Below are positions 1 through 64,000 of a stretch of DNA of 64,000 bases, one piece after another. Position numbers and translations under genes: made by a program. The notes beneath the pieces were generated by a model that saw only the letters and a program-made list of their open reading frames with translations, was not told the origin of the DNA and ran no database searches. The DNA comes from Escherichia phage slur09. The number at the start of each line of letters is the position of its first letter. Within the stretch, counting starts at the first letter, position 1. The DNA lies in the sequence record NC_028840.1; one strand, given 5' to 3'.

Positions 1-3000
1 ACCGCAGCTAAAACTTCAGAAACTAATGCTAATAGTAGCAAAACTGCTGCGGCTGCTTCTGCTTCAGCAGCTAAAACATCAGAAACTAATGCCAGTGCTT
101 CGGCTGCTGCGGCTAAAACATCAGAAACTAATGCTAATAATAGTAAAAATGCTGCTGCTAATAGTGCTAATGCTGCTAAAGCATCAGAAACCAATGCTAA
201 AACATCAGAAACTAATGCGGCGGCATCTGCTACTAAAGCTGAAAATGTAGCTTCTGGTATGCGAGATTCTATAGGTCTTGGTTCATCACAACGTGAGTGT
301 ACTGATATTTCCGGCGATCCATCAGGATATATCGGATTTATGCGTATTAGGAGTAGCGCAAAAGGCTTCCCGTCGATCGCATCCGGTGAAAACAGTATTA
401 CAGGGTTTATTAGTCAGGTAGATGGAACTCCAGCGTATGCAGGTGTATTTCAGGGATGGGATACGTTCTCGCTTTATACTTATCGCTGGAATCCGACAAT
501 AGGTCCGCAATGGCAGCGCCATGCTCGCAAAAATGAAGTTGACAAACTTGTACAGCTTAATTCTGAGACCCAGCTGTTAAACCCAGGTGATAATGCTAAA
601 ATTATTATTACTAGTAATAAACTTTGGGGAGCTTATGATATAGAAAATAGATCATATATACCACTTGCAGTAGGACAAGGAGGTACTGGCGGTAGGTCAG
701 CTGCTGAAGCTAGAAATAATCTACAGCTAAACCGTTTTCAGCGTTCTAGTGATACAAGAACTATCATTTTATCTACAGACGTCCAGAAGGATGGTTGTTA
801 CTTACAGGTTGATGCTGATGGTCAATGGGGTGCGTTTAACCCTAAAATCGGTAAATGGCAAGCGCTTGCCATTCCGCAGGGTGGTACTGGGGCTAATGAT
901 ACCAGCACGGCACGCACAAATTTGCAGGTTATGTATGAGGCAAAAACTGGCCTTGATGAGAATACGAACTTAAACGATATAAAAGGTACTACAGCTGGTT
1001 TTTATTACCAACCAATGTCTGCCAATGCAAAGCCAGAACTAAATTACCCTATACAGCTTGCGGGTGCACTGAGGGTTTTAAAGGACGGGGCTAATGTTGG
1101 GTACTCATGTATTCAGACTTATTATGTATACAATAACCCAAAAATCTCATATAGCCGTGTATACAATGGTGGTTCTGACACATGGTCAGACTGGGTGAGA
1201 AACGTATCAACAGGAAGAATTGAAGAAGGAGAATCGACCACTTATGTTTATTCTGATTATTCTCCATTAGCACCTAGACTTCAAGTGGGAACATCTGGAT
1301 TGTGGGGCTGTCATAATGGATCATCATGGGTTCCATTATCTATTGGTCAAGGTGGCACAGGTGCAACTACACTTCAAGATGCAAAAACCAACTTACAGAT
1401 CCCTGAAGGTGGTTTAACTAAAGCCATGCTCTTGCAAGCTCCCAAAGGTGCAGAGGATGGTAAATACTACCCTGTCATAATCGACGCCTCAGGAATTGAA
1501 GGTAACGGAAACCTTACGTGCCCTATTGATATAAAAACAGCAGGACGCGCATCATCCGATCCGATGAATAGCAATACATTTAGTGGGTATTTTAGATGTG
1601 GTGGCTGGTCTGATACCAAAGATATAGCTTACGGCTCATTTATTACCTATGACAAAAATGAGCTTGGTATACTTTGTCTCAAGGTATCGCAGAAAGACTA
1701 TCCGCAATATGTAGCGTTTTATATTCACAAATCAGCTTTCCCGATATTATTGCAAACAGGCTATAAAGCGCGAGTTATTGTACCAACAGAAGATTATGTG
1801 ATCGGCACAAACGGCGTCAAATATAAATTTGGTGTATCAACGTCAACAGAGGGTAACGCCGAGAACTCTGTTAAAAATGCTCTCGATTTCACCGGTGGTG
1901 AAAGCGGGTTTTATAGCAACCTGCCGTTCCGGCAAGGCTACGCCTATAATGTGGCATTAACAAATGACCTGAATTTTGACAAAAATTTTACCTTCACTAC
2001 TCCTATATTTTTAAACAATGGCCAGATTAAAGCAACACAATCTTTCACCGCGTACGGTACGGATGTTTCAAATAGATCGTTTGTCTCTCAAAGATTACAA
2101 TCCGAAGGAGGTCAGGTTGTCGATCAAACCGAACTAAGGGCCGCTAACGGGTCAGGTGAGATCGTTGTTAGAGACGTAAACAATTCAGGTAATTCTAAAT
2201 GGTTTACTTTTAGTCTCGATGGAACTATGTCATCATACAATGGTATTGCTGTAACCGCGAGCCAAAACTGGGCAATACAACATAATGACAATGTAAATAA
2301 GTTTAAGCCAATAGCAGGGAGCGCAGGCAGTCCTGACGGAACAATGGTTGTTGGCGGATTCCATGCTCAATTTAGTGGTAATTACGCCACACAATTCGCC
2401 GGTCGCAACTCCAGTTTTTGGGCAAGAAGTTTTGAGGCTGGGGTTGATAAGGGATGGAAACGACTATTAACAGTAGACGATCTCAATTCATCTACTAATC
2501 TTACTGTTAACTCATTAACTACCATAAGTTCTGTAAAATCAGGAAGTGGCAATCTGACCATATTAGGTAGCACATCTGATAGCAGTTTAATGAATTGCAC
2601 TCTCCATGGGTATAACAGCGCCGGTTCAAGTCTTGCATGGACAATTGGAACGTCTGCATCTGAAAACAAGATGCTTACAATTAGGAACCTTCATAGCGAA
2701 GCAAAAGTATTACTAAACGGTGTAGATGGAGCAATTCAACTCAAAACAGGTACTGTTGGAGGAGCCGCTGCGCAAGCGATCACTATTAATAAGGATGAGG
2801 TCTACTCAACTGTTGATTTTGCCATTACAAAAGGAGGTAAGAGATTCTCTATACAAAACAGCGCCAACTCCGAACTACCATTCGCTATCAGGGTATGGGG
2901 CTCCAGCACTCGTCAAAACGTTTTTGAGGTTGGCACGTCTGCTGCGTATTTGTTCTATGCTCAAAAAACATCGCAGGGGCAACTGTTTGATGTAAATGGT

Positions 3001-3426
3001 AATATTAACTGTGTAACACTTAACCAGTCCTCGGACCGAAGACTTAAAGAGAATATCAATGTTATTTCTGACGCAACAGGAGCTATCAGAAAGATCAATG
3101 GATATACATACACCCTTAAAGATGGAGGTTCCAATAAGGCTGGTGTTATCGCCCAGGAAGTGATGGAAGCATTACCTGAAGCAGTAGGTTCATTTATCCG
3201 GTACGGTGAAGAACTTCCAGGCCCAACCGAAGATGGGAATACTTTGCGTGAAGAAGCATCATATCTTAACGTCGACTATTCCGCGCTTACTGGTCTTCTT
3301 GTTCAGGTGGCACGCGAAACAGATAACCGAGTCACCGAACTAGAATCAGAAGTATCTGATCTTAAAAAGCAACTTGCAGACCTAACTCTAGTAGTTAACT
3401 CTTTGTTAGCAAATAGGGCACAGTAA
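1..3426 (+). CDS. ltf: L-shaped tail fibre protein (pb1-like), 5'-partial, with C-terminal intramolecular chaperone (peptidase S74-like) domain
   Basis: Frame 1 is open from base 1 into the listed ORF 259..3426, so the start lies upstream of the window; N-terminal AAKTSETNA-type repeats; C-terminal SDRRLKENI...GYTYTLKDG...AQEVMEALPEAV motif typical of self-cleaving fibre chaperone domains. Confidence 0.85.
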   Translation, partial: TAAKTSETNANSSKTAAAASASAAKTSETNASASAAAAKTSETNANNSKNAAANSANAAKASETNAKTSETNAAASATKAENVASGMRDSIGLGSSQRECTDISGDPSGYIGFMRIRSSAKGFPSIASGENSITGFISQVDGTPAYAGVFQGWDTFSLYTYRWNPTIGPQWQRHARKNEVDKLVQLNSETQLLNPGDNAKIIITSNKLWGAYDIENRSYIPLAVGQGGTGGRSAAEARNNLQLNRFQRSSDTRTIILSTDVQKDGCYLQVDADGQWGAFNPKIGKWQALAIPQGGTGANDTSTARTNLQVMYEAKTGLDENTNLNDIKGTTAGFYYQPMSANAKPELNYPIQLAGALRVLKDGANVGYSCIQTYYVYNNPKISYSRVYNGGSDTWSDWVRNVSTGRIEEGESTTYVYSDYSPLAPRLQVGTSGLWGCHNGSSWVPLSIGQGGTGATTLQDAKTNLQIPEGGLTKAMLLQAPKGAEDGKYYPVIIDASGIEGNGNLTCPIDIKTAGRASSDPMNSNTFSGYFRCGGWSDTKDIAYGSFITYDKNELGILCLKVSQKDYPQYVAFYIHKSAFPILLQTGYKARVIVPTEDYVIGTNGVKYKFGVSTSTEGNAENSVKNALDFTGGESGFYSNLPFRQGYAYNVALTNDLNFDKNFTFTTPIFLNNGQIKATQSFTAYGTDVSNRSFVSQRLQSEGGQVVDQTELRAANGSGEIVVRDVNNSGNSKWFTFSLDGTMSSYNGIAVTASQNWAIQHNDNVNKFKPIAGSAGSPDGTMVVGGFHAQFSGNYATQFAGRNSSFWARSFEAGVDKGWKRLLTVDDLNSSTNLTVNSLTTISSVKSGSGNLTILGSTSDSSLMNCTLHGYNSAGSSLAWTIGTSASENKMLTIRNLHSEAKVLLNGVDGAIQLKTGTVGGAAAQAITINKDEVYSTVDFAITKGGKRFSIQNSANSELPFAIRVWGSSTRQNVFEVGTSAAYLFYAQKTSQGQLFDVNGNINCVTLNQSSDRRLKENINVISDATGAIRKINGYTYTLKDGGSNKAGVIAQEVMEALPEAVGSFIRYGEELPGPTEDGNTLREEASYLNVDYSALTGLLVQVARETDNRVTELESEVSDLKKQLADLTLVVNSLLANRAQ

Positions 3427-3433
3427 AAAGAAA

Positions 3434-3465
3434 CCCCAGTGGACAAAATCCACTGGGGTTTTTCT
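3434..3465 (+). terminator. Rho-independent terminator after ltf (hairpin CCCCAGTGG/CCACTGGGG plus T-run)
   Basis: GC hairpin followed by TTTTTCT directly after the ltf stop. Confidence 0.7.
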
Positions 3466-3466
3466 A

Positions 3467-3730
3467 TTATTCGCTTCTACAACCTTCTATAATACCAAGA
3501 TTATAAATAGTTAGTAGTATTTTTAAATGTTCATTATCAGTATTAGTACAAAGCTCTACAAAACCTTCAGGATCCCAGAAAGTAACATTACCTTCTTTAT
3601 CTGTTCTTAGCACAAATGTTTCTGATTCAGTAGTTTTAATCTGATAAGTTGACGTATTAGTATCAATACCTACCATATTAGGATCAGTAAAATTATTTGC
3701 TTCCTGAACTTCCAAATCCGCCTTCCCCAC
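3467..3730 (-). CDS. hypothetical small protein (true start may be the internal Met at 3676)
   Basis: ORF track; the longest ORF overlaps the dut stop, the internal ATG removes the overlap. Confidence 0.4.
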   Translation of the reverse strand: MGKADLEVQEANNFTDPNMVGIDTNTSTYQIKTTESETFVLRTDKEGNVTFWDPEGFVELCTNTDNEHLKILLTIYNLGIIEGCRSE

Positions 3731-4139
3731 GATTAGTCTCCCCTAGTTTGTCGACGATTTCAAAATTATGAGTTGAGTAGTGTGGTACTACTACTAGCTG
3801 ACAAAGTCTTTCAAAATTCTCCAGAGTTTGAATTTCAGAACCGTAGTTGAACAAGTTCATCTTAATAGTTCCACGATAGTCTGAGTCAATCACCCCTGCG
3901 GTGTTTGCAATCATCAGATGACGCTTACCTAAAGAACTACGAGGAACTACCAAACCGAACCAACCTCGCGGAATTTCTACCGCGACACCGGTGTCAATCA
4001 TAAGAGATTTGCCTGGTGCAATAGCACGTAAATCTGCAGCAGGGTTAGTACCAAAGAACGCTCTCAGATCCATACCTGCGGCATCTTCTGAACCAATCTT
4101 AGGCATACAATCTGGATGAGTTAACTTAATTTTAATCAT
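3693..4139 (-). CDS. dut: dUTP pyrophosphatase (dUTPase)
   Basis: 148 aa; AGMDLRA, GLVVPRSSLG, GVIDSDYRG and C-terminal GGFGSSG motifs of trimeric dUTPases. Confidence 0.9.
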   Translation of the reverse strand: MIKIKLTHPDCMPKIGSEDAAGMDLRAFFGTNPAADLRAIAPGKSLMIDTGVAVEIPRGWFGLVVPRSSLGKRHLMIANTAGVIDSDYRGTIKMNLFNYGSEIQTLENFERLCQLVVVPHYSTHNFEIVDKLGETNRGEGGFGSSGSK

Positions 4140-5011
4140 TGTTCTGCAATCTCCAAAATATCTTTTGTAAACTTATCTAATACATCTTGACCTACAGCAG
4201 CAATAGCATCCACACAGTAGGTAGGTAAATCAACCAGAATTAAATTTCGGTAAAGCAATTCTTCCGAAGCATTTAAATTCTGTATATATTTCTGTTTTCC
4301 AGGTAGTGGAAGCTGATCAATAATATCCAGAACGTTACCAAATTCACGAATAATGTTATACCCGCGTTTTGCCCCAATACCCTCAACACCACGGATATTA
4401 TCTCCTAAATCACCCATAATTGCTTTCAGAGAGATAAACTGCTCTACATCGTCAACATTATGATGCTCATACATATCACGAAGATGGTATTCACGACGTG
4501 TTGTGAAAGAGAAGCGAGATATTTTATCTGTTAATAAAGTATCCCAGTCACCGTCAGTAGAAATCAGCCAAACGTGATCATATAGATGCCCGATCAGCTT
4601 AACAATATAAGCTGCCATATCATCTGCTTCTACGCCACGAATAGTGAAGGTTGGGAATGTAGTTTCACATAGTTCGAAAGCATCTTTCAAATACTCGAAG
4701 AACTGCTCATCTAACGCTTTCTCCTCTTCCGTACGCTGTGAGTATTTCTCATCTCGGTTCCCTTTATACTCGGGGAGATGCTCTAGGCGGAATGCAGACT
4801 TCCCTTTATCTCCTAAAACTATTGTAGTTCTAGCAGAATAAGATTTTGCAAGAGACTGGATAGTGGAAACATAACTTGAGGCAAATGGTTTTTTACTATT
4901 GTTATGCTTGAAGCGAAAGCCTAAGTTAGTTCCATCGACAATCATTAGGTTACTACGGGAAGCCATTTCAGCTTCCTCTTCTTCAATAAATTTTCCCCAG
5001 GATTTACTCAT
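4136..5011 (-). CDS. flap endonuclease / 5'-3' exonuclease (T5 D15-like)
   Basis: 291 aa; N-terminal LMIVDGTNLGFR and helix-hairpin-helix GIGAKRG motifs of the FEN/T5 exonuclease family; start overlaps dut stop (ATGA). Confidence 0.9.
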   Translation of the reverse strand: MSKSWGKFIEEEEAEMASRSNLMIVDGTNLGFRFKHNNSKKPFASSYVSTIQSLAKSYSARTTIVLGDKGKSAFRLEHLPEYKGNRDEKYSQRTEEEKALDEQFFEYLKDAFELCETTFPTFTIRGVEADDMAAYIVKLIGHLYDHVWLISTDGDWDTLLTDKISRFSFTTRREYHLRDMYEHHNVDDVEQFISLKAIMGDLGDNIRGVEGIGAKRGYNIIREFGNVLDIIDQLPLPGKQKYIQNLNASEELLYRNLILVDLPTYCVDAIAAVGQDVLDKFTKDILEIAEQ

Positions 5012-5493
5012 TATTTAATTAAGTCCTCAACAGATGCATGATGTAGCCACGGCTCAAATAAACCAATTACGATTTCCATGTCTTTCTTATTTAACACCAT
5101 ATGGGTACGACTCATTAAGTTGTCAACCATCGGGTCTGAGCTATCCAAAGCTATTAACCACTGTCCTCTGTCTTTCTTGAATATTAATGCAGGTTTGGAG
5201 TTCATCTGCTCACCTTCACGTGAGCATTGCTGCCACCACTTCTCTAGAGTGGATTCACCAACATTAAATAAATTACTTGATAATGCGTCATCTTTATACC
5301 ACTTAACTTCGAAGCAGTATTTACTAATGTGTCCGCTTTGTGGTGGAAGGTAGATGTCACCTTTCAGTCCGTGGCTCTGGCCAAAAGCACCAGAGCCAGG
5401 AACACGTTCCCACTCAAGACCTGTACGCTCACGTAGAATATCTCTTACCTGATACTCACCTCGTTTACCTTTCTCTCTACTATCTACAGCCAT
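5011..5493 (-). CDS. putative PD-(D/E)xK-type nuclease (D14-like)
   Basis: 160 aa; GDIY...FEVKW arrangement resembles a D...ExK nuclease core; position between flap endonuclease and SbcC as in T5. Confidence 0.5.
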   Translation of the reverse strand: MAVDSREKGKRGEYQVRDILRERTGLEWERVPGSGAFGQSHGLKGDIYLPPQSGHISKYCFEVKWYKDDALSSNLFNVGESTLEKWWQQCSREGEQMNSKPALIFKKDRGQWLIALDSSDPMVDNLMSRTHMVLNKKDMEIVIGLFEPWLHHASVEDLIK

Positions 5494-5496
5494 GTT

Positions 5497-7335
5497 TTAT
5501 TCTAAGTAGGAAAATCCTTCTGCATCTTTTTTAACAGTAATCTTATGAGCTAATGGATGCGTATGCCCATGAGAAACAATGATAGAATTTAGACTTTCTT
5601 CCTCATTTAATAGTTCAACAAGAGTGTCAAGTCCTTTAGTATCAATAAAGCTAATTACTTCATCAAGGAATAGAAGATTAATATTAACTTTACTAATAGA
5701 TGTTAGTAGCATTCGAATAGCTAACAGAGTTGCTAGGTTGATTCGACTTTGCTGACCAGTAGAGCAATTCTCCATACTAGTACGATTTCCATCATTGAAG
5801 ATTACTACTTGTAATTTTGTTTCATCAAGTTCAAATCCAAGTGCGAACTTACCGCCAGTCATAATGGAAAGGTATTTATTGATAAGCTCTTCAAATACTT
5901 TCACACTATGCTCTAGTTTATATCCTACTAGATTCTTTAATGCAGCGATCAGAATATCGAGATCAGCAACAGCCTCTGATACCTCATCCAGTTTGGAAGT
6001 AATCTCAGACATTTCTGCCTCAGCTTTCTCAATCTGTTCTAGTTTCGCTTTATATTTTGCATTGGCTAATTCGACATTTGCATTATGCTCTTTGGCAATT
6101 GCAACCTTAGAACGGCCATCAGCGATTTCCTGTTCTAATTGTCGGATTTGCACCTGTAGGTTTTGCACATTGAGTTCTTCAAAAGAAGCATCACTCATTG
6201 AACTTTTGAACTCGTCTCTAGCTGCTAATGCTTTATCCAAAGCATCCTTTGCTCTAATATATGCAGTGTATTCAAGTTGTTCTTTCTTCAACTGTTCTAG
6301 CTTAGCTTCAAGAGATTGCTTCTCTTTGAACAGAGGATCATATTCTGTTCTAGCCATATCCATTGCTTTTTGAGCAGCCGTTGTATCCAGATGAGTACCG
6401 CAAGTAGGGCATTCAGTATTTGAAGCCTCTTGCTTGAACTTCTGATAACGTTTCTTAACTTCGCCTGCACGTGAGGTTACAATCGTTAGATCACGCGTAA
6501 CACTTGAGATCTCTTCGTTTTGGTCAATGGGCGCGGGCAAATTTTTGAAAGGCTCGAAAGATTGTTCGGCAACTTGTACAGCTTTGTCCAAATTACGCAA
6601 TTTAGTAATATTAGCCTCTTGAGACTTGGCTAATGCCGCCTTAATTTTCGATTCAGTAAGTTCTTGTGCTAATGGCTCTTCATCAAACTCTGGTACTTCT
6701 ACAGGTTCCTGCAAAGTTCCCAGATTATTCTTTCCATTAAGGATTTTCGTAATTACAGCCATTTGGCCCTGCAAATTATTTAAGGTATTTGCTATTTCTT
6801 TACGGTCAGCCTTAATAGTTTCTGACATTTCTTTGTACTGTTCTTGATTGAACAAGTTAACAAGAAAAGCCTTACGTGTTGCATCTGTTGCTTTTAGAAA
6901 GTCTAGATTGGAACCCACCGATTGATAAATCAGTTTGGTGAATGTTTGGAAGTCACCACCCATAATTTCTTCAATCATCTTGTATGTTTGGGTTGCCGTG
7001 TGTCCACTAATATCTTCCCCATTCTTAATAAGAGTTACTTTAGCAGTTGATTTAACTACTTTATGCAGTTCGTACTCATCTTCATCTTTCGAGAAGTAAG
7101 CGTGCATATCGTATTCTTTTTTCGGAGAAGACCAGGAGAACAGAGCATCCTTCTTAATACCACGTGAGTTCTTGTTATAAAACAATTCCTCGATAACCGT
7201 AGCGATGGTGGATTTTCCTAATCCATTGCCACCAATTAGTTGAGTAACTGGATTCTTATCGAAATGAATTACGATGTCCTTACCGTAAGACATAACGTTA
7301 CTAAATTTTAGTGTCTTAATTGTAATCTTTGACAT
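5497..7335 (-). CDS. SbcC/Rad50-like recombination nuclease ATPase subunit (D13-like)
   Basis: Walker A GGNGLGKST, long coiled-coil, CPTCG zinc hook, C-terminal signature/Walker B LLFLDE; start taken at the internal ATG (MSKITIKTL) to avoid overlap with the upstream gene; ORF track extends to 7416. Confidence 0.8.
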   Translation of the reverse strand: MSKITIKTLKFSNVMSYGKDIVIHFDKNPVTQLIGGNGLGKSTIATVIEELFYNKNSRGIKKDALFSWSSPKKEYDMHAYFSKDEDEYELHKVVKSTAKVTLIKNGEDISGHTATQTYKMIEEIMGGDFQTFTKLIYQSVGSNLDFLKATDATRKAFLVNLFNQEQYKEMSETIKADRKEIANTLNNLQGQMAVITKILNGKNNLGTLQEPVEVPEFDEEPLAQELTESKIKAALAKSQEANITKLRNLDKAVQVAEQSFEPFKNLPAPIDQNEEISSVTRDLTIVTSRAGEVKKRYQKFKQEASNTECPTCGTHLDTTAAQKAMDMARTEYDPLFKEKQSLEAKLEQLKKEQLEYTAYIRAKDALDKALAARDEFKSSMSDASFEELNVQNLQVQIRQLEQEIADGRSKVAIAKEHNANVELANAKYKAKLEQIEKAEAEMSEITSKLDEVSEAVADLDILIAALKNLVGYKLEHSVKVFEELINKYLSIMTGGKFALGFELDETKLQVVIFNDGNRTSMENCSTGQQSRINLATLLAIRMLLTSISKVNINLLFLDEVISFIDTKGLDTLVELLNEEESLNSIIVSHGHTHPLAHKITVKKDAEGFSYLE

Positions 7336-8293
7336 ATTTTGCAGCTCTAGCCAAGATTCTATCAATGTCGCCTTGAGATAGCTTCTCGACTTCACGGAAG
7401 TAAAGTTCAAGTTCACCTAACATATCAAGATCAACAAGATTTAACTTAGCGTCTTTAGTAACTCGATGGTTAATCTTCTTATCTAATAAATCAGAGTCTT
7501 TGATAGACTTTAATTGAACAACGTCACCAGTAACTTCATAGACTACACGATCATAATCACTAGGTTCCATCTCTTCACCAGCCCCGATTGTTTTACGAAT
7601 CAGTTGTGGTAAATCACCGAGTTCAATCCATTCTACTTTTAATGTGTCGGTATCAACGATAAAGCAACCATTTGTACCTTTTGTGCGTTCTCTATGAAAC
7701 GATGTAGTTAATGGAGACCCTGGGTAGAGAAGTCTAGTAGATCCGATAGTCTGGCTATTAGTATAAGAATGTAAATCGCCAGCAATTACAGTATCATAAC
7801 AGTTGTACTTAGTTAGATCAATTTCTGGTTTTACATGTGGAGGGATTTCACCACGAACATGCGTGAAACATAGTTTTGATTCAGATGGTTTCCACTTAGA
7901 TTTATGGATTTCATCATACGGAACAATATCAAATTCAGGGGAACGATATGGTTTGGTAATTACTTCCCACTTACCACTCGTTACCTTATTAATAACTCCT
8001 GCATAATGATATAGACATGAAATGGTTTTAGTTAACATTTCATGATTACCAGTAAAGATTTTGCCTGGATGGTCAAGTCTTGACATGAACTGTTCAAGCA
8101 GTTCTATTTCTTCTGACGACGGGTCGGCAACATCAAGTATATCACCACCAGCAATATGAAGATCACAGTTATGATTATGGAATATATCATTTAACCGTTC
8201 TCCTAGCATCAGGAAGCGACGCTTCTGCCATTCTTTGGGTATCTTATCTTGGCCCAGCTTAATATGATGATCAGCACTAAATAGTATTTTCAC
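7316..8293 (-). CDS. SbcD/Mre11-like nuclease (D12-like), calcineurin-type phosphoesterase
   Basis: 325 aa; N-terminal MKILFSADHH and GNHE metallophosphatase motifs. Confidence 0.85.
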   Translation of the reverse strand: MKILFSADHHIKLGQDKIPKEWQKRRFLMLGERLNDIFHNHNCDLHIAGGDILDVADPSSEEIELLEQFMSRLDHPGKIFTGNHEMLTKTISCLYHYAGVINKVTSGKWEVITKPYRSPEFDIVPYDEIHKSKWKPSESKLCFTHVRGEIPPHVKPEIDLTKYNCYDTVIAGDLHSYTNSQTIGSTRLLYPGSPLTTSFHRERTKGTNGCFIVDTDTLKVEWIELGDLPQLIRKTIGAGEEMEPSDYDRVVYEVTGDVVQLKSIKDSDLLDKKINHRVTKDAKLNLVDLDMLGELELYFREVEKLSQGDIDRILARAAKYVKDYN

Positions 8294-8753
8294 TTAATAG
8301 ACTATCATATACTGCATTTGCTACAGTCTCTGCTTCATGTATGGAATCTGTATATCCATAATGCTTACCTTTAATTTGAACAAAATATCTACCAGTTGAA
8401 TGTTTTAAGAAGACACCTTTTGGTAATTCTTTATTACTATTCTTGTTTCTATTCAACTGATTGCGTGACTTAGAAGAGTCTAGTAAATTATCTATGGCAT
8501 TATTTAATGGATTCCTATCCTTATGGTCAATTTCTTCTGGAATGTACCCATACACATATAAGAAAGCTAACTGATGTGCTTTATACCTTTTACTATCAAT
8601 TCGGATTTCCAATCTGATATAGTTATCAGATACCCGTACTTCCGTCCCTGCTATGGAGCCTTTCGATACTCTTCCTCTTGAGACTTTCCATCTAAATATA
8701 CCAGTTAGAGGATCATAGTCTAATAGCTCTTTAAGTCTATCTTGTGTAATCAT
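8277..8753 (-). CDS. HNH-family homing endonuclease
   Basis: 158 aa; N-terminus MITQDRLKELLDYDPLTGIFRWKV shared with ORFs 15805..16338 and 63464..64000; HKD/RNPLNN motif region. Confidence 0.7.
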   Translation of the reverse strand: MITQDRLKELLDYDPLTGIFRWKVSRGRVSKGSIAGTEVRVSDNYIRLEIRIDSKRYKAHQLAFLYVYGYIPEEIDHKDRNPLNNAIDNLLDSSKSRNQLNRNKNSNKELPKGVFLKHSTGRYFVQIKGKHYGYTDSIHEAETVANAVYDSLLSENTI

Positions 8754-8761
8754 AAAGATAT

Positions 8762-8786
8762 AAGAAAAGGGGCCGAAGCCCCTCTA
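8762..8786 (-). terminator. intrinsic terminator hairpin (GGGGC-CGAA-GCCCC)
   Basis: GC stem with tetraloop and T-run on the minus strand downstream of ORF 8791..9564. Confidence 0.5.
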
Positions 8787-8790
8787 TTTA

Positions 8791-9564
8791 TTAGTCGTCC
8801 AGATCGCTTGCAGCTTCTGTGTCAATACCTTTCTGGGAGCCTGCATTGCTATTACCAGATTTGGCATCGTCATCTTTATTCTCACGACCCTCCATGAAGG
8901 CTAGAATTGCTTCTTTCTGCTCTTCATAGGTAGGAACCGGATAGGTTTGTTCCAGAGAAGGAACTTTTTCGAACTTAATGATGTCGCCATCTTCATCACA
9001 CATAGCTTCACCGATCAGATCTACATCCGCAGCATATTGCTTAGATTCCGCGCTGTTAGGATCTTGCAGCTTAATCTGGAACTGCATAGCAGCAATCTGC
9101 TGTACATCATACTCAGTATCGAAACCTTTACCTTTTTTCTCGATAGAAATATCAATATCAAACGGAGTTGCCAAACTCAACTGCTTCATGATAGACTGGA
9201 TGCCTTTCAGAATAGTAGCCTTGACTTCCATTACTTTCAGTTTGTTATCAGAACGGTCGATAACAAAAGCGATATAGTTTTTCTTCGGTTTCAGCGGAAC
9301 ACGATTACCATCTTTATCCAGTTCTTTCTCGAAGAAGCCCATCTCATGAACCGGATCAGCTTTACCACGAACAAAGCTCTCTTTGTCACGGTTAAAACGG
9401 AGACATTCGAAAGGAGCTACGTTACCCTCTTTATTAGTCAGCCAATAGACATAACGTGGAAGAACACCAGAAACGATACGAACACGAGTGATACCGTTGT
9501 TGAACTTCAGGAATTCGATTTTATCGTTAGAACCGCCAGTAGTTTCGCCCCAAGACTTAGCCAT
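8791..9564 (-). CDS. putative single-stranded DNA-binding protein (D11-like), acidic C-terminal tail
   Basis: 257 aa; acidic C-terminus ...DTEAASDLDD typical of SSB tails; replication-module context. Confidence 0.45.
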   Translation of the reverse strand: MAKSWGETTGGSNDKIEFLKFNNGITRVRIVSGVLPRYVYWLTNKEGNVAPFECLRFNRDKESFVRGKADPVHEMGFFEKELDKDGNRVPLKPKKNYIAFVIDRSDNKLKVMEVKATILKGIQSIMKQLSLATPFDIDISIEKKGKGFDTEYDVQQIAAMQFQIKLQDPNSAESKQYAADVDLIGEAMCDEDGDIIKFEKVPSLEQTYPVPTYEEQKEAILAFMEGRENKDDDAKSGNSNAGSQKGIDTEAASDLDD

Positions 9565-9841
9565 ATTTTATTTCCTCTTTAAAGATTAATTTTGATTTGT
9601 TAATTGCGATTAGTGGGTTAGTGTCGATTACTAAACGTGGTATCCATACTGGAACATATTGCATGTCCAAACTAGGATCGTTTGTAAACTTGTATTCGGC
9701 ATAATTTCGTAGACTTAAAATTCCTAGATATTCTGCCAGTTGTCTATTAGACAATTTATTTGGATTATCAACTATTGTTGATTCATTCAAAATGAATGAG
9801 GAACCGACCAATAATTGGTGAGCATCAGGCTCTGTAAGCAT
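9557..9841 (-). CDS. hypothetical protein
   Basis: ORF track; preceded on the minus strand by tandem promoter-like repeats. Confidence 0.5.
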   Translation of the reverse strand: MLTEPDAHQLLVGSSFILNESTIVDNPNKLSNRQLAEYLGILSLRNYAEYKFTNDPSLDMQYVPVWIPRLVIDTNPLIAINKSKLIFKEEIKYG

Positions 9842-9948
9842 TCTTTTGAATAACTTAATAATTAGGTCGGAATTTCCTCTAGCTAGTAAGTATAGCTTTT
9901 CATAATCGAAGAATTTAATTTTTGTTTTCTCCTCGAATTTATGTATAT

Positions 9949-9978
9949 ATTATACTAGATTTCGAGAGAATTTAGCAA
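9949..9978 (-). promoter_or_regulatory. T5-type early promoter (minus strand), one of two tandem copies
   Basis: rc TTGCTA-N18-TATAAT; 25-bp motif TCTCAAATTTATGTATATATTATAC repeated at about 9931 and 10034. Confidence 0.55.
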
Positions 9979-10061
9979 CTAAAATTTTTATTTTTCTGCT
10001 TCGGACTTTCTTATCAATCCGAAACTTTCTCTCTCAAATTTATGTATATATTATACATCAT

Positions 10062-11414
10062 TTATGAGCTGTTGCCAAATGCAATTTTAGCTAATTGAAC
10101 TGCTTTCTCCGGAGTCATGGTAATAGTTTTCCACCCGTTGTTACGATATACTGCCATACGTCCAGAAGCCTGTCTTAGTCCAGTGCCCCCTTTCATAATT
10201 AGATCTACAACAATAGGGTCGAGTTTACCTTCAACAATACGTTGAACACGACCTGCAAGCTGTTCAATGAGAGACTCATTATTAATAAGACTTCCCATTA
10301 TTAAACAAGATAGCTCATTAAGGGAAATACCTTCAGAGAAGATACTCTGAGCTGCTGCAAGTACACAAGGTCCACCTTTTGCTATATCTTCCTGGATTTT
10401 TAATCGGTCATCTAAGGGGGTTGCCCCTATAATTTCATATGTTGTAACACCACGCTGTGCAAGAGCTTCTAGTACTGTTTGGATTAACTCTGTTCTATCG
10501 CTTACAATGAGTACTTTATGCCCCATATTCACGTATAAATGTGCTAGATTTATAATAGTCTCTCGATATTCAGGATGATTATATACATCGTTAGCACGTA
10601 ATGCCCATGGTACGTTTTGGTTCCCTGATAACTCAACAGGTACGGAGTACCTATGGATTGTAGGTGCAACAGTATTATTAACCGGTGGGCTAAAGATCTT
10701 ATATCCAAAGAAATCTTTGAACATAACTTGTAGACCATCTTTTCTTTTTAATGTTCCAGATAGTCCAATCTTATAGCGAGCACATGATATTTCTAGGAAG
10801 TTAGTGAAAGTTGTAGCCACACAATGGTGAACTTCATCAACTATAACAGTACCGAATACTTTAGAAAGATTATTCGCATGCTTATTCACTGTTTGAATAT
10901 TACTGACCACAATTGGTGGATCAATATTGTATTTCCCAGAACCTATGATACCAGGTTCAAACCCAAACCATTTACGAACTTCTGCTGCCCACATTTCACG
11001 AATGGATGTATTCGTACAGATTACCAAAGTTTTCTGGCCAAATTTATACGCAAGTGCAAGGGCTAGGATAGTTTTACCAAACCCAGGCTTACCATTAATA
11101 ATACAGGTATCATCGCACTCTTCATATATTGGGAGCTGGTCTTCTTCACGCAGCTTGAACTTAGGTTTTGGTATATCTACCGGAGCTAATGTACGTTTAT
11201 CTACTAATTCGTATTTTACTCCTTTAGCATCTAATAAATCCAGACGCGTGATAGGAATCCACTTAATCTCTTTAGCAACAACACCACTATTCTTATACAT
11301 AATAGGGTATTTACTAGTCATTGTCTCTATGTGATAGGTGGTTTGCTTACTACAATAATCCCAAAGTTCATCATCGGGCTTGAAATAGGCTTTATTAGAT
11401 ATAACAACCTTCAT
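10062..11414 (-). CDS. ATP-dependent DNA helicase (D10-like, SF2)
   Basis: 450 aa; Walker A GKPGFGKT, DEVHH box, helicase C-terminal motifs. Confidence 0.85.
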   Translation of the reverse strand: MKVVISNKAYFKPDDELWDYCSKQTTYHIETMTSKYPIMYKNSGVVAKEIKWIPITRLDLLDAKGVKYELVDKRTLAPVDIPKPKFKLREEDQLPIYEECDDTCIINGKPGFGKTILALALAYKFGQKTLVICTNTSIREMWAAEVRKWFGFEPGIIGSGKYNIDPPIVVSNIQTVNKHANNLSKVFGTVIVDEVHHCVATTFTNFLEISCARYKIGLSGTLKRKDGLQVMFKDFFGYKIFSPPVNNTVAPTIHRYSVPVELSGNQNVPWALRANDVYNHPEYRETIINLAHLYVNMGHKVLIVSDRTELIQTVLEALAQRGVTTYEIIGATPLDDRLKIQEDIAKGGPCVLAAAQSIFSEGISLNELSCLIMGSLINNESLIEQLAGRVQRIVEGKLDPIVVDLIMKGGTGLRQASGRMAVYRNNGWKTITMTPEKAVQLAKIAFGNSS

Positions 11415-11908
11415 AATTTTATTCTAAGTCTAGGAATTTCAGGCTCCTCTTGATGGACTTGATAAATAACAGGGCTATTATTTACCAGAATATAGCTTAT
11501 ATAAGCTGGAACATAGGATAATACAAATGGATATGGAACTTTAGCTACATAGCACTGGTATTTTCCGTTATAAATTCTAGCTGAATGCAAAACTTTAGAG
11601 GTAACAACATCATAGAACGTAGTTTTCTTCCAATTAATAAGATTTCCATCAGAATCTATAAATTGGCTACGCTTTGACCCAACTAATTGGGACAACATTG
11701 ATATTCTACCTCTAATAGGATAGAGCTTGTACGGTAATTCTTTCCGTTTCTCAAATAGAATAAGCCTACGTTGAGAAAACGTGCCAGGCAACTTCCTGTT
11801 ATCTAGCACATATTTATTATATCTTGTTGTAATTACGGAATAATCACCTTCTTGCTCAATTGATACAAACGCCCGTAACGCATAGACGGGCAATTTGAAA
11901 TCAAGCAC
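11411..11908 (-). CDS. hypothetical protein
   Basis: ORF track; start/stop overlaps with both neighbours (operon-like). Confidence 0.5.
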   Translation of the reverse strand: MLDFKLPVYALRAFVSIEQEGDYSVITTRYNKYVLDNRKLPGTFSQRRLILFEKRKELPYKLYPIRGRISMLSQLVGSKRSQFIDSDGNLINWKKTTFYDVVTSKVLHSARIYNGKYQCYVAKVPYPFVLSYVPAYISYILVNNSPVIYQVHQEEPEIPRLRIKL

Positions 11909-14468
11909 CGAGAATCCTTCTTACGTTATCCAAATCTTTACATACAGCAATAAACTTATCATCCTTGTATTTGCTATGATCTGGATGCTCTTTATCCATT
12001 GCAGCTAGTTTCTTATACTCGAAATCTGCATCAAGTAACACACCTTTGACATAACGAGTATATTCATCATCATCAATACAAGCGATTGATGGATGCTGCT
12101 TCTTCATCTTACCACAGGAATAGTCACGAGAACCTCCAGCCTCAGAATCAGAATCAATACCAATCGGACAGCCAGGAATACTGATACCACGGTCTTTCTG
12201 AATATTACGAATCAGGATTTCATTGTATTGGTCGATCAAATCCTCACGAACAATAGCAACTACGGAGTCATGAACCAGCATAACAATCTTCATCTCTTGT
12301 TCTAGGCCAAGAGAAATGATCTCATTATCTGCATCTACAGCACCTAAAAGTAGGCTATCAGAAGAAGCAGACTGAATGATTGCGTTAAATCCAGAACGAA
12401 TTTCTTCACCCTGAACACCACGGTCTTCGGAGTGGATATTATGCAGACGACGTTTACGACCAAAGTGACTGTAGATAAATCCATGATTCTTGATCTGATC
12501 ATGGCACTTATCAATCCAACGCTTAAGCTGCGGAAACTGACTGAAGTAAGTTTCAATGTACTCTTTAGCATCTGCAACAGTACACTCTACAAACGGTTCG
12601 CCTGTCTTAGCAGCCTGTTCCAGAAGAGCTTCGTTAACAGAATGAGCTACTTTAGCCGGGCCAGAACCGTACAAAATACCGAAGGTAATTGCCTTAGCAG
12701 CCTGACGCAGAGCTGGGAATAACTTTTTAACATCACGAGGCTCGCATTGGAGCTTAAATACCATGTGCGCGATGTTAGAATGGAAGTCCGGGTACTTATC
12801 AGGTTCATTTCTCATGTTGATAAATACCTGTTGCATATTTCTATCACCAGATAGAACAGCAGCATAATAAACTTCCGCAGTTGTTAAGTCCCACGCGATT
12901 ACACGATACCCTGGAGGAGCTACTACACAACCCTTGATAATAGATTCATCACGAGGTAACTGCTGCAGGTTCAGTTTACCAGAAGAACTCAGACGACCAG
13001 AAGTAGTCATGTGTTCGTGGAAACCAGTACGAATGCAACCATCAGCATCAATGCTCAGAAGAATCTTCTCAACATAAGTAGAGATCAGCTTAGTCAGCTT
13101 ACGAATCTCTAGCAGAGTCTTAGCAATTGGATGCTGCGTAGACAATTCGTTCAGAGCTTCTGCATCTGTAGAGTCTGCTCCAGTATCCGTCAATTTACCT
13201 GTTGGAGTTAAGCCAACATAATCAAACAGAAGAACACGGAGTTGTTTAACAGAGTTTGGGTTAAACGCTTCATTCTGATCTTTCTCTAGCTGAACTACTT
13301 CTGGATAAGTATACAGCTTCTCACGAGCTTTATTCAGATTATGGGTTAACTGGTACTGAGCTTCTTTTAAACGATCAATAGAAATTGGTACACCACGATC
13401 CTCAACACGCTGGAGAAATACACAACCAGGCATCAAAACATCATAATACAGACTGCAAAGTTTTTCGTTCTTCTCAATTTTTGGTAAGAAGAAGTTGTGC
13501 AAACGTATGGTGGCATCGGTATCTTTTGCAGCGTAAGGCCACATAATATCAAACGGAATTAAATCATAGGTGAAATCTTCTTTCTTGATTTTATGTGCTT
13601 TGCAGTAATCCTCTTTGAACTTATCTAGTTCGAAGTCATAGTCACCCATATCGGTGTACTTCATCGCTAGAGATTTCAAGCCATGAGTACCACGACGTTC
13701 ATCTAGAACATAGTGTTGCAACATGGTATCATGGAGCCTGCGTTCTTTATGCGCTTTATCAAAAGTAAGTCCCAGATGGTACTTATAAAAGTGCATATCA
13801 AACTTCAAGTTGTGAAAAACAATAGTGTGGTTTTCACTATCCAGAATTTTCTGGAGATAATATACCGCAACCTCTGTGAGGCAATCAGAATCTATATATA
13901 CACCCTGATACTCTTGGTGAGACATAGAAACACCGAGCAGATAACCATCTCGACAGTATAGTGCTGAGGTTTCGGAGTCGAATGCGACAGGTCCGATAAC
14001 CATATTATACACCATCTTGATATATTCTTCTGCCTCATCAGGGTCAGTAATAGGACGGTAATCACCAGCTTTTGCAATCTTCTCACGACCATTGATAATA
14101 TCGTGGATATTCTCTACTGTTGCATCAAAAACTGGTTTCATTTCAGGTTTAAAGTGTAACTGGGCTGGGCTGATACTCGCAATCCAGTTAGCATATCCAT
14201 TATATTCTACACGTTTACCGGTATAATCACCAATACCTTTCTTACCTGCAAAGTACAGGAAAGGTTCAGCACCTACTAGTATAACAAAATCATAATCATT
14301 CGGATCAAATGGGTTTTCTGGTGTTCCAATAGTAATGTGCTTTTTAAGCAAACGACCAGATAACTTCTCGTTACACATATGGAATACATCAACTTCCTCG
14401 CCGTATAGCTGGAAATGTTTATCATAACGAGTGTTGTTTAGAGCTTTATCAACTACTGCGATTTTCAA
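11901..14468 (-). CDS. DNA polymerase, family A, with 3'-5' exonuclease domain
   Basis: 855 aa; Pol A motifs (RRLHDTMLQHYVLDE..., KAITFGILYGSG, VHDSV) and exonuclease motifs. Confidence 0.92.
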   Translation of the reverse strand: MKIAVVDKALNNTRYDKHFQLYGEEVDVFHMCNEKLSGRLLKKHITIGTPENPFDPNDYDFVILVGAEPFLYFAGKKGIGDYTGKRVEYNGYANWIASISPAQLHFKPEMKPVFDATVENIHDIINGREKIAKAGDYRPITDPDEAEEYIKMVYNMVIGPVAFDSETSALYCRDGYLLGVSMSHQEYQGVYIDSDCLTEVAVYYLQKILDSENHTIVFHNLKFDMHFYKYHLGLTFDKAHKERRLHDTMLQHYVLDERRGTHGLKSLAMKYTDMGDYDFELDKFKEDYCKAHKIKKEDFTYDLIPFDIMWPYAAKDTDATIRLHNFFLPKIEKNEKLCSLYYDVLMPGCVFLQRVEDRGVPISIDRLKEAQYQLTHNLNKAREKLYTYPEVVQLEKDQNEAFNPNSVKQLRVLLFDYVGLTPTGKLTDTGADSTDAEALNELSTQHPIAKTLLEIRKLTKLISTYVEKILLSIDADGCIRTGFHEHMTTSGRLSSSGKLNLQQLPRDESIIKGCVVAPPGYRVIAWDLTTAEVYYAAVLSGDRNMQQVFINMRNEPDKYPDFHSNIAHMVFKLQCEPRDVKKLFPALRQAAKAITFGILYGSGPAKVAHSVNEALLEQAAKTGEPFVECTVADAKEYIETYFSQFPQLKRWIDKCHDQIKNHGFIYSHFGRKRRLHNIHSEDRGVQGEEIRSGFNAIIQSASSDSLLLGAVDADNEIISLGLEQEMKIVMLVHDSVVAIVREDLIDQYNEILIRNIQKDRGISIPGCPIGIDSDSEAGGSRDYSCGKMKKQHPSIACIDDDEYTRYVKGVLLDADFEYKKLAAMDKEHPDHSKYKDDKFIAVCKDLDNVRRILGA

Positions 14469-14529
14469 ATTTAATCTCCTCTTGGTAAGTAAGTATAACT
14501 TCAGTGTTTCTTCTCTAACTTACCAATAT

Positions 14530-14558
14530 ATTATATCAAAATATTGGGATAATAGCAA
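14530..14558 (-). promoter_or_regulatory. T5-type early promoter (minus strand) upstream of the DNA polymerase gene
   Basis: rc TTGCTA-N17-TATAAT. Confidence 0.55.
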
Positions 14559-14561
14559 ATA

Positions 14562-14891
14562 CTATTTATAGGTGTGAAGTAATTTACGCATTTCATTGCG
14601 CTGCTTTTCTAGTACCCGAAATTCTTCATCTATACGCAGAAAAGCATCTAGCGCTTTCATAGATTGCTCAGTATTTTCTACAACAGCCCAATCATATGTT
14701 AGGTATACCTCTTGACCTGTATCTTTTACTTTAAAGTAAATATAAGATGCAGGTAATTTAGGATCACCAAATAAATGGAAATTCTTTCGTTTATTAAGGG
14801 ACTCCAGTGTTGTAAACCGCTCTAGTTTAACCTCTTTGTGTGTTATACTATCATACACTGGAACATCCGCATAAATATATACATATTCCAT
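14562..14891 (-). CDS. hypothetical protein
   Basis: ORF track, 109 aa. Confidence 0.5.
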   Translation of the reverse strand: MEYVYIYADVPVYDSITHKEVKLERFTTLESLNKRKNFHLFGDPKLPASYIYFKVKDTGQEVYLTYDWAVVENTEQSMKALDAFLRIDEEFRVLEKQRNEMRKLLHTYK

Positions 14892-14917
14892 AGTAGCTCC
14901 TCAGTTATTTAGGACTA

Positions 14918-15808
14918 TTATACCAAATCTTTAAGCGATTCAGCAACTAAAATTTCAATACGTTTTGCTAACATATCAATTTCTTCTTTATTTAAGTCAC
15001 CTGGGTCTTTACCTTCAGGCAGAAGAAAGTTAGCAACTACAGGTGTTAAACGCGTTTTTGTACGAATTAGCTTAGCCAGTGCTTGTGCAGCTTTATTACC
15101 AGAAGCATCATTATCTAGTAAGATAACAACAACTTTAACACCAGCAATAATATACGGACTGAACTTATCTGCAATGTTGTCTGAAGTAAACTGATGTGTA
15201 CCAAAGCAACAAGAAGCATAGTCTATACCATTATCCTCTAGATTCAGCATATCAAAGATACCTTCAACTAGAATAAGAACTGGAGTATTATATCGTACAG
15301 GAAAAATTGGCGGTGAAACTTGTTTTGGTTTTACTAGGTATTTAGGAGGGGCAGAACTGTTTATAGAACGACCCAAAAATAGGATATTGCGTCCAACAGC
15401 ATCTGTGATTGGGAATACAATTCTGCCTTCCCAGTCTGCTTGGTGTTGGAAAGCAAAATATTTCTTCAAGGTCTTAGAACTTATACCTCGGAAATCACCT
15501 TCGAAAAGGTAAGCAGATTCAGGAATTGCAAGATTCGTAGATCCATTCCTAATCTCTGAAATCTTTTTACGTACCTGTGCTAGTCTTGGGGACTGTCGGT
15601 ACTGAGTCTCATTAAAATAATGGTAAATGCTCGGTATACCTTTACCGAAGCCACAACTCAAGCAGTGCATAATACCTGTTTCAGGATCAATACGCAAACT
15701 TGGGTGTTTATCGTCATGATCTGGATTGAGACAACAGATTAAAATATCTCCACCAGTATCTTTATACTCAATTCCCTTAAGATCAAGTAATTCTGTTATT
15801 CGACTCAT
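14918..15808 (-). CDS. DNA primase (CHC2 zinc finger plus Toprim)
   Basis: 296 aa; CLNPDHDDKHPSLRIDPETGIMHCLSCG zinc finger; Toprim-like acidic motifs (LVEGIFDMLNL, ILLDNDASG). Confidence 0.8.
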   Translation of the reverse strand: MSRITELLDLKGIEYKDTGGDILICCLNPDHDDKHPSLRIDPETGIMHCLSCGFGKGIPSIYHYFNETQYRQSPRLAQVRKKISEIRNGSTNLAIPESAYLFEGDFRGISSKTLKKYFAFQHQADWEGRIVFPITDAVGRNILFLGRSINSSAPPKYLVKPKQVSPPIFPVRYNTPVLILVEGIFDMLNLEDNGIDYASCCFGTHQFTSDNIADKFSPYIIAGVKVVVILLDNDASGNKAAQALAKLIRTKTRLTPVVANFLLPEGKDPGDLNKEEIDMLAKRIEILVAESLKDLV

Positions 15809-16338
15809 GAATTTAACTCCTCCAGTGAAGGATAATTAGATGTATCAAAAATTTCTATAACAGCACGTTCTCCATGTAACTTAGTCCTTAATATATTTGC
15901 TGAATTTACAGCTAGCTCTAGCTCTTCATGCTTAAATCTGCCACCATTTTTAAGAGTGCTATTAGAGTCTCTTACTTGAACTCTCCATCTTTGTTTTTCG
16001 GTATCCCAAGCAACTCCCAAATATCCAGACTTACTACATGCGGTTTTATTTCTACTATTTTCCTGAGCTGTGGCGTCTCTTAGATTACACCACCTATTAT
16101 CAAAAGGTATTCTGTTTACATGGTCTACTTTTTTCGGCAATGTATTTTCCATAAATAGAAAAGCCATCCGATGGGCTTTGTAATCCTTGCCATCTATACC
16201 AATAATTATATAACCGTTAGAGTCTTTTCTGGTTATTATACTACCAGCTTTCTGATTACCTCTAGATACTTTTCTAGTAAACTCCCCAGTTTCTGGGGAG
16301 TAATCAAATAACTCTTTTAGCCTTTCCTGTGTTATCAT
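15805..16338 (-). CDS. HNH-family homing endonuclease
   Basis: 177 aa; N-terminus MITQERLKELFDYSPETGEFTRKVS homologous to 8277..8753 and 63464..64000. Confidence 0.7.
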   Translation of the reverse strand: MITQERLKELFDYSPETGEFTRKVSRGNQKAGSIITRKDSNGYIIIGIDGKDYKAHRMAFLFMENTLPKKVDHVNRIPFDNRWCNLRDATAQENSRNKTACSKSGYLGVAWDTEKQRWRVQVRDSNSTLKNGGRFKHEELELAVNSANILRTKLHGERAVIEIFDTSNYPSLEELNS

Positions 16339-17807
16339 ATATCGCTGGCCTGTTCACCTGTTGAATTTTCAGCTTTGTCTTTCTTAGCACGTTTAGATTG
16401 AGCCGGCTTATCCTTCTCAATAGGGATAACGAACTCAGCTTCCATTTGAGATATATCTTCCATTGCTAGGTTGGTAGTGTTATCCATCCGCAGGGTTTCC
16501 CAGTTCATTTTAGGCATAAACTTCACGCTATCAGAAGAACGAGTCTTAACGAAGTCAAACATAATAGCACCTTGACCATTATCAGCTTTTGCAGCATTAA
16601 GATTAGCAGCCATGTCTGCGGAATCAAGAATCCCCTTTGACATACGTGTTCTACCATCTTGATCAATCTGGTAAGGAGCTACACCAGCCACGTTATGTTT
16701 CTGGCAGATAGATTTGAAAGACGAGCTAACAACCATCTGTTCTTTCCAGTCATACATATCAATGGTTTTAGAGTCTGGAAGTCGGGTTTGGTTAATATAG
16801 TCCAGTAAAGCTACTGTAACTTTATCCCCATATCTAGCAACTAATTTATTTAATTCTACGTCAACTGTTGTAATAGACAGCTCAGGGTCATAAACAATAA
16901 TCATAGGAGTATGTAGCTCATACCCTTCTATTAGCTTACTCTCCATATCGTAGAAATCACTCATCTTAGCCATTGTATACTGTTTAACGAAGTTATCGAA
17001 AAGCTCTTCACCACCGTTAAACATCCTAGCTCTAGTTCTGGCTAATCTCAACAGAGCTGCACCTTCTAGAGTATTATTACGCATTGCTAGTGCTGATACA
17101 CCAGCTAACATAGCTAGATTACGTCTAAATACTTCATGTTCTTTCATCTCAATTGAGAAGTATGGAGCAATATCTCCATTCAAATATTGCTGAACCTGTA
17201 TGTTTGAACAGATAATGGATTTACCAGTACCACGCCAACCACCAAGCAGTAACGTTTCTGTGCGAGCTAAACCAATTTGAGCGTCGAACTCATTACAAAT
17301 ACCAAGAGCGATTAAGTTCAGTTTGGTATCTTCTTCTCTCTGGAAAATACGCATGTTATCTGCGTTGAATACTTTTCCAGTATTCGTTACTTTCTCTTCT
17401 AATTTTAAGTGAAGGGAGGCAACTCGGTTAAGAATTTCTCCCTGATCCAGCATTGTTAAATCTTGAAGCACGTCTGTTTCTAGAAGCTTCAGGAATAAAT
17501 CCTGTGTATACTCGGCCTCTAGGACTTCAAGTGCCTGTTCCATGCTAACTTCTGGAATTTGAGTGTTAGCTAAAACGACTAGAGCTTGAGAAAGGCGGGC
17601 GTTCCTATTAGCCTCAAGCATCAGTGCGTCAATGGACGGCATTGTGTTATATTTTTTATAATAATTCTGGACGGCTTGGTAAATTGAGGAGAAAGCGTCA
17701 TTAAAATGATCTTTATGCAGTTTTGAGAATGTTTCCAATGCTATTTGCTTCTGTTCAGAAGCGAGAAGCATCTTCAACACTACAGCTTGCACGTTAAACA
17801 AGGTCAT
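16335..17807 (-). CDS. DnaB-like replicative helicase
   Basis: Walker A GGWRGTGKS; start set at the internal ATG preceded by AGGAGA RBS (ORF track extends to 17858). Confidence 0.75.
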   Translation of the reverse strand: MTLFNVQAVVLKMLLASEQKQIALETFSKLHKDHFNDAFSSIYQAVQNYYKKYNTMPSIDALMLEANRNARLSQALVVLANTQIPEVSMEQALEVLEAEYTQDLFLKLLETDVLQDLTMLDQGEILNRVASLHLKLEEKVTNTGKVFNADNMRIFQREEDTKLNLIALGICNEFDAQIGLARTETLLLGGWRGTGKSIICSNIQVQQYLNGDIAPYFSIEMKEHEVFRRNLAMLAGVSALAMRNNTLEGAALLRLARTRARMFNGGEELFDNFVKQYTMAKMSDFYDMESKLIEGYELHTPMIIVYDPELSITTVDVELNKLVARYGDKVTVALLDYINQTRLPDSKTIDMYDWKEQMVVSSSFKSICQKHNVAGVAPYQIDQDGRTRMSKGILDSADMAANLNAAKADNGQGAIMFDFVKTRSSDSVKFMPKMNWETLRMDNTTNLAMEDISQMEAEFVIPIEKDKPAQSKRAKKDKAENSTGEQASDI

Positions 17808-17889
17808 TCTCCTTTGCACGCTTTCGTGCCTTCTAAATGCAAAAAGGGGAAGGAGCATAGCCCCCTCCCCTTAGGTTTAATTTACCAGA

Positions 17890-18657
17890 TTATTCAGCAG
17901 CCGCAGCTTTTGCATCCAGTTTAGCACGCTTAGCGGCACCATCATAGTCCTTAGCAACCAGACCACGACGAGACAGCATAGATTTAACACCGCGCTCAGA
18001 TTTACCAGTTTTCTCAGCGATCTCAGCAACAGTCATGTTAACCAGATCCAGACCTTCTAACAGATCTTCACGAGTTTTAGCACTTGAGGTTTCCTGTACC
18101 GGCATAGCAGCGATACGACCTTCACGAAGCAAACTCAGAGCTTTACCACGGATCTGCTTAATATTGCGACCGAAGTGAGCAGCGATAGCTTCAATAGTAG
18201 CACCAGCAATAACCTGATTAACAAAATCAGTTTCTTCATCCGGAGTGAAGGAACGAACAGCAGCAGCTTTTTCAGTTGGTTTAACAGAAGCAGTCATTTC
18301 CAGACTCAGGATCTTACCCTGTACCTGTTTAGCACCGAACTGACCACCAGCTACAGCAGCAGCGATTTCAGCATAGGTATACTGACCAGCATGAGCGTTC
18401 AGGAAATCAACCAGTTCAGCTTCCTGCTCAGGAGTCCACGGGGATTTCTGTACTTCGTTAGCTTTCTGTACTTCAAAACCTTCTTTACGCAGTTTAGAGC
18501 CAACAGAGCGAGCAGTAACATCTTTGCCAGTTTCAGCAGCCAGTTCAGTAGCGATAGCAGCTACTTGTTCTTGAGAGATTACAGAAACACCCAGAGCAGT
18601 GGCTTTTGCTTTCAGAGACTCGGTTACACCTTCTACGTTCCAGTTCAGTTTAGACAT
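17890..18657 (-). CDS. putative DNA-binding protein (D5-like) with internal repeats
   Basis: 255 aa; Ala/Lys-rich with repeated ...IRGKALSLL... segments. Confidence 0.5.
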   Translation of the reverse strand: MSKLNWNVEGVTESLKAKATALGVSVISQEQVAAIATELAAETGKDVTARSVGSKLRKEGFEVQKANEVQKSPWTPEQEAELVDFLNAHAGQYTYAEIAAAVAGGQFGAKQVQGKILSLEMTASVKPTEKAAAVRSFTPDEETDFVNQVIAGATIEAIAAHFGRNIKQIRGKALSLLREGRIAAMPVQETSSAKTREDLLEGLDLVNMTVAEIAEKTGKSERGVKSMLSRRGLVAKDYDGAAKRAKLDAKAAAAE

Positions 18658-19432
18658 TATTATTTTTCTCCAATAGTTCTTTAATCGACAGGATTTCTAT
18701 CCCATTCATTTCGGCTTTCTTATAAGATGAGGAAGAACGTTTTGATTCATCCTCACAGATTAGGTATTTGACGTCTTTGGTAACGGATTTCTTAACCGTA
18801 TATCCTAGACCTTCTAAATAGTTTGTTGCATCCGTTCTATTTGCAAAACCTTGCAAAGATCCGGTAATACATACTGTGATTCCGTTTGGCTGGGCAACTA
18901 AATCATCAGTAATGATAATATTAGCTTTTGCACCTCTGATACCAGTTGAGAATTTCCACGGTAATTCGATAACATCCTTGCCTTGTGGGGAATTTAGCCA
19001 GGCTTTATAGTTTTCTCCAGCCTTGCCGTCAGCCTTCACATCGTGGAAGCTAGTGCAATTTTGGGATAATTTCTTTGCTGCAACCTCTCCAATTAGAGGG
19101 ATTCCTAAAGAACCGAGAACTGAACCAAAGTCAATGTCTCCGCGAACTTTAGTATTTAATTCGCTAATTAACTTAGCGGCAACCTTGCTACCCACGGCTC
19201 TAACCAAATCTTCTTCGGTTAGGTAAAATAGTTCTGAAATCTTCGTCAGCTCCAGCTTCTCAATAGTTTTTGGACCAAAGCCCTTTAACTTCATTTTTGT
19301 ACAGAAGTTCTCAATTAACTTACTTGATTGCGCTGGACAGTTGGACTTATTCCGACAGAATAATTGTCCGTTGACAAGATCTAGCTTAGAACCACAAGAG
19401 GGACATTGTGTTGGAATTTCGATTTTCATCAA
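18650..19432 (-). CDS. ligB: NAD-dependent DNA ligase, C-terminal subunit (Zn finger-HhH-BRCT)
   Basis: 260 aa; CPSCGSKLDLVNGQLFCRN...CP zinc finger followed by HhH and BRCT-like region. Confidence 0.85.
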   Translation of the reverse strand: MMKIEIPTQCPSCGSKLDLVNGQLFCRNKSNCPAQSSKLIENFCTKMKLKGFGPKTIEKLELTKISELFYLTEEDLVRAVGSKVAAKLISELNTKVRGDIDFGSVLGSLGIPLIGEVAAKKLSQNCTSFHDVKADGKAGENYKAWLNSPQGKDVIELPWKFSTGIRGAKANIIITDDLVAQPNGITVCITGSLQGFANRTDATNYLEGLGYTVKKSVTKDVKYLICEDESKRSSSSYKKAEMNGIEILSIKELLEKNNNV

Positions 19433-19459
19433 ATTTCTTCCTTATCAATTTATATAAAT

Positions 19460-19488
19460 ATTATAGCAAGTATTTAAGCATTTAGCAA
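19460..19488 (-). promoter_or_regulatory. T5-type promoter (minus strand) between the two ligase ORFs
   Basis: rc TTGCTA-N17-TATAAT in the roughly 200-bp spacer. Confidence 0.6.
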
Positions 19489-19631
19489 CTACAATTTTAA
19501 CTAACTTTGCTTACCCTCACCATAACTTTCTATCCCTCAACTGAATGATAATAGTATATACCTAAGCGGCGAAAATGTCAATAACCACTTTATAATTCCG
19601 ATATGGTAGATGGGTAGCAAAGGGTTATGTA

Positions 19632-20603
19632 TTAATCGTATACTCGCTCTACTATGCACGGGATTACACCACCAGCACGAATCACTCGAATCTGGCAACC
19701 GATCTCTAGATCAAGAGAGTTAATATAATCAACGTTATTAAGAGTCGCTTTAACAATTGTAGCATCATCAATAATTACCGGTTCGAAATAACCAACTGGA
19801 GTTACTTTACCAGAAGCCCCTACCTGCCATTCAACTTTAGTAAGAGTTGTAATCTCGCCTTCTTCATCCTCTTTAATAGCGAATGCTCCACGAGGGAATT
19901 TATTAGTCCAGCCTTCGCGGAAGAATTTGTTGTTATCATTAATACGAACAACTTTACCGTCCGTCGGAATCCATTTAAAGAAGGAACGCACATTAACAAC
20001 TGTTAAGAAGTTCTCATTCTCCAGCCAAAGCATATCTTTTAAATATGCTTCTGTAATACCTACAGATTCAGCAGAACACTGGATACCATATGCAACGAAG
20101 ATTAAACCACCTTCCCCGATACGTTGTACGAAATCATCGCTATCTTTTAGGTTAATAGCACCAGAGGCAAAGTTACGTTTATTTTCTACTTCTTTTGTAA
20201 TTAGAACTTCACCAGTGATTTGAGTAGGTATTTTTTGGGAAATCTTTTTAGGGATATTCAGCAATCTTACGTTGCTTGTGACATCATTTCCCAGAATACC
20301 ATTGCCACGAGTTAGTGCTTGAACAAATTCTCCATTAATATATAACAGAGAAATCGCACAACCATCTAACTTATCAGTTTCTACCTGACCTAATGGGTTG
20401 AATGGGGGTTTATCTCCACGATTATAATAAACTTTCTGTAAAGAATACATACGATATAGATGTGGAATATCACCCTTAGGTCCGATCTCTTCTTCTAATG
20501 GGAAGCGTTTTACCAGGCAATCATACTCCTCATCAGAGATTAAAGACATACCTTGATAATATGCTTCTTGACAGCGTTTAATAAAGTCTTTTACATTAGT
20601 CAT
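19632..20603 (-). CDS. ligA: NAD-dependent DNA ligase, N-terminal subunit (adenylation and OB domains)
   Basis: 323 aa; KLDG adenylation motif (ETDKLDGCAISLLY) and LigA-type adenylation domain. Confidence 0.85.
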   Translation of the reverse strand: MTNVKDFIKRCQEAYYQGMSLISDEEYDCLVKRFPLEEEIGPKGDIPHLYRMYSLQKVYYNRGDKPPFNPLGQVETDKLDGCAISLLYINGEFVQALTRGNGILGNDVTSNVRLLNIPKKISQKIPTQITGEVLITKEVENKRNFASGAINLKDSDDFVQRIGEGGLIFVAYGIQCSAESVGITEAYLKDMLWLENENFLTVVNVRSFFKWIPTDGKVVRINDNNKFFREGWTNKFPRGAFAIKEDEEGEITTLTKVEWQVGASGKVTPVGYFEPVIIDDATIVKATLNNVDYINSLDLEIGCQIRVIRAGGVIPCIVERVYD

Positions 20604-20634
20604 TTATTTATATCTCTCATCAATTTATATAAAT

Positions 20635-20663
20635 ATTATATAATAAAACTGAGTTGAAAGCAA
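20635..20663 (-). promoter_or_regulatory. T5-type promoter (minus strand) upstream of ligA
   Basis: rc TTGCTT-N17-TATAAT. Confidence 0.55.
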
Positions 20664-20690
20664 ATACATTTATAAAGAAAAAGCCAAGAA

Positions 20691-20999
20691 CTAGGCATTC
20701 TTGGCTTTGAGTTCTTCAGCTCGTTTCTGTACTTCATGTAAAACCTCAGATTCGCTAAGAATCTGTGTAAACGCATAGAAAAGCTGCGATGTTGTTTCTA
20801 GGGTGTAAGGAAAAGAGAAGCCAGATTTCGTTGGAAACCATTCATCATTAATATCAAGAAGCCAGTAACGAATACCCATGTATAGATTCCCACGAAATTC
20901 AGATACTGTTAGTCTTACTTGTTCTCCCTCCTTCTCCCAAAGTATGATGGACTGGTCATCAACGTGTCCTTCATAGTTTTGATTTACCTGTTCGCTCAT
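20691..20999 (-). CDS. hypothetical protein
   Basis: ORF track, 102 aa. Confidence 0.5.
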   Translation of the reverse strand: MSEQVNQNYEGHVDDQSIILWEKEGEQVRLTVSEFRGNLYMGIRYWLLDINDEWFPTKSGFSFPYTLETTSQLFYAFTQILSESEVLHEVQKRAEELKAKNA

Positions 21000-21018
21000 T
21001 TACATATCCCAAATACAC

Positions 21019-21039
21019 AAAAAGCCCCATATAGGGGCT
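21019..21039 (-). terminator. terminator-like hairpin (GCCCC-ATATA-GGGGC)
   Basis: GC stem-loop with T-run on the minus strand between ORFs. Confidence 0.45.
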
Positions 21040-21049
21040 AATTGGTTTC

Positions 21050-21346
21050 TTATCGGCCTACTGGAGAAGCACGATCTAACTCTGATTGGAGGCTAGTCAC
21101 ACGACGGACTTTTTCGACAGGAATAAAACGGAAGCTATCATTAGTACGAGAGAAGACAAGGATCTCATCATCTTTCGCTTTACGAATACGTTCACGTTTA
21201 ATACGCTCAGCCAGATATTTATCTTGGGCTGGATCAAATTCCATCGTACCCTGAAGGTACGTGGTTCCTTTCTGACGAAGTTTCTCGTAATGAAGATAAA
21301 ACTCACCAAATTTTTCACATTGTGCGATAATTTCAGCTTTGGTCAT
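21050..21346 (-). CDS. hypothetical protein
   Basis: ORF track, 98 aa. Confidence 0.5.
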   Translation of the reverse strand: MTKAEIIAQCEKFGEFYLHYEKLRQKGTTYLQGTMEFDPAQDKYLAERIKRERIRKAKDDEILVFSRTNDSFRFIPVEKVRRVTSLQSELDRASPVGR

Positions 21347-21382
21347 AACTGTAGTTCCTTTTGTTGGTGGATTTATCTAAAA

Positions 21383-21793
21383 TTACTTAGTGATAGCTCG
21401 GATTGCTTCTGCCAGATGAGCAGCCGCTTTACCGGTCAGTTTGTCGATAATTGCATCATCCAGAAAATCTGGGGCTAAGCCAGCATCAGAGAATGCTGAA
21501 CGAAGGTCGGCATGAGCTTGGGCTTTGGAAGTACGAGAACCACCAGAAGCCTTTTCTCCAGTAGATGCGCTAGATTTAGAAGCAGAGCCAGCAGCTTTCT
21601 TGATATATACACCTGCTTTGGTCAACTTCATACGAAAACCGTTCGGAGTTACACCATTTTCCTGAGCAATTTCGCTAACAATTTCCATGCTAACACCCGG
21701 ACGTTCATCCTCTGGGAATTGCTCCATACGAGCAACGTATTCGGAAGACATTTTTTCGAACAGTTCATCAGTCCACTGAGTTGGAGTAGTCAT
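21383..21793 (-). CDS. hypothetical protein
   Basis: ORF track, 136 aa. Confidence 0.5.
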   Translation of the reverse strand: MTTPTQWTDELFEKMSSEYVARMEQFPEDERPGVSMEIVSEIAQENGVTPNGFRMKLTKAGVYIKKAAGSASKSSASTGEKASGGSRTSKAQAHADLRSAFSDAGLAPDFLDDAIIDKLTGKAAAHLAEAIRAITK

Positions 21794-21850
21794 ATTTTAT
21801 ATTTCCTTAATTAAGAATTAAACAGAATAGTTCTTTCAAACTATGAGAAT

Positions 21851-21879
21851 ATTATATCAAGAATTATAGGATTAAGCAA
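21851..21879 (-). promoter_or_regulatory. T5-type promoter (minus strand)
   Basis: rc TTGCTT-N17-TATAAT. Confidence 0.55.
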
Positions 21880-21899
21880 CTGAAATTTTTCGGTAATTG

Positions 21900-22169
21900 C
21901 TACACATCTAGCTCAACAATCTCCCAATCATCCGCTAGAATTTCTTCTAAAGTTAACTCCACATCTTGCTTATGTGATCGTTTAAAATTTTCAAAAATAC
22001 CTGTGGGCAATGGTGCAAAACTTTTGATGGTATCATTGTCAACATTAAACTCAAAAAGAAGCATAAAGTTTTTATCGTTTTTCCAGCAATCTCGCTGGAG
22101 ATATTTTACGTCCCCAGCTTTCAGTAAATCTGTTAGTTTACTCACGGCGTTTTCCTTTTTCTTTATCAA
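21900..22169 (-). CDS. hypothetical protein
   Basis: ORF track, 89 aa. Confidence 0.45.
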   Translation of the reverse strand: MIKKKENAVSKLTDLLKAGDVKYLQRDCWKNDKNFMLLFEFNVDNDTIKSFAPLPTGIFENFKRSHKQDVELTLEEILADDWEIVELDV

Positions 22170-22842
22170 GTTTCAGGGCAGCCTTAACAGCTTCGTTAAT
22201 CAACGAAATTACTTCTTCACGAGTCCACTTGTATCCCAGAGATTTTACATCAACCCCTAGCTTTTCCAGATGTTTAACAGAAGCCAGCTCGTAATTCATA
22301 TAATGAACGTTCTGTTGTTTGCCTTCTGATAGAAGCCATACACGGTAACAACCAACAGGGTTATCCATTGCTTTTTTGATTTCACCAATACACTGGTATC
22401 CAGGAACCCAAACAAGCTCACCAACTGCAAATTCTTCTGCTACAGCATCATCAGGAATAATTGGAGGATTCAATGGATCTACAATATCGTTCAAACGAAG
22501 TAGAGCACCGTAGCGTTCCAGAACAGATTTAACCATTGCTACAGAGCGGTAATTACGATCAGCAATTTCTTCAAAAGAATCACCAGATAAATACTGCTCA
22601 ATAACGTTAGCTAACTCAATGCCTTCAATGAGTGTGCCACGTTTCTTTTTCTTCATTTCGGCAACTTGAATCTGGCGGTCTTGCCATTCTTCAATCATCC
22701 TTTCCATAGTTGGATTGGATGATACGCCGAGCATTTCACATGCTGCTTTCTTAGTACCACCGTTCTCCAGATGCTCTATAACCTTTTTAAAGACTTCATC
22801 CGGGATTTCATGGATGTGTTTCTTTCTACGAGAACCAGCCAT
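22138..22842 (-). CDS. putative DNA-binding protein (helix-turn-helix-like N-terminus)
   Basis: Start set at the internal ATG (MAGSRRKK) downstream of the minus-strand promoter at 22876-22904; ORF track extends to 22947. Confidence 0.5.
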   Translation of the reverse strand: MAGSRRKKHIHEIPDEVFKKVIEHLENGGTKKAACEMLGVSSNPTMERMIEEWQDRQIQVAEMKKKKRGTLIEGIELANVIEQYLSGDSFEEIADRNYRSVAMVKSVLERYGALLRLNDIVDPLNPPIIPDDAVAEEFAVGELVWVPGYQCIGEIKKAMDNPVGCYRVWLLSEGKQQNVHYMNYELASVKHLEKLGVDVKSLGYKWTREEVISLINEAVKAALKLDKEKGKRRE

Positions 22843-22875
22843 ATTTAAACTCCTCTCTCTCAAATTTATGAATCT

Positions 22876-22904
22876 ATTATACAGAAAAATTTTCCTGAAA
22901 GCAA
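22876..22904 (-). promoter_or_regulatory. T5-type promoter (minus strand)
   Basis: rc TTGCTT-N17-TATAAT. Confidence 0.55.
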
Positions 22905-22912
22905 ATAAATTT

Positions 22913-23155
22913 TTACGATTCCTTGAGCAAAGAAGCAAGTTCAGCATAGACTTTATCTAACTCAAAGCCGATGCGAAGAGACACGTTAGTTTTCCGTTGT
23001 TTAAGTAACCACTCGGATATGTTAGGGATGCCAGCTAATCTGTGTGGTACCACCCTACATAGCTTTTCCGAAGTGTCGTAAACAGGAACTTTACGTTCTT
23101 TTACTGGAAACTTCCTTGTCTCCCATTTTTTATTCTTCACTGTCATTTCTAGCAC
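22913..23155 (-). CDS. hypothetical protein
   Basis: ORF track, 80 aa. Confidence 0.4.
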   Translation of the reverse strand: MLEMTVKNKKWETRKFPVKERKVPVYDTSEKLCRVVPHRLAGIPNISEWLLKQRKTNVSLRIGFELDKVYAELASLLKES

Positions 23156-25919
23156 CTAGCTCTGCCATTGCTTCATCATGCATATGTTTCTCCTCATCAG
23201 TCATAAACTTATACGGGATTGGCATACACTCGATTTTACAGTAAGTTCTGTACCAGTCTACAATATTCTCCGTGTTCATATCCTTACCAATACCCATCAT
23301 ACCAAGATACATTCTGGCGTATTTTGGGTTAGCACTCTGACCTGTTTTAAGGAAGAAATCTTTCTTCTTACCTTTCAGAGCTTCTATGAATGGTTTGATA
23401 GTGACATTTGAACACTTCTTAATATCTTCCCAGAACATCTCGTGCATTTTATGGAAGAATGCGGCTCGATCATTCGGTTTATCCTTGATATACTGTTCAA
23501 CATGCTCAACTGTTACATCTTTAATAGACTCAAGATGATAATAGCGAACAAGAAGTAGTTTAGCTTCATACGCATCTGCATGGCGTGGAGCACAATAATC
23601 AGGGGTTGAATACAAAATGGCTTTGATTCGCTCTTCCGTATACTCTTTTCCCGCACCTTCGATAGTTCCCCAGCTTTCACTGAAAATATCAATAGTTGCA
23701 CCCTGATCAAGCAAGTAATAACGTAAAGTACTAGTATATTTTCTAGATTCCAGCTCCCTACGACGTGCGTATAATTGCTGTGCTAACTCCAGCCAACCTT
23801 CATCAATGTTATATTGCTCAGAACCTGCGGAGAATCCACTCGTAGATTTATCAATAAAATAATAAATGTTCTGGGCGCCACGGTCGCGCCTGATTGCTTG
23901 GAAACGCATGTTTGGCGCTTGGTTGCTGGTTCTAGTAATAACGAATACGTTATCAAAATAGTTGAAGTCAACACCACTAGTTACGGATGGACTACATAAT
24001 AAGCAATCAATTTGTTGATCAATTAGCTCATTAGTTGTGTAATCCAGAATACGTCGAATATCTACATCAGACGTAGAGTTTGAGTGGATTTCCTTAACTA
24101 ACGCACCCGTATTACGACGAAGTGCCATACCCTTCTCATTCAGTTCATCCGGCCCACAGTCAGATACTAGGATAGATTTCTCACCCATCTCTAGGGAAGT
24201 CTGAAGTGCAACCCAAATACTGGATTCATCAGGGAACTCATAAGCATGGGCTTTTGAGAGCATTTTACGATGATGATTGTAAAATGCAACCGGTTTATCA
24301 AAATCAATTAGAGAACCGTAGGCTTCAATAGTCTCAGCACTAATATCACCATCGGATAAGATTACAGTTTTAGCTGTCATGAGGATGTCACGTAGAACTT
24401 GAATACATTCGCGACGTTGTTTAACAACTGGGGCGAATAATAGATCATTCATTACAGCGTCACATTCATCAATAAAGATGGTGTCTATTTGACCAATAAA
24501 ACTTTTGAACTTATGCAAAGAGTGAATAGTTGTGGACATACGATCAATAGCTCCACGTTTAAAGTTGAGCATATCTACAGACTTATCATATTGTCCTGCG
24601 CTAAATTTCTTAGCGTTTGAAGATACCAGCGCCCTAGTATTTGTAACTGCTAAAAAGTTGCCAGGAAGAACACCTGCGTCCAGCCATTTAGTTACTGCCG
24701 TAGTTTTGCCAGTACCAAGACTTGCCTTAACAAATGTTATATGGCCTTTTGGGGGCACAATGTTAATCTTCAGGTATGGAACTTCTGGTGGAGAATCCAC
24801 TTCTAATTTCTTAAGAGGAACACCTTTCAGATTTAATGGAATCTCGCGTTTAGAATTATTAACAAACGCTTTGAGAGCCTGCTTACGACCGTTATTAAAG
24901 TAATCTTGAATATTACGACTGTTATCTTTAGTTGCAATATATTCAGATAAAGCGGGTTTAATCTCACGTTCTAGCCATGCGAAATCAACACCATCCTCTA
25001 ATGCTCTATGGTATAGTTTGGGGATAATACGCAAGTACACCCCATCCTCAGCTTCTTCCAATTCGCTGATGGTTTCTTCTACTTTATCAGACGCGATCTT
25101 TTTGCCTTTAATTTGGTCAAGTAAGGAATAGAATTCCTCTTTGAACTCCCCTCTAGTTGTTTCATAGTCAACCAGATTATTAGGCAAATTTACCTTCGAA
25201 CCTTTAACATACACCAGACGTGGCTTACTCTCCGCTTTAAACGGATCAACAATACCATCACTAAATAAAGGGTCGGCAAAATAGTGAAGCTGGACAGATG
25301 AATAATAAGCTAAGTCGGCAATATCAAAACCGAATTTTTGCTTACTACTATCATTGATAGACGTAAATAAGAACTTTAACTGACCTTGAGTTACCTTGAC
25401 GTTAGATTCTAGCATTAAGTGCATTCGGATACCTGGTTTTAGGCCAGCCGAAGACGATGCATGAGCAATAAACCCTGCATCAAGAGGAAACATGTCCTCA
25501 CTAATACTATTCAACATCTTAATAATGTGACGGGCCATACCTACAAGATTAAACTTGTCGTACCCACCGGTATCCAGGATACCATCCACGTCCATAGCAA
25601 TAATATTGCTAGGGTTGGATACATTAAAGTTACCTTTCTTACGTCGCACATTATTTTTAGGTGCAAGACATCGACCTCGCACCGCAACGATATGAGGGTC
25701 AGACGTTAAACGTCTCATAAGTGGTAACATTTCGGCAAGGCTTTGCGGGTCATGCTCTTCTATTACATCAAATTTGAAGGGCATAGAAGCTGGTTTACCT
25801 TCTGGATGCTCTTTCGAGAATCGCTTGGCAAAGGTATAATCTTCCGCTTTGATTTCTCGCCAAATACCTGTTGCTAAATCACGAGAAAATCCGGCGTGAC
25901 CTTGAAGAATAGAAAACAC
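23130..25919 (-). CDS. large replication-associated ATPase/helicase (D2-like, putative origin-binding)
   Basis: 929 aa; Walker A GTGKTTAV and Walker B-like FIDECD. Confidence 0.7.
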   Translation of the reverse strand: MFSILQGHAGFSRDLATGIWREIKAEDYTFAKRFSKEHPEGKPASMPFKFDVIEEHDPQSLAEMLPLMRRLTSDPHIVAVRGRCLAPKNNVRRKKGNFNVSNPSNIIAMDVDGILDTGGYDKFNLVGMARHIIKMLNSISEDMFPLDAGFIAHASSSAGLKPGIRMHLMLESNVKVTQGQLKFLFTSINDSSKQKFGFDIADLAYYSSVQLHYFADPLFSDGIVDPFKAESKPRLVYVKGSKVNLPNNLVDYETTRGEFKEEFYSLLDQIKGKKIASDKVEETISELEEAEDGVYLRIIPKLYHRALEDGVDFAWLEREIKPALSEYIATKDNSRNIQDYFNNGRKQALKAFVNNSKREIPLNLKGVPLKKLEVDSPPEVPYLKINIVPPKGHITFVKASLGTGKTTAVTKWLDAGVLPGNFLAVTNTRALVSSNAKKFSAGQYDKSVDMLNFKRGAIDRMSTTIHSLHKFKSFIGQIDTIFIDECDAVMNDLLFAPVVKQRRECIQVLRDILMTAKTVILSDGDISAETIEAYGSLIDFDKPVAFYNHHRKMLSKAHAYEFPDESSIWVALQTSLEMGEKSILVSDCGPDELNEKGMALRRNTGALVKEIHSNSTSDVDIRRILDYTTNELIDQQIDCLLCSPSVTSGVDFNYFDNVFVITRTSNQAPNMRFQAIRRDRGAQNIYYFIDKSTSGFSAGSEQYNIDEGWLELAQQLYARRRELESRKYTSTLRYYLLDQGATIDIFSESWGTIEGAGKEYTEERIKAILYSTPDYCAPRHADAYEAKLLLVRYYHLESIKDVTVEHVEQYIKDKPNDRAAFFHKMHEMFWEDIKKCSNVTIKPFIEALKGKKKDFFLKTGQSANPKYARMYLGMMGIGKDMNTENIVDWYRTYCKIECMPIPYKFMTDEEKHMHDEAMAELGARNDSEE

Positions 25920-26416
25920 AACAATACTCCTGTGTTGGTTAATCGAAATCTTTTCTTTAGGACTATTCAGAAAGAATAGAACAACTATTACTACTATTTA
26001 CGTAAACATCAATCATCATCAAGCAATATGAATAAGTTATCATATCTCAGTGCTGTGCTCTCTTCGCTCATATACAGAATAGAACCTAGGTCATTGGCCG
26101 CTAAGCCGATTCTATTTGTCCTCACTATCCTATTGGTAGGTGACTACTGTACGTGCCGCCATTCGCTGCTCTTTTCGTTCGCACCCCCATATAAAGCTCT
26201 GCCTATATAACGAGCTAAATATGCACGGTTTGGATTTACCTTTCCGAATTCAGGGTACACAGATCACTTAATTGAAGATTAACTAATGCAATATAAACAC
26301 TAGTAATAGTTAAAACAACCCTTAATGGGGCAGCCTAACTGTTCCGTATCGCGGATTGTAAACAAGAAAAATTAGCAAAATCAATTTTTACTAATGTCTC
26401 TCAATTCAATATAAAT

Positions 26417-26445
26417 ATTATATCAAGATTTTGGGCATCCTGCAA
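26417..26445 (-). promoter_or_regulatory. promoter-like element (minus strand), weaker -35 TTGCAG
   Basis: rc TTGCAG-N17-TATAAT in the 620-bp intergenic region. Confidence 0.4.
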
Positions 26446-26539
26446 GTAAAATTTTCCAGATGGTGCTATCATTGGTCTTGAGTACGGATAAAACCGAGCC
26501 AAAATGACTCGGTAATCAGAGTTCAGCTAATAAAAATCA

Positions 26540-26935
26540 TTAGTCATTTAATCCCGGAACATATATCCCAACACGGTTTAATTGTTCTTTAGCTTCTTTG
26601 AGAATATCTGGAGTGTACTCCCAAATATCATCTTCCACCTGTAAAAGATGGGGCGAACAACCATCATCCGGCACACGACATATGGCCAAACCACGTGGAT
26701 GGAACAAAGAGAAGTTTAGGGCAACAATCAATCCCATAGCAGACAATTCATTCCAATCCAATTCCCATCCCCCGGCGTATCCAGACAGGAAAACGCCAAT
26801 GCATGGATCATCTGTTTGCTGCTCAGGAAAAGTGAAGGAGGCTTGTCTTACCCCCCCCCCCAACCAACGTTGTAGCAGCTTCTCCGCACGTTTCACCAAA
26901 CTAGGATCAATCTGACGCCAATATACTTGTTCCAT
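26540..26935 (-). CDS. hypothetical protein, tandem paralog 1; contains an in-frame G11 homopolymer
   Basis: 131 aa; related to ORF 26945..27373 (shared ...CIG...GW.EL...MGL..ALN..LF.P...VPGL pattern). Confidence 0.5.
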   Translation of the reverse strand: MEQVYWRQIDPSLVKRAEKLLQRWLGGGVRQASFTFPEQQTDDPCIGVFLSGYAGGWELDWNELSAMGLIVALNFSLFHPRGLAICRVPDDGCSPHLLQVEDDIWEYTPDILKEAKEQLNRVGIYVPGLND

Positions 26936-26944
26936 TCTGCCTCC

Positions 26945-27373
26945 TTAAGCAGTTAAACCTGGGATCATATATCCGAAACGTCGAAGTTTTTGGATACCAT
27001 CATTCACTTCTTCTGGTGAGTAAGACCAACCGTAACGTTCATTAACTTGAAAACCAGGAGATTCACTAGTTTTATAGTTAACAACAAGGCGATGCTTAGC
27101 AGGCATAAACAGCTTATAGTTTAACGCAAAAACTAAGCCCATTTCGTCTAACTCTTTCCAGCCCACAATCTCTTCAAGACCATCCTCTACCTGCACAATT
27201 AAACCAATACAGGGGGCCTCATCAATATCATCTTTAAAAGCAAAGGAGATTTCGTTATTCTCACACCATATTTTCAAAGAGTTAATAGCCTCATTATATA
27301 GGCTAGCTGGGAGAGTACGCCAAAAGTTAACCAAAATTGGATTAGCTTCTTTAGAGAATACATTATTGAACAT
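26945..27373 (-). CDS. hypothetical protein, tandem paralog 2
   Basis: 142 aa; paralogous to 26540..26935. Confidence 0.5.
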   Translation of the reverse strand: MFNNVFSKEANPILVNFWRTLPASLYNEAINSLKIWCENNEISFAFKDDIDEAPCIGLIVQVEDGLEEIVGWKELDEMGLVFALNYKLFMPAKHRLVVNYKTSESPGFQVNERYGWSYSPEEVNDGIQKLRRFGYMIPGLTA

Positions 27374-27375
27374 AC

Positions 27376-27882
27376 TTACACCTTAAATTGTTGTAGAGCT
27401 TTACACATTTCAAGATCTGGACTAAATTCTAGCATATAGCTAACAGCTTTTAAATCTTGAAGATTTATCCCAGTCCTACCGTTGACTATAACCGTTGGAT
27501 ACTGATACATCATAGCACCCGCATCATCAAGCACACACCAATGTTTGAGCTTATGCTTTTCAACGAAGCGAAGAACAGAATTACCCCTAGATAATCCACC
27601 ACCAGTAAAATCCGTTGTACCAAGAAAACGATCGATAAGACCTAATCCGGTCATAATCTGAACGTTCTCCATCTCATTTCTGACAGAGAACCAAGATGAT
27701 ACTCCAACAATCATTATCGGAGAAGGACGAATAAAGTCCTGAAAAGCCTTGAGAAGCGGTTTGAAAACCCAGTCACTTCCAAAGAAAATCTTTTCATCAT
27801 CAGGTGCATGATGGTGGGAGATGCTCGAATTAAGCACCCCATCAATGTCTAGAAAAATAATTGGAGTATTACTTATTTCCAT
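27376..27882 (-). CDS. HAD-superfamily hydrolase-like protein
   Basis: 168 aa; N-terminal IIFLDIDGVLN motif. Confidence 0.5.
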   Translation of the reverse strand: MEISNTPIIFLDIDGVLNSSISHHHAPDDEKIFFGSDWVFKPLLKAFQDFIRPSPIMIVGVSSWFSVRNEMENVQIMTGLGLIDRFLGTTDFTGGGLSRGNSVLRFVEKHKLKHWCVLDDAGAMMYQYPTVIVNGRTGINLQDLKAVSYMLEFSPDLEMCKALQQFKV

Positions 27883-28051
27883 TTTTGTTCCTTTCTAAGA
27901 ACGTATCATACTCAACCGTATCAACATATATGACACCATAGTCATCGGATTTATAGTCCATTTCCCATAACTCACATCGATAGCACCAACTACCATCCGC
28001 CCATACAAATATATCATCGGGATGTGTATACACAGATTTAACTATAGACAT
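27869..28051 (-). CDS. hypothetical small protein
   Basis: ORF track, 60 aa, overlapping start/stop chain. Confidence 0.35.
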   Translation of the reverse strand: MSIVKSVYTHPDDIFVWADGSWCYRCELWEMDYKSDDYGVIYVDTVEYDTFLERNKNGNK

Positions 28052-28227
28052 ATCTGTTTCTCCTCATCTCCAGAGGATAACCATATGTTCTCTGTGGTAT
28101 AGATAATTTTATATGTGTATCCCAACCGTTCTCTTACACTAGGAAACCTGTAGGCAAACCTATAACACCAAGTGCCAGACTCAGTTATAAAAATATCCCA
28201 TTCATTATTTCTTGCTTCTCGACACAT
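28042..28227 (-). CDS. hypothetical small protein
   Basis: ORF track, 61 aa. Confidence 0.35.
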   Translation of the reverse strand: MCREARNNEWDIFITESGTWCYRFAYRFPSVRERLGYTYKIIYTTENIWLSSGDEEKQICL

Positions 28228-29023
28228 AAGGTCTACCCTCTAAATGAGCTTCTACACGAGCAATAAAATCAGGATCACTGAAAGCATCTACCGCACCTTT
28301 ACTCCAGTAAGGGATACCACGTTCTTCCAGCTGGTACATCTCATTACGAGTCATACCTTGATAGCCCAGTTCCGCCGCTAGGGCACTATCATAGTAGTTA
28401 ACAACCATAAGTTTCGCAGCAGTCAAATTAAGAACAGGAAATAATTCCCAGTAGAAGTTAATTACTTGGTTAGAGCAACCAACCACAACGATCATATCTT
28501 GACTGGTAATACCATCAAAAACATTGTACATTTCTGCGTATGTAGGAGCATGCTCTCCAAAGAAGATTACATTAGGTTTAACCCATTTATAATTATCTGG
28601 ATCAATAGAATTGTACCCTACATCAATAATCCGTTTATTGCTACTATTGTAGCTATCAGCTACAACAACCTCTTTTAAATATCCGTGAATGTGCAGAATG
28701 TCACTATGTGGAACGCCAGCACGCTCAATAAGGTCATCAACGTTGGTAGTCAAGTTTACTACTTGACCTGGATATTGTTTATACCATTCACCGATACGCA
28801 AATGTGCAAGATTGGGTTCAACAGTTTTTAGCTCTTCACGACGCTTGTTGTAAAACATATGGGTTTTATGATAAAAATTACCACGAAAGGCATGAATATT
28901 ACACACTTCTTCTAGATCATAATCATCCCATAATGCTTTACCATTAGCAGTATCAGTACGGAAGGCTCGTACACCACTTTCAACACTCAAACCTGCACCG
29001 CTAATAATAATTAATCTACGCAT
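28205..29023 (-). CDS. Sir2-family (sirtuin-like) NAD-dependent protein, no Zn ribbon
   Basis: 272 aa; SGAGLSVESGVRAFR, catalytic-type HIHGYL, VIFFGE and VVVGCS motifs; no CxxC pairs. Confidence 0.65.
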   Translation of the reverse strand: MRRLIIISGAGLSVESGVRAFRTDTANGKALWDDYDLEEVCNIHAFRGNFYHKTHMFYNKRREELKTVEPNLAHLRIGEWYKQYPGQVVNLTTNVDDLIERAGVPHSDILHIHGYLKEVVVADSYNSSNKRIIDVGYNSIDPDNYKWVKPNVIFFGEHAPTYAEMYNVFDGITSQDMIVVVGCSNQVINFYWELFPVLNLTAAKLMVVNYYDSALAAELGYQGMTRNEMYQLEERGIPYWSKGAVDAFSDPDFIARVEAHLEGRPYVSRSKK

Positions 29024-29237
29024 TTTTCACCTGTTCTCTGAAGTTTTGCCCAATACTGTCTAATAGCTCAGCTAATTCTTTATTGCCTTTCTCCATTAAG
29101 GTATTAGCAATAACTTCTAGCATAGTAGCACAGGATTCAACACCATCCTTATAGCCAGTTTCCCACTGCTGCATTAATGCATTTTCCAAAGCGGCATTTA
29201 AACCATTATCTGGTAGCATCGGCTTCGAGAATGCCAT
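29016..29237 (-). CDS. hypothetical protein
   Basis: ORF track, 73 aa. Confidence 0.4.
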   Translation of the reverse strand: MAFSKPMLPDNGLNAALENALMQQWETGYKDGVESCATMLEVIANTLMEKGNKELAELLDSIGQNFREQVKNA

Positions 29238-29430
29238 AAAGTTTCTCCTCTAGTTCCATAACACGATTTTCATAAGAGGCACGCAACTTTTCAATTGCCA
29301 GCGCACGCACTGTAACCTCATTAGAATTAATAGCTAATTGGGCCAGATCTTCTGTTTCCATACGTCCGTTGTAGATTAAGCGATATTTAAGGTGTTTCAC
29401 ATTCTTAGTCATTATTAAACTCCACTGCAA
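29206..29430 (-). CDS. hypothetical protein
   Basis: ORF track, 74 aa. Confidence 0.4.
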   Translation of the reverse strand: MQWSLIMTKNVKHLKYRLIYNGRMETEDLAQLAINSNEVTVRALAIEKLRASYENRVMELEEKLYGILEADATR

Positions 29431-29785
29431 CTGTTTCTAGGTCTTCATCAGAAAAATTAGAGTATACATCTTTAAGATATTGTTTAATGTCTTCAGTAAT
29501 ATCTTCGTATCCCTCAGGACTACGTTGGTATACTTTTAGTACTCTATTATAAACAAATTCAATATCATACTTTATTTCCCCCTCATCCTCGTCAAACAAG
29601 CAATCTGAGTTATACGGTGATACATCTAGATTTGTTTCTACCCAATCACCAATAATTGATGAATATCCAATACCCTCTAGATGGGAATAATCTCCAGTAG
29701 ATGCAAAAATAGCTTCCCTAAGATCGTCTACGCCAAGATGGAAATCACCACATGTAGACTCAACTATATAGGGCTTTAATTCCAT
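29405..29785 (-). CDS. hypothetical acidic protein
   Basis: ORF track, 126 aa. Confidence 0.45.
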   Translation of the reverse strand: MELKPYIVESTCGDFHLGVDDLREAIFASTGDYSHLEGIGYSSIIGDWVETNLDVSPYNSDCLFDEDEGEIKYDIEFVYNRVLKVYQRSPEGYEDITEDIKQYLKDVYSNFSDEDLETVAVEFNND

Positions 29786-29813
29786 ATCTTTCTCCTCTCA
29801 AATTTATAAATCT

Positions 29814-29842
29814 ATTATATATAAATTTTTGGCTGAAAGCAA
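29814..29842 (-). promoter_or_regulatory. T5-type promoter (minus strand)
   Basis: rc TTGCTT-N17-TATAAT. Confidence 0.55.
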
Positions 29843-29884
29843 ATAAAATAAAAGCCAGGTCGACTAGCAACCCGGCTGATTAGC

Positions 29885-31759
29885 TTATTTAGCTCGAATA
29901 TCCTGATGTTTCACCCTGCCCATCACCTCGTGCTGTTTGCCAGGGTTAAATGGACGAGCACCCGGATTTCCAAGATACCCACAAACTCGACGAGTTACTT
30001 CAAGAGTTTCGGGGTCATGATTACCACAGATAGGGCACTTAAATCCATCTTCGGATGCTATTGTTTCACCTAAGAATCCACATTTACCACAAGAATCCAC
30101 TGGAGTATTAATACCGAAGTAATGAACCTTACTAGCAGCATAATTAATAACCCATTCCAATGCATCTGGGAATCGTTTCATATCCGGTAATTCTACGTAG
30201 GAAATACACCCACCAGAAGCAATCGGAGTAAAGTTAGACTCATAATCAAATTTCACGTTAGGAGCAACTTTACGTTCCACATCAAGGTGGTGAGAGTTAG
30301 TGTAGTACCCTTTGGACAGAATATCTTCATGCTCCGGGAAATATTCACGGTCTAGACGACAAAAACGGTCACATAGGGATTCTGATGGTGTAGCATACAG
30401 GCTATAACCTAATTTAGTTTCTTCCTTCTTCTGATCGACTCTATCTCGCATGTACTGCAATACACGCTGAACAAACTTGATGCAGGTCTCGGACATTGTG
30501 TCTACATCTTTGCCAAACATGAACTGTAGCATTTCATGGCAACCAATATACCCTAGAGATACAGAAGCACGGTTATAGAAATGATCGAATACATACTCAT
30601 CAGGCCCTAAGCGTAATCCAAAGGCTCCTGACATATAGAGGATGGGTGCGGCTTTAGCTTGAATGTATTTTAAGCGATCAACTCTCCACTCCAATGCTTT
30701 TAACGCTGTATCCACACGTAGCTCAAGCAAATCAAAGAATAGATCAATATTCCCTTCAGCTTCGATAGCAATTCTAGGCAAGTTTACAGAAACAACACCT
30801 AAGTTATTACGGCCGGCAGTTTCACCATCTTCTGTAGCAGCTAGGAATGAACGGCAGCCCATAGAAACTTTGTAGTCTCCAGTAACTTCTACAACCTTGT
30901 CATAGCTGATATAATCTGGATACATACGTTCAGCAGTACATTTCATAGCTAACTTCTTGATGTCATAATTAACATCTCCTGGTTTCATATTTACACCATC
31001 ACGAAGTACAAATACCAGTTTCGGGAAGATAGCTGTACGTTTATTGATACCTAAGCCATCCATGCGTACTTTCAGTATTGCTTTCTGTACTAGACGTGCT
31101 TCCCAAGAAGTTCCTAGACCAAAACCAAAGGTAATAAATGGACTCTGACCATTAGAGTTGAACATGGTATTGATTTCATATTCTAAACCCTGACAAGCGT
31201 CATAGACTTCTTTTTCAGTCATCTCCGTAGCCATTACGGATGCTTTGGCTTCATCCTTAGTCCAACGTTTTGCAAACGCATGATTTTTATCATAGGATTT
31301 ACGAACATAAGGGGCTAATACTTCATCAAGGCGATCCACAGAAGTACCACCATACTGATGGGAGCTAACTTGAGTGATAATCTGAGCAGTAATAGCCGCC
31401 GCAGTAGTGATAGAATTTGGAGTGCTAATTTCAGCATTACCAACCTTCATACCATTCTTTAACATATCTTCCAGAGCTACCAGACAACAATTAGTCATGC
31501 CTAATGCAGCATAATCAGCATCATGGAAATGAATATCCCCAATCATATGAGCATTTCGAATCTGAATTGGCATTTCTTCTAGAATCAGATACTTACTCAA
31601 TTCGCCTGCAAGCATATCCCTTTGTGTAGGGAAACGTTCTGAGGGTTTATTGGCATTATTAAATAGCAGTTCTTCATCTGCTGACCCTTCGATAATCTCT
31701 TTGCAGTTTCTAATTAACGCCTGCATTTCTTTATATTTTAGTTCTTCATTACGATTCAT
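29885..31759 (-). CDS. nrdD: anaerobic ribonucleoside-triphosphate reductase (class III RNR)
   Basis: 624 aa; C-terminal glycyl-radical motif RVCGYLG and CxxC zinc site (CGKCG...CPICG). Confidence 0.92.
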   Translation of the reverse strand: MNRNEELKYKEMQALIRNCKEIIEGSADEELLFNNANKPSERFPTQRDMLAGELSKYLILEEMPIQIRNAHMIGDIHFHDADYAALGMTNCCLVALEDMLKNGMKVGNAEISTPNSITTAAAITAQIITQVSSHQYGGTSVDRLDEVLAPYVRKSYDKNHAFAKRWTKDEAKASVMATEMTEKEVYDACQGLEYEINTMFNSNGQSPFITFGFGLGTSWEARLVQKAILKVRMDGLGINKRTAIFPKLVFVLRDGVNMKPGDVNYDIKKLAMKCTAERMYPDYISYDKVVEVTGDYKVSMGCRSFLAATEDGETAGRNNLGVVSVNLPRIAIEAEGNIDLFFDLLELRVDTALKALEWRVDRLKYIQAKAAPILYMSGAFGLRLGPDEYVFDHFYNRASVSLGYIGCHEMLQFMFGKDVDTMSETCIKFVQRVLQYMRDRVDQKKEETKLGYSLYATPSESLCDRFCRLDREYFPEHEDILSKGYYTNSHHLDVERKVAPNVKFDYESNFTPIASGGCISYVELPDMKRFPDALEWVINYAASKVHYFGINTPVDSCGKCGFLGETIASEDGFKCPICGNHDPETLEVTRRVCGYLGNPGARPFNPGKQHEVMGRVKHQDIRAK

Positions 31760-31788
31760 TATACTCTCCTTCTCTAACTAAGACTACT

Positions 31789-31817
31789 ATTATAACTCAT
31801 TCGAGGGCGGATGTCAA
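31789..31817 (-). promoter_or_regulatory. consensus sigma70 promoter for nrdD (TTGACA-N17-TATAAT, minus strand)
   Basis: Perfect -35 and -10 hexamers with 17-bp spacer, about 30 bp upstream of the nrdD start; RBS AGGAG follows. Confidence 0.65.
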
Positions 31818-32009
31818 CAATATTTTACTGTAAAGTTCTGTAACATGATCTGAGTCAAAAAATTTTATTTGCCAACCTCTATTAAAAATCGTATAATCAC
31901 GCACTCGTGTATGCGATATAAAATGATTATCTAGTATCACACATCTCCCGTTAAAAGCAAGCAAATTTTTTATTTAAATGCAATATCATAGGCTTATTTA
32001 AAATTGTAG

Positions 32010-32038
32010 TTGCTTTTTACTGTATATATTGGTATAAT
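32010..32038 (+). promoter_or_regulatory. T5-type early promoter upstream of phoH
   Basis: TTGCTT-N17-TATAAT. Confidence 0.6.
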
Positions 32039-32111
32039 ATATTTGTAAGTTGATAAACAAGATCTTTTTGTTGATCCTCTGTTAGCGAAGTACACTATAG
32101 GAGTGTTATTT

Positions 32112-32864
32112 ATGGGAAAAGCACGTCAAAAAAGAGAGAACCGCAATGGTTCAAGAAAGCGTGGCAACAAATATGAGAATAACGTAATTCAGGCTGATTT
32201 TTCTAATGATTACGCTAACCCAGTTGCTAAATCCCTAGTAGGTAAAAACCGCGAGCAAAAATCATATATCAATATGATCAAGAACAACACAGTGACTGTG
32301 GGTATCGGTGAGCCAGGTACTGGTAAAACTTTTATTCCGTCCGTTCTTGCAGCTCAGGAACTCGTAGACATTCACTCAGATATTGAGCAAGTGATTCTCG
32401 TACGTCCTAATGAACCTCTAGGTAAGTCTCTTGGTATGCTTCCTGGTGATCTAGCGGAAAAGCTAGAGCCTTGGTTGGAGCCAATAGCTGATGGTATGAA
32501 ATGGGCCATCGGCGATCATGCATATAAAGGATATGTCGAACGTCAGAAAATTAAATTTTTGGCTATCGAACATGCTCGTGGCAGAACTTTCAACAACTCC
32601 TATGTAATTGTCGATGAAGCTCAGAATATTTCCGTTGAGGCAATGATTTGTCTCCTAACTCGTGTAGGACAAGACTGCCGTTTAATTATCTGCGGAGATA
32701 TAGCTCAGAAAGACATTAAAGGTGACTCAGGTCTAGCACTCCTTATGGAAGTCTATGAAAAATACGAAAATGCCCCATTCTCAATGATCGAATTGATTGA
32801 TAACGTTCGTTCTATTGAGTCTAAAGCATTCTATGATATTTTTAAAGACATGGGGAAGGTGTAA
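32112..32864 (+). CDS. phoH: PhoH-like ATPase
   Basis: Walker A GEPGTGKT, Walker B IVDEAQN; start at ATG 32112 after AGGAG RBS (ORF track starts at 32103). Confidence 0.85.
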   Translation: MGKARQKRENRNGSRKRGNKYENNVIQADFSNDYANPVAKSLVGKNREQKSYINMIKNNTVTVGIGEPGTGKTFIPSVLAAQELVDIHSDIEQVILVRPNEPLGKSLGMLPGDLAEKLEPWLEPIADGMKWAIGDHAYKGYVERQKIKFLAIEHARGRTFNNSYVIVDEAQNISVEAMICLLTRVGQDCRLIICGDIAQKDIKGDSGLALLMEVYEKYENAPFSMIELIDNVRSIESKAFYDIFKDMGKV

Positions 32865-32865
32865 T

Positions 32866-33087
32866 ATGGGAAACGTCGTTCATCTGAGCCGTAAAACTAA
32901 AATACATCGTACTTCACTGAGTGCTGCTAATATGATTACACGTAAGGAAGGGGAAGAAAGTCCTAAGACAACCCTAGCGTGGAAAATTGTAACCTCAAAT
33001 CCAAATAAACCATTCAACTATAACGAGCTGAGCACCTCCATAGATATTCTATTAAAAGAAGTAGCTAGAGCTAAAGTAATTGAATAA
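32866..33087 (+). CDS. hypothetical small protein
   Basis: ATG overlapping the phoH stop (TAATATG); longer ORF in track starts inside phoH. Confidence 0.4.
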   Translation: MGNVVHLSRKTKIHRTSLSAANMITRKEGEESPKTTLAWKIVTSNPNKPFNYNELSTSIDILLKEVARAKVIE

Positions 33088-33229
33088 GCTAAAAAGCTAG
33101 ACTGGTAGTATACAGGGCCTGGGTATGAAAATACTCGGGCCTTTTCTATCAGAAAATTTTATTTGCCTAATGACCGATAATAAAGTAGAATATTCCTTAA
33201 ATCCTGATAACTATAAAAAGGAAAGCCAA

Positions 33230-35560
33230 ATGAGCCATCGCATTGAAAAAGTAATTAAACGTGACGGTACTGTAGAAGACTTTGCTCCTGAAAAACTCAA
33301 TGGTTGGGCAGAGTATGGTTGCAAAACAGTTGATGTAAGTTGGTCAGCCATTACTATGGCTGCTCAAAAAACTCTGCCTAAAGGGGTTGTAGATTCCGAC
33401 ACTCTGATGGATGCATTAATTAAAGCTGCTGAAAGTCTTATCAAAGATAATCCAGCATATGATGTGCCGGCAAAGGAATTACGTCTTGCGCAAATGCGTA
33501 AACGCCTTTATGATTCTTTCGAACCACCTTCTCTACGCTTCTTCCATGACCATATGGTTAGCGTAGGTGCATGGGAAGACATGAGTGCATGGATTACCGA
33601 TGAGCAATTTGAAGCTCTGAATCAGGTTATCGACCATGATCGTGACCGTCTTTTTACTAGTGGTGGGCTAAAGCAGTTCTTTGATAAGTATTCCCGTCGT
33701 AACATAGCCACTGGTGAAATTTATGAAACTCCGCAGTTTGCCTACATGGGTATGGCAATGGCGATGCTATCTCAACCTAACTGGACAATTCTAGATGCAA
33801 TCGACCTCTACAACGCAATGTCACTCCACAAAATCAACGTTCCTACGCCGCCACTGGTTGGTCTGCGCTCTAGTGACCGTGGATTTGCTAGTTGCTGCCT
33901 CGTGGATTCCACTGACACGTTGGATTCAATCGACACCGCCGAGCACATCGTCTTCAAAATGGTCGCAGCCAGAGCGGGAATCGGGTATCATCTTGAAAGC
34001 CGATCAATTGCTGATCCGGTGCGAAATGGGGCATTCCCGCATTCCGGAAAACTGCCATATTATCGACACATTGACCGCTCAGTAAAGGCCAATACTCAGC
34101 AAACTCGTGGTGGTTCTGCCACAGTGTCTTATCCGTACTTCGACCCTGAAATCATTCAATTGATGCAGGTTAAGCAACAACGTGCTACAGATGAGAATAA
34201 AATCGATAAGATGGATTATTCTCTGAGCTTTAACAATCTTTTGTTAAAACGTTATCTTAAAAACGAAGATATTACGCTAATGTCATACTTCTATGCTCCA
34301 GAAGTTCATGAAGCGTTTTATAGTGATGACGAGGCTAAATTTGAAGAAATCTACGTGGCAGCGGAGAAACGTGTGGCATCTCTTACAAAGATCGACCACG
34401 AAGGAAAAACAGTTCCTGCAGCTCCTAAAGTCTCTGCAAAAGAAATTCTAGATACTTGGCTACGTATCCGAATGGAAACAGGACGTATGTATGCTCATCA
34501 CATTGGGGAATCTAATCGTCACGGTAACTTTCTTGATCCGATCCGTATGACAAACCTTTGTGTTGAAATTACTCAGCCTACACGCCCGTTCCATCATATC
34601 ACAGAGCTGTATAAGACAAAAGAGCAGCTTGATCAAATGAAGCCGGAGGATATTGGTGAAGTATCTCTGTGTAACTTAGGTGGTGTTGTACTTGGACGCA
34701 TGGAATCTCTGGCTGAGTGGGAAAAAACTTGCTACATCCTTCTGAAATTCGTTGATACAATTATTGAAATTCAGGATTATCCGTTCCCAACTATGGAATA
34801 TACGGCTAAGAAACGTCGTAATGTTGGTATTGGCCTGATGAACGCAGCAGGTGCAATGGCAGCAGAAGGTCTGGCTTATGAAGGTATTGAAGCCCGTAAC
34901 TGGATTCACCGTGAGGCTGAAAAACTGTCTTACTTCCTGCATAAAGCCTCTGTACGCCTAGCTAAAGAACAGGGTGCATGTGAGTGGTTTGATCGTACTA
35001 AACCGTCTAAAGGAATTCTGGTAATCGACACGTACAAGAAAACTGTTGATGAACTGGTATCCGTAGGTCTAGAAATGGATTGGGAGTCTCTGCGTGCAGA
35101 TATTCTGAAATATGGTATGCGTAACTCTGTTCTGACTGCTCAGATGCCAGGAGAAAGTTCTTCTGTTCTGCTAGGAGTTACTAACTCTATCGAACCGCCT
35201 CGTAAGATTGTATCTATCAAGGGTAGTGCAGTAAATAAAGTAATTGCAATTGCTCCAGGTGCAACCGATTGGGAAACGTTAATGAGCTATAAACTGGCTT
35301 ATGACATTGATAGGGTAGAGTATATTAAGTGGAATGCTGTTTACCAGAAGTTCCTGAATCAGTCTTCAAGCTTCCAGTCGTATTATGACTACTCTAAATT
35401 CGAGAATGAAATCATTCCAGGCCCAGTAGTAGTTCGTGACTTCATGATCGCTGTTAAGTATGGTATAAAAACTTGGTATTATGCTAATTTTAACACTGAA
35501 AATGGTGGTGGAGCTGGTGAAGAAGCAGTAGGTTGTGCATCAGGAGGCTGTCAGTTATAA
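33230..35560 (+). CDS. nrdA: ribonucleoside-diphosphate reductase alpha subunit (class Ia)
   Basis: ATP-cone N-terminus (MSHRIEKVIKRDGTVEDF), catalytic Cys motifs (NLCVEI, SLCNLG) and C-terminal Cys pair; start set at the internal ATG after AGGAAAG (ORF track starts at 33125). Confidence 0.9.
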   Translation: MSHRIEKVIKRDGTVEDFAPEKLNGWAEYGCKTVDVSWSAITMAAQKTLPKGVVDSDTLMDALIKAAESLIKDNPAYDVPAKELRLAQMRKRLYDSFEPPSLRFFHDHMVSVGAWEDMSAWITDEQFEALNQVIDHDRDRLFTSGGLKQFFDKYSRRNIATGEIYETPQFAYMGMAMAMLSQPNWTILDAIDLYNAMSLHKINVPTPPLVGLRSSDRGFASCCLVDSTDTLDSIDTAEHIVFKMVAARAGIGYHLESRSIADPVRNGAFPHSGKLPYYRHIDRSVKANTQQTRGGSATVSYPYFDPEIIQLMQVKQQRATDENKIDKMDYSLSFNNLLLKRYLKNEDITLMSYFYAPEVHEAFYSDDEAKFEEIYVAAEKRVASLTKIDHEGKTVPAAPKVSAKEILDTWLRIRMETGRMYAHHIGESNRHGNFLDPIRMTNLCVEITQPTRPFHHITELYKTKEQLDQMKPEDIGEVSLCNLGGVVLGRMESLAEWEKTCYILLKFVDTIIEIQDYPFPTMEYTAKKRRNVGIGLMNAAGAMAAEGLAYEGIEARNWIHREAEKLSYFLHKASVRLAKEQGACEWFDRTKPSKGILVIDTYKKTVDELVSVGLEMDWESLRADILKYGMRNSVLTAQMPGESSSVLLGVTNSIEPPRKIVSIKGSAVNKVIAIAPGATDWETLMSYKLAYDIDRVEYIKWNAVYQKFLNQSSSFQSYYDYSKFENEIIPGPVVVRDFMIAVKYGIKTWYYANFNTENGGGAGEEAVGCASGGCQL

Positions 35561-35568
35561 TAAAAACA

Positions 35569-35594
35569 AGGAGATCTTCGGGTCTCCTTTTTCT
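35569..35594 (+). terminator. Rho-independent terminator after nrdA
   Basis: Hairpin AGGAGATC-TTCG-GGTCTCCT plus T-run. Confidence 0.7.
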
Positions 35595-35606
35595 TTGAAA
35601 TTTTAC

Positions 35607-35635
35607 TTGCTAATCGCTACCAGATTTGCTATAAT
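35607..35635 (+). promoter_or_regulatory. T5-type promoter upstream of nrdB
   Basis: TTGCTA-N17-TATAAT. Confidence 0.6.
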
Positions 35636-35666
35636 ATTCCTGAAATAGTGAGAAAGAGGAAAATCA

Positions 35667-36812
35667 ATGACTACTTTACTAAACCTGAATTGGGATCATA
35701 CTAACGCTGACCTTTTCCTGGGAGATTCTCTCGGTATCGCAGATTATGTACGTGTAGCACATCCAGAACTAGAACGTCTGGCACTTCTGCAACGCTCTCA
35801 ATTTTGGACTGAAACTGAAATCAGTCTGGAAGCAGATAAGAAACAATGGCCTAATCTCCCACGGGAAATTCAGGAAATTACACTCCTGAACTTAGCATGG
35901 CAGACTCAAACAGATTCCTTTATCAGTCGTGCTCCTGAAGCAGCTATTATGCCGCTTGTAAGTCGTCCAGAATTGGAAGGTATGCTCAAGCAGTGGAGCT
36001 ACTTCGAAGATCTGCATAGTCGTGCTTATAGCAATATTATTCGTAATGTGCTAACTGATCCAGCAGAATTTATTGATTCTGTAACCAAAAACCAAGAAGC
36101 ATTCGCCCGTATCGCTGATTCTGTTGAACTATTCGATGAGCTATATCAGTTAGGTCAGTATTTCATCGCAGTACGCGATCATCGTGGCGACAATACATAT
36201 CCAGAAACTGAGTTCCCTGAAGTTAAACGTGAAACTCAGGCTAAGCTATTAGATGCTTACTTTGCGATCTACGGTCTGGAAGCAATGCAGTTTTACGCAT
36301 CCTTTGCATGTACCTTTGCATTAGCAGAGAACGATATTCTGCAAGGTATTGCTAAAAATCTGCAATTAATCGCTAAAGATGAAGCTCTGCACACTCAGAT
36401 GTCCAAAGCAATCATCCAGATTATGTTCCAGCAGTTTGACAAAGATCTGGTGGATGAAGCATTGGCTAAAGCACCAGCACAGCTCCTGAAAACTCTGAAA
36501 ACTGAAATTGAATGGGGTCATTTCATTTTCAAAGGTCGTAGTCTGATTGGTTTGAACGCAGAACTTCTAGAAGAGTACCTATATTTTGTGGGGCGTAATG
36601 CGTTTATGCACATTGGGGTAGAATGGCCTAGTCATTTACCAGTAATCACCAAAAACCCTATTCCGTGGATCATGAACTGGTTGGATACCACTTCTTTACA
36701 GCCTGCTCCACAAGAAATCCAGATTGGTGCAGCCTACCGTGTAGGTCAGGTAACTGAGACCTCTACGGATACTCTGAAAGATCTGGGCAATGAATTTGGA
36801 GATTTCTTATGA
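35667..36812 (+). CDS. nrdB: ribonucleoside-diphosphate reductase beta subunit
   Basis: 381 aa; di-iron ligand pattern (EALH, ENDILQ) and tyrosyl radical region. Confidence 0.9.
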   Translation: MTTLLNLNWDHTNADLFLGDSLGIADYVRVAHPELERLALLQRSQFWTETEISLEADKKQWPNLPREIQEITLLNLAWQTQTDSFISRAPEAAIMPLVSRPELEGMLKQWSYFEDLHSRAYSNIIRNVLTDPAEFIDSVTKNQEAFARIADSVELFDELYQLGQYFIAVRDHRGDNTYPETEFPEVKRETQAKLLDAYFAIYGLEAMQFYASFACTFALAENDILQGIAKNLQLIAKDEALHTQMSKAIIQIMFQQFDKDLVDEALAKAPAQLLKTLKTEIEWGHFIFKGRSLIGLNAELLEEYLYFVGRNAFMHIGVEWPSHLPVITKNPIPWIMNWLDTTSLQPAPQEIQIGAAYRVGQVTETSTDTLKDLGNEFGDFL

Positions 36813-37342
36813 TAACGGCATTATATGCAGTTGGGCCGAATGGGGAGTTCGGCCTCCGAGGTAAACTCCCCTGGGGTTCCTTCAAAGAAGAACTAGATGC
36901 TTTCTACTCCCAACTGGACGTGTTGAACCCAGATAACATCATCATTGGTGCGGGTACTTATTTAGCACTTCCAGAAGTTGTTCGGCAACGTATGATTGGA
37001 GAATCTGACCTCTTTATTCGTGCGGATCGTCCTCTGCCTGATGATATTAAACATGGTATCTATACCCCGATTTCAAAGATTGGGGATACATTACCTACTT
37101 TCTTAAAAGATCAGCAGACAGTGGTTTTAGGTGGCGCAACATTACTATACGAAATGTATATTCATGGACATATTGAAAGTGCTTTTGTATCCACAATCTT
37201 TAGTAATCAAAAACTAGAGGCAGATGTACATCTGGATAATATGATTCTAGATTACAACTATGAATCTACTCGTTTAGTTTACGCAACTGGCGCAAACAGT
37301 GATAACAGCCTGCGATTTGTACAGGAATTGGTTACTTATTAA
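36809..37342 (+). CDS. frd: dihydrofolate reductase
   Basis: 177 aa; position between nrdB and thyA, DHFR-like N-terminus (ITALYAVGPNGEFG); overlaps the nrdB stop (ATGA). Confidence 0.75.
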   Translation: MITALYAVGPNGEFGLRGKLPWGSFKEELDAFYSQLDVLNPDNIIIGAGTYLALPEVVRQRMIGESDLFIRADRPLPDDIKHGIYTPISKIGDTLPTFLKDQQTVVLGGATLLYEMYIHGHIESAFVSTIFSNQKLEADVHLDNMILDYNYESTRLVYATGANSDNSLRFVQELVTY

Positions 37343-38181
37343 TGCAACAATATTTAAAAATTCTAACAGATGTAATTCTACTAGGTGAACCACGTAACGA
37401 TCGTACAGGAACAGGCACAGTTTCAATTTTTGATTCCTATGCTAAGTTCGATTTACGTGAGGGATTCCCAGCTGTAACTACTAAACGTCTAGCTTGGAAA
37501 TCGGTAGTTGGAGAACTCTTATGGTTTTTATCTGGATCTACAAATCTCCATGATCTACGAGTATTCACATTTGGGCGTGACGAAGGACAGTGGACTATCT
37601 GGACTCCAAATTATGAAGACCAAGCCATAAGCATGGGTTATGACAGAGGTAATCTGGGGCCAGTATATGGTAAACAATGGCGCAACTTTGGTGGACGAGA
37701 TCAGATCCTAGAACTCATTGAGGGTCTCAAGAATAATCCACATGGTCGTAGACACCTAGTATCTGCATGGAACGTAGCTGAACTGGATAAGATGGCATTA
37801 CCACCATGTCACTATGGTTTCCAATGTTACGTAAGTAATGATGGATACTTAGATCTTAAATGGACACAACGTTCTGTAGACTGTTTTCTAGGTCTGCCTT
37901 TCAATATTGCTAGCTATGCTTTATTAACACATATCCTGGCAAAACTGACTGGATTAAAACCCCGTTATCTTATCTTTAGTGGGGGAGATACGCATATTTA
38001 TAGTGATCATATAGAGCAAGTAGAGGAGCAAATGAAACGTAAACCACGTCCTTTGCCAACTCTAGTAATGCCAGAATTTGTAGATCTCTATGATTTATTA
38101 GAGAATAATACTGCGGCTTGGTCCTTCCAACTTGAAGGATATGATCCACATCCAGCTCTTAAAGCTAAAATGTCCTCTTAA
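37342..38181 (+). CDS. thyA: thymidylate synthase
   Basis: 279 aa; active-site LPPCHYGFQCYV motif and DRTGTGT N-terminal motif. Confidence 0.92.
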   Translation: MQQYLKILTDVILLGEPRNDRTGTGTVSIFDSYAKFDLREGFPAVTTKRLAWKSVVGELLWFLSGSTNLHDLRVFTFGRDEGQWTIWTPNYEDQAISMGYDRGNLGPVYGKQWRNFGGRDQILELIEGLKNNPHGRRHLVSAWNVAELDKMALPPCHYGFQCYVSNDGYLDLKWTQRSVDCFLGLPFNIASYALLTHILAKLTGLKPRYLIFSGGDTHIYSDHIEQVEEQMKRKPRPLPTLVMPEFVDLYDLLENNTAAWSFQLEGYDPHPALKAKMSS

Positions 38182-38187
38182 CTTAAG

Positions 38188-38212
38188 TAGCCCTTCGGGG
38201 CTATTATATTTA
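38188..38212 (+). terminator. terminator hairpin after thyA (AGCCC-TTCG-GGGCT)
   Basis: GC stem with TTCG loop followed by T-rich tract. Confidence 0.6.
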
Positions 38213-38220
38213 AATTTCAT

Positions 38221-38249
38221 TTGCTTATTTAGTGAAATTTAAATATAAT
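38221..38249 (+). promoter_or_regulatory. T5-type promoter
   Basis: TTGCTT-N17-TATAAT. Confidence 0.6.
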
Positions 38250-38274
38250 ATATTTTATAAATTGGAGGTATATA

Positions 38275-38556
38275 ATGATCTCAGCCAAAGAAGCTCAAGA
38301 ACTTGCAGGATTAACAGAAGTACCCGCATTTCTAAAGTTTATAGAAGAAAAGATTGTAGAAGCTGCTAAGTCTGGAAATACAGAAGTAATTATTCGAGAT
38401 AATCCTTACGCTAGGTGGCTATATAATCCTAGAGAAATGCCAGGAGCAGCTAAATCGGTACTAAAAACCTTATCGGATAAGGGGTATCATCTCTCACAAT
38501 ACTACCGAGAAGCCGCCTTTGTAGACATGGGTCTTAAAATTAGTTGGGAGGTATAA
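38275..38556 (+). CDS. hypothetical protein
   Basis: ORF track, 93 aa, GGAGG RBS. Confidence 0.5.
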   Translation: MISAKEAQELAGLTEVPAFLKFIEEKIVEAAKSGNTEVIIRDNPYARWLYNPREMPGAAKSVLKTLSDKGYHLSQYYREAAFVDMGLKISWEV

Positions 38557-39032
38557 TGTCGGTTTTCCACATTTACACAGATGGTGCTTGTAAGTCTAAC
38601 CCAGGTCCAGGTGCTTGGGGTTTTATTGTCTATGATGATAACGACGATCGTTTAGGTTCTAAATCTGGTTATAGTCCTAAAACTACAAATAATGAGATGG
38701 AACTCACAGCTATTGTAGAAGCTCTACGTTGGTCTGTTAAAAAAGATAATAGACCAATTGCTATCTATACTGACTCTGCTTATTGCAAAAATGGCATGGA
38801 AAGTTGGATGTTTTCTTGGCAAAGGAAAGGCTGGAAGAAAGCAGATGGTGAAGCTCCTCTTAATCTAGAACTTTGGCAGGAAGCATTTAAATTAACACAG
38901 CAGTATATCAACTTTCATAATACTAACCCTACATTTATTAAGGTTAAAGGACATTCTGGTATTAGTGGTAATGAAGCTGTAGATGCCTTATGTAATACAG
39001 TTATTACTGAAGCTGAAATGGCTGAGATGTGA
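38556..39032 (+). CDS. rnh: ribonuclease H
   Basis: RNase H motifs (IYTDGAC, ELTAI, YTDSAY, GHSG...NE.VD); start at ATG after GGGAGG (ORF track starts at 38544). Confidence 0.85.
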   Translation: MSVFHIYTDGACKSNPGPGAWGFIVYDDNDDRLGSKSGYSPKTTNNEMELTAIVEALRWSVKKDNRPIAIYTDSAYCKNGMESWMFSWQRKGWKKADGEAPLNLELWQEAFKLTQQYINFHNTNPTFIKVKGHSGISGNEAVDALCNTVITEAEMAEM

Positions 39033-39052
39033 TAAATAAATTAAAAATTTTC

Positions 39053-39081
39053 TTGCTTAAAGCCCTCTAATTTAGTATAAT
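39053..39081 (+). promoter_or_regulatory. T5-type promoter, -10 region enclosed by an inverted repeat (AAGCCCTC / GAGGGCTT)
   Basis: TTGCTT-N17-TATAAT; 8-bp inverted repeat arms at about 39060 and 39092. Confidence 0.55.
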
Positions 39082-39108
39082 ATTCGTATTGAAAGTGAGG
39101 AGGGCTTT

Positions 39109-39393
39109 ATGCGGATTTATAACTCAAATTCATTAGGATTTAAACCATTGAGAAAACGTGCACAATCACCTCGTCAAATAAGAAAGGCTAATATTGGTGA
39201 GCCAGAAACACGTCTTCCACCCCCTCCAGAACAACGTTTAGTTTATCTGGACGAAGAATTAGCTGAACGCGAAAGAAAAGCTCAAGAAGAGATTGAGCGT
39301 AAGAAAATGTGTACTGCTCCAGCCTACTCCAAAGGGGCTTATCAGTATATCTATACAGCCGAGGAGGCTAAAGATGCGGGGCGTAAAAAATGA
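39109..39393 (+). CDS. hypothetical protein
   Basis: ORF track, 94 aa. Confidence 0.5.
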   Translation: MRIYNSNSLGFKPLRKRAQSPRQIRKANIGEPETRLPPPPEQRLVYLDEELAERERKAQEEIERKKMCTAPAYSKGAYQYIYTAEEAKDAGRKK

Positions 39394-39839
39394 AGATTAC
39401 TGAATTTAAAGGTGCTTATAGTTTCTTATCAAACTTTTATTTATCACCAATTACTTTCGAATATCTAAATGAAATATGGCATGCTGATACTGTAGAACAT
39501 GCTTTTCAGGCTATGAAATCCGACCAAAAAGATGATGTAGCTCATGTACTGCGCTCCCTAAATGCAGGTGTTGCCAAACGTAGAGGACGTAAATTAACTC
39601 TGCGCTCTGACTGGGATAAGGTAAAAGATGATGTAATGCTAGAGCTTTTACGGTTAAAGTTTGCAATCCCTGATTTGAGAGACAAACTGTTAGCAACAAA
39701 AAATGCAACTTTGATCGAAGGAAATACCTGGGGAGATACATATTGGGGTGTTTGCCGAGGCATCGGGGATAATACTTTAGGAGTTCTTTTGATGCAGGTA
39801 AGGTCTGAAATTAAAAGAAGCTTACAGTTAATAAATTAA
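39390..39839 (+). CDS. NADAR-domain (YbiA/DUF1768-like) protein
   Basis: 149 aa; YSFLSNFY, EHAFQAMK and GNTWGD...YWGV motifs resemble the NADAR family. Confidence 0.6.
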   Translation: MKITEFKGAYSFLSNFYLSPITFEYLNEIWHADTVEHAFQAMKSDQKDDVAHVLRSLNAGVAKRRGRKLTLRSDWDKVKDDVMLELLRLKFAIPDLRDKLLATKNATLIEGNTWGDTYWGVCRGIGDNTLGVLLMQVRSEIKRSLQLIN

Positions 39840-39847
39840 AAATTCAT

Positions 39848-39876
39848 TTGCTAAACGCTTCAAATTCTCGTATAAT
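39848..39876 (+). promoter_or_regulatory. T5-type promoter
   Basis: TTGCTA-N17-TATAAT with downstream CATAAATT. Confidence 0.65.
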
Positions 39877-39914
39877 ATACTTCATAAATTGATAAACAAA
39901 AAGGAAAACAAATA

Positions 39915-49194: not shown

Positions 49195-49383
49195 GTGGAA
49201 TTATACATAGTTTATGTTGTGTTTATTCAAGATAGAGAATACCCTGATGAATATAAACAAGGATATAGGTTAGCCAGAGCTACTTCTGAAGCCCAAGCTA
49301 TGGATAAGGTGGCAGATTATATGATTACAGTAGAAAACGTACACTATATCGACTACCTTGAAGCCTCAAAAGTAATTGACTAA
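49195..49383 (+). CDS. hypothetical small protein (GTG start)
   Basis: ORF-track ORF 49048..49383 overlaps two tRNAs at its 5' end; in-frame GTG after AGGGGA lies downstream of the tRNAs. Confidence 0.3.
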   Translation: MELYIVYVVFIQDREYPDEYKQGYRLARATSEAQAMDKVADYMITVENVHYIDYLEASKVID

Positions 49384-49392
49384 GGAGACTAT

Positions 49393-49578
49393 ATGTCTAA
49401 GTTTCAAGAACTCAAGCAAGAGCTAGAAGAGTGTGCCTGCCCTGAGTGTAGAGGAATTGGTGAAAGTTCTGATGCAGAAGCAGGAGATACTTTTTGCAAT
49501 ATCTGGGTTTGCCCAAATTGCAATGGTACAGGTATTAATCCTAACTGTGGTATTTCCCTAGATATTGAACGAGGATAA
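49393..49578 (+). CDS. hypothetical zinc-ribbon mini-protein
   Basis: 61 aa; CACPEC...CPNC. Confidence 0.45.
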   Translation: MSKFQELKQELEECACPECRGIGESSDAEAGDTFCNIWVCPNCNGTGINPNCGISLDIERG

Positions 49579-49679
49579 TACCTGTGAAACTAAAAGATTA
49601 TTATATTGGTTGGTTTGTGGGACTAGTAGTAGGATTTTCACTAGGCTATAATATGTATCAACTAATAAACTGATTACAT

Positions 49680-49756
49680 GGGGGTGTAATCGAATTGGCA
49701 TAGGTACTGGACTTAAAATTCAGGTTTTGTGGGTTCGAATCCCACCACCCCTACCA
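49680..49756 (+). tRNA. tRNA with Leu anticodon TAA on a short-variable-arm (type I) scaffold
   Basis: Acceptor GGGGGTG/CACCCCT, A73, D-loop AATTGGCAT, anticodon arm CTGGA-CTTAAAA-TTCAG, 5-nt variable loop, T-arm GTGGG-TTCGAAT-CCCAC. Confidence 0.6.
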
Positions 49757-49772
49757 AATTAAGGAAATAAGA

Positions 49773-49943
49773 TGTATAGACATCCACCTCCGCCAACACG
49801 TCGTTCTAGAGAAGTTATTCTCATGGAATTGACTAAAAACTTCAAGGCAACTCTTGAAGATAGAGATCTAGGCACGGATGAAGACATTGATTTTATTTGT
49901 AGACTATTAAAGATGAAACTGGAGAAACAACATGGCTAATCCT
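49773..49943 (+). CDS. hypothetical small protein (56 aa)
   Basis: ATG after AAGGAAATAAG; below ORF-track length cutoff; stop overlaps the next ORF start. Confidence 0.4.
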
Positions 49944-50138
49944 GAAATTACCGCACAACGTTTCATGCTTAAAGGCATGATTGCTGAGGCAGGTATAACT
50001 CAAGAGGTTGCAGATTTTCATAAGCAATTTCTTGACATTATAACTCTAGCTAAAGAGACTGGAGAAAAAGAACACGGAGCAGCAATTATGGCTATATCTC
50101 TTATTAGTCTAGACTTGGCTGAAGAGTCTGGAGTTTAG
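49932..50138 (+). CDS. hypothetical protein
   Basis: ORF track, 68 aa. Confidence 0.45.
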   Translation: MANPEITAQRFMLKGMIAEAGITQEVADFHKQFLDIITLAKETGEKEHGAAIMAISLISLDLAEESGV

Positions 50139-50168
50139 CTCCTCCAAACAGAATTTTTAAAAATGTAC

Positions 50169-50198
50169 TTGCCTTTTGCTTTAAATTTCTGGTATAAT
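50169..50198 (+). promoter_or_regulatory. T5-type promoter (TTGCCT -35)
   Basis: TTGCCT-N18-TATAAT. Confidence 0.5.
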
Positions 50199-50228
50199 AG
50201 TTATATAAATTGATGAAGGAGTTAACGA

Positions 50229-50504
50229 ATGCAAAATCGTGTTATAGCAACTGGTATTGAAAGTGCAATCTGTAAATCCTGGGAAGGCTGGGAAGGTGAG
50301 ATTGAATGGCTTTATTTCTACGATGTAGAACTTCTGCCGGAAGTTAAAACTAAATGTGTTGAAGCTGGCATGGCTCCAGATGCAAAAGCTGATATTGATA
50401 TTTCAATGTCTGAACTTAAAGGTCGTGTAATTACTGTTAGTGATGAGGGTGAAGAAGTTTTCGAACTTCCATTCTCCTTAACTGTCACTCCTAAGTTCGA
50501 CTAA
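50229..50504 (+). CDS. hypothetical protein
   Basis: ORF track, 91 aa. Confidence 0.5.
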   Translation: MQNRVIATGIESAICKSWEGWEGEIEWLYFYDVELLPEVKTKCVEAGMAPDAKADIDISMSELKGRVITVSDEGEEVFELPFSLTVTPKFD

Positions 50505-50527
50505 CTAATACAGCACTGAGCAAGTTC

Positions 50528-50567
50528 TTTAAAATTTGACTTGCTCAGTGCCATAAAACTTGATATA
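50528..50567 (+). terminator. long hairpin (13-bp stem GCACTGAGCAAGT/ACTTGCTCAGTGC) whose 3' arm overlaps the -35 of the next promoter
   Basis: Perfect 13-bp inverted repeat; TTGACT -35 lies inside the 3' arm; TATAAT follows 17-18 bp later. Confidence 0.55.
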
Positions 50568-50634
50568 ATATTTATCTAATTTGGAAACATATTTAAAAGT
50601 GTTTAAATGAGGCTTTTTGAATACTTCTAAATAT

Positions 50635-50722
50635 GGGCGTTTATTCCGTAAGTGGTAGCGGAGGGGATTGTAAATCCCTGGTCATTGCGACTCGAGTGGT
50701 TCGACTCCATTAACGCCCACCA
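50635..50722 (+). tRNA. tRNA-Tyr (anticodon GTA), long variable arm
   Basis: Acceptor GGGCGTT/AACGCCC, A73, anticodon arm GGGGA-TTGTAAA-TCCCT, long variable arm, encoded CCA. Confidence 0.75.
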
Positions 50723-50739
50723 AATTAAAGGTAAAGGAT

Positions 50740-51231
50740 ATGTATATTGATCGGATAATTCAAGAAGCTGCAAATAGGGGTATTATACAGTTGGGTTCAC
50801 CCGCTGATATAAACAAAGATCTAATATTAGAAAGCCTCACATTTGGTACAGCTAACTTTGGTCGCGATAGTAATCGTCGATATAGCTTGAAGTTATCTGC
50901 ACTATCTTTTATCAAGTATAACAAAAGTATTGGAGAAAAATCCAGCTGTGGTTTTATTTACGCAATAACTAACCCAGCTTGGGATAACTATGTAAAAATT
51001 GGTATGTCTTCTGATCCTAAAACAAGATTAGGAAATTACCAAACCTATTCTCCTTTACGTGATTATAAGTTAATACATTGGTCATTTTGGTTTAATGCTA
51101 GAGAAGCGGAGAAAATGCTTCATAATAGCTTTCCTGAACGGCTTAATGAATGGGTAGTGTTAGACAGAGGTGTAGACGAAATACTTTCCGAGTTTAACAA
51201 TCTATCCAATAAGCAATTTAAGTCCTGTTAG
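50740..51231 (+). CDS. T5orf172-domain protein (GIY-YIG-like, putative homing endonuclease family)
   Basis: 163 aa; GFIYAITNPAWDNYVKIGMS...RL.NYQTYSP motif shared with ORF 54257..54730. Confidence 0.6.
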   Translation: MYIDRIIQEAANRGIIQLGSPADINKDLILESLTFGTANFGRDSNRRYSLKLSALSFIKYNKSIGEKSSCGFIYAITNPAWDNYVKIGMSSDPKTRLGNYQTYSPLRDYKLIHWSFWFNAREAEKMLHNSFPERLNEWVVLDRGVDEILSEFNNLSNKQFKSC

Positions 51232-51298
51232 ACAAACTGGTAAAGTCACTACCCTTTCAAGGTAGGATTTGCGGGTTCGATCCCCGCACAGGACGCCA
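51222..51298 (+). tRNA. tRNA-Glu (anticodon TTC)
   Basis: Acceptor GTCCTGT/ACAGGAC, anticodon arm CTACC-CTTTCAA-GGTAG, T-arm GCGGG-TTCGATC-CCCGC; 5' end overlaps the last codons of ORF 50740..51231. Confidence 0.75.
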
Positions 51299-51306
51299 AT
51301 TTCTGC

Positions 51307-51383
51307 ATTCCTAGAGTGTTACTGGACAGCATGTCGGTCTCCAAAACCGTACGGTCTAGGTTCGAGTCCTAGTAGGTTTGCCA
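51307..51383 (+). tRNA. tRNA-Trp-like (anticodon CCA) with two U-U mismatches in the acceptor stem
   Basis: Anticodon arm CGGT-CTCCAAA-ACCG, T-arm CTAGG-TTCGAGT-CCTAG, acceptor ATTCCTA/TAGGTTT pairs 5 of 7. Confidence 0.45.
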
Positions 51384-51389
51384 AAATTT

Positions 51390-51464
51390 GCACCTTTAGC
51401 TGAGATGGATTAGCGCTTGCCTGAAGAGCTTGAGAGGTTCGTTCGATTCGAACAGGGTGCACCA
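51390..51464 (+). tRNA. tRNA-Phe (anticodon GAA)
   Basis: Acceptor GCACCTT/AGGGTGC, anticodon loop CTGAAGA, T-arm GTTCG-TTCGATT-CGAAC; anticodon stem has two U-U mismatches. Confidence 0.6.
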
Positions 51465-51481
51465 ATTTGAAGGAGCTGCTG

Positions 51482-51754
51482 ATGCATCCTGAAAACTTCT
51501 TTATTTACTGCGCTGATAAGTCGCTGAAACGTAGAATTAACAAAGTCTATCATTATCGTGCTAGTCAACAGCCTTATGTATATGCTTTTGACGGTGATCA
51601 CATTCCATTAGAACAATTATCCTGTGATTACATGATATTGAAGAACTTTGATGAGACAAAGATCTCAAGCGTTCATAATCGACAGAATCCATTAACGTGG
51701 AAATATAAGAAGAAAAAGAAAGGCATCAAATTCTTAAAAAATGTAGTTGCTTAG
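51482..51754 (+). CDS. hypothetical protein
   Basis: ATG after AAGGAG RBS (ORF track starts at 51467). Confidence 0.45.
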   Translation: MHPENFFIYCADKSLKRRINKVYHYRASQQPYVYAFDGDHIPLEQLSCDYMILKNFDETKISSVHNRQNPLTWKYKKKKKGIKFLKNVVA

Positions 51755-51775
51755 TTTCCAAAAGTTCTGTATAAT
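51747..51775 (+). promoter_or_regulatory. T5-type promoter
   Basis: TTGCTT-N17-TATAAT. Confidence 0.6.
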
Positions 51776-51804
51776 AATTACATAAATTGAACTGGAGAAG
51801 CAAC

Positions 51805-52029
51805 ATGACAGAACAAGAATTGAATGAACGTAAGCTGGTAATGCTTCGCTTACTAAATATTTTCTCTGGTATGGACGGTGGAATTGACTTTGTTCATCTA
51901 CGTTCTTTCGTAGAAGAAGCCGAAGGCGAATCTATCACTAAAATCCTTAAACACATGGGATTACTTTTAGATGCTGCTAATGTGGCTACTGAATATAAAC
52001 TAGAAGATCTACCGAAGCGTGTTAAATGA
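51805..52029 (+). CDS. hypothetical protein
   Basis: ATG after GGAGAAG (ORF track starts at 51787). Confidence 0.45.
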   Translation: MTEQELNERKLVMLRLLNIFSGMDGGIDFVHLRSFVEEAEGESITKILKHMGLLLDAANVATEYKLEDLPKRVK

Positions 52030-52217
52030 AACGATTAGTTAGATTTAAGTGTTGTGGTTCTGAACATATTTTCACATATCTTCGTGAATTTAAAATGTGT
52101 GATTGTGGTAAATCAGGCTATGACTCAGGAGACGGGTTCTACACCCGTACTCTAGGGAACTTCAATGATCTAGAATTTGAAGATCTCGAAAAACAAGATA
52201 AATCGACCGTTGGCTGA
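52026..52217 (+). CDS. hypothetical zinc-ribbon mini-protein
   Basis: 63 aa; CC...CDC pattern; 3' end overlaps the start of tRNA-Cys. Confidence 0.45.
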   Translation: MKRLVRFKCCGSEHIFTYLREFKMCDCGKSGYDSGDGFYTRTLGNFNDLEFEDLEKQDKSTVG

Positions 52218-52279
52218 ATGGCTTAGGCGAAGGATTGCAAATCCTTTTTATGTGAGTTCAAATCTCATGCGGTCGTCCA
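52204..52279 (+). tRNA. tRNA-Cys (anticodon GCA)
   Basis: Acceptor CGACCGT/GCGGTCG, anticodon arm AAGGA-TTGCAAA-TCCTT, T-arm GTGAG-TTCAAAT-CTCAT, encoded CCA. Confidence 0.75.
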
Positions 52280-52281
52280 AT

Positions 52282-52422
52282 TTGCTGAAAGAATTGTTAA
52301 ATCAATTCAGGCACGCGTAGGAACACTGTCTCCGTAATTGAAAGATGAGGCACGGTTTGGAGAGGTATGCTGCTACACGCTACGGTGCTAACTCCGTCTA
52401 GGTGAAAATCCTAGTCAGCAAT
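52282..52422 (+). ncRNA. tRNA-like RNA (about 141 nt) with 7-bp acceptor stem, D-like arm, T-arm and a roughly 59-nt insertion enclosed by an extended anticodon-type stem
   Basis: Perfect acceptor TTGCTGA/TCAGCAA; T-arm CTAGG-TGAAAAT-CCTAG; D-like hairpin GAATT...AATTC; 9-bp stem GCACGCGTAG/CTACGGTGC enclosing 52321-52379; no encoded CCA. Confidence 0.4.
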
Positions 52423-52431
52423 ATAAATTTA

Positions 52432-52514
52432 GGGTCGTTAGCCAAGCGGTTTGGCGGTGGACTGTTAATCCATGTCGAAAGACAACGTAGGTTCGAATCC
52501 TACACGGCCCGCCA
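52432..52514 (+). tRNA. tRNA with Asn anticodon GTT on a long-variable-arm (type II) scaffold
   Basis: Acceptor GGGTCGT/ACGGCCC, G73, D-arm GCCA/TGGC, anticodon arm GTGGA-CTGTTAA-TCCAT, 13-nt variable arm with GTC-GAAA-GAC hairpin, T-arm GTAGG-TTCGAAT-CCTAC. Confidence 0.6.
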
Positions 52515-52616
52515 AATTCTGTGTAGAGTTAAGTAAACCGGTAGCCAACCAGCTATCATTGCTGACATCGAATTCAGCCACAGATACCATTTTCATTAAT
52601 AACTGAGGAAACAAGC

Positions 52617-52802
52617 ATGTCCAAGAATGTAATTGCACAGTTAGAAGTTCATCGTGATAGCACTATCAACAATATTGAAGTTGAGAAGAAATACATCGAA
52701 GAACTTAAACATGATATACTAGTAAGTCTTAATCGTCTTAATGTACGAAAAGACTTTCTTAAAGAACTTAATGCAGCTATTGAAAAACTCAAAGCTGAGT
52801 AA
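52617..52802 (+). CDS. hypothetical protein
   Basis: ORF track, 61 aa. Confidence 0.45.
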   Translation: MSKNVIAQLEVHRDSTINNIEVEKKYIEELKHDILVSLNRLNVRKDFLKELNAAIEKLKAE

Positions 52803-52811
52803 ATGAATTAT

Positions 52812-52888
52812 GCGACCGGGGCTGGCTTGGTAATGGTACTCCCCTGTCACGGGAGAGAATGTGGGTTCGAATCCCATCGGTCGCGCCA
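52812..52888 (+). tRNA. tRNA-Asp (anticodon GTC)
   Basis: Acceptor GCGACCG/CGGTCGC, anticodon arm CTCCC-CTGTCAC-GGGAG, T-arm GTGGG-TTCGAAT-CCCAT, encoded CCA. Confidence 0.75.
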
Positions 52889-52914
52889 AACTAAACTAGC
52901 ACGAGAAATATGCT

Positions 52915-53262
52915 ATGATTAATGCTAAAGAAGAATTGTTACTTGCCCTAAAGAATACTAATTCTGAAGTTAAGTGTATTAAGATAGAATTCGGTTATTA
53001 TGGGGACAAAGAAGTTTGGGTATTACCCGTAGGTTATACAGAAAAAGATATTGAAGATTTTCTAAATAATCTAGACTTTAAATATGATTCTGGTTTCGGT
53101 GGACAATTGCTTTATGGTAACGTATGGTTTACTGATGGAACTTGGTTAGAACGTGGTGAATATGATGGTTCTGAATGGTGGGAATATAAGACTACACCAG
53201 CAATTCCAGAGGAATGTCGAACAATTAATGGTGAAGTAGATCATACATTACTATTAAATTAA
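52915..53262 (+). CDS. hypothetical protein
   Basis: ORF track, 115 aa. Confidence 0.5.
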   Translation: MINAKEELLLALKNTNSEVKCIKIEFGYYGDKEVWVLPVGYTEKDIEDFLNNLDFKYDSGFGGQLLYGNVWFTDGTWLERGEYDGSEWWEYKTTPAIPEECRTINGEVDHTLLLN

Positions 53263-53384
53263 CAAAATTTCAGTGCAGAACACGGAGCTAGCAATTCGGA
53301 AGTGCCGACTCATGATAGGCTGCCTATGTACTTGCGAAGCGGTCGTGTCCAAGACTCGGACTCTTGCACTGAAAACAATCAAAC

Positions 53385-53505
53385 ATTCTAGCGTGGTTGA
53401 TGGGGAAACCAGCTTGGCTAGGGCAGAAGCTCGTTCGATTCGAGTGAAAGAATGGTTCTCGTAAGTCCGCACAAGTGATAACAGGTTCGAGTCCTGTCTA
53501 GAATG
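53385..53505 (+). ncRNA. tRNA-like RNA (about 121 nt) with a roughly 53-nt insertion in the anticodon arm
   Basis: Perfect 7-bp acceptor ATTCTAG/CTAGAAT; D-arm TGGT/ACCA with GG-containing loop; anticodon-type stem CTTG/CAAG enclosing 53418-53470; T-arm ACAGG-TTCGAGT-CCTGT. Confidence 0.4.
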
Positions 53506-53514
53506 ACACTATAA

Positions 53515-53637
53515 AGTTTACTTATTATGTAGGTTCCGATAGATCGGCGGGTCTATTCTGGCATTTAAGAGAGGTCTCGCAAACTTCTTTGTCAGCCGTG
53601 GGGTTGATAGCCTCCAGGTGGCCTACACAATAAGTAA
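53515..53637 (+). repeat. 17-bp inverted repeat (TTTACTTATTATGTAGG / CCTACACAATAAGTAAA, one mismatch) flanking an 89-bp core
   Basis: Arms at 53515-53531 and 53621-53637 are reverse complements with a single mismatch; no ORF inside. Confidence 0.6.
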
Positions 53638-53654
53638 ATTTATTAAAAATTCAT

Positions 53655-53683
53655 TTGCTATTCTGCTTAATTATCTGTATAAT
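53655..53683 (+). promoter_or_regulatory. T5-type promoter
   Basis: TTGCTA-N17-TATAAT. Confidence 0.6.
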
Positions 53684-53715
53684 ATATTTTATAAAGTGAA
53701 GAGAAGGAAAGCAAA

Positions 53716-53913
53716 ATGAAAAAAGTTTTACTGCTGTCTGTATTCCTACTCACTGGTTGTTTTAAACTTGACTCAACCATTAATAAAGAGTATGAATTTG
53801 CTAAAAATTTCTGTGGCGGAGAGAGTAATATAAAGAATTTCTACATATATAGTACAATTCCTAGTACCGTTTATTGTGTAGACGGACGAATTATTAATAT
53901 TCCTCCACAATAA
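53716..53913 (+). CDS. small lipoprotein (lipobox LLTGC)
   Basis: 65 aa; MKKVLLLSVFLLTGC signal peptide with lipobox Cys. Confidence 0.55.
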   Translation: MKKVLLLSVFLLTGCFKLDSTINKEYEFAKNFCGGESNIKNFYIYSTIPSTVYCVDGRIINIPPQ

Positions 53914-53922
53914 AAGAATTAA

Positions 53923-53998
53923 CAGTGCGTAGCGCAGTTGGTAGCGTGGGAGCCTTGGATGCTTCGGGTCGCAGGTTCGAGTCCTGCCGCACTGACCA
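53923..53998 (+). tRNA. tRNA-Pro (anticodon TGG)
   Basis: Acceptor CAGTGCG/CGCACTG, D-arm GCGC/GCGT, anticodon arm GGAGC-CTTGGAT-GCTTC, T-arm GCAGG-TTCGAGT-CCTGC, encoded CCA. Confidence 0.8.
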
Positions 53999-54004
53999 AA
54001 CAAT

Positions 54005-54082
54005 TGCGGGTTAGATCTCTGGTAGAGATCGCTAGTCTCATAAGCTAGAAAGAGGTAGGTTCGATTCCTGCACCCGCTTCCA
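54005..54082 (+). tRNA. tRNA with CAT anticodon (Met/Ile2/initiator candidate), U1-U72 mismatch
   Basis: Acceptor TGCGGGT/ACCCGCT (first pair U-U), D-arm GATC/GATC, anticodon arm CTAGT-CTCATAA-GCTAG, T-arm GTAGG-TTCGATT-CCTGC. Confidence 0.6.
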
Positions 54083-54102
54083 TTTTAATAGAGGATTTCG
54101 AA

Positions 54103-54267
54103 ATGAAAGTATTTCGATTAGTAGTAAGTGACAAACGTTTAGGTAAGAATACCTCAAAATCCTTACTTGCTCATTATGGAAAAGACGAGAAAGAAGTAAT
54201 GGCGGAGTTTGGGATTAATCACCCTTACTTGAAAGTTCACTCTATTAAGGAAGTTTATGCTTATTAA
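54103..54267 (+). CDS. hypothetical small protein (54 aa)
   Basis: ATG shortly after the tRNA; below ORF-track cutoff; stop overlaps the start of ORF 54257. Confidence 0.35.
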   Translation: MKVFRLVVSDKRLGKNTSKSLLAHYGKDEKEVMAEFGINHPYLKVHSIKEVYAY

Positions 54268-54730
54268 CAAGGTGCTTCAAGCTCTAGATCTTCCAGAGCT
54301 CTTTACTATTACCGACTCCTTAATACATCGGTATATGGAAAAGTATAATGAAATCTCTGGTAAAAAAGGGAAACTAAAATCCTCAGAATTTAAGTTCTGT
54401 TATAGAATGGCAGCATTAAACCTCTTAAAGTATAAGAGGGAGCATAAAATTCCTATAACAGAAGGATTTGTCTATGTAATAGGTAATCCAGCATGGCCTG
54501 GACTATATAAGATAGGCATGACAGTAGATGTGAACGAAAGACTGTCTAGTTATCAAACATATTCGCCTTATCGTGATTACAAGTTATACCATTTCAGATT
54601 CTCCTCAGACAAGAGAAGAACTGAAAAAGCATTACATAACCTTCTGAAAGACTACAAAATATCAGGAGAATGGTTTGAAGTACCTCTGTTAGACGCCTTC
54701 AAACTATTAGTAGAAAATTTGGATTGCTAA
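54257..54730 (+). CDS. T5orf172-domain protein (GIY-YIG-like, putative homing endonuclease family)
   Basis: 157 aa; GFVYVIGNPAWPGLYKIGMT...RLSSYQTYSP motif, paralog of 50740..51231. Confidence 0.6.
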   Translation: MLINKVLQALDLPELFTITDSLIHRYMEKYNEISGKKGKLKSSEFKFCYRMAALNLLKYKREHKIPITEGFVYVIGNPAWPGLYKIGMTVDVNERLSSYQTYSPYRDYKLYHFRFSSDKRRTEKALHNLLKDYKISGEWFEVPLLDAFKLLVENLDC

Positions 54731-54798
54731 CTCAACTGGATAAGAGTACCGGACCTTTAATCCGTCAGTTCTGGGTTCGAATCCCAGGCAATCCACCA
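54721..54798 (+). tRNA. tRNA-Lys (anticodon TTT)
   Basis: Acceptor GGATTGC/GCAATCC, D-arm ACTC/GAGT, anticodon loop CCTTTAA, T-arm CTGGG-TTCGAAT-CCCAG, encoded CCA. Confidence 0.8.
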
Positions 54799-54816
54799 AT
54801 TTCAAGAAAAACTCAG

Positions 54817-54845
54817 TTGCTTGATGCTTAATTTCTTGTTATAAT
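54817..54845 (+). promoter_or_regulatory. T5-type promoter driving a 1.2-kb ORF-free tRNA/ncRNA transcript
   Basis: TTGCTT-N17-TATAAT; no ORF of 60 aa or more until 56023. Confidence 0.6.
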
Positions 54846-55083
54846 ATTTATATAAATTGATGAGGAGAAATCCTCATCATAGTTCACTAAGGTATTAGCT
54901 CGACCTAGGACTGGCTGCCAAAAAGCACGATCCCTTCTACTTGGGAGGAGTTCTAGATTAGTCCACTAGATTCAGTGGCAACTGAGTAGTGTATCGGGTT
55001 TGCGAGATGACGTAGTTCCTTCCGCTCGAAGCGAAGGTGCTGTAGTTACGCCGAGCTAATAGCCTTAGTAAACTAAAGAATTT

Positions 55084-55162
55084 GGGGAATGGGTCTGCAT
55101 GGAGTGGACACCTCGCTTGCACCGAGGACATCAGGACGGTTCGATTCCGTTATTCTCCACCA
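55084..55162 (+). tRNA. tRNA-Ala (anticodon TGC)
   Basis: Acceptor GGGGAAT/ATTCTCC (G3-U70 wobble), anticodon arm CCTCG-CTTGCAC-CGAGG, T-arm GACGG-TTCGATT-CCGTT, encoded CCA. Confidence 0.65.
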
Positions 55163-55167
55163 AATAC

Positions 55168-55244
55168 GCGTGATTGATGGAATTGGCATACATACCGTCC
55201 TTAGAAGTCGGGTTTTGAGGGTTCGAATCCCTTGTCACGCACCA
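55168..55244 (+). tRNA. tRNA with Leu anticodon TAG on a short-variable-arm (type I) scaffold
   Basis: Acceptor GCGTGAT/GTCACGC, A73, D-loop AATTGGCAT, anticodon arm CCGTC-CTTAGAA-GTCGG (one U-U), T-arm GAGGG-TTCGAAT-CCCTT; paralogous to the tRNA at 49680. Confidence 0.6.
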
Positions 55245-55356
55245 AATTTGATGGTCAGAGTAAATTAAACCTACTATCTCGGTTGAGCTGTTTTAATGGG
55301 TTCGAATCCCAGCGAGGCGTAACTGCCTGGTGTGATAGAGGCATCATCTTATTATT

Positions 55357-55447
55357 GGAAGAGCAAATCGAATTGGCGACGAAAACCGCTTGGAAAGTGG
55401 CTGACTGGTAAAACGGCTTGAGAGTTCAAATCTCTCCTCTTCCGCCA
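55357..55447 (+). tRNA. tRNA-Ser (anticodon GGA), long variable arm
   Basis: Acceptor GGAAGAG/CTCTTCC, G73, anticodon arm CCGC-TTGGAAA-GTGG, long variable arm, T-arm GAGAG-TTCAAAT-CTCTC, encoded CCA. Confidence 0.65.
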
Positions 55448-55459
55448 AACAATTTATAT

Positions 55460-55554
55460 GGTAGGTCAATCCAATGGCTGGCGCTGGACTCCGACTTGAA
55501 ATCGGTTGATCGTAGTGATACGGTGTAAGGGTTCGATCCCCTTACCTACCTCCA
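55460..55554 (+). tRNA. tRNA-Ser (anticodon TGA), long variable arm
   Basis: Acceptor GGTAGGT/ACCTACC, anticodon arm CCGA-CTTGAAA-TCGG, long variable arm, T-arm AAGGG-TTCGATC-CCCTT, encoded CCA. Confidence 0.65.
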
Positions 55555-55559
55555 AGTCT

Positions 55560-55691
55560 TGAAGTATGCCGGAATCGGTAGACGGGGCTGCCTAAAAGGT
55601 TTACAGGGAACATCCACTCCTTGCAACATACCTCATAAAGCGGCTGAGATAAATGGTCTATCTCGTGAAGGTTCAAGTCCTTCTGCTTCTT
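55560..55691 (+). ncRNA. tRNA-like RNA (about 132 nt): type II-like scaffold with a roughly 48-nt insertion in the anticodon arm
   Basis: Acceptor TGAAGTA/TGCTTCT (6 of 7 pairs, U1-U72), D-arm CCG-GAATCGGTAGA-CGG, anticodon-type stem GCTGC/GCGGC enclosing 55592-55639, variable hairpin GAGATA/TATCTC, T-arm GAAGG-TTCAAGT-CCTTC; no CCA. Confidence 0.35.
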
Positions 55692-55802
55692 GATACATCT
55701 ATGGCTCAAAGTGTAACGGTGCTATTTGATGCTCTTAGTAAGACTTTCCCGACATGCGTTCGGGAGTAAGCTGCTAAGGCTAGAGTAGAAGAGTTTCTGA
55801 GA

Positions 55803-55925
55803 GCCGCCACAATTGAAAATTCGTACTCGTCTTGAGCTGCGTGCAATAGGAGATAACTTGATTAGTATTCTAGAACATGCTAATTGAGGATGGTTTCGCT
55901 AACCCTGCGAGTTTTCAATTGTGGC
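55803..55925 (+). repeat. 14-bp perfect inverted repeat (GCCACAATTGAAAA / TTTTCAATTGTGGC, extendable to about 18 bp with one mismatch) flanking a 95-bp core; 3' arm overlaps the 5' end of tRNA-His
   Basis: Arms at 55803-55816 and 55912-55925 are exact reverse complements. Confidence 0.55.
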
Positions 55926-55997
55926 TATATCATAATTGGTTAATGATCCTGATTGTGAATCAGGCCTATGTGGATTCGAATTCCACTAGCCACCCCA
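55921..55997 (+). tRNA. tRNA-His (anticodon GTG)
   Basis: Acceptor GTGGCTA/TAGCCAC, anticodon arm CCTGA-TTGTGAA-TCAGG, T-arm GTGGA-TTCGAAT-TCCAC, encoded CCA. Confidence 0.8.
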
Positions 55998-56022
55998 AAT
56001 TAACTTAAATAGGAAATAAAAT

Positions 56023-56220
56023 ATGGCTGATTTCTGCAAACAATGCTCCATTGATATGTGGGGCAGAGATACTGGTGATCTTTCTGGTTTGATTACAGAA
56101 GCTGAGGTCAAAGAAGGTTATGGTGCAGTTGTGATTTGCGAAGGGTGCGGAGTTATTCGAGTAGATCATGAAGGCAAACGTTTAGAAGAACCGGAAAACT
56201 TAGGAGAAACAAATGAGTAA
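56023..56220 (+). CDS. hypothetical zinc-ribbon mini-protein
   Basis: 65 aa; CKQCS...CEGCG. Confidence 0.45.
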   Translation: MADFCKQCSIDMWGRDTGDLSGLITEAEVKEGYGAVVICEGCGVIRVDHEGKRLEEPENLGETNE

Positions 56221-56449
56221 TGCTTTAATTAGTGAAATTATGTTAACACGTCTTGCAGAACTGCAAACTCTTCGAGATGAATCTCAGAATAACTTATCCT
56301 ACCATAAACAAATGGTAGATACTCTTACTACTCGTATTGATACTTACGAGCGTGATATTGCAGCATTACAAGCTCTCTTCTCTGTATCAGCACCAGATAC
56401 GTTAGAACAGCCTGCTGTATCCCAGCCAGTAGAAACAGCGTCTAGTTAA
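56213..56449 (+). CDS. hypothetical protein
   Basis: ORF track, 78 aa. Confidence 0.45.
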   Translation: MSNALISEIMLTRLAELQTLRDESQNNLSYHKQMVDTLTTRIDTYERDIAALQALFSVSAPDTLEQPAVSQPVETASS

Positions 56450-56458
56450 TAGCATTCT

Positions 56459-56534
56459 TGGGATGTAGATCAATTGGCAGATCGTCGGCCCCTGACTCCG
56501 AAGGTTCCTGGTTCGATCCCAGGCACTCCAGCCA
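56459..56534 (+). tRNA. tRNA-Gln (anticodon CTG), non-canonical anticodon arm
   Basis: Acceptor TGGGATG/CACTCCA (one A-C mismatch), D-arm GATC/GATC, anticodon region TCGGC-CCCTGAC-TCCGA (C at position 33), T-arm CCTGG-TTCGATC-CCAGG, encoded CCA. Confidence 0.5.
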
Positions 56535-56540
56535 AATAAT

Positions 56541-56616
56541 TGGAGAGTAGTGTAACGGTTAGCACAACGGCCTTTGACTCCGTTAATGGTAGGTTCGATT
56601 CCTCCTTCTCCAGCCA
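56541..56616 (+). tRNA. tRNA-Gln (anticodon TTG)
   Basis: Acceptor TGGAGAG/TTCTCCA, anticodon arm ACGGC-CTTTGAC-TCCGT, T-loop TTCGATT, encoded CCA. Confidence 0.65.
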
Positions 56617-56624
56617 AATAATAA

Positions 56625-56700
56625 GCGGTTAAGCACACGGGTTGTGTCGCAGGCCTTCCAAGCCTCGCTGAGTAGGGTTCGATTCCCTCTAGCCGCTCCA
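56625..56700 (+). tRNA. tRNA-Gly (anticodon TCC)
   Basis: Acceptor GCGGTTA/TAGCCGC, D-arm CACA/TGTG, anticodon arm AGGC-CTTCCAA-GCCT, T-loop TTCGATT, encoded CCA. Confidence 0.7.
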
Positions 56701-56716
56701 ACTTTAAGGAAACATT

Positions 56717-56968
56717 ATGCACGTTTTTGAGTTTCGTAATAAAAGTACCGATAAACGGGTTATTGTTATTGGAGAAACATACCGAGCATACGAACAAACT
56801 GACGGCTCTGTTATCCTGAATGATGAGAAAGGAGGTTTTAGCTTTTATCCAGAAGAACCTTATGAAGAGTTTCGAAAACAATTTAACCTAGACTGGAGAA
56901 AGCATTTAAACACTGTTGCTTCATCTGTAGTATTGCCAACTACCAGTACTGTACTCTCTAATGGCTGA
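56717..56968 (+). CDS. hypothetical protein
   Basis: ORF track, 83 aa. Confidence 0.45.
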   Translation: MHVFEFRNKSTDKRVIVIGETYRAYEQTDGSVILNDEKGGFSFYPEEPYEEFRKQFNLDWRKHLNTVASSVVLPTTSTVLSNG

Positions 56969-57125
56969 TAACCTAAAAGTCAAGATCGATAAACAAAAGA
57001 AACGTGTAGAAGTAGAGATTGGTGAAGAACGTGTAGCCTTCACCTTTGAATTTCTACAACAAATGGCAATGACAGTTATGACTGATAAGTCCCCTGTTAT
57101 TGAAAAAGAAATCCCGTTGAAATAA
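56961..57125 (+). CDS. hypothetical small protein (54 aa)
   Basis: ATG overlapping the previous stop region; below ORF-track cutoff. Confidence 0.35.
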   Translation: MADNLKVKIDKQKKRVEVEIGEERVAFTFEFLQQMAMTVMTDKSPVIEKEIPLK

Positions 57126-57133
57126 CGGGTTCT

Positions 57134-57220
57134 GCTGGGTTGGCAGAATGGTTGAATGCACCTGATTTGTAATCAGGAGGAGTAATCCCGTTGCAGGTTC
57201 GAATCCTGTGCCCAGCACCA
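57134..57220 (+). tRNA. tRNA with Thr anticodon TGT on a long-variable-arm (type II, Leu-like) scaffold
   Basis: Acceptor GCTGGGT/GCCCAGC (G1-C72, C2-G71), A73, D-arm GCA-GAATGGTTGAA-TGC, anticodon arm CCTGA-TTTGTAA-TCAGG, 15-nt variable arm, T-arm GCAGG-TTCGAAT-CCTGT, encoded CCA. Confidence 0.6.
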
Positions 57221-57234
57221 ATTTAAGGACTATT

Positions 57235-57402
57235 ATGTTTAAATTATTAGTAGTTATCTGGTATAGTCAATCAAATAGAGCGAATACCTCCCACGTTATA
57301 GACTTTAATACTAAAAATGAAGCTGAAAAAGCATATGCTAATTTAATAGAACGTAATAAAGAATCTCGTAGTATAGTTTATGAAGTGACTAAACTTTATT
57401 AA
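57235..57402 (+). CDS. hypothetical small membrane-like protein
   Basis: ATG after AAGGA RBS; ORF-track version 57208..57402 overlaps the preceding tRNA. Confidence 0.45.
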   Translation: MFKLLVVIWYSQSNRANTSHVIDFNTKNEAEKAYANLIERNKESRSIVYEVTKLY

Positions 57403-57410
57403 AAATTCAT

Positions 57411-57439
57411 TTGCTTTCTCTCTTATTTATTGTTATAAT
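57411..57439 (+). promoter_or_regulatory. T5-type promoter
   Basis: TTGCTT-N17-TATAAT. Confidence 0.6.
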
Positions 57440-57469
57440 ATTTATATAAATTAATGAGAGGGAAGCCAA

Positions 57470-57763
57470 ATGAAACGTTATCTTTCTGTTGTGTTCCAAA
57501 CTGGTGGTCAACACTATACCTATGAATTTCCTGGCTCTTGGAAGATCAAAGAAGGTGATCAAGTAGTAGTGTTAACACCGCGTGAGGGTTTCAAGGTAGT
57601 AACGGTTAAGCAAGTATTTCCAAAAGATCATGAACCAGCTAAAGGCATTCGCTATAAGATGATTCATGGTGTAGTTCGTCAAGTACCACGAGCGGAAGTC
57701 GAAATCAAAGTAGATAAAGATGGTAAACTTAAATATACCTCTTGCTTAGACGAGTTGCTATAA
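57470..57763 (+). CDS. hypothetical protein
   Basis: ORF track, 97 aa. Confidence 0.5.
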   Translation: MKRYLSVVFQTGGQHYTYEFPGSWKIKEGDQVVVLTPREGFKVVTVKQVFPKDHEPAKGIRYKMIHGVVRQVPRAEVEIKVDKDGKLKYTSCLDELL

Positions 57764-57969
57764 TGAGGATTACTTTCACAGAAAAGATCATGAGTAATGG
57801 TGTTATGATCATTACCGCATGGGATGGTAATCAGTGGTGTAGTGTTTCAGGTATTAAGCCTGAAGAACAAACACTAGAAAATATCTCAAAGATTAAGCGA
57901 AGAATGGCAGAACGTGCACGACTTCCAGGTGCACCTAGAAATGGCAAACGTTCTGCTGTAAAATGTTAA
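57763..57969 (+). CDS. hypothetical protein
   Basis: ATG overlapping the upstream stop (TAATG); ORF track starts at 57742. Confidence 0.45.
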   Translation: MRITFTEKIMSNGVMIITAWDGNQWCSVSGIKPEEQTLENISKIKRRMAERARLPGAPRNGKRSAVKC

Positions 57970-57970
57970 T

Positions 57971-58047
57971 GCTTCGGTAGCTTAGCGATCTAAAGCACTC
58001 GGCCGATAACCGAGAGATCGGGGGTTTAAATCCCTCCCGGAGTACCA
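57971..58047 (+). tRNA. tRNA-Ile (anticodon GAT)
   Basis: Acceptor GCTTCGG/CCGGAGT (two G-U), D-arm GCTT/AAGC, anticodon arm CTCGG-CCGATAA-CCGAG (C at position 33), T-arm GGGGG-TTTAAAT-CCCTC, encoded CCA. Confidence 0.65.
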
Positions 58048-58143
58048 AATTTAGGAACTAAGACTATGCGTCCAGGAAAGTTTAAAAAAGCTAATTGGTC
58101 TAAAGAGTATAAAGAATACTTACTTAGTCTAGTAAAACATAAT

Positions 58144-58219
58144 AGTTAGTTGGCAGAGTGGTTATGCACCTCCTTCATACGGAGCGACTACAGTGGTTCA
58201 AATCCACTACTAACTACCA
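58144..58219 (+). tRNA. tRNA with CAT anticodon (Met/initiator/Ile2 candidate)
   Basis: Acceptor AGTTAGT/ACTAACT, anticodon arm CTCC-TTCATAC-GGAG, T-arm AGTGG-TTCAAAT-CCACT, encoded CCA. Confidence 0.65.
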
Positions 58220-58256
58220 TTAAAAGAGCTAGAGATAGCCAAATTTAGGAGCAGCT

Positions 58257-58451
58257 ATGTTAACAATTAAAATAATGTCAGCCAAGAATGGGGAGCAGAT
58301 TCATACAGGCAAAAGTGTAAGCTTTAATCCTAGAAATAAAAGATTGGCTATAGTTGGAGTAGACCAAGCCATCTTTTTAAAAGAAGATGAAGTAGCATAT
58401 GTCATGAACCAAACTGGTAAGACAGTTTCCGTATACTATGGAAAAGTATAA
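58257..58451 (+). CDS. hypothetical protein
   Basis: ORF track, 64 aa. Confidence 0.45.
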   Translation: MLTIKIMSAKNGEQIHTGKSVSFNPRNKRLAIVGVDQAIFLKEDEVAYVMNQTGKTVSVYYGKV

Positions 58452-58637
58452 AGAATAAAAAGATCAGGCCTTTGTGCCAGATCTCTATGTTTATTAAGCT
58501 GAATGGGACTATCAATCCACGAGCCGGACTACGAGCGATTATCGGGTATTCACTTAATAAATAGCCTGCCTCCCAGTTTTTATCTTGCTTCTGGGTTAAC
58601 AAAAAGCTGAGCCAAATTCTAACATCGGGGAGATCTA

Positions 58638-59006
58638 ATGAAAGCGTATCAAAATATTAAATCTGGCGTAATTAACCTTGTTCATGAAAATCAGATTATT
58701 CAGCTATACTCCGACAACGGTGAACTTAAACAGAAAGTTCTAGTTGAAGATCTAGAAGGTATCACACCACAATTCGATCCCGAAGCCTTCCGTGAAGTCA
58801 AAGTGGAAGTCGCCCCTCAAATTGAAGGTGGTCAACACCTAAATGTCAATGTGTTAAGTCGTGATCAGCTTTTGGATGCACAGAAACATCCTGAAAAATA
58901 CCCTCAATTAACTATCCGTGTTTCAGGATACGCTGTACGTTTTAATGCACTGACGCGTGAACAACAGAACGACGTTATTAGTCGTACATTTACTCAGGCG
59001 ATGTAA
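58638..59006 (+). CDS. hypothetical protein
   Basis: ORF track, 122 aa. Confidence 0.5.
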
Positions 59007-59087
59007 TGGGGTTTGGGTACGATTTCTCCGAACTACGTGAGGTAGTCGAGCAAACTCCATTTATCTCCCAAGTTTTAGGAGAAATGT

Positions 59088-59402
59088 GTGGATCGAGCAT
59101 TAAGACGCCATCACCGGCAACGTGTGAAGAACAACCGCAGGAAGTATTGGACAGTCTTCCCACATGAAGAAAGCCCTAAGCGGTTAGGTATTATCACTAC
59201 TACTCCTTGCATCTGTTCTTGTTGGATGTGTGGGAACCCTCGCAAGTACTATAAGAATAGTAAAGCAGGCATGAAAATTTCGGAGATTAGAAAAATGGAA
59301 GCAATGATTATGGGCATCTCAAATGATGAATTTGATGGCTTTGTAGGATTCGGAGAAGGAATCAGTTCAGGCTGTTTCGAAGATGAACGCCCCGATCTGT
59401 GA
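59088..59402 (+). CDS. hypothetical Cys-rich basic protein
   Basis: 104 aa; basic N-terminus and CICSCWMCGNP cluster. Confidence 0.45.
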   Translation: MDRALRRHHRQRVKNNRRKYWTVFPHEESPKRLGIITTTPCICSCWMCGNPRKYYKNSKAGMKISEIRKMEAMIMGISNDEFDGFVGFGEGISSGCFEDERPDL

Positions 59403-59411
59403 TTAATAACA

Positions 59412-59447
59412 AACCCCAGCTATTGAATAAGTAGTCTGGGGTTTTTC
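59412..59447 (+). terminator. Rho-independent terminator (ACCCCAG ... CTGGGGT plus T-run)
   Basis: GC stem followed by TTTTTCT. Confidence 0.65.
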
Positions 59448-59523
59448 TGTATATAGGTAAATAGTTTATGTATAATAAAATTCATCCACATTAGGTTAAT
59501 TTAAAAGACTTAATGGAGGTAAT

Positions 59524-59871
59524 ATGAGCCGTACTTATCGTAAACAATCTGGTGATCAGTGGTGGAAGTCTAAAGAACAATTCTCTCAAGAATATTCTTT
59601 CCTTAAAGAAAATGGCTACTGGATTCGTGTTATTTATGCTAAATCCTGGGATGATGTAGAACAGGAAATGAAGGAAGCAACCATTCGTAATGAGAAAAAG
59701 GATGGTTATAACTGGAATTCTATTAGTAAGAATGTTAAGTGGCATTCTAATAAAATGGTTCGTCAAGGGAATCGTCAAGAACTCCACCGCGTGATGAAAG
59801 ATCCAGAAAATTACGACTATAATCGCGATCATGACATGCGTAAGCGTGGATTATGGTGGTGCTATGACTAA
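59524..59871 (+). CDS. hypothetical protein
   Basis: ORF track, 115 aa. Confidence 0.5.
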   Translation: MSRTYRKQSGDQWWKSKEQFSQEYSFLKENGYWIRVIYAKSWDDVEQEMKEATIRNEKKDGYNWNSISKNVKWHSNKMVRQGNRQELHRVMKDPENYDYNRDHDMRKRGLWWCYD

Positions 59872-59888
59872 ATTCTGAAATAATTCAT

Positions 59889-59917
59889 TTGCTAAACCTC
59901 TCTTTTCTTGATATAAT
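59889..59917 (+). promoter_or_regulatory. T5-type promoter
   Basis: TTGCTA-N17-TATAAT. Confidence 0.6.
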
Positions 59918-59947
59918 ATATTTATAAATTGATGAGAGAGGTTTGAA

Positions 59948-60229
59948 ATGAAAAATCGCCTAGACTGTGCTGTTCATGTTCTTGAACATGATGTTGCGGG
60001 AACCTGTATGTCTTACCACGAAGCAGGTCGTTTAATTAAAGAACGTGTGGCAGATGTGTGCGGATTGAAGATTACTGCTGAGGAAGCTGATGATCTTTTA
60101 GGTCAAGCACTGGAGAAAACCGAAATGTTCCTCTGCGATTCTTGTTCTTGGTGGTGTGAAGCTCACGAACGTTCTTTCAACGATTATGATGTATGTCGTG
60201 ATTGTAGTGGGGAGGATGAAGATGAATAA
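59948..60229 (+). CDS. hypothetical Cys-rich acidic protein
   Basis: 93 aa; CDSCSWWC...CRDCSG. Confidence 0.45.
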   Translation: MKNRLDCAVHVLEHDVAGTCMSYHEAGRLIKERVADVCGLKITAEEADDLLGQALEKTEMFLCDSCSWWCEAHERSFNDYDVCRDCSGEDEDE

Positions 60230-60521
60230 GTTTATTATTGCACTGATGATCTCCACAGTTAGTTTCGGTTCTCTGGCATCTACCAAAGTTTCTATGAAAA
60301 ATGGTAATGTTAAAGTTCAACAGAATGGCATTATTACCGAGTATGGTAAAGTTCGTGATGTTAAGGAACGTAATGGTAAAGTAGAAATATATACTAATAA
60401 AAACTTCTCTACTCCAGCCGTTACTATTAGTAAACATGGTGAAATAACTACTCAACGTACTAATAGCTCTAGTTCTTTTACTTGTCGTTATGATTGCGAC
60501 TTTGAAGGTGAAGATGAATAA
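60222..60521 (+). CDS. hypothetical secreted protein (signal peptide)
   Basis: ATG overlapping the upstream stop after GGGGAGGA; N-terminus MNKFIIALMISTVSFGSLAS; ORF track starts at 60156. Confidence 0.5.
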   Translation: MNKFIIALMISTVSFGSLASTKVSMKNGNVKVQQNGIITEYGKVRDVKERNGKVEIYTNKNFSTPAVTISKHGEITTQRTNSSSSFTCRYDCDFEGEDE

Positions 60522-60933
60522 TTTAGACCCTAGAATTAAATTTGCAATTACAGAAATCCAAGATCAAATTGATGAGGACTTCACTGTTTGGTCAAGGTCT
60601 GGTAATGGAGAATATTGCCAGCTTTATAGCATGAAAATGGGTATCTCAATTGAGCTTAATATCAACTCTGAAGGTAGAGTAGAAGCCCAACCCATGTTCA
60701 GTGTTCCAGGCTTCTCTGGATTTGTTTCAGGTATAAAATTGTGTCTACCAAATAACCATCTTCATCGAGTTATTTGTCAGCTAGAGACTATCAAGCATTT
60801 CTTGCCAGAAGATAACATTAATGACTACTACCACGAAGTTGTAGCAGCTCATATGATGAAAGAATGTAAACGTCGGAGAGAAGAACGTGAAAAGGCTAAA
60901 CATCAACAGCACGGTGCAGATTCCAGCAACTAA
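60514..60933 (+). CDS. hypothetical protein
   Basis: ATG overlapping the upstream stop (ATGAATAA); ORF track starts at 60490. Confidence 0.5.
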   Translation: MNNLDPRIKFAITEIQDQIDEDFTVWSRSGNGEYCQLYSMKMGISIELNINSEGRVEAQPMFSVPGFSGFVSGIKLCLPNNHLHRVICQLETIKHFLPEDNINDYYHEVVAAHMMKECKRRREEREKAKHQQHGADSSN

Positions 60934-61183
60934 GGATATTTTAACATTCCTACGTAGTGAGAATACCCAGTTTTGGCATGACTATATTCAGGAAAATAAA
61001 AATAATCCAGATGTAGTTGCTTTTGCCAAGAAACGTATTGGGGAGTATAAAGATCCAGAGATTAAAGATGGGATGATTACTATGCAGTTATGGATAGCTA
61101 TGAAAACCTTTGGACCCACTATGAGTCTAGGATTTACTCCACTGTTTACTGATATTCTAATTAATGAAAAGGATCTGAAATGA
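60887..61183 (+). CDS. hypothetical protein (overlaps upstream gene by 47 nt)
   Basis: ORF track; no alternative in-frame start downstream of the upstream stop. Confidence 0.4.
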   Translation: MKRLNINSTVQIPATKDILTFLRSENTQFWHDYIQENKNNPDVVAFAKKRIGEYKDPEIKDGMITMQLWIAMKTFGPTMSLGFTPLFTDILINEKDLK

Positions 61184-61464
61184 TTATCTCTCCCTTTGCT
61201 CTTTGGTTCGTCATCGGGTCTGTGGTTGCTATTTACAGCTTGATTGATGATCTATATATTTCTAAGAATAAAGATGTAATATTATACGTTATACATAAAA
61301 CCCGACCATTAGACCTACCACCTCTTGATGATAAAACATTACTCAGGTGTGCTAGATCTATGATATTTATTATGGATATTCTTTTAGGGCCAGCATCTGT
61401 ACTTTTCTTTTATAGAAAAACTCGTAATATGAAAAAGTTTAAAGCTGAAATGCGGAATATTTAA
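61180..61464 (+). CDS. hypothetical membrane protein
   Basis: 94 aa; hydrophobic N-terminus. Confidence 0.45.
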   Translation: MIISPFALWFVIGSVVAIYSLIDDLYISKNKDVILYVIHKTRPLDLPPLDDKTLLRCARSMIFIMDILLGPASVLFFYRKTRNMKKFKAEMRNI

Positions 61465-61574
61465 AGAACTCGCGTAGGACCGAGTTGCGTCACCTGCAAC
61501 TGTTACGGATAAGGGAGTCGTGCCCCTTAGTGCGGTAAGTGGTGAGGTGGCTGCTAGCCATAACTGGAGATGAT

Positions 61575-61919
61575 ATGACTATATTACTAATTCTTGTTAC
61601 AACTTGGTTTTTAATTGGTGCTGGATATGCGATAGCTATTATTAGACATTTGGACGAATATTCTGCTGAATGGTTTGTTAAGTATCTACGTATTGATGAT
61701 CAGGAACATGAATTTAAGGATGAAAAGCAGAAAAAGGCAGTAGAGAAAATGACAGGCAAAGAATGTTTATTCTACATGCGTATTGTAGGATTCTTTGGGT
61801 TATTAATTGCTGGCCCAATTGGTTCTACTATTGCTCCGTACAAAGAAACAGTTGCTGACATCAAATTATGGAGAAATTCAGGGGTACTACGCAAAGCTAG
61901 AGAAACTAATATCACATAA
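61575..61919 (+). CDS. hypothetical membrane protein
   Basis: ATG after GGAG (ORF track starts at 61539); two hydrophobic segments. Confidence 0.45.
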   Translation: MTILLILVTTWFLIGAGYAIAIIRHLDEYSAEWFVKYLRIDDQEHEFKDEKQKKAVEKMTGKECLFYMRIVGFFGLLIAGPIGSTIAPYKETVADIKLWRNSGVLRKARETNIT

Positions 61920-61962
61920 GATTGACACTAAGTCAACTTACTAGCAAAAGCAAATAATGACA

Positions 61963-61999
61963 AAGCCCAGCCTGCACTTTTGCGACTGGGCTATTTTTG
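61963..61999 (+). terminator. Rho-independent terminator (AGCCCAG ... CTGGGCT plus T-run)
   Basis: Stem-loop followed by ATTTTTGT. Confidence 0.6.
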
Positions 62000-62013
62000 T
62001 AATAAAATTTTAG

Positions 62014-62042
62014 TTGCATAGATGCCCGAACTTTTGTATAAT
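62014..62042 (+). promoter_or_regulatory. T5-type promoter (TTGCAT -35)
   Basis: TTGCAT-N17-TATAAT. Confidence 0.55.
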
Positions 62043-62073
62043 ATATTCATAGATTGAGGCAAGAGGATTAAAT

Positions 62074-62772
62074 ATGAGGATTATTTCTAAATTCGCAGAT
62101 GTATATGATTTGCAGAACAGTTTGTTTGATCCCGATCGTGTTTGGGAGCGTAAAACTGAAGAGCTACTGGTTAAAGTAACTGATGATGCAGAAAAGAACA
62201 TCGTGCATAGTCGCCAGGTATTTCGTGAAGATTCACTATCTTTCCGTGGCGACTTCGAATACTTTGTAAATCCATTGTTCGTTGCAGGTGAAGTTTACTG
62301 GTTACACGAGCTGTACTGCTGGCATCCAGAGTTTAGCTTCAAAACGTTCGACCTCGACACTATGTTCGATAAAATGGAAGAGATGGGATTGCATGCTCGC
62401 TCTTACTTAATGGATAAGAGTCGTGGAGATGTTCGTGAAACAATGCGTGATTTGCTCGTTGAAGCAAAACCTAAAGCAGAACGTATCTTGTCCGAACTGC
62501 GTGTACCGATTGCATATGTGAAAGGTATCAAGAAGAACGATAACGATGATGTCCGTAACTTCGTGATTCAGACTAACATTCGTTTCCATCAGTCAGGTAT
62601 TCCGTGGCAGGAAATTGAAAGTAACTTATACCGTTTACACCAAGTTCTCGAACAGTATATCTTCGGTGTACTAGGAACTGGTGAGCCTGATATGATTAAA
62701 GTATCAGATAAAGATAGGTTAGCAGCGCATGGATTTGATACAAAAACTTCTTTCAGGAATATGGCACGGTAA
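62074..62772 (+). CDS. hypothetical protein
   Basis: ORF track, 232 aa. Confidence 0.5.
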   Translation: MRIISKFADVYDLQNSLFDPDRVWERKTEELLVKVTDDAEKNIVHSRQVFREDSLSFRGDFEYFVNPLFVAGEVYWLHELYCWHPEFSFKTFDLDTMFDKMEEMGLHARSYLMDKSRGDVRETMRDLLVEAKPKAERILSELRVPIAYVKGIKKNDNDDVRNFVIQTNIRFHQSGIPWQEIESNLYRLHQVLEQYIFGVLGTGEPDMIKVSDKDRLAAHGFDTKTSFRNMAR

Positions 62773-63157
62773 GTGGTATATCCTGGGAGCAGGTCTAGCG
62801 ATAGGCATCGGGTTCGGTGCTTATCACTTAGTTAATAAGGTTGAGACTCTAGCAGGTGATCTTGCAGTAGCTACTAAAAAGATTTCTTCTCTAGAGACTT
62901 CCCTTAATAAGGTGAAAGCTGAAAGCGAACTTCGTGAGACTAGAATGAATCAGTATTTCACGATGAATAATATTTCGCAAGCAGATCTAGACAAAAAGAT
63001 TAAGCAGTTAGACAAAGCTCTTAGTCGCCAAGATATTATAGCTGCAAAGCCTGGATTGGTAACATTAATTGCTAAAAAGCAGAATAAAGAGTTCGAGGAA
63101 AGATTAGCGTGTTTAACTGGAAACTTGGAATACTGCTCGCAGCCGCAATCACAATAA
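62729..63157 (+). CDS. hypothetical membrane-anchored coiled-coil protein (overlaps upstream gene)
   Basis: ORF track; N-terminal hydrophobic segment. Confidence 0.4.
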   Translation: MDLIQKLLSGIWHGKWYILGAGLAIGIGFGAYHLVNKVETLAGDLAVATKKISSLETSLNKVKAESELRETRMNQYFTMNNISQADLDKKIKQLDKALSRQDIIAAKPGLVTLIAKKQNKEFEERLACLTGNLEYCSQPQSQ

Positions 63158-63462
63158 CAGGCTGTGCAGAAGAAATAAAACCAGAGCCATCTCATGAGTT
63201 AAAGCAAGCTCATGTAGACTGGCCTAAAGGACTTCAACCTTGTAGCTTTGACTTTAAGTTTGAAAAGAAACTAGCTACAAATGGAGAAGATGGCGTAGTA
63301 GTTGTTGTACCATATAAAGATTGGAATGCAAAAGCAAAATGTGAGGAAGCAGTTTACTCTTACATTTCACGACTGACTGGTATGGTTTGCTTCTATCGCC
63401 AAGATTTACAAGAAAAACGTTGCTTAGTTTACTATCCACCAATTAACAATAGGAAAGATTAA
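63109..63462 (+). CDS. putative lipoprotein (lipobox ITGC)
   Basis: 117 aa; MFNWKLGILLAAAITITGC signal/lipobox. Confidence 0.5.
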   Translation: MFNWKLGILLAAAITITGCAEEIKPEPSHELKQAHVDWPKGLQPCSFDFKFEKKLATNGEDGVVVVVPYKDWNAKAKCEEAVYSYISRLTGMVCFYRQDLQEKRCLVYYPPINNRKD

Positions 63463-63463
63463 T

Positions 63464-64000
63464 GTGGTGACACAAGAAAGATTAAAGGAATTACTTGAAT
63501 ATACCCCTGATACTGGATTATTTACTAGATTAGTGAGTGTTGGTAATCAAAAAGCGGGTAATATTGCAGGTACACTTAGGAAAGATGGGTATATACAAAT
63601 AAAGGTAGATGGAAAACCTTACCTAGCACATCAGCTAGCATTCCTTTATATGGAGGGCTATTTTCCTGAGATGGTGGATCACATAAACCGCGTAGGTGGT
63701 GACAATCGTTGGCTAAATCTTAGAGAGTCCAATAACCAAGAAAACCAGAGAAATAAAGCTGCCAGAAGTAAATCTGGTTATCTAGGAGTTAGCTGGAAGA
63801 AACGTGACCAGAAGTGGGAAGTAAACGTTGCTAATTCTAAGGGTAATAATATATACGGAGGTCACTTTGATTACCTATATCTAGGATCCGCCGTTAAAAG
63901 AGCCAATGAACTTCGTTTACAATTGCACGGTGAAAATGCTGTTATAGAAACTTTTGATTCTACAAAATCTTTACCAACTTTAGAGGAACTTAATAAATGA
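63464..64000 (+). CDS. HNH-family homing endonuclease
   Basis: 178 aa; N-terminus MVTQERLKELLEYTPDTGLFTRLVS homologous to 8277..8753 and 15805..16338; ends with a stop at the window edge. Confidence 0.7.
   Translation: MVTQERLKELLEYTPDTGLFTRLVSVGNQKAGNIAGTLRKDGYIQIKVDGKPYLAHQLAFLYMEGYFPEMVDHINRVGGDNRWLNLRESNNQENQRNKAARSKSGYLGVSWKKRDQKWEVNVANSKGNNIYGGHFDYLYLGSAVKRANELRLQLHGENAVIETFDSTKSLPTLEELNK

What the first reader, a model, noticed from the sequence alone, without database searches (positions are those of the whole stretch)
52432..52514. Asn-anticodon tRNA built on a long-variable-arm scaffold
This 83-nt tRNA folds cleanly with a 13-nt variable arm (GTC-GAAA-GAC hairpin), which is a Tyr/Ser-type body, but carries anticodon GUU and G73. 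Bacterial Asn tRNAs normally have short variable arms. It may be an unusual but AsnRS-chargeable tRNA, or an identity-swapped tRNA: a single-base change separates Tyr GUA from GUU. This matters for mistranslation or for evading anticodon nucleases that recognise the tRNA body.
Basis: partly seen in the sequence, partly recalled or inferred. Interest (0 to 1): 0.6.

Follow-up and report, generated by a model that had tools for sequence, protein, structure and literature searches.

The report
Phage asparagine tRNA with extra arm
This T5-like phage carries a real, strongly conserved asparagine tRNA that has an extra small hairpin normally seen only in leucine, serine and tyrosine tRNAs; I found no description of this design, yet it recurs in about one in eleven phage asparagine tRNA genes sampled, and it may help phage tRNAs escape bacterial tRNA-cutting defences.

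Summary
Window 52432-52514 (+) is an 83-nt tRNA with anticodon GUU, G73, an encoded CCA and a 13-nt variable arm (GUC-GAAA-GAC plus AAC).

- **Not an error.** The identical sequence is in more than 200 T5-like phage genomes. Relatives occur in T4-like, Phapecoctavirus, Proteus and Serratia phages, and all three variable-arm pairs show compensatory changes.
- **Not a Tyr/Ser body.** Without the hairpin, the body scores best as a canonical tRNA-Asn. The anticodon arm differs from E. coli asnT by one compensated base pair, and all four known AsnRS determinants are present. It is only 66% identical to this phage's tRNA-Tyr.
- **An alternative allele.** T5 itself has a different, 78-nt short-loop tRNA-Asn in the same genomic slot. 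That T5 tRNA helped rescue cells from the PARIS nuclease AriB. The window allele has not been tested.
- **A wider class.** 137 distinct long-arm tRNA(GUU) genes were found in viral contigs and bacterial tRNA arrays. G73 occurs in 96%, the hairpin is usually 3-4 bp, and a GNRA loop caps 74.

Best reading: a working Asn tRNA with an acquired, selected hairpin. An anti-nuclease role for the hairpin is inferred, not shown. I found no published description. Interest is about 0.6.

The parts
52432..52514 (+). tRNA-Asn(GUU) gene, 83 nt, with encoded CCA and a class-II-like variable arm
   Evidence: ARAGORN; Rfam RF00005, 59 bits; minimum-free-energy cloverleaf; covariation in all five helices.
52464..52466 (+). 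Anticodon GTT (positions 34-36) in the loop CUGUUAA. The anticodon arm spans 52457-52473.
   Evidence: The arm differs from E. coli asnT only by the compensated pair U28-A42.
52474..52486 (+). Variable arm: stem GTC (52474-52476) pairs with GAC (52481-52483), GNRA tetraloop GAAA (52477-52480), and three unpaired bases AAC (52484-52486)
   Evidence: Fold. All 3 pairs have compensatory changes among relatives and 96.9% of cells pair. The same design recurs in 137 unique long-arm GUU tRNAs.
52511..52511 (+). Discriminator G73, an AsnRS determinant and an antideterminant for TyrRS and LeuRS
   Evidence: Sequence. G73 is present in 132 of 137 long-arm GUU tRNAs. Identity rules are from PMC9976931.
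52292..52489 (.). Allele-specific cassette: the spacer plus the first 58 nt of the tRNA. It has no counterpart in phage T5, which instead carries ORF T5.069 plus a 78-nt short-loop tRNA-Asn.
   Evidence: blastn of the window against T5. Homology ends at window 52291 and resumes at 52490.

Best explanation
This is a working asparagine tRNA of a T5-like phage. It reads AAC and AAU codons and is charged by the host AsnRS. AsnRS relies on the anticodon G34-U35-U36 and on G73, and all four are present. The body is otherwise of Asn type.

The unusual part is a 3-bp hairpin capped by a GNRA loop, inserted in the variable region. This gives a class-I tRNA the outline of a class-II tRNA. The hairpin is kept by selection.

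The gene is one of at least two alternative alleles in the same slot of T5-like genomes:
- T5 itself carries a short-loop allele whose anticodon stem is mutated at the PARIS/AriB cleavage site (UAAGUU).
- The window allele keeps the host-like site (UAAUCC) and instead carries the extra arm, plus C16 in the D loop.

My proposed mechanism is inferred, not shown. [quoted passage not shown] There it could change how tRNA-targeting enzymes grip the tRNA, above all nucleases that cut the anticodon stem such as AriB. The anticodon arm would stay unchanged for charging, modification and decoding.

Sub-claims and their likelihood:
- Asn acceptor and decoder: about 0.85.
- Hairpin under purifying selection: about 0.9.
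- Hairpin serves escape from tRNA-targeting enzymes: about 0.4.
For: **Shown**
- The gene and its fold.
- Compensatory changes in every helix, including the variable arm.
- The tRNA is more conserved than its flanks: at least 99% identical in 206 records, against 13 records for the surrounding 701 bp.
- With the hairpin excised, the body scores 45.7 bits on a canonical-Asn profile and at most 24.9 on any other. With the anticodon also masked, Asn still ranks first, narrowly (28.2 against Cys 24.4).
- The anticodon arm is 17 of 17 identical to E. coli asnT in the CBH8, CC31, Ro121c4 and Cronus alleles. In the window it differs by one compensated pair.
- It is the only Asn tRNA in the phage's set and sits at the syntenic position of T5 tRNA-Asn.

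**Class-level evidence**
- Among 137 unique long-arm GUU tRNAs, G73 occurs in 96% and U1-A72 in 77%. A hairpin of at least 3 bp forms in 84%, against 35% of shuffles. There are 44 different inner stems, and 74 GNRA loops among 94 tetraloops.
- Other long-arm class-I tRNAs keep the discriminator expected for their anticodon (Cys U73 8 of 8, Lys A73 8 of 9, Met A73 13 of 15, Pro A73 6 of 6). Identity therefore follows the anticodon, not the arm.
- Asn arms are short, with a median of 15 nt and 3 bp. Only 12% reach 5 bp, against 73% of tRNA-Ser arms.
- Origins are independent. D arms are very diverse. In Labilibaculum, a tandem array holds three canonical Asn genes and two near-identical ones with a 14-nt hairpin inserted.

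**From the literature**
- GUU plus G73 transplanted into tRNA-Lys confers Asn identity (PMC9976931).
- AriB cuts E. coli tRNA-Lys(UUU), Thr(UGU) and Asn(GUU) between positions 40 and 41. The T5 Lys, Thr and Asn tRNAs together rescue cells. AriB also needs contacts outside the anticodon arm, including U16 (PMC12409363).

**Pattern in this window**
- The only two class-I tRNAs with long arms are Asn(GUU) and Thr(UGU). Both are AriB targets and both keep the host-like UAAUC site. The short T5 alleles have UAAGU and UAAGC. The chance that both long-arm tRNAs fall among the 3 AriB targets is about 3 in 171, counted after the fact.
Against: - No aminoacylation, expression or cleavage data exist for this allele. 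The published PARIS rescue used the different T5 allele.
- Class II synthetases such as AsnRS approach the tRNA from the variable-loop side (general knowledge). A long arm could lower charging.
- The window lineage has G1-C72, G2-C71, C11-G24 and G73, which are also E. coli tRNA-Ser acceptor and D-stem determinants.
- Long arms also occur in isotypes that are not known AriB targets (Met, Cys, Trp, Pro, Asp). Any shielding role cannot be specific to PARIS.
- The two long-arm alleles assort independently. Bas32 has the long Asn but a short Thr.
- C16 alone could account for AriB resistance, without any role for the arm.
- My isotype profiles are sequence-only stand-ins for tRNAscan-SE models.
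Confidence: 0.45

Rival explanations
1. It is a working Asn tRNA, but the extra arm has no role of its own. It arose as an insertion or by recombination between tRNA genes. It persists because, once the core has adapted to it, loss is harmful (structural lock-in).
For: - Covariation shows only that the hairpin must fold, not why.
- GNRA loops are simply the most stable caps for 3-bp stems (established RNA thermodynamics).
- Long arms are scattered over many isotypes at 3-19%.
- AsnRS reads mainly the anticodon and G73, so the rest of the body is free to drift.
- The T5 allele at the same slot works without the arm.
Against: - The same small design arose independently on very different scaffolds, including a clean insertion in a tandem array of otherwise near-identical genes.
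- The bacterial copies examined sit mostly in multi-gene tRNA arrays, a type of locus others regard as putative anti-defence elements (PMC12803027).
- 15 of 97 viral loci carry both a canonical and a long-arm Asn gene.
- Long-arm Thr(UGU) is commoner in contigs that also have a long-arm Asn (11 of 59 against 1 of 35).
Confidence: 0.35
2. It is a mischarged or dual-identity tRNA. The long arm plus G73, with G1-C72 and G2-C71, lets SerRS charge it, or the Tyr-like arm with G34 and U35 lets TyrRS charge it. Asn codons would then be partly read as Ser or Tyr.
For: - Serine identity rests mainly on the variable arm and ignores the anticodon. G73, G1-C72 and G2-C71 are Ser features (PMC9976931; PMC7609411).
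- Nematode V-arm tRNAs with a non-Leu/Ser anticodon decode an alternative code for leucine (PMC3333845 title and abstract). By my recollection they are leucylated according to the body.
- The arm stem GUC/GAC is the same as in the E. coli (from memory) and phage tRNA-Tyr arms.
Against: - The arm has 3 bp and 13 nt, the size of Tyr and Leu arms. tRNA-Ser arms in the same data have a median of 18 nt and 5 bp.
- E. coli SerRS recognises the characteristic tertiary structure of tRNA-Ser. From memory, Himeno et al. 1990 found that tRNA-Tyr with A73 changed to G and its native 3-bp arm was not serylated; I could not retrieve the paper.
- A73 is critical for TyrRS and LeuRS, and this tRNA has G73.
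- 77% of the class have the Asn-type U1-A72 pair rather than the Ser-type G1-C72.
- Other long-arm class-I tRNAs keep the discriminator expected for their anticodon.
- It is the phage's only Asn tRNA and is conserved in hundreds of lytic phages, so proteome-wide Asn-to-Ser substitution is unlikely to be tolerated.
Confidence: 0.07
3. Its main role is not in translation. It acts as a decoy or competitive inhibitor that binds a host tRNase through its host-identical anticodon arm without being productively cut.
For: - The anticodon arm is host-like, including the UAAUCC site.
- Belukhina et al. raise the possibility that overexpressed viral tRNAs inhibit AriB by competition.
Against: - For P2 OLD, a phage tRNA-Thr supplemented the tRNA pool and did not inhibit the nuclease (preprint 10.64898/2026.07.10.737580).
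- The gene keeps everything a translating tRNA needs: a 7/5 acceptor and T-arm arrangement, the T loop, G73, CCA and the Asn identity set.
- A decoy would not need correct Asn identity elements, yet these are conserved across the class.
Confidence: 0.08
4. It is an artefact, a pseudogene, or a mispredicted anticodon loop.
For: Chimeric, broken derivatives do exist. In phage Bas34, the 5' two-thirds of this allele is fused to the 3' end of the fMet tRNA.
Against: - Three independent methods agree on the fold and the anticodon.
- All stems are intact and show covariation.
- The sequence is identical in more than 200 independently sequenced genomes.
Confidence: 0.01

Closest known systems
Phage T5 tRNA-Asn(GUU) (T5t17), one of the three T5 tRNAs that neutralise PARIS/AriB (Belukhina et al. 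2025, PMC12409363)
   Same: It occupies the same genomic slot, between tRNA-Cys and the rna3/tRNA-Asp region. It has the same anticodon, G73, G1-C72 and G2-C71, and the same 3' flank.
   Different: The T5 allele is 78 nt with a 5-nt variable loop and an altered anticodon arm (GCAUC-UUGUUAA-GUUGA; positions 36-41 are UAAGUU). It is linked to ORF T5.069. The window allele is 83 nt, keeps the host-like UAAUCC, and has a 13-nt hairpin arm. Homology between the two is limited to the T loop and the 3' end. Only the T5 allele has been tested.
Canonical bacterial tRNA-Asn (E. coli asnT)
   Same: It shares the anticodon loop CUGUUAA, G26 and the anticodon stem (one compensated pair differs), G73, and the 7/5 acceptor and T-arm arrangement. 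The hairpin-excised body scores best on the canonical Asn profile.
   Different: asnT has a 5-nt variable loop (AUGUC), U1-A72 and U16. The window tRNA has a 13-nt hairpin arm, G1-C72 and C16. Overall identity is 61%.
Bacterial class II (type II) tRNAs: Leu, Ser, Tyr
   Same: It has a variable region of at least 10 nt that folds into a stem-loop. The arm's size and layout (3 bp, 13 nt, stem starting right after the anticodon stem) resemble tRNA-Tyr and tRNA-Leu arms.
   Different: The anticodon and discriminator are for Asn. The D arm is class-I type (4-bp stem, 7-nt loop). Nearest relatives of the 5' half are class-I tRNAs. Profile scores are Ser 24.8 and Tyr 24.4 against Asn 36-49.
nev-tRNAs and nov-tRNAs: V-arm-containing tRNAs with non-Leu/Ser anticodons in nematodes and other eukaryotes (Hamashima et al. 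2012, PMC3333845; the 2016 paper is cited in PMC5389517)
   Same: Both combine a class-II outline with an anticodon of a class-I amino acid.
   Different: The nematode tRNAs decode an alternative code for leucine (PMC3333845 title). By my recollection their bodies are Leu-type and they are leucylated regardless of anticodon. Here the body, the discriminator and the anticodon all point to Asn, and the setting is phages and mobile tRNA arrays.
allo-tRNAs and (8/4) tRNAs of bacteria and phages (Mukai et al. 2017, PMC5389517)
   Same: These are also non-canonical tRNAs found in phage tRNA clusters. They have long V arms and G73 or U73.
   Different: allo-tRNAs have 8/4 or 9/3 acceptor and T stems and Sec-like D arms, and they are predicted Ser acceptors. 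The window tRNA is a regular 7/5 cloverleaf.
Type I (short-loop) tRNA-Leu, e.g. in Streptomyces coelicolor (PMC6614811)
   Same: This is the mirror-image exception to the class I / class II rule. The same window also carries two 77-nt short-loop tRNA-Leu genes.
   Different: There an isotype that normally has the arm has lost it. Here an isotype that normally lacks the arm has gained it.

Membership tests
tRNA (Rfam RF00005) | Cloverleaf with a 7-bp acceptor stem, D arm, anticodon arm with a 7-nt loop, and T arm with a GTTCRANYC loop, scoring above the gathering threshold | tested here: met
   59 bits against a threshold of 29; ARAGORN call; minimum-free-energy fold; covariation in all helices.
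Bacterial tRNA-Asn (AsnRS substrate) | Identity set G34, U35, U36 and discriminator G73 | tested here: met
   Read from the sequence. The identity set is from Li et al. 1993 as summarised in PMC9976931.
Bacterial tRNA-Asn (AsnRS substrate) | Class-I architecture with a 4-5-nt variable loop | tested here: not met
   The variable region is a 13-nt hairpin. Canonical phage Asn tRNAs in an unselected scan have gaps that correspond to 4-6-nt loops.
Bacterial tRNA-Asn (AsnRS substrate) | Actual charging with asparagine and decoding of AAC/AAU | not testable with these tools
   Needs an aminoacylation assay or mass spectrometry. The only indirect evidence is a different allele (T5) that complements Asn(GUU) depletion.
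Bacterial tRNA-Asn (transamidation route) | U1-A72 pair, the GatCAB determinant | tested here: not met
   The window tRNA has G1-C72. This does not matter in hosts that have AsnRS. 77% of the wider long-arm class do have U1-A72.
Class II (type II) tRNA | Variable region of 10 nt or more forming a stem-loop | tested here: met
   13 nt, 3-bp stem and GAAA loop. The pairs covary.
Class II (type II) tRNA | Isotype Leu, Ser or Tyr (or Sec), with a body of that type | tested here: not met
   The anticodon is GUU. Nearest bodies are class-I tRNAs. Profile scores are Ser 24.8 and Tyr 24.4 against Asn 36-49.
tRNA-Tyr (bacterial) | A73, U35, G34 and anticodon GUA with a long arm | tested here: not met
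   G73 and U36 are present instead. Identity to this phage's tRNA-Tyr is 66%. A73 is critical for TyrRS.
tRNA-Ser (bacterial) | G73, G1-C72, G2-C71 and C11-G24 | tested here: met
   All four are present in the window sequence. The first three are listed in PMC9976931; C11-G24 is from my knowledge of Normanly et al. 1992.
tRNA-Ser (bacterial) | A long variable arm of Ser size and orientation, typically 5-7 bp | tested here: not met
   The arm has 3 bp and 13 nt. tRNA-Ser arms in the same data set have a median of 18 nt and 5 bp, and 73% have at least 5 bp.
PARIS-evading phage tRNA set (T5 Lys/Thr/Asn) | Substitutions at or around the AriB site U36-A-A-U-C|N41 | tested here: not met
   The window Asn has UAAUCC, the same as E. 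coli tRNA-Asn. T5 has UAAGUU.
PARIS-evading phage tRNA set (T5 Lys/Thr/Asn) | Resistance to AriB cleavage, or rescue of PARIS toxicity | not testable with these tools
   Only the T5 allele was assayed. The window allele does carry C16, the position where U16-to-C impaired cleavage of tRNA-Lys.
allo-tRNA | 8/4 or 9/3 acceptor and T-stem arrangement | tested here: not met
   The arrangement is a regular 7/5.

The most novel reading that the evidence does not exclude
A short, GNRA-capped variable-arm hairpin is a modular 'shield' that has been added repeatedly and independently to class-I tRNAs (Asn above all, and also Thr, Met, Cys and others) in phages and mobile tRNA arrays. It would let these tRNAs keep a host-identical anticodon arm, for full charging, modification and decoding. 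At the same time it would block host defence nucleases that grip the anticodon stem and D-arm region (PARIS AriB at 40|41, OLD at 27-29, bacterial Schlafen at 30|31). This would be a second, structural route of phage tRNA escape, distinct from the known route of mutating the anticodon stem-loop.
Probability: 0.3. Interest if true: 0.8.

Novelty: new variant of a known kind. Interest (0 to 1): 0.6.

Why it matters
Textbooks restrict long variable arms in bacteria to Leu, Ser, Tyr and Sec tRNAs. Here an Asn tRNA with such an arm is the commoner allele among T5-like phages (about 267 records against about 132 for the T5 type). About 9% of phage Asn tRNA genes sampled without selection share the design, and it has several independent origins.

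If AsnRS charges it, the result shows how little of the tRNA body AsnRS needs. That is useful for tRNA engineering.

If the arm protects against tRNA-cutting defence systems, it is a new counter-defence principle: changing the shape rather than the cleavage-site sequence. The test is easy, because natural allele pairs exist. T5 and this phage differ for both Asn and Thr(UGU), and the AriB assays are already published.

The result also warns that 'phage tRNA-Asn' is not one entity across T5-like phages. Bas34's copy is a broken chimera. This bears on how published PARIS rescue experiments are read.

Tried and rejected
1. **Derived from a host tRNA.** blastn of the 83 nt against 5,426 E. coli genomes gave only marginal hits (E about 1-2, mostly tRNA-Lys). 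Rejected.

2. **Recent switch from Tyr.** Identity to the phage tRNA-Tyr is 66%, no better than to Asp or Lys. The Tyr profile scores 24 bits. Rejected.

3. **Remoulded Ser or Tyr scaffold.** The related alleles have a D arm (GCUGAGCGGUUUAAGC) that looked Ser-like by eye. However, nearest-neighbour and profile tests place the window body with class-I and Asn tRNAs. Not supported for this lineage.

4. **Using published Bas34 data to judge the allele.** Bas34's 'tRNA-Asn' is a chimera of this allele's 5' part and the 3' end of the fMet tRNA, and ARAGORN does not call it. It says nothing about the intact allele.

5. **A long-arm His in Bas34 as a third AriB-linked case.** It looks like another fusion product. 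Dropped.

6. **The OLD tRNase preprint as evidence for long-arm Thr.** The Bas32 Thr(UGU) used there is the 75-nt short allele. Not relevant.

7. **A phage 'tRNA amidotransferase' as a partner.** The window homologue (44122-44556) has only a sub-threshold YqeY match (E = 4e-4, 20.8 bits against a cutoff of 27). It is also present in T5, which has the short allele. No link was established.

8. **The spacer 52280-52431 and the rna3 region.** No Rfam family was found at E up to 1. Promoter and terminator scans were at background.

9. **Literature.** Nine full-text searches found no paper describing a long-variable-arm tRNA-Asn in phages or bacteria. A review of non-canonical tRNAs does not mention one. 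Himeno et al. 1990 could not be retrieved.

10. **tRNAscan-SE isotype models.** These were not available. I used home-made sequence profiles instead. The first run had stale and missing models, which was corrected.
Full report
**1. What is there**

ARAGORN finds 21 tRNA genes in the window. One is tRNA-Asn(gtt) at exactly 52432-52514 on the + strand. Rfam's tRNA model scores it 59 bits (E = 8e-11) and treats 'ucgaaagaca' as an insertion in the variable region. The minimum-free-energy fold of the 83 nt is a cloverleaf plus a small extra hairpin.

Read from the sequence, the parts are:
- acceptor stem GGGUCGU/ACGGCCC
- D arm GCCA-AGCGGUU-UGGC
- G26
- anticodon arm GUGGA-CUGUUAA-UCCAU
- variable region GUC-GAAA-GAC-AAC
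- T arm GUAGG-UUCGAAU-CCUAC
- G73, then an encoded CCA

**2. Where the window comes from, and whether the gene is an accident**

The surrounding 701 bp match T5-like phages (Demerecviridae). The best hit is Salmonella phage Kenya-K15 at 99.3%.

The 83-nt gene is at least 99% identical in 206 phage records and 95-99% identical in 61 more. Only 13 records match the flanking 701 bp at 99% or better, so the tRNA is more conserved than its surroundings.

Clear relatives of 79-92% identity and 84-88 nt occur in several other phage groups:
- Epseptimavirus (bobsandoy)
- Proteus phage PM135
- Serratia phages CHI14 and CBH8 (Winklervirus)
- Karamvirus CC31 and PG7, and many T4-like Klebsiella phages
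- Phapecoctavirus Ro121c4YLVW

I aligned twelve such relatives and counted pairs. 97.9% of cells form standard pairs, against 74.1% in shuffles, and none of 500 shuffles reaches the observed value. Sliding the partners by one to three columns drops pairing to 35-53%. All three pairs of the variable-arm helix show changes on both sides (GUC/GAC, GUUC/GAAC, AUCC/GGAU, GAGG/CCUC, GGGU/ACCC, GAGC/GCUC, GAAC/GUUC). The hairpin is therefore a selected structure, not a sequencing error or a chance fold.

**3. Is it a Tyr or Ser tRNA in disguise?**

The evidence says no.
- It is 66% identical to this phage's tRNA-Tyr. That is about the same as to Asp (64%) and Lys (61%), and to E. coli tRNA-Tyr (64%) and tRNA-Asn (61%).
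- No close E. coli relative exists.
- Its 5' half (acceptor strand plus D arm) is closest to class-I tRNAs: Lys, Gln, Cys, His and Phe. Ser, Tyr and Leu each appear once among neighbours at 68% identity or more.

tRNAscan-SE isotype models were not available. The scores for the window tRNA were:

| Query form | Best score | Other scores |
|---|---|---|
| Full tRNA | long-arm Asn with its own relatives removed, 48.7 bits | canonical Asn 36.0; Ser 24.8; Tyr 24.4 |
| Hairpin excised | canonical Asn, 45.7 bits | next other isotype Cys 24.9 |
| Hairpin excised and anticodon masked | canonical Asn, 28.2 bits | Cys 24.4 |

E. coli asnT was retrieved from MG1655. Its G26 and anticodon arm (GCGGA-CUGUUAA-UCCGU) are reproduced exactly in the CBH8, CC31, Ro121c4 and Cronus alleles. 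The window allele differs by one compensated pair.

The gene is best described as an Asn-type class-I tRNA with a hairpin inserted in the variable loop.

**4. Which amino acid?**

This cannot be measured here. In E. coli, Asn identity is given by the three anticodon bases and G73, and these four bases transplanted into tRNA-Lys confer Asn identity (PMC9976931). All four are present.

A73 is critical for both TyrRS and LeuRS, which argues against those enzymes.

SerRS is the serious alternative. It ignores the anticodon and relies on the long arm, with G73, G1-C72 and G2-C71, and the window lineage has those bases. Three observations argue against it:
- The arm is small. Long-arm Asn tRNAs have a median of 15 nt and 3 bp, and only 12% reach 5 bp. 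tRNA-Ser in the same data has a median of 18 nt and 5 bp, and 73% reach 5 bp. Leu and Tyr arms are 13-14 nt with 3 bp.
- 77% of the class carry the Asn-type U1-A72 pair.
- Long-arm versions of other class-I tRNAs keep the discriminator that belongs to their anticodon: Cys U73 in 8 of 8, Lys A73 in 8 of 9, Met A73 in 13 of 15, Pro A73 in 6 of 6, and Asn G73 in 132 of 139. Identity tracks the anticodon, not the arm.

The window tRNA is also the phage's only Asn tRNA and sits where T5 has its tRNA-Asn. I put Asn charging at about 0.85 and mischarging at about 0.07.

**5. An allele, not the T5 gene**

Phage T5 itself (NC_005859) has a different tRNA-Asn at the same place. It is 78 nt with a 5-nt variable loop and an unusual anticodon arm (GCAUC-UUGUUAA-GUUGA).

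blastn of the window against T5 shows that homology stops just after tRNA-Cys (window 52291) and resumes inside the T arm (window 52490). About 200 bp here (spacer plus long-arm tRNA) replace about 560 bp in T5 (ORF T5.069 plus the short tRNA).

In the phage collection, the long-arm allele is at least 95% identical in about 267 records and the T5-type allele in about 132. Other tRNAs differ in the same way:

| tRNA | This window | T5 |
|---|---|---|
| Thr(UGU) | 87 nt, 15-nt arm | 75 nt |
| Leu(UAG) | 77 nt | 85 nt |

**6. Link to tRNA-cutting defences**

Belukhina et al. 2025 (PMC12409363) report the following:
- The PARIS effector AriB cuts E. coli tRNA-Lys(UUU), Thr(UGU) and, more weakly, Asn(GUU) between positions 40 and 41 (U36-A-A-U-C|C41 in Asn).
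- T5 tRNA-Lys, Thr and Asn together rescue cells.
- Restoring the host site in T5 tRNA-Lys does not restore cleavage.
- U16 in the D loop matters.
- An AlphaFold 3 model has the dimer spanning positions 40/41 and the D loop.
- The word 'variable' does not occur in that paper's main text.

The T5 Asn used there is the short allele, with UAAGUU at positions 36-41. The window allele keeps UAAUCC and has C16. The same contrast holds for Thr(UGU): T5 short has UAAGCA, while the window's long allele has the host-like UAAUCA.

The only two class-I tRNAs in this window with long arms are thus two of AriB's three main targets. Both keep the host cleavage-site sequence. The chance of that coincidence is about 3 in 171, counted after the fact.

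The arm emerges three to four nucleotides downstream of the cut, on the same strand. From this I infer that the arm may be a structural alternative to mutating the site. This is a hypothesis. No experiment has used this allele.

Two leads turned out not to bear on it:
- Bas34's 'tRNA-Asn', which the authors found insufficient, is a broken chimera of this allele and the fMet tRNA.
- The Bas32 Thr(UGU) that resists P2 OLD is a short allele.

**7. A much wider class**

So did the same scan of one genome per GTDB species.

After ARAGORN and parsing, there are 137 distinct long-arm tRNA(GUU) genes. Their features are:
- G73 in 132 and U1-A72 in 106.
- Variable region of 10-22 nt.
- A hairpin of at least 3 bp in 84%, against 35% of shuffled arms (mean z = -3.4).
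- 44 different inner stems.
- 94 tetraloops, of which 74 are GNRA and 50 are GAAA.

D arms range from Tyr-, Ser- and Leu-like to ordinary class-I, so the class has several origins. In Labilibaculum manganireducens, a tandem array holds three canonical Asn genes and two near-identical ones with a 14-nt hairpin inserted.

In an unselected scan that accepted both short and long arms, 11 of the first 120 hits were long (about 9%).

The bacterial copies I examined are mostly inside arrays of about 10 to 36 tRNA genes (Micromonospora, Verrucosispora, Planctomycetaceae and others). These arrays also contain short tRNA-Leu genes. Copies in Solirubrobacterales are solitary. Others regard such arrays as putative anti-defence elements (PMC12803027).

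15 of 97 viral loci carry both a canonical and a long-arm Asn gene.

Long arms also occur in other isotypes. In contigs selected for a long-arm Asn, the counts are Thr(UGU) 11 of 59, Met 12 of 89 and Cys 6 of 31. In contigs with a canonical Asn, they are Thr 1 of 35, Met 7 of 47 and Cys 3 of 17. Whatever selects for the arm is therefore not specific to Asn or to PARIS.

**8. What is known**

The gene is annotated as tRNA-Asn in hundreds of GenBank records, so its existence is not new.

I found no paper that notes its class-II-like shape or the wider class. A 2020 review of non-canonical tRNAs does not mention it.

The nearest concepts are nematode and eukaryotic V-arm tRNAs with class-I anticodons, allo-tRNAs, and the reverse case of short-loop tRNA-Leu.

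I classify it as a new variant of a known kind.

**9. Verdict**

- The 'Tyr/Ser body' and 'identity swap' readings are not supported.
- 'AsnRS-chargeable but unusual' is well supported by sequence logic and comparison, but it is unmeasured.
- 'Nuclease evasion through the body' is a reasonable, testable hypothesis (about 0.4 in its broad form).
- The main rival is that the arm is a tolerated and then locked-in insertion (about 0.35).

Noticed in passing
window 57134-57220 (+): tRNA-Thr(UGU) is 87 nt, with a 15-nt variable arm (GGA-GUAA-UCC, a GNRA loop) and A73. It keeps the host-like AriB site UAAUCA. T5 has a 75-nt allele with UAAGCA. The long allele is at least 94% identical in about 98 T5-like records. 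My profiles score its body highest on Ser (40.8 bits), above Thr (29.8).
   Followed up: partly
window 49680-49756 and 55168-55244 (+): Both tRNA-Leu genes (UAA and UAG) are 77 nt, with a 5-nt variable loop and A73. They are class-I-shaped Leu tRNAs, whereas T5's Leu(UAG) is a normal 85-nt class-II tRNA. Short Leu tRNAs are also common in the viral contigs (15 of 41 for UAA) and in the bacterial tRNA arrays.
   Followed up: partly
L243 (Escherichia phage SelmaRatti/Bas34, MZ501103) 17599-17683: The gene annotated tRNA-Asn is a chimera. The 5' two-thirds of the window-type long-arm Asn is fused in the T arm to the 3' end and downstream flank of the fMet tRNA. The acceptor stem no longer pairs, and ARAGORN does not call it. 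This probably explains why Bas34 needed the T5 tRNA-Asn for rescue from PARIS in PMC12409363.
   Followed up: yes
L243 19522-19612: Bas34's 'tRNA-His' (88-91 nt) has the normal His 5' part followed by an unrelated 3' part. It is probably another deletion fusion rather than a true long-arm His.
   Followed up: partly
window 54721-54798 (+): tRNA-Lys(UUU) has the anticodon loop CCUUUAA. That puts C at position 33, where U is almost universal. It also has UAAUCC at positions 36-41 (A41 to C relative to E. coli). It differs from T5's tRNA-Lys (CUUUUAA, UAAACC).
   Followed up: no
window 52292-52489 versus T5 NC_005859 33977-34534: The Asn allele swap involves a whole cassette. T5 has ORF T5.069 overlapping the 5' end of its short tRNA-Asn. 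In other records the ORF at this position is annotated 'T5orf172 domain-containing protein-like protein'. The window has only a 152-nt spacer. This suggests that tRNA alleles move with small selfish ORFs in this region, which is rich in HNH endonuclease genes.
   Followed up: partly
window 44122-44556 (+): This 144-aa ORF appears to be the homologue of T5.081 by position and size. T5.081 is annotated 'tRNA amidotransferase' in T5. The ORF has only a sub-threshold match to the YqeY/GatB-tail domain (PF09424, E = 4e-4, 20.8 bits against a cutoff of 27). A tRNA-binding role is possible but unproven.
   Followed up: partly
window 49097-49171 and 44817-44888 (+); 50635-50722 (+): Rfam reports two tRNA hits that ARAGORN misses: a CAU-anticodon tRNA next to Ser(GCU), which matches T5's Ile2(CAU), and a degenerate tRNA-like element in the T5 'rnaX' region. 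Conversely, ARAGORN's tRNA-Tyr at 50635-50722 is absent from the Rfam gathering-threshold list.
   Followed up: no
L149 (Labilibaculum manganireducens) 3113-3692; L156 421-613: Bacteroidota chromosomes hold tandem tRNA-Asn arrays in which some copies match their canonical neighbours almost exactly but carry a 14-nt hairpin inserted in the variable loop.
   Followed up: partly
L136, L141, L182 (Micromonospora/Verrucosispora); L138, L142, L148, L181, L210 (Planctomycetaceae): These loci contain large tRNA arrays of about 9-36 genes within a few kb. Each array includes a long-arm tRNA-Asn (81-90 nt), and most also include short (74-77 nt) tRNA-Leu. I did not establish whether the arrays are mobile, or whether their Asn gene is the only one in those genomes.
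   Followed up: no
viral loci L001-L120 and L250-L358: Long variable arms (tRNA length of 80 nt or more) also occur in phage tRNAs for Met(CAU), Cys, Ile(UAU), Trp, Pro, Asp, Lys, Glu, Gln, His and Val, at roughly 3-19% per isotype. Those that could be parsed keep their isotype's usual discriminator base.
   Followed up: partly

What the first reader, a model, noticed from the sequence alone, without database searches (positions are those of the whole stretch)
53385..53505. Second tRNA-like RNA with a 53-nt insertion in the anticodon arm
Same architecture as the 52282-52422 element but a different sequence: perfect 7-bp acceptor stem (ATTCTAG/CTAGAAT), a canonical D-arm with a GG loop, and a TTCGAGT T-arm. 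The anticodon-type stem CTTG/CAAG encloses 53 nt that include a second TTCGATT hairpin. Two ORF-track ORFs cover this interval but are probably artefacts of the RNA gene.
Basis: seen in the sequence. Interest (0 to 1): 0.75.

Follow-up and report, generated by a model that had tools for sequence, protein, structure and literature searches.

The report
Phage T5 tRNA-like RNA2 gene
This is the gene for RNA2, a small RNA of T5-like phages that has been annotated since the T5 and BF23 records were deposited but never explained; it is built like a tRNA whose anticodon loop is replaced by a conserved 55-base folded domain, so it almost certainly cannot read codons.

Summary
Window 53385-53505(+) folds as a tRNA cloverleaf: a 7-bp acceptor stem, a D arm with a GG loop and a TTCGAGT T arm. 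A 55-nt insert (not 53) replaces the anticodon loop. ARAGORN and Rfam call nothing there.

It is not new. The window is a T5-like phage tRNA region, and the element is the annotated gene rna2 of T5 and BF23 ("tRNA-like stable RNA with unknown functions").

What I add:
- Homologues occur in 481 phage records, including Klebsiella T5-like phages and T4-like Acinetobacter phages, and in uncultured large phage and metagenome contigs, nearly always inside tRNA clusters.
- On 17 diverse sequences 94% of cells pair, and 24 of 32 pairs show changes on both sides. This includes the stem that encloses the insert and the inner T-arm hairpin.
- Two further covarying pairs suggest the insert forms an extended, T-loop-capped arm.
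- Acceptor sequence, discriminator base and encoded CCA are not conserved. The Acinetobacter-phage members appear to lack the acceptor and D stems.

The two neighbouring tRNA-like elements are not the same family.

Best reading: a non-decoding, tRNA-derived stable RNA that is matured like a tRNA and acts as a tRNA mimic. Its target is unknown.

The parts
53385..53508 (+). Whole RNA2 gene. The T5 annotation's equivalent span is 53384-53508 (125 nt). Cloverleaf proper is 53385-53504, discriminator G is 53505, and the tail ACA is not CCA.
   Evidence: 95.9% identical to the annotated rna2 of T5 AY543070 and near-identical to BF23 RNA2. Family model R1 scores 90.7 bits, E 4e-21, but that model includes this sequence.
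53385..53391 (+). Acceptor stem, 5' strand ATTCTAG. It pairs with 53498-53504.
   Evidence: All 7 pairs change on both sides across the family (ATTCTAG/CTAGAAT, TACGGGG/TCCCGTA, GACTTTG/CAAAGTC, TACTGAC/GTCAGTA); 95.6% of cells paired.
53394..53411 (+). D arm: stem TGGT/ACCA, loop TGATGGGGAA carrying the GG.
   Evidence: 4 of 5 stem columns covary (TGGT/ACCA, CGGT/ACCG, TGGC/GCCA, CGAC/GTCG, AGCTC/GAGCT); 98.2% paired.
53412..53416 (+). 5' strand of the anticodon-position stem (G26-like base plus CTTG). It pairs with 53472-53476.
   Evidence: 100% of cells paired and all 5 pairs covary, including the 26:44-like pair (GU, AU, CG, GC, UA).
53417..53471 (+). 55-nt insert that replaces the 7-nt anticodon loop.
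   Evidence: Length. Model R1 aligns ordinary tRNAs with this block deleted. The sequence is highly conserved across T5-like, Klebsiella and Acinetobacter phages and metagenome contigs.
53421..53427 (+). Proposed helix P2, 5' strand GGGC-A-GA. G53421-C53424 pair with G53465-C53468; G53426 and A53427 pair with C53460 and U53459.
   Evidence: In alignment A5, pair 49-94 is CG 19 / UA 7 / other 5, and pair 52-88 is AU 23 / UA 5 / CG 1 / GC 1 / other 1. P2 competes with a 3-bp hairpin that RNAalifold prefers, so this fold is provisional.
53429..53445 (+). Inner T-arm-like hairpin: GCTCG, loop TTCGATT, CGAGT.
   Evidence: The stem covaries (GCTCG/CGAGT, TACGG/CCGTA, GTTGG/CCAAT, CCCG/CGGG, ATGG/CCAT). 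The closing G-C pair is invariant and the loop matches the tRNA T-loop pattern.
53446..53458 (+). Conserved, apparently unpaired strand GAAAGAAUGGUUC, with AAUGG invariant.
   Evidence: These columns are invariant in the 17-sequence alignment. That the GG docks on the inner T loop, as G18 and G19 do in tRNA, is my inference only.
53459..53468 (+). Proposed P2, 3' strand UC-GUAA-GUCC. GUAA is bulged and its UAA is invariant.
   Evidence: invariance.
53472..53476 (+). 3' strand of the anticodon-position stem (CAAG plus a U44-like base).
53481..53497 (+). T arm: ACAGG, loop TTCGAGT, CCTGT.
   Evidence: Three pairs covary (ACAGG/CCTGT, GCAGG/CCTGC, GGAGG/CCTCC, GTAGG/CCTAC, CTGGG/CCCAG) and two G-C pairs are invariant.
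53498..53505 (+). Acceptor stem 3' strand CTAGAAT plus discriminator G.
   Evidence: The 3' tail is GACA here, GCCA in SIY1lw, TCCA in Sugarlandvirus phages, and something else in other members.

Best explanation
The element is the rna2 gene of a T5-like phage, a tRNA-derived, non-decoding small RNA.

Shown:
- It is homologous and syntenic to the annotated RNA2 of T5 and BF23.
- Its outer shell is a tRNA cloverleaf under selection for base pairing.
- The anticodon loop is replaced by a conserved 55-nt domain that contains a second, consensus T-arm hairpin.

Inferred:
- It is co-transcribed with the neighbouring tRNAs and small ORFs from an upstream early promoter.
- It is cut out like a tRNA. 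RNase P would make the 5' end at A53385, and host 3' trimming (perhaps with CCA addition) would make the 3' end. This would explain why it accumulates as a stable RNA of about 121-125 nt.
- The insert stacks on the anticodon-position stem as a long arm (stem, helix P2, inner T hairpin). The tip of this arm would be a second tRNA-elbow-like knob formed by the T loop and the invariant AAUGG.
- With no anticodon loop it cannot decode. It most likely acts in trans as a tRNA mimic or decoy that occupies a conserved tRNA-recognising factor. Candidates are a tRNA-processing or tRNA-modifying enzyme, or a tRNA-targeting defence nuclease.

My separate confidences: identity as RNA2, 0.97; structured non-decoding RNA, 0.9; tRNA-type maturation in T5-like phages, 0.7; decoy or mimic function, 0.25. 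The overall figure of 0.5 reflects the whole chain, including the uncertain function.
For: Identity:
- The 4.2-kb neighbourhood matches 636 T5-like phage records.
- The element aligns to BF23 RNA2 and T5 rna2, in the same position after the T5.067 homologue and before RNAIV and promoter P13a.
- A reciprocal search from the Acinetobacter phage Acj9 copy returns T5 rna2.

Structure:
- 94.4% of cells paired, and 24 of 32 pairs with changes on both sides; no shuffle reached the observed value for four of the five measures, and 1 of 500 did for the count of such pairs. Slid controls give 23-44%.
- The same holds on the 47-sequence model alignment.
- RNAalifold independently recovers the acceptor stem, the anticodon-position stem, the inner T hairpin and the outer T arm.

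tRNA shell: model R1 aligns the window's genuine tRNAs at 14-26 bits by deleting the insert.

Not a decoder: ARAGORN and Rfam do not call it.

Function not tied to charging:
- Acceptor sequence, discriminator base and encoded CCA all vary.
- By my hand alignment the Acinetobacter-phage members lack the acceptor and D stems, yet keep the insert, the T arm and a GG-bearing leader.

Context: almost always inside tRNA clusters, including a 47-tRNA array.

Background for the decoy idea: phage tRNA clusters have been proposed to counter host tRNA-targeting nucleases (PMC10264068).
Against: - "Stable RNA" rests on the depositors' annotation.
- The single-sequence folding energy is not better than shuffles (z = -0.18).
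- The inner fold is not settled. P2 rests on two covarying pairs and has a clade of U.U exceptions, and RNAalifold prefers a different 3-bp hairpin.
- The members without an acceptor stem cannot be ordinary RNase P substrates, so tRNA-type maturation is not universal in the family.
- No partner protein or RNA was identified. Neighbouring genes in divergent loci are unrelated small ORFs.
- The conserved unpaired bases could serve tertiary folding only.
- My alignment was made with the structure in mind, which inflates pairing percentages somewhat.
Confidence: 0.5

Rival explanations
1. It is a processing or punctuation element. The tRNA-like shell exists only so that RNase P and 3' nucleases cut the polycistronic early transcript at this point. 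The released RNA has no function in trans.
For: It lies between ORFs, tRNAs and other small RNAs in one transcription unit, with the next promoter-like site only at 53655-53683. The Acinetobacter-phage versions sit exactly between two tRNA or tRNA-like genes.
Against: A mere cleavage signal needs only an acceptor stem and a T arm. Here the most conserved part is the 55-nt insert, which is kept across T5-like, Klebsiella and Acinetobacter phages and environmental contigs, with covarying stems and invariant unpaired bases. The acceptor stem is the dispensable part.
Confidence: 0.15
2. It is a real tRNA gene interrupted by an intron. Removing the insert yields a decoding tRNA.
For: With a relaxed threshold and introns allowed, ARAGORN draws a tRNA-Arg(CCG) at 53385-53505 with a 48-nt intron.
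Against: - Nothing is found at default thresholds, even with introns allowed.
- The proposed intron sits at the non-canonical 33/34 position and leaves a loop (G U CCG C A) with C where tRNAs normally have a purine at position 37.
- The residual loop is not conserved: TCCGCA in some members, TCCATA in others.
- No group I intron or other ribozyme hit at E <= 10.
- At 55 nt it is far below group I intron size. That size limit, and the statement that bacteria have no protein-only tRNA splicing pathway, are from my own knowledge.
- The insert is more conserved than the exons.
Confidence: 0.04
3. It is a decayed tRNA pseudogene, or an accidental fusion of two tRNA fragments left by recombination in a region rich in homing endonuclease genes.
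For: The region is mosaic, with tRNAs, ORFs and endonuclease genes coming and going between relatives. The insert contains a second T arm, as a fusion might.
Against: - 481 phage records carry it.
- Compensatory changes are present in every helix.
- Sequence-level homology links siphoviruses of enterobacteria to myoviruses of Acinetobacter.
The origin may well have been a tRNA with an insertion, but the present element is maintained by selection.
Confidence: 0.04
4. The interval is protein-coding: one of the two overlapping GTG-start ORFs is real.
For: ORFs of 72 aa (-) and 63 aa (+) overlap the element. Several GenBank records annotate a hypothetical protein over it.
Against: No frame is free of stops across the homologues. 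Substitutions are paired in RNA stems rather than patterned by codon position. Both ORFs start with GTG and extend into the equally structured upstream region.
Confidence: 0.02
5. It is an RNA that binds other tRNAs. The insert would form an elbow-docking platform like the interdigitated double T-loop of T-box stem I, RNase P and the L1 stalk, and the invariant UGG might pair with NCCA ends.
For: The insert has a consensus T loop (UUCGA) at its tip. In the window a second pentanucleotide, UGAAA, fits the UGNNA pattern and lies directly 3' of that hairpin (motif definition in PMC3664808 and PMC4919913). UGG is invariant.
Against: The UGAAA pentamer is not conserved in the Sugarlandvirus and SIY1lw clade, where it reads UAAAU, UAGAU, UAGGC or UAGGU. 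The base after UGG does not covary with the family's own discriminator base. No 3D evidence.
Confidence: 0.08

Closest known systems
RNA2 (gene rna2) of bacteriophages T5 and BF23, as annotated in AY543070, NC_005859, AY692264 and AJ604530
   Same: Same gene. It is 95.9% identical to T5 rna2 and differs from BF23 RNA2 at 3 positions within the cloverleaf, two of which form a compensatory A-U to G-C change in the T stem. Same neighbours and same orientation.
   Different: Nothing essential. In BF23 and some relatives a tRNA-Gly gene follows RNA2 directly; that gene is missing in the window and in T5.
Canonical bacterial or phage tRNA
   Same: 7-bp acceptor stem, D arm with GG, a 26:44-type pair, a 4-nt variable loop, and a T arm with an invariant closing G-C pair and a TTCGA loop. 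The family model aligns real tRNAs over these parts.
   Different: No anticodon loop, because 55 nt take its place. C8 and U14 replace the usual U8 and A14 in the T5-like copies (my reading). No encoded CCA in the window, although every ordinary tRNA I checked in this cluster encodes one. Not called by ARAGORN or by Rfam RF00005.
YrlA, the bacterial Y RNAs with a tRNA-like domain (PMC4201824)
   Same: A non-coding RNA that mimics tRNA D and T arms. Some YrlA RNAs are cut by RNase P and receive CCA. YrlA also occurs in phages.
   Different: In YrlA the 5' and 3' ends form the Ro60-binding stem, which emerges where the anticodon stem would be, and the acceptor-like stem is closed by a loop. That is the reverse topology. 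No Rfam hit here.
Phage T4 species 1 and species 2 RNAs (rnaC, rnaD)
   Same: Small stable RNAs of unknown function encoded at the end of a phage tRNA cluster, 139 and 119 nt long. rnaC ends in a consensus T arm.
   Different: No detectable homology. The family model finds nothing in the T4 region at E <= 1e-6. Only short motif resemblances were seen by eye.
tRNA-like domain of tmRNA
   Same: An acceptor stem and T arm joined to a large non-tRNA insert in place of the anticodon arm.
   Different: The element is about 120 nt rather than about 360 (tmRNA size from my own knowledge). It has no tag reading frame. It lacks the G3.U70 alanine identity pair (sequence; the determinant is from my own knowledge). 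ARAGORN's tmRNA mode and Rfam both find nothing.

Membership tests
T5/BF23 RNA2 (rna2) | Sequence homology to the annotated rna2 feature | tested here: met
   122 of 122 nt aligned at 95.9% to AY543070 rna2. BF23 RNA2 differs at 3 positions within the cloverleaf.
T5/BF23 RNA2 (rna2) | Same genomic position: after the T5.067 / ORF trn 2.10 homologue and before RNAIV and promoter P13a | tested here: met
   Annotated tables, alignment, and a promoter-like site at 53655-53683.
T5/BF23 RNA2 (rna2) | Accumulates as a discrete stable RNA in infected cells | not testable with these tools
   Rests only on the depositors' note "tRNA-like stable RNA".
Canonical tRNA | Cloverleaf with a 7-bp acceptor stem, a D arm and a T arm | tested here: met
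Canonical tRNA | 7-nt anticodon loop on a 5-bp stem | tested here: not met
   The stem encloses 55 nt. No tRNA is called by ARAGORN or by Rfam RF00005 at E <= 10.
Canonical tRNA | 3' CCA end and aminoacylation | tested here: inconclusive
   The encoded tail is GACA in the window, GCCA or TCCA in some relatives and unrelated in others. Post-transcriptional CCA addition and charging cannot be tested here.
Intron-containing tRNA | An intron at a canonical anticodon-loop position whose removal leaves a conserved, functional loop | tested here: not met
   ARAGORN with introns finds nothing at default thresholds. The relaxed call places the intron at 33/34 and leaves a non-standard loop, and the residual loop differs between family members.
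Intron-containing tRNA | A recognisable self-splicing intron (group I) | tested here: not met
   No Rfam intron or ribozyme hit at E <= 10.
YrlA / bacterial Y RNA | 5' and 3' ends form the Ro60-binding stem carrying the GNCGAAN0-1G motif | tested here: not met
   Here the ends form the acceptor stem. No Rfam match. Motif as defined in PMC4201824.
YrlA / bacterial Y RNA | Encoded next to a Ro60 (rsr) gene | not tested
   I did not search the window for rsr. The immediate neighbours are tRNAs and small ORFs.
T4 rnaC / rnaD | Sequence and structure homology to T4 species 1 or 2 RNA | tested here: not met
   Model R1 finds no match in the T4 locus L008 at E <= 1e-6.
tmRNA | tRNA-like domain plus a tag reading frame | tested here: not met
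   ARAGORN -m finds nothing. No Rfam hit.
Interdigitated double T-loop (tRNA-elbow docking module) | Two conserved pentanucleotide T-loops (AGNNA / UGNNA type) placed head to tail | tested here: inconclusive
   One consensus T loop is invariant. The second candidate (UGAAA) is present in the window but is not conserved in the Sugarlandvirus and SIY1lw clade. Motif definition.

The most novel reading that the evidence does not exclude
RNA2 and its relatives would be a widespread, uncatalogued class of "two-elbow" tRNA mimics. A tRNA body, or in Acinetobacter phages just a T arm, would be joined by a long irregular helix to a second T-loop/GG knob. Phages and mobile tRNA arrays would carry it to jam or redirect a conserved factor that reads tRNA shape. 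Candidates are an anti-phage tRNA nuclease, RNase P or RNase Z, or another tRNA bound through elbow docking. This would finally give a function to one of the small RNAs of unknown function encoded in phage tRNA clusters.
Probability: 0.2. Interest if true: 0.75.

Novelty: already known. Interest (0 to 1): 0.38.

Why it matters
As a finding in this window it is ordinary: it is the annotated rna2 gene of T5-like phages. Most of the several hundred deposited T5-like genomes leave it unannotated or cover it with a hypothetical protein.

Its wider value is that RNA2 has no known function and is absent from Rfam, yet:
- it shows very strong covariation;
- it is shared by unrelated phage lineages (Demerecviridae, T4-like Acinetobacter phages, uncultured contigs of 164-247 kb) and by a 47-tRNA array;
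- its conserved core is the non-tRNA insert, not the parts needed for charging.

That makes it a clean, testable candidate for a tRNA-mimic function in the contest between phages and tRNA-targeting defences. It also provides a ready seed alignment for a new RNA family, which would correct mis-annotations.

Tried and rejected
1. Automated tRNA and tmRNA finders, including ARAGORN intron and tmRNA modes. Nothing at default thresholds.
2. Rfam at gathering thresholds and at E <= 10. No family matched, including tRNA, tRNA-Sec, tmRNA, Y RNA, ribozymes and introns.
3. A shared family with 52282-52422 and 55560-55691. Rejected by the covariance model. The element at 55560-55691 is BF23 RNA1.
4. Kinship with T4 rnaC and rnaD. 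No model hit.
5. My first inner fold, a hairpin ATGG../..CCRY presenting the 7-nt loop CUCGUAA as a tRNA-Met/Thr-like anticodon-loop mimic. Dropped because the stem shows no covariation and has an A.C mismatch in most sequences (13 of 17 in the hand alignment; 27 of 31 distinct sequences). Loop positions 2 and 3 instead pair with the G-rich strand.
6. The double T-loop elbow-docking motif. The second T-loop is not conserved.
7. A host homologue or long complementarity in E. coli genomes. None found, though short complementarities are not detectable that way.
8. Conserved neighbouring protein genes in divergent loci. None seen.
9. Literature searches for T5 RNA2 function. Nothing in the open-access library. 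The original T5 stable-RNA papers I recall are not held there.
10. A first motif scan with 15 specified bases. It mostly returned chance hits, which I filtered by flanking T-arm features. Two hits of the stricter pattern (L102, L110) were also chance.

Full report
**What is there.**
- Acceptor stem ATTCTAG/CTAGAAT.
- D arm TGGT-TGATGGGGAA-ACCA.
- T arm ACAGG-TTCGAGT-CCTGT.
- A stem CTTG/CAAG, extended by a G.U pair, that encloses a long insert containing a second hairpin, GCTCG-TTCGATT-CGAGT.

The insert is 55 nt (53417-53471), not 53. The minimum-free-energy fold of the single sequence reproduces the outer cloverleaf, but its energy is no better than shuffled sequence (z = -0.18). Folding energy is therefore not the argument that it is real.

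ARAGORN finds 21 tRNAs in the window and none here. Rerun locally with introns allowed or in tmRNA mode, it still finds nothing. Only with a relaxed threshold does it draw a tRNA-Arg(CCG) with a 48-nt intron at the non-canonical 33/34 position. Rfam has no match at gathering thresholds or at E <= 10.

**Where the window comes from and what the element is called.** The surrounding 4.2 kb matches 636 phage records, nearly all T5-like phages of Salmonella, Escherichia and Klebsiella.

The curated BF23 tRNA-region record annotates a misc_RNA "RNA2, tRNA-like RNA with unknown functions" at the homologous place. The alignment shows only three differences within the cloverleaf. Two of them are a compensatory A-U to G-C change in the T stem.

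T5 itself annotates "rna2: RNA2, tRNA-like stable RNA with unknown functions". It lies between the T5.067 gene and RNAIV, upstream of promoter P13a. The window has the same order, including a promoter-like site at 53655-53683. The RefSeq T5 record and a second T5 genome record carry the same gene name. The element is therefore already known as a gene, although its function is not.

Most other records leave it unannotated or lay a hypothetical protein over it.

**Is it a maintained RNA structure?** A sensitive search with the 122-nt element finds it in 481 phage records. Identity falls to about 76% in Klebsiella Sugarlandvirus phages, and there are partial hits in Acinetobacter phages.

A motif scan of viral, metagenome and genome collections added divergent members:
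- a 164-kb viral contig (L086);
- a 159.8-kb viral contig (L017);
- metagenome contigs L097, L100/L103 (the latter 247 kb), L107 and L109.

Two scan hits (L102, L110) were chance matches.

I aligned 17 diverse sequences by hand on the proposed structure and counted pairs.
- 94.4% of cells form standard pairs, against 66.5 +/- 1.5% after shuffling and 23-44% when partners are slid.
- 24 of 32 pairs show changes on both sides.
- The covariation score is 0.634, against 0.183 after shuffling.

Every outer helix is supported, and so is the inner T-type hairpin. The stem that encloses the insert is paired in 100% of cells, and all five of its pairs covary. These include the 26:44-like pair (G.U, A-U, C-G, G-C, U-A).

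Because I made the alignment with the structure in mind, the percentages lean towards it. However, RNAalifold on a model-made alignment independently recovers the acceptor stem, the enclosing stem, the inner hairpin and the outer T arm.

**Relation to tRNA and to the neighbouring elements.** A covariance model built from the 17 sequences scores the element at 90.7 bits. This is circular as a test of the element, because it is in the model. It scores the window's ordinary tRNAs at 14-26 bits by deleting its 59-position insert in favour of their 7-nt anticodon loops. That shows directly that the shell is a tRNA shell.

The same search gives 7.9 bits (E = 3.9) for 52281-52426 and 11.6 bits, T arm only, for 55638-55695. 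Those two elements are not members of this family. The element at 55560-55691 is the homologue of BF23 RNA1.

Across 50 sources the model finds 47 members and nothing in the T4 rnaC/rnaD region.

**The insert.** My first guess was a three-way junction. In it, a small hairpin presented the 7-nt loop CUCGUAA, which resembles the CUCAUAA loop of the phage's own initiator tRNA at 54005-54082.

That hairpin is not supported. Its two G-C pairs are invariant, and the next pair is an A.C mismatch in most sequences (13 of 17 in the hand alignment; 27 of 31 distinct sequences in the model-made alignment).

Instead, loop position 2 covaries with a base of the G-rich 5' strand (AU 23, UA 5, CG 1, GC 1, one exception), next to an invariant G-C pair. 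The base after GGG covaries with the base after UAA (CG 19, UA 7). Five U.U exceptions are confined to the Sugarlandvirus/SIY1lw clade.

Taking these as one interrupted helix (P2) raises overall pairing from 89.0% to 95.7%. In the window, G53421-C53424 pair with G53465-C53468, and G53426 and A53427 pair with C53460 and U53459.

On this model the insert is a continuation of the anticodon-position stem:
- a stem of 5 bp;
- a small internal loop;
- P2, with a bulge that contains the invariant UAA;
- the consensus T-arm hairpin at the tip;
- an invariant AAUGG in a 13-nt unpaired strand beside it.

I infer, without evidence, that this GG caps the inner T loop as G18 and G19 cap the T loop of a tRNA, giving the molecule a second elbow. 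RNAalifold prefers the small hairpin, so the inner fold remains provisional.

**What is and is not conserved.** The acceptor-stem sequence, the discriminator base (G, U, A) and the encoded 3' tail (GACA here; GCCA, TCCA, ACTA, AACA and others elsewhere) all vary. The ordinary tRNAs I checked in this window all encode CCA.

By hand alignment, the Acinetobacter-phage and L017 members lack the acceptor and D stems. They lie directly between the end of one tRNA and the start of the next tRNA or tRNA-like gene. They keep a leader with a D-loop-like GG motif, the enclosing stem, the whole insert and the T arm.

A reciprocal search from the Acj9 copy hits T5 rna2 at E = 4e-6 and finds 14 Acinetobacter phage records. 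The conserved core is therefore the insert plus the T arm, not the parts needed for charging with an amino acid.

Members are nearly always inside tRNA clusters. L109 lies inside 47 tRNA genes within 8.3 kb of a 1.46-Mb contig. L086 is an exception, with no tRNA within 10 kb.

**How it most likely works.** Two things are shown: it is a selected, structured RNA with a tRNA shell and no anticodon loop, and it is encoded in phage tRNA operons.

The rest is inferred:
- In T5-like phages RNase P and host 3' processing release it like a tRNA. This would explain the depositors' "stable RNA".
- It cannot decode.
- Its conservation across hosts as far apart as Enterobacteria and Acinetobacter points to a target that is itself conserved and that reads tRNA shape.

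I commit to "tRNA mimic or decoy acting in trans" as the most likely role, at about 0.25. Phage tRNA clusters have been proposed to counter anticodon nucleases such as VapC, PrrC and colicins (PMC10264068), which gives a plausible setting. I found no partner and no conserved neighbouring gene.

Rivals:
- A pure processing signal. This is weakened because the insert, not the acceptor stem, is the conserved part.
- An intron-containing tRNA: no support at default thresholds, no conserved residual loop, no ribozyme signature.
- A decayed tRNA. This is contradicted by the covariation and breadth.
- A protein-coding ORF: no conserved frame.
- A tRNA-binding RNA with an interdigitated double T-loop (motif from PMC3664808 and PMC4919913). 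A second T-loop-like pentamer, UGAAA, is present here but is not conserved in one clade, so this is at best unproven.

**Comparison with known systems and verdict.** It is RNA2 of T5 and BF23.
- It works like a tRNA only as a substrate for tRNA-processing enzymes. It fails the defining anticodon-loop test for tRNA membership.
- It resembles YrlA Y RNAs in being a tRNA-mimicking non-coding RNA, but it has the opposite topology and no Ro-binding stem.
- It shares its setting, but no detectable homology, with T4 species 1 and 2 RNAs.

Novelty is "already known". The new information is the breadth of the family, the covariation-backed structure, the dispensability of the acceptor stem and the absence from Rfam. 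I score interest at 0.38: ordinary as a window finding, but a good, cheaply testable orphan RNA.

Noticed in passing
window 53266-53382 (+): A stretch of about 115 nt immediately upstream of RNA2 is closed by a 10-bp stem (UUUCAGUGCA / UGCACUGAAA). MFE is -34.5 kcal/mol, z = -1.73. It is nearly identical in BF23 and carries no annotated feature in the T5 or BF23 records. It is absent in relatives such as L011, L014 and SIY1lw, where other sequence (in several cases ending like a tRNA) directly precedes RNA2. It may be another small RNA or a processing site.
   Followed up: partly
window ~53525-53630 (+), then 53655-53683: Homologue of T5/BF23 RNAIV ("stable RNA with unknown functions"), followed by the P13a promoter-like site TTGCTA-17-TATAAT. 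BF23 has a tRNA-Gly(GCC) gene and about 150 further bases between RNA2 and RNAIV that the window and T5 lack.
   Followed up: partly
window 55560-55691 and 55700-55918 (+): 55560-55691 is the homologue of BF23 RNA1 ("tRNA-like RNA with unknown functions"). The next ~220 nt correspond to RNAI and RNAIII ("stable RNA with unknown functions"). RNA1 is not in the RNA2 family; only its T arm scores, at 11.6 bits.
   Followed up: partly
The RNA2 family model gives it 7.9 bits, E = 3.9, so it is a different thing. Its T-loop-position sequence TGAAAAT is not the tRNA consensus.
   Followed up: partly
window 55357-55443 and 55459-55555 (+): Two long tRNA-like genes are missed by ARAGORN and by the Rfam tRNA model. 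They get only sub-threshold tRNA-Sec hits of 19.7 and 37.6 bits. BF23 annotates tRNA-Ser2 and tRNA-Ser1 in the corresponding region. By eye, 55459-55555 carries a TGA anticodon loop and ends in CCA.
   Followed up: no
window 44817-44888 and 49097-49171 (+): The Rfam tRNA model reaches its gathering score here (35.5 and 40.3 bits), but ARAGORN reports no gene.
   Followed up: no
L109 1-8283 (metagenome contig Ga0308158_10000004, 1.46 Mb): 47 tRNA genes lie within 8.3 kb, with an RNA2-family element at 6022-6142 between tRNA-Gly and tRNA-Pro. A contig this size suggests a cellular genome or a very large mobile element carrying a tRNA array.
   Followed up: no
L006 1451-1681 (Acinetobacter phage Acj9, CDS Acj9p148): The annotated hypothetical protein overlaps the RNA2-family element (about 1462-1572) and a following tRNA-like sequence that ends in GCCA and that ARAGORN does not call. 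This is probably a mis-annotation. The same arrangement occurs in phage AB2I3.
   Followed up: partly
L008 2409-2672 (-) (T4 rnaC, rnaD): T4 rnaD contains GAUGGUUCCCUGAGUAAGGAA, which by eye faintly recalls the RNA2 motif GAAUGGUUCUCGUAAGUCC. The covariance model sees no relationship.
   Followed up: partly

What the first reader, a model, noticed from the sequence alone, without database searches (positions are those of the whole stretch)
53515..53637. 17-bp terminal inverted repeat flanking an 89-bp ORF-free core
Near-perfect 17-bp inverted repeats (one mismatch) enclose 89 bp. This could be a long RNase III-type hairpin in the tRNA precursor, a MITE-like miniature mobile element, or a homing-endonuclease target site. 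It lies immediately upstream of a promoter and a lipoprotein gene.
Basis: seen in the sequence. Interest (0 to 1): 0.55.

Follow-up and report, generated by a model that had tools for sequence, protein, structure and literature searches.

The report
Terminal stem of phage T5 RNA IV
The inverted repeat is real, but it is the closing stem of an already catalogued small stable RNA ("RNA IV", function unknown) in the tRNA gene cluster of T5-like phages, not a mobile element or an endonuclease site.

Summary
The repeat exists: arms 53514-53533 and 53622-53641, 88 nt apart, far beyond chance. The window is a T5-like phage. The element is 97% identical to the gene annotated "rnaIV, stable RNA with unknown functions" in the T5 and BF23 GenBank records, which maps to window 53527-53629.

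The arms form the base of a 24-bp terminal helix. This helix closes a cloverleaf-like four-way junction with two invariant loops, GGCG and the anticodon-like CUCGCAA.

Thirty-nine variants support the fold: 96.7% of cells are paired, against 38-51% for shifted controls, and 27 pairs show compensatory changes. These variants include a distant homologue in Erwinia phage KEY, where the outer stem also covaries. G·U pairs show that the + strand is the RNA.

The element is single-copy and syntenic in 405 phage genomes, so the MITE and homing-site readings fail.

The outer 13 bp pair the 5' leader with the 3' trailer. They most likely act as a double-strand processing signal that releases and protects RNA IV; RNase III is inferred, not shown. 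A single mismatch is conserved at the annotated 5' end.

The outer arms are unusually invariant, perhaps because the 3' arm overlaps the upstream region of promoter P13a. The function of RNA IV remains unknown, and it is dispensable in laboratory T5.

The parts
53514..53526 (+). Outer 5' strand of terminal helix P1.
   Evidence: It pairs with 53629-53641. It is invariant in 32 T5/Epseptimavirus variants. In the Erwinia phage KEY homologue the sequence differs but still pairs, with double changes at 5 pairs.
53527..53629 (+). RNA IV, 103 nt. The ends are taken from the rnaIV misc_RNA annotation of T5 and BF23 by homology.
   Evidence: T5 rnaIV (NC_005859 32838-32940) aligns to the window at 97% identity over 103 of 103 nt. 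BF23 carries the same annotation, as does AY543070 (H62).
53630..53641 (+). Outer 3' strand of P1. This is the 3' trailer and the right arm of the repeat. It overlaps the start of the annotated P13a promoter fragment.
   Evidence: T5 P13a (32757-32831) maps to window 53636-53710. This strand is deleted naturally in phage vaffelhjerte.
53514..53537 (+). Full 5' strand of helix P1. The helix has 24 pairs with 53617-53641, one conserved mismatch at 53527 or 53528, and a bulged U at 53619.
   Evidence: Pair counts are, with G-C to A-U changes at column pairs 22/113, 19/116, 23/112 and 27/107. The mismatch sits at column 17 or 18 in every lineage.
53617..53641 (+). Full 3' strand of helix P1.
   Evidence: Same evidence as for the 5' strand.
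53538..53557 (+). Hairpin H1: 8 bp with the invariant loop GGCG (53546-53549). It follows P1 with no linker, so the two can stack coaxially.
   Evidence: 99.4% of cells are paired and 4 pairs show double changes. RNAalifold predicts it independently. The loop is also conserved in KEY.
53558..53595 (+). Long arm made of P2 (53558-53563 / 53590-53595), an internal loop, and H2 (53569-53575 / 53583-53589). It carries the 7-nt loop CUCGCAA (53576-53582), invariant in the T5/Epseptimavirus set (CUCGCA kept in KEY).
   Evidence: P2 is 94.4% paired and H2 98.9% paired, each with 4 pairs showing double changes. The block GTCTCGCAA is invariant in alignment A3. CUCGCA is retained in KEY.
53600..53614 (+). 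Hairpin H3: 3-4 bp with a 7-nt loop UUGAUAG, T-arm-like in size only.
   Evidence: All 4 pairs show double changes in the model-fitted alignment. It is less certain because this stretch carries indels.
53655..53683 (+). Sigma-70 promoter (T5 P13a), -35 TTGCTA and -10 TATAAT, directly downstream of the 3' arm.
   Evidence: plus the T5 and BF23 annotations. The promoter persists in phages that lack the lipoprotein ORF.
53384..53508 (+). Upstream neighbour RNA2, a tRNA-like stable RNA. It ends 5 nt before P1.
   Evidence: T5 rna2 aligns here at 96% identity.

Best explanation
The inverted repeat is the base of a 24-bp terminal helix (P1) that closes the gene for RNA IV. RNA IV is a small stable non-coding RNA of about 103 nt. 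It lies in the tRNA gene cluster of T5-like phages and is transcribed on the same strand as the tRNAs.

The RNA folds as a cloverleaf-like four-way junction:
- P1, the terminal helix.
- H1, 8 bp with a GGCG loop, stacked directly on P1.
- A long P2/H2 arm ending in an invariant anticodon-like loop, CUCGCAA.
- H3, a short hairpin with a 7-nt loop.

Shown here: the identity with annotated rnaIV, the helix and fold, the strand, and the single-copy syntenic conservation.

Inferred: the leader-trailer duplex is the processing signal by which RNA IV is cut out of the polycistronic transcript. The most likely route is a double-strand cut by host RNase III at the conserved single mismatch, which coincides with the annotated 5' end, followed by a little 3' trimming. 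This would leave a mature RNA with an exonuclease-resistant terminal stem of 10-11 bp.

The extreme sequence invariance of the arms within the T5/Epseptimavirus group is best explained by a double constraint. The 3' arm also lies in the A/T-rich region at -60 to -40 of promoter P13a, so neither arm can drift.

What the mature RNA does is unknown. The invariant loops sit on freely covarying stems, which argues that it binds a partner through those loops.

Sub-confidences: identity and helix about 0.95; leader-trailer processing role about 0.6; RNase III specifically about 0.4.
For: - T5 and BF23 records annotate rnaIV as 'stable RNA with unknown functions' at the homologous position. Identity is 97% over 103 nt.
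- The fold is supported on 33 MAFFT-aligned variants: 95.8% of cells are paired against 38-51% for slid controls, and 10 pairs show double changes against 2-4.
- RNAalifold independently returns P1, H1, P2 and H2.
- With the KEY-type homologues added, 96.7% of cells are paired and 27 pairs show double changes. These include outer-stem pairs 7/128, 9/126, 10/125, 11/124, 13/122 and 14/121.
- KEY folds the same way on its own.
- Strand: -49.4 against -37.8 kcal/mol, and 155.9 against 30.2 bits. Many G·U pairs would be C·A on the other strand.
- Exactly one mismatch sits at column 17 or 18 in all lineages, at the annotated 5' end.
- In KEY the whole helix fits exactly between a stop codon and the first base of tRNA-Tyr.
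- A sequestered 5' leader blocks E. coli RNase P (abstract of PMC7897497). This favours a double-strand nuclease for the first cut.
- The outer arms have 1 of 26 variable columns against 43 of 79 in the core, Fisher p = 1.7e-6.
- The 3' arm abuts or overlaps annotated P13a.
- RNA III in the same window has the same design, a 20-bp terminal helix.
Against: - No processing enzyme was tested, and none can be tested with these tools.
- The annotated ends (5' at the mismatch, 3' one nt past it) give a 1-nt 3' overhang, not the 2-nt overhang RNase III leaves. They also fit a tRNA-style layout of a 7-bp acceptor stem plus discriminator. They may therefore reflect RNase P-type maturation, or may have been assigned by analogy rather than mapped.
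- Within the T5/Epseptimavirus set the outer stem never varies, so its pairing there is not proven by covariation. The covariation comes from one distant lineage (KEY, AAS21 and one metagenome contig), aligned with a structure-aware model.
- Phage vaffelhjerte lacks the outer 3' arm, so the outer duplex is not indispensable.
- The primary papers on T5 stable RNAs were not available in the searchable library.
Confidence: 0.75

Rival explanations
1. tRNA-style maturation rather than RNase III. RNase P would cut at 53526|53527, treating 53527-53533 / 53622-53628 as a 7-bp acceptor-like stem with A53629 as discriminator. The 3' trailer would be removed by RNase E and exonucleases, possibly with CCA addition. 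On this view the outer duplex is incidental, or a brake on processing.
For: - The annotated ends match an acceptor stem plus discriminator exactly.
- Other T5 stable RNAs in the cluster end in tRNA-like GCCA or ACCA: RNA I and RNA3.
- The element sits among tRNAs.
- In KEY its 3' side abuts tRNA-Tyr, so RNase P cleavage there would define the base of the helix.
Against: - The leader is base-paired over 13 bp, and sequestered leaders inhibit E. coli RNase P (PMC7897497 abstract).
- No tRNA model recognises the RNA.
- No CCA is encoded.
Confidence: 0.3
2. The whole 24-bp helix is kept in the functional RNA. It would serve as a sequence-specific docking site for a phage or host double-strand-RNA-binding protein, in the manner of a Y-RNA. 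The annotated 103-nt ends would then be predictions only.
For: - The outer arms are far more conserved than pairing alone requires.
- In KEY the full helix is squeezed exactly between a CDS and a tRNA.
- A single conserved helix imperfection could be a recognition feature.
Against: - The T5 and BF23 records give 103-nt ends inside the helix.
- The KEY arms differ in sequence.
- Vaffelhjerte lacks the outer 3' arm.
- No Y-RNA-like Rfam family matches at E up to 10.
Confidence: 0.12
3. The hairpin is a transcription terminator or insulator. It would end the upstream unit before promoter P13a.
For: It is a very stable hairpin placed about 15 nt upstream of the -35 element of a promoter.
Against: - No terminator-like site was found. 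The helix is A/U-rich at its base and is followed by AUUAAAAAUUC rather than a U tract.
- The interior is a conserved branched structure with invariant loops, which a terminator does not need.
- In KEY a tRNA follows directly with no promoter in between.
Confidence: 0.05
4. A DNA-level element: a miniature inverted-repeat transposable element, a homing-endonuclease target, or a cruciform.
For: Terminal inverted repeats flank a short non-coding core. The flanks of the element are indel-prone: tRNA-Gly and the lipoprotein ORF are each present or absent in different phages.
Against: - There is one copy per genome in 405 records.
- No other arm copy is found in the window or in the rest of the phage SCF genome.
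- There is no target-site duplication.
- The element is never absent or interrupted within the clade.
- G·U pairs and the strand asymmetry of folding show selection on the RNA, not on duplex DNA.
Confidence: 0.02

Closest known systems
rnaIV (RNAIV) misc_RNA of Escherichia phage T5 (NC_005859 / AY543070, 32838-32940) and BF23 (NC_042564, 5371-5473)
   Same: It is the orthologue. Identity is 97% over all 103 nt. The neighbours match (RNA2 upstream, promoter P13a downstream), and so do the strand and the position in the tRNA cluster.
   Different: Nothing essential differs. The records give only 'stable RNA with unknown functions' and do not mention the leader-trailer duplex, a structure or a distribution. 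Those were worked out here.
Leader-trailer processing stems cut by RNase III (16S and 23S rRNA precursors; T7 early mRNA sites such as R1.1). This comparison rests on established knowledge and was not tested here.
   Same: A 5' flank pairs with a 3' flank to form more than 20 bp of duplex around a stable RNA. A small internal imperfection lies at the presumed cut. The product keeps a terminal stem.
   Different: Cleavage by RNase III is not demonstrated. The annotated ends give a 1-nt overhang rather than 2 nt. The helix is much more sequence-invariant than known RNase III sites need to be.
tRNA and the tRNA-like stable RNAs of phage tRNA clusters (T5 RNA1, RNA2, RNA3, RNA I and RNA III; T4 species 1 and 2 RNAs, the last from memory)
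   Same: It has a four-way junction with a terminal stem and three hairpins. It has a 7-nt loop with the anticodon-loop pattern Y-U-NNN-R-N (CUCGCAA). It lies among tRNA genes. RNA III in this window shares the design of a long terminal helix plus three hairpins.
   Different: The Rfam tRNA model and ARAGORN do not recognise it. The arms are the wrong size: H1 has 8 bp with a 4-nt loop, and the 'anticodon' arm has about 13 bp. There are no canonical D-loop or T-loop sequences and no encoded CCA. Model R1 finds no paralogue in the window.
Miniature inverted-repeat transposable elements
   Same: Short terminal inverted repeats flank a core of about 90 bp with no ORF.
   Different: It is single-copy and syntenic, has no target-site duplication, and its interior is under selection for RNA structure.

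Membership tests
T5/BF23 RNA IV (annotated stable RNA) | Sequence orthology to the annotated rnaIV gene | tested here: met
   Identity is 97.1% over 103 of 103 nt, mapping to window 53527-53629. The H62 row shows 'rnaIV: RNAIV' under the match.
T5/BF23 RNA IV (annotated stable RNA) | Same genomic context (after RNA2, before promoter P13a and tRNA-Pro/tRNA-fMet, on the tRNA strand) | tested here: met
T5/BF23 RNA IV (annotated stable RNA) | Accumulates as a discrete stable RNA in infected cells | not testable with these tools
   Only the wording of the database records is available. The primary papers were not found in the library.
tRNA (Rfam RF00005 / ARAGORN) | Scores as a tRNA with sequence-and-structure models | tested here: not met
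   cmscan at E up to 10 gives no tRNA hit over 53511-53644, while the neighbouring tRNAs score 44-63 bits. ARAGORN finds nothing at default or -ps settings. Only a meaningless 2-nt-anticodon call appears at -ps50.
RNase III processing site | About 20 bp or more of near-continuous double-stranded RNA | tested here: met
   P1 has 24 pairs with one mismatch and one bulge, and is contiguous with the 8-bp H1.
RNase III processing site | Cleavage depends on RNase III and leaves a 2-nt 3' overhang | not testable with these tools
   The annotated ends imply a 1-nt overhang.
MITE / small mobile element | Multiple dispersed copies sharing the terminal repeats | tested here: not met
   There are 409 places in 405 records. 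No second copy with up to 3-4 mismatches is found in the window or in the rest of the phage SCF genome, apart from one 3-mismatch chance hit inside the tape-measure gene.
MITE / small mobile element | Target-site duplication, and presence/absence polymorphism at the locus | tested here: not met
   The flanks CACTAT and ATTAAA are not direct repeats. The element is present in all Tequintavirus and Epseptimavirus loci examined.
Intrinsic (rho-independent) terminator | G+C-rich stem followed by a U tract | tested here: not met
   No terminator-like site is found in 53200-54000. The tail is AUUAAAAAUUC.
Y RNA / YrlA-like and other Rfam families | Match to any curated covariance model | tested here: not met
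   No family other than chance-level hits matches at E up to 10 across 52800-54200.

The most novel reading that the evidence does not exclude
RNA IV may be a tRNA-shaped effector rather than a leftover of tRNA-cluster evolution. Its invariant anticodon-like loop (CUCGCAA) and GGCG loop, presented on a rigid extended helix, would bind and neutralise or redirect a host factor. Candidates include a tRNA-targeting defence nuclease, an RNA repair or quality-control protein, or a modification enzyme. The frozen outer helix would then be a specific protein-recognition site. This would add a non-tRNA RNA to the counter-defence repertoire now known for the T5 tRNAs (tRNA-Lys against PARIS, tRNA-Tyr against Retron-Eco7).
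Probability: 0.12. Interest if true: 0.7.

Novelty: already known. Interest (0 to 1): 0.3.

Why it matters
The feature itself is catalogued: rnaIV has been annotated in the T5 and BF23 records, so the finding is not a discovery.

Its value is as a reminder that T5-like phages carry several conserved, structured stable RNAs of unknown function inside a tRNA cluster. Recent work shows that this cluster encodes counter-defence tRNAs (PMC11464382; PMC11555353).

This analysis provides four things:
- A covariation-supported secondary structure.
- The observation that the leader-trailer duplex and two loops are the constrained parts.
- A distant homologue in the Erwinia and Pantoea phages.
- The point that many deposited genomes annotate spurious 'hypothetical protein' ORFs over this RNA.

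Together these make the open question of what RNA IV does experimentally approachable. They do not answer it.

Tried and rejected
- **Rfam.** cmscan at E up to 10 over 52800-54200 found only the flanking tRNAs.
- **ARAGORN.** Default and relaxed settings, with and without introns, gave nothing credible for RNA IV. Allowing introns recovered RNA2 as tRNA-Arg(CCG) with an insert.
- **E. coli genomes.** BLAST of the element against 5,426 genomes gave no match, so it is not host-derived.
- **IMG/VR.** Two pattern scans and one neighbour-protein scan returned only the same T5-like isolates and one chance hit, L065.
- **Metagenomes.** A degenerate-pattern scan returned mostly chance matches. Six were T5-like copies and one was KEY-like, L087.
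- **Covariance models R1 and R2.** Searches of a 40-kb tRNA region of a Klebsiella T5-like phage and of the Acinetobacter phage 133 locus found no homologue. The best score was 17 bits, for plain hairpins.
- **Base-pairing target for the invariant loop.** A perfect 9-nt exact match (extendable to about 10 bp) lies in RNA 2H at window 54999. A 9-mer is expected about 0.4 times per strand by chance. The site is altered in S132-type Epseptimaviruses and has no counterpart in KEY, so it was treated as chance.
- **Shared promoter module.** The idea that the arms belong to a module common to T5 promoters was rejected, because there is no other copy.
- **Literature.** Searches for the primary T5 and BF23 stable-RNA papers and for T5 RNA-end mapping found nothing usable.

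Full report
**1. The observation**

The sequence holds an inverted repeat with arms 53514-53533 (AAGTTTACTTATTATGTAGG) and 53622-53641 (CCTACACAATAAGTAAATTT). The arms are 20 nt, 90% complementary as DNA, with 88 nt between them. One of the two DNA mismatches is a G·U pair in RNA.

It is not chance:
- No shuffle of the window gives a second match to the arm.
- Repeats of this quality occur 3 times in the window, against 0.025 expected.
- The + strand RNA folds at -49.4 kcal/mol, z = -5.4. The - strand folds at -37.8 kcal/mol.

The core has no ORF. A 33-aa GTG ORF at 53618-53719 overlaps only the 3' arm and the promoter.

**2. What it is**

The window is the tRNA region of a T5-like phage. It holds 21 tRNA genes, all on the + strand. 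The 53263-53715 stretch is 97% identical to phage T5 and 99.8% identical to Salmonella phage SCF.

The T5 RefSeq record annotates two misc_RNA genes in exactly this intergenic stretch:
- rna2, 'tRNA-like stable RNA'.
- rnaIV, 'stable RNA with unknown functions', at 32838-32940.

By alignment and BLAST, rnaIV maps to window 53527-53629 at 97% identity over all 103 nt, and rna2 maps to 53384-53508. The BF23 tRNA-region record and AY543070 carry the same rnaIV annotation. Promoter P13a of T5 maps to 53636-53710.

The annotated mature ends lie inside that stem. The outer 13 bp (53514-53526 with 53629-53641) pair the 5' leader with the 3' trailer.

**3. Structure and its support**

I collected 33 distinct variants from T5-, BF23-, Epseptimavirus- and phiR2-01-type phages, spanning 77-100% identity. 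Window position equals alignment column plus 53510.

The structure has five helices:
- P1, columns 4-27 with 107-131.
- H1, columns 28-35 with 40-47, loop GGCG.
- P2, columns 48-53 with 80-85.
- H2, columns 59-65 with 73-79, loop CUCGCAA.
- H3, columns 90-93 with 101-104, with a 7-nt loop.

On the plain MAFFT alignment, 95.8% of cells are paired, against 38-51% when partners are slid by 1-3 columns. Ten pairs show changes on both sides, against 2-4 for the slid controls. RNAalifold independently returned P1, H1, P2 and H2.

Many positions are G·U, at column pairs 6/129, 24/111, 25/110, 28/47, 34/41, 51/82, 59/79 and 63/75. On the opposite strand these would be C·A. The covariance model scores the + strand at 155.9 bits and the - strand at 30.2 bits. 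Selection therefore acts on an RNA made from the tRNA strand, not on duplex DNA.

**4. The outer stem specifically**

Within the T5/Epseptimavirus set the outer arms never vary: 1 of 26 columns is variable, against 43 of 79 in the core (Fisher p = 1.7e-6). Between the window and the 77%-identity type there are 0 of 26 differences in the outer arms, against 32 of 79 in the core. That is strong constraint, but it is not evidence for pairing.

The evidence for pairing comes from a distant homologue found with the model in Erwinia phage KEY (45.5 bits, E about 4e-9). The same sequence is in Pantoea phage AAS21, and a near-identical one is on a metagenome contig (L087). In these the outer arms have a different sequence but still pair, with double changes at 7/128, 9/126 or 10/125, 11/124, 13/122 and 14/121.

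KEY folds into the same architecture without the model (z = -3.8). The GGCG loop and CUCGCA are retained. In KEY the helix fits exactly between the stop codon of a CDS and the first base of tRNA-Tyr.

Two caveats apply. This is one independent lineage, and it was aligned with a structure-aware model.

A striking detail is that every lineage keeps exactly one mismatch in P1, at column 17 or 18: A×C, A×G, A×A or A×C. This coincides with the annotated 5' end of RNA IV.

Phage vaffelhjerte has lost the outer 3' arm by deletion, so the outer duplex is not absolutely required.

**5. Rejected readings**

*Mobile element.* There is one place per genome in 405 records. No further arm copy is found in the window or in the remaining 45 kb of the closest genome, apart from a 3-mismatch chance hit inside the tape-measure gene. 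There is no target-site duplication, and the element is always at the same locus.

*Homing-endonuclease site.* No adjacent endonuclease gene is present, and no empty or split sites were seen. The indels lie in the flanks, where tRNA-Gly and the small lipoprotein ORF come and go. They do not lie in the element.

*Terminator.* There is no U tract and no terminator-like site.

*tRNA.* Rfam and ARAGORN do not recognise it. No other Rfam family matches, and there is no similarity to E. coli DNA.

**6. How it most likely works**

Shown: a stable-RNA gene whose precursor carries a 24-bp leader-trailer helix, contiguous with the 8-bp H1.

Inferred: the duplex is the signal that excises RNA IV from the polycistronic tRNA-cluster transcript and leaves it with a protected terminal stem. 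I favour an initial RNase III cut (about 0.4) for three reasons:
- The leader is sequestered in 13 bp of duplex, and sequestered leaders block E. coli RNase P (PMC7897497 abstract).
- The helix length and the single internal imperfection resemble known RNase III sites. This rests on established knowledge and was not tested here.
- The same design recurs at RNA III, 55806-55925.

The main rival (about 0.3) is tRNA-style maturation. The annotated ends equal a 7-bp acceptor-like stem plus a discriminator A, and RNA I and RNA3 end in GCCA and ACCA. It is also possible that the annotated ends were set by analogy and that the full helix is retained.

The invariance of the arms in the T5 group may reflect a double constraint, because the 3' arm lies in the A/T-rich region at -60 to -40 of P13a. 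KEY has no promoter there, and its arms differ in sequence.

**7. Function of the mature RNA**

The function is unknown. Two loops are invariant across lineages whose stems have turned over: GGCG, and CUCGCAA, which has the Y-U-NNN-R-N pattern of an anticodon loop. This argues that the loops contact a partner. The GCG of one loop and the CGC of the other could also pair with each other, but that cannot be tested because neither varies.

A perfect 9-nt exact match (extendable to about 10 bp) to the H2 loop lies in RNA 2H at 54999. It is not conserved in S132-type phages or in KEY, and it is within chance expectation.

RNA IV is dispensable in the laboratory. The viable T5Mos strain lacks 30661-38625, which includes rnaIV (PMC11464382).

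**8. Distribution**

The element is present in Tequintavirus, Epseptimavirus, phiR2-01 and Enterobacter KKP_3711 types, and in the KEY/AAS21 lineage. The model did not find it in a 40-kb region of a Klebsiella T5-like phage or in the Acinetobacter phage 133 locus.

**9. Verdict**

The feature is the terminal helix of the already annotated T5/BF23 stable RNA IV, so its novelty is 'already known' and its interest is modest. The open and interesting part is what RNA IV and its sibling stable RNAs do.

Noticed in passing
window 55806-55925: A second inverted repeat of the same design, with 17-nt arms and an 86-nt core. It is T5 'RNA III' (55814-55919), closed by a perfect 20-bp helix (-46.8 kcal/mol, z = -5.4). 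The outer 8 bp of that helix use the GCCA 3' end of RNA I plus a CAAU spacer on one side, and the first bases of tRNA-His on the other. Processing of three adjacent RNAs may therefore be coupled.
   Followed up: partly
window 53384-53508 (RNA2): With introns allowed, ARAGORN reads this 'tRNA-like stable RNA' as tRNA-Arg(CCG) carrying a 48-nt insertion at anticodon-loop position 34. A 98-nt stretch that includes the insertion is 76-90% identical in Erwinia phage KEY and Klebsiella T5-like phages. It is about 80-86% identical over about 60 nt in T4-like Acinetobacter phages 133 and Acj9, where it is unannotated. Enterobacter phage KKP_3711 annotates a 70-nt tRNA-Arg(ccg) at the same place.
   Followed up: partly
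window 53268-53374: About 100 nt of unannotated non-coding sequence, conserved in T5, is closed by the stem CAGUGCAGA / UCUUGCACUG. The fold is only marginally better than shuffles (z = -1.9). Very relaxed ARAGORN sees a degenerate tRNA-Gly(GCC) at 53289-53367. BF23 and the Epseptimaviruses carry an intact tRNA-Gly(GCC) nearby instead.
   Followed up: partly
window 53312-53464 and 53618-53719; the same places in many GenBank records: Deposited genomes, for example Salmonella phage SCF, annotate 'hypothetical protein' CDSs over RNA2 and over the RNA IV 3' arm plus promoter. Most records annotate nothing here. These ORF calls are probably spurious.
   Followed up: no
window 53716-53913: The 65-aa ORF with a lipobox-like LLTGC is optional. 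It is present in T5 (as the shorter T5.066), SCF (annotated 'Rz-like spanin') and EH3. It is absent in BF23, bobsandoy, bux and S124, where P13a leads straight into tRNA-Pro.
   Followed up: no
window 54999 (inside RNA 2H, 54893-55064): GGGUUUGCGAGAU is complementary to the invariant RNA IV loop region, giving 10 Watson-Crick pairs flanked by wobble pairs. It is conserved in Tequintavirus types but changed to UUUGUGAAG in S132-type phages. KEY has no counterpart. It is probably chance.
   Followed up: yes
window 43036-43094: A third strong inverted repeat: 17-nt A/T-rich arms CAATTTAAAAATGTATT / AATATATTTTTAAATTG with a 25-nt spacer.
   Followed up: no
L037 (Salmonella phage vaffelhjerte) 599-730: A natural deletion of about 15 nt removes the outer 3' arm of the RNA IV helix and the A/T tract upstream of the promoter. 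The 5' arm is left intact but unpaired.
   Followed up: partly
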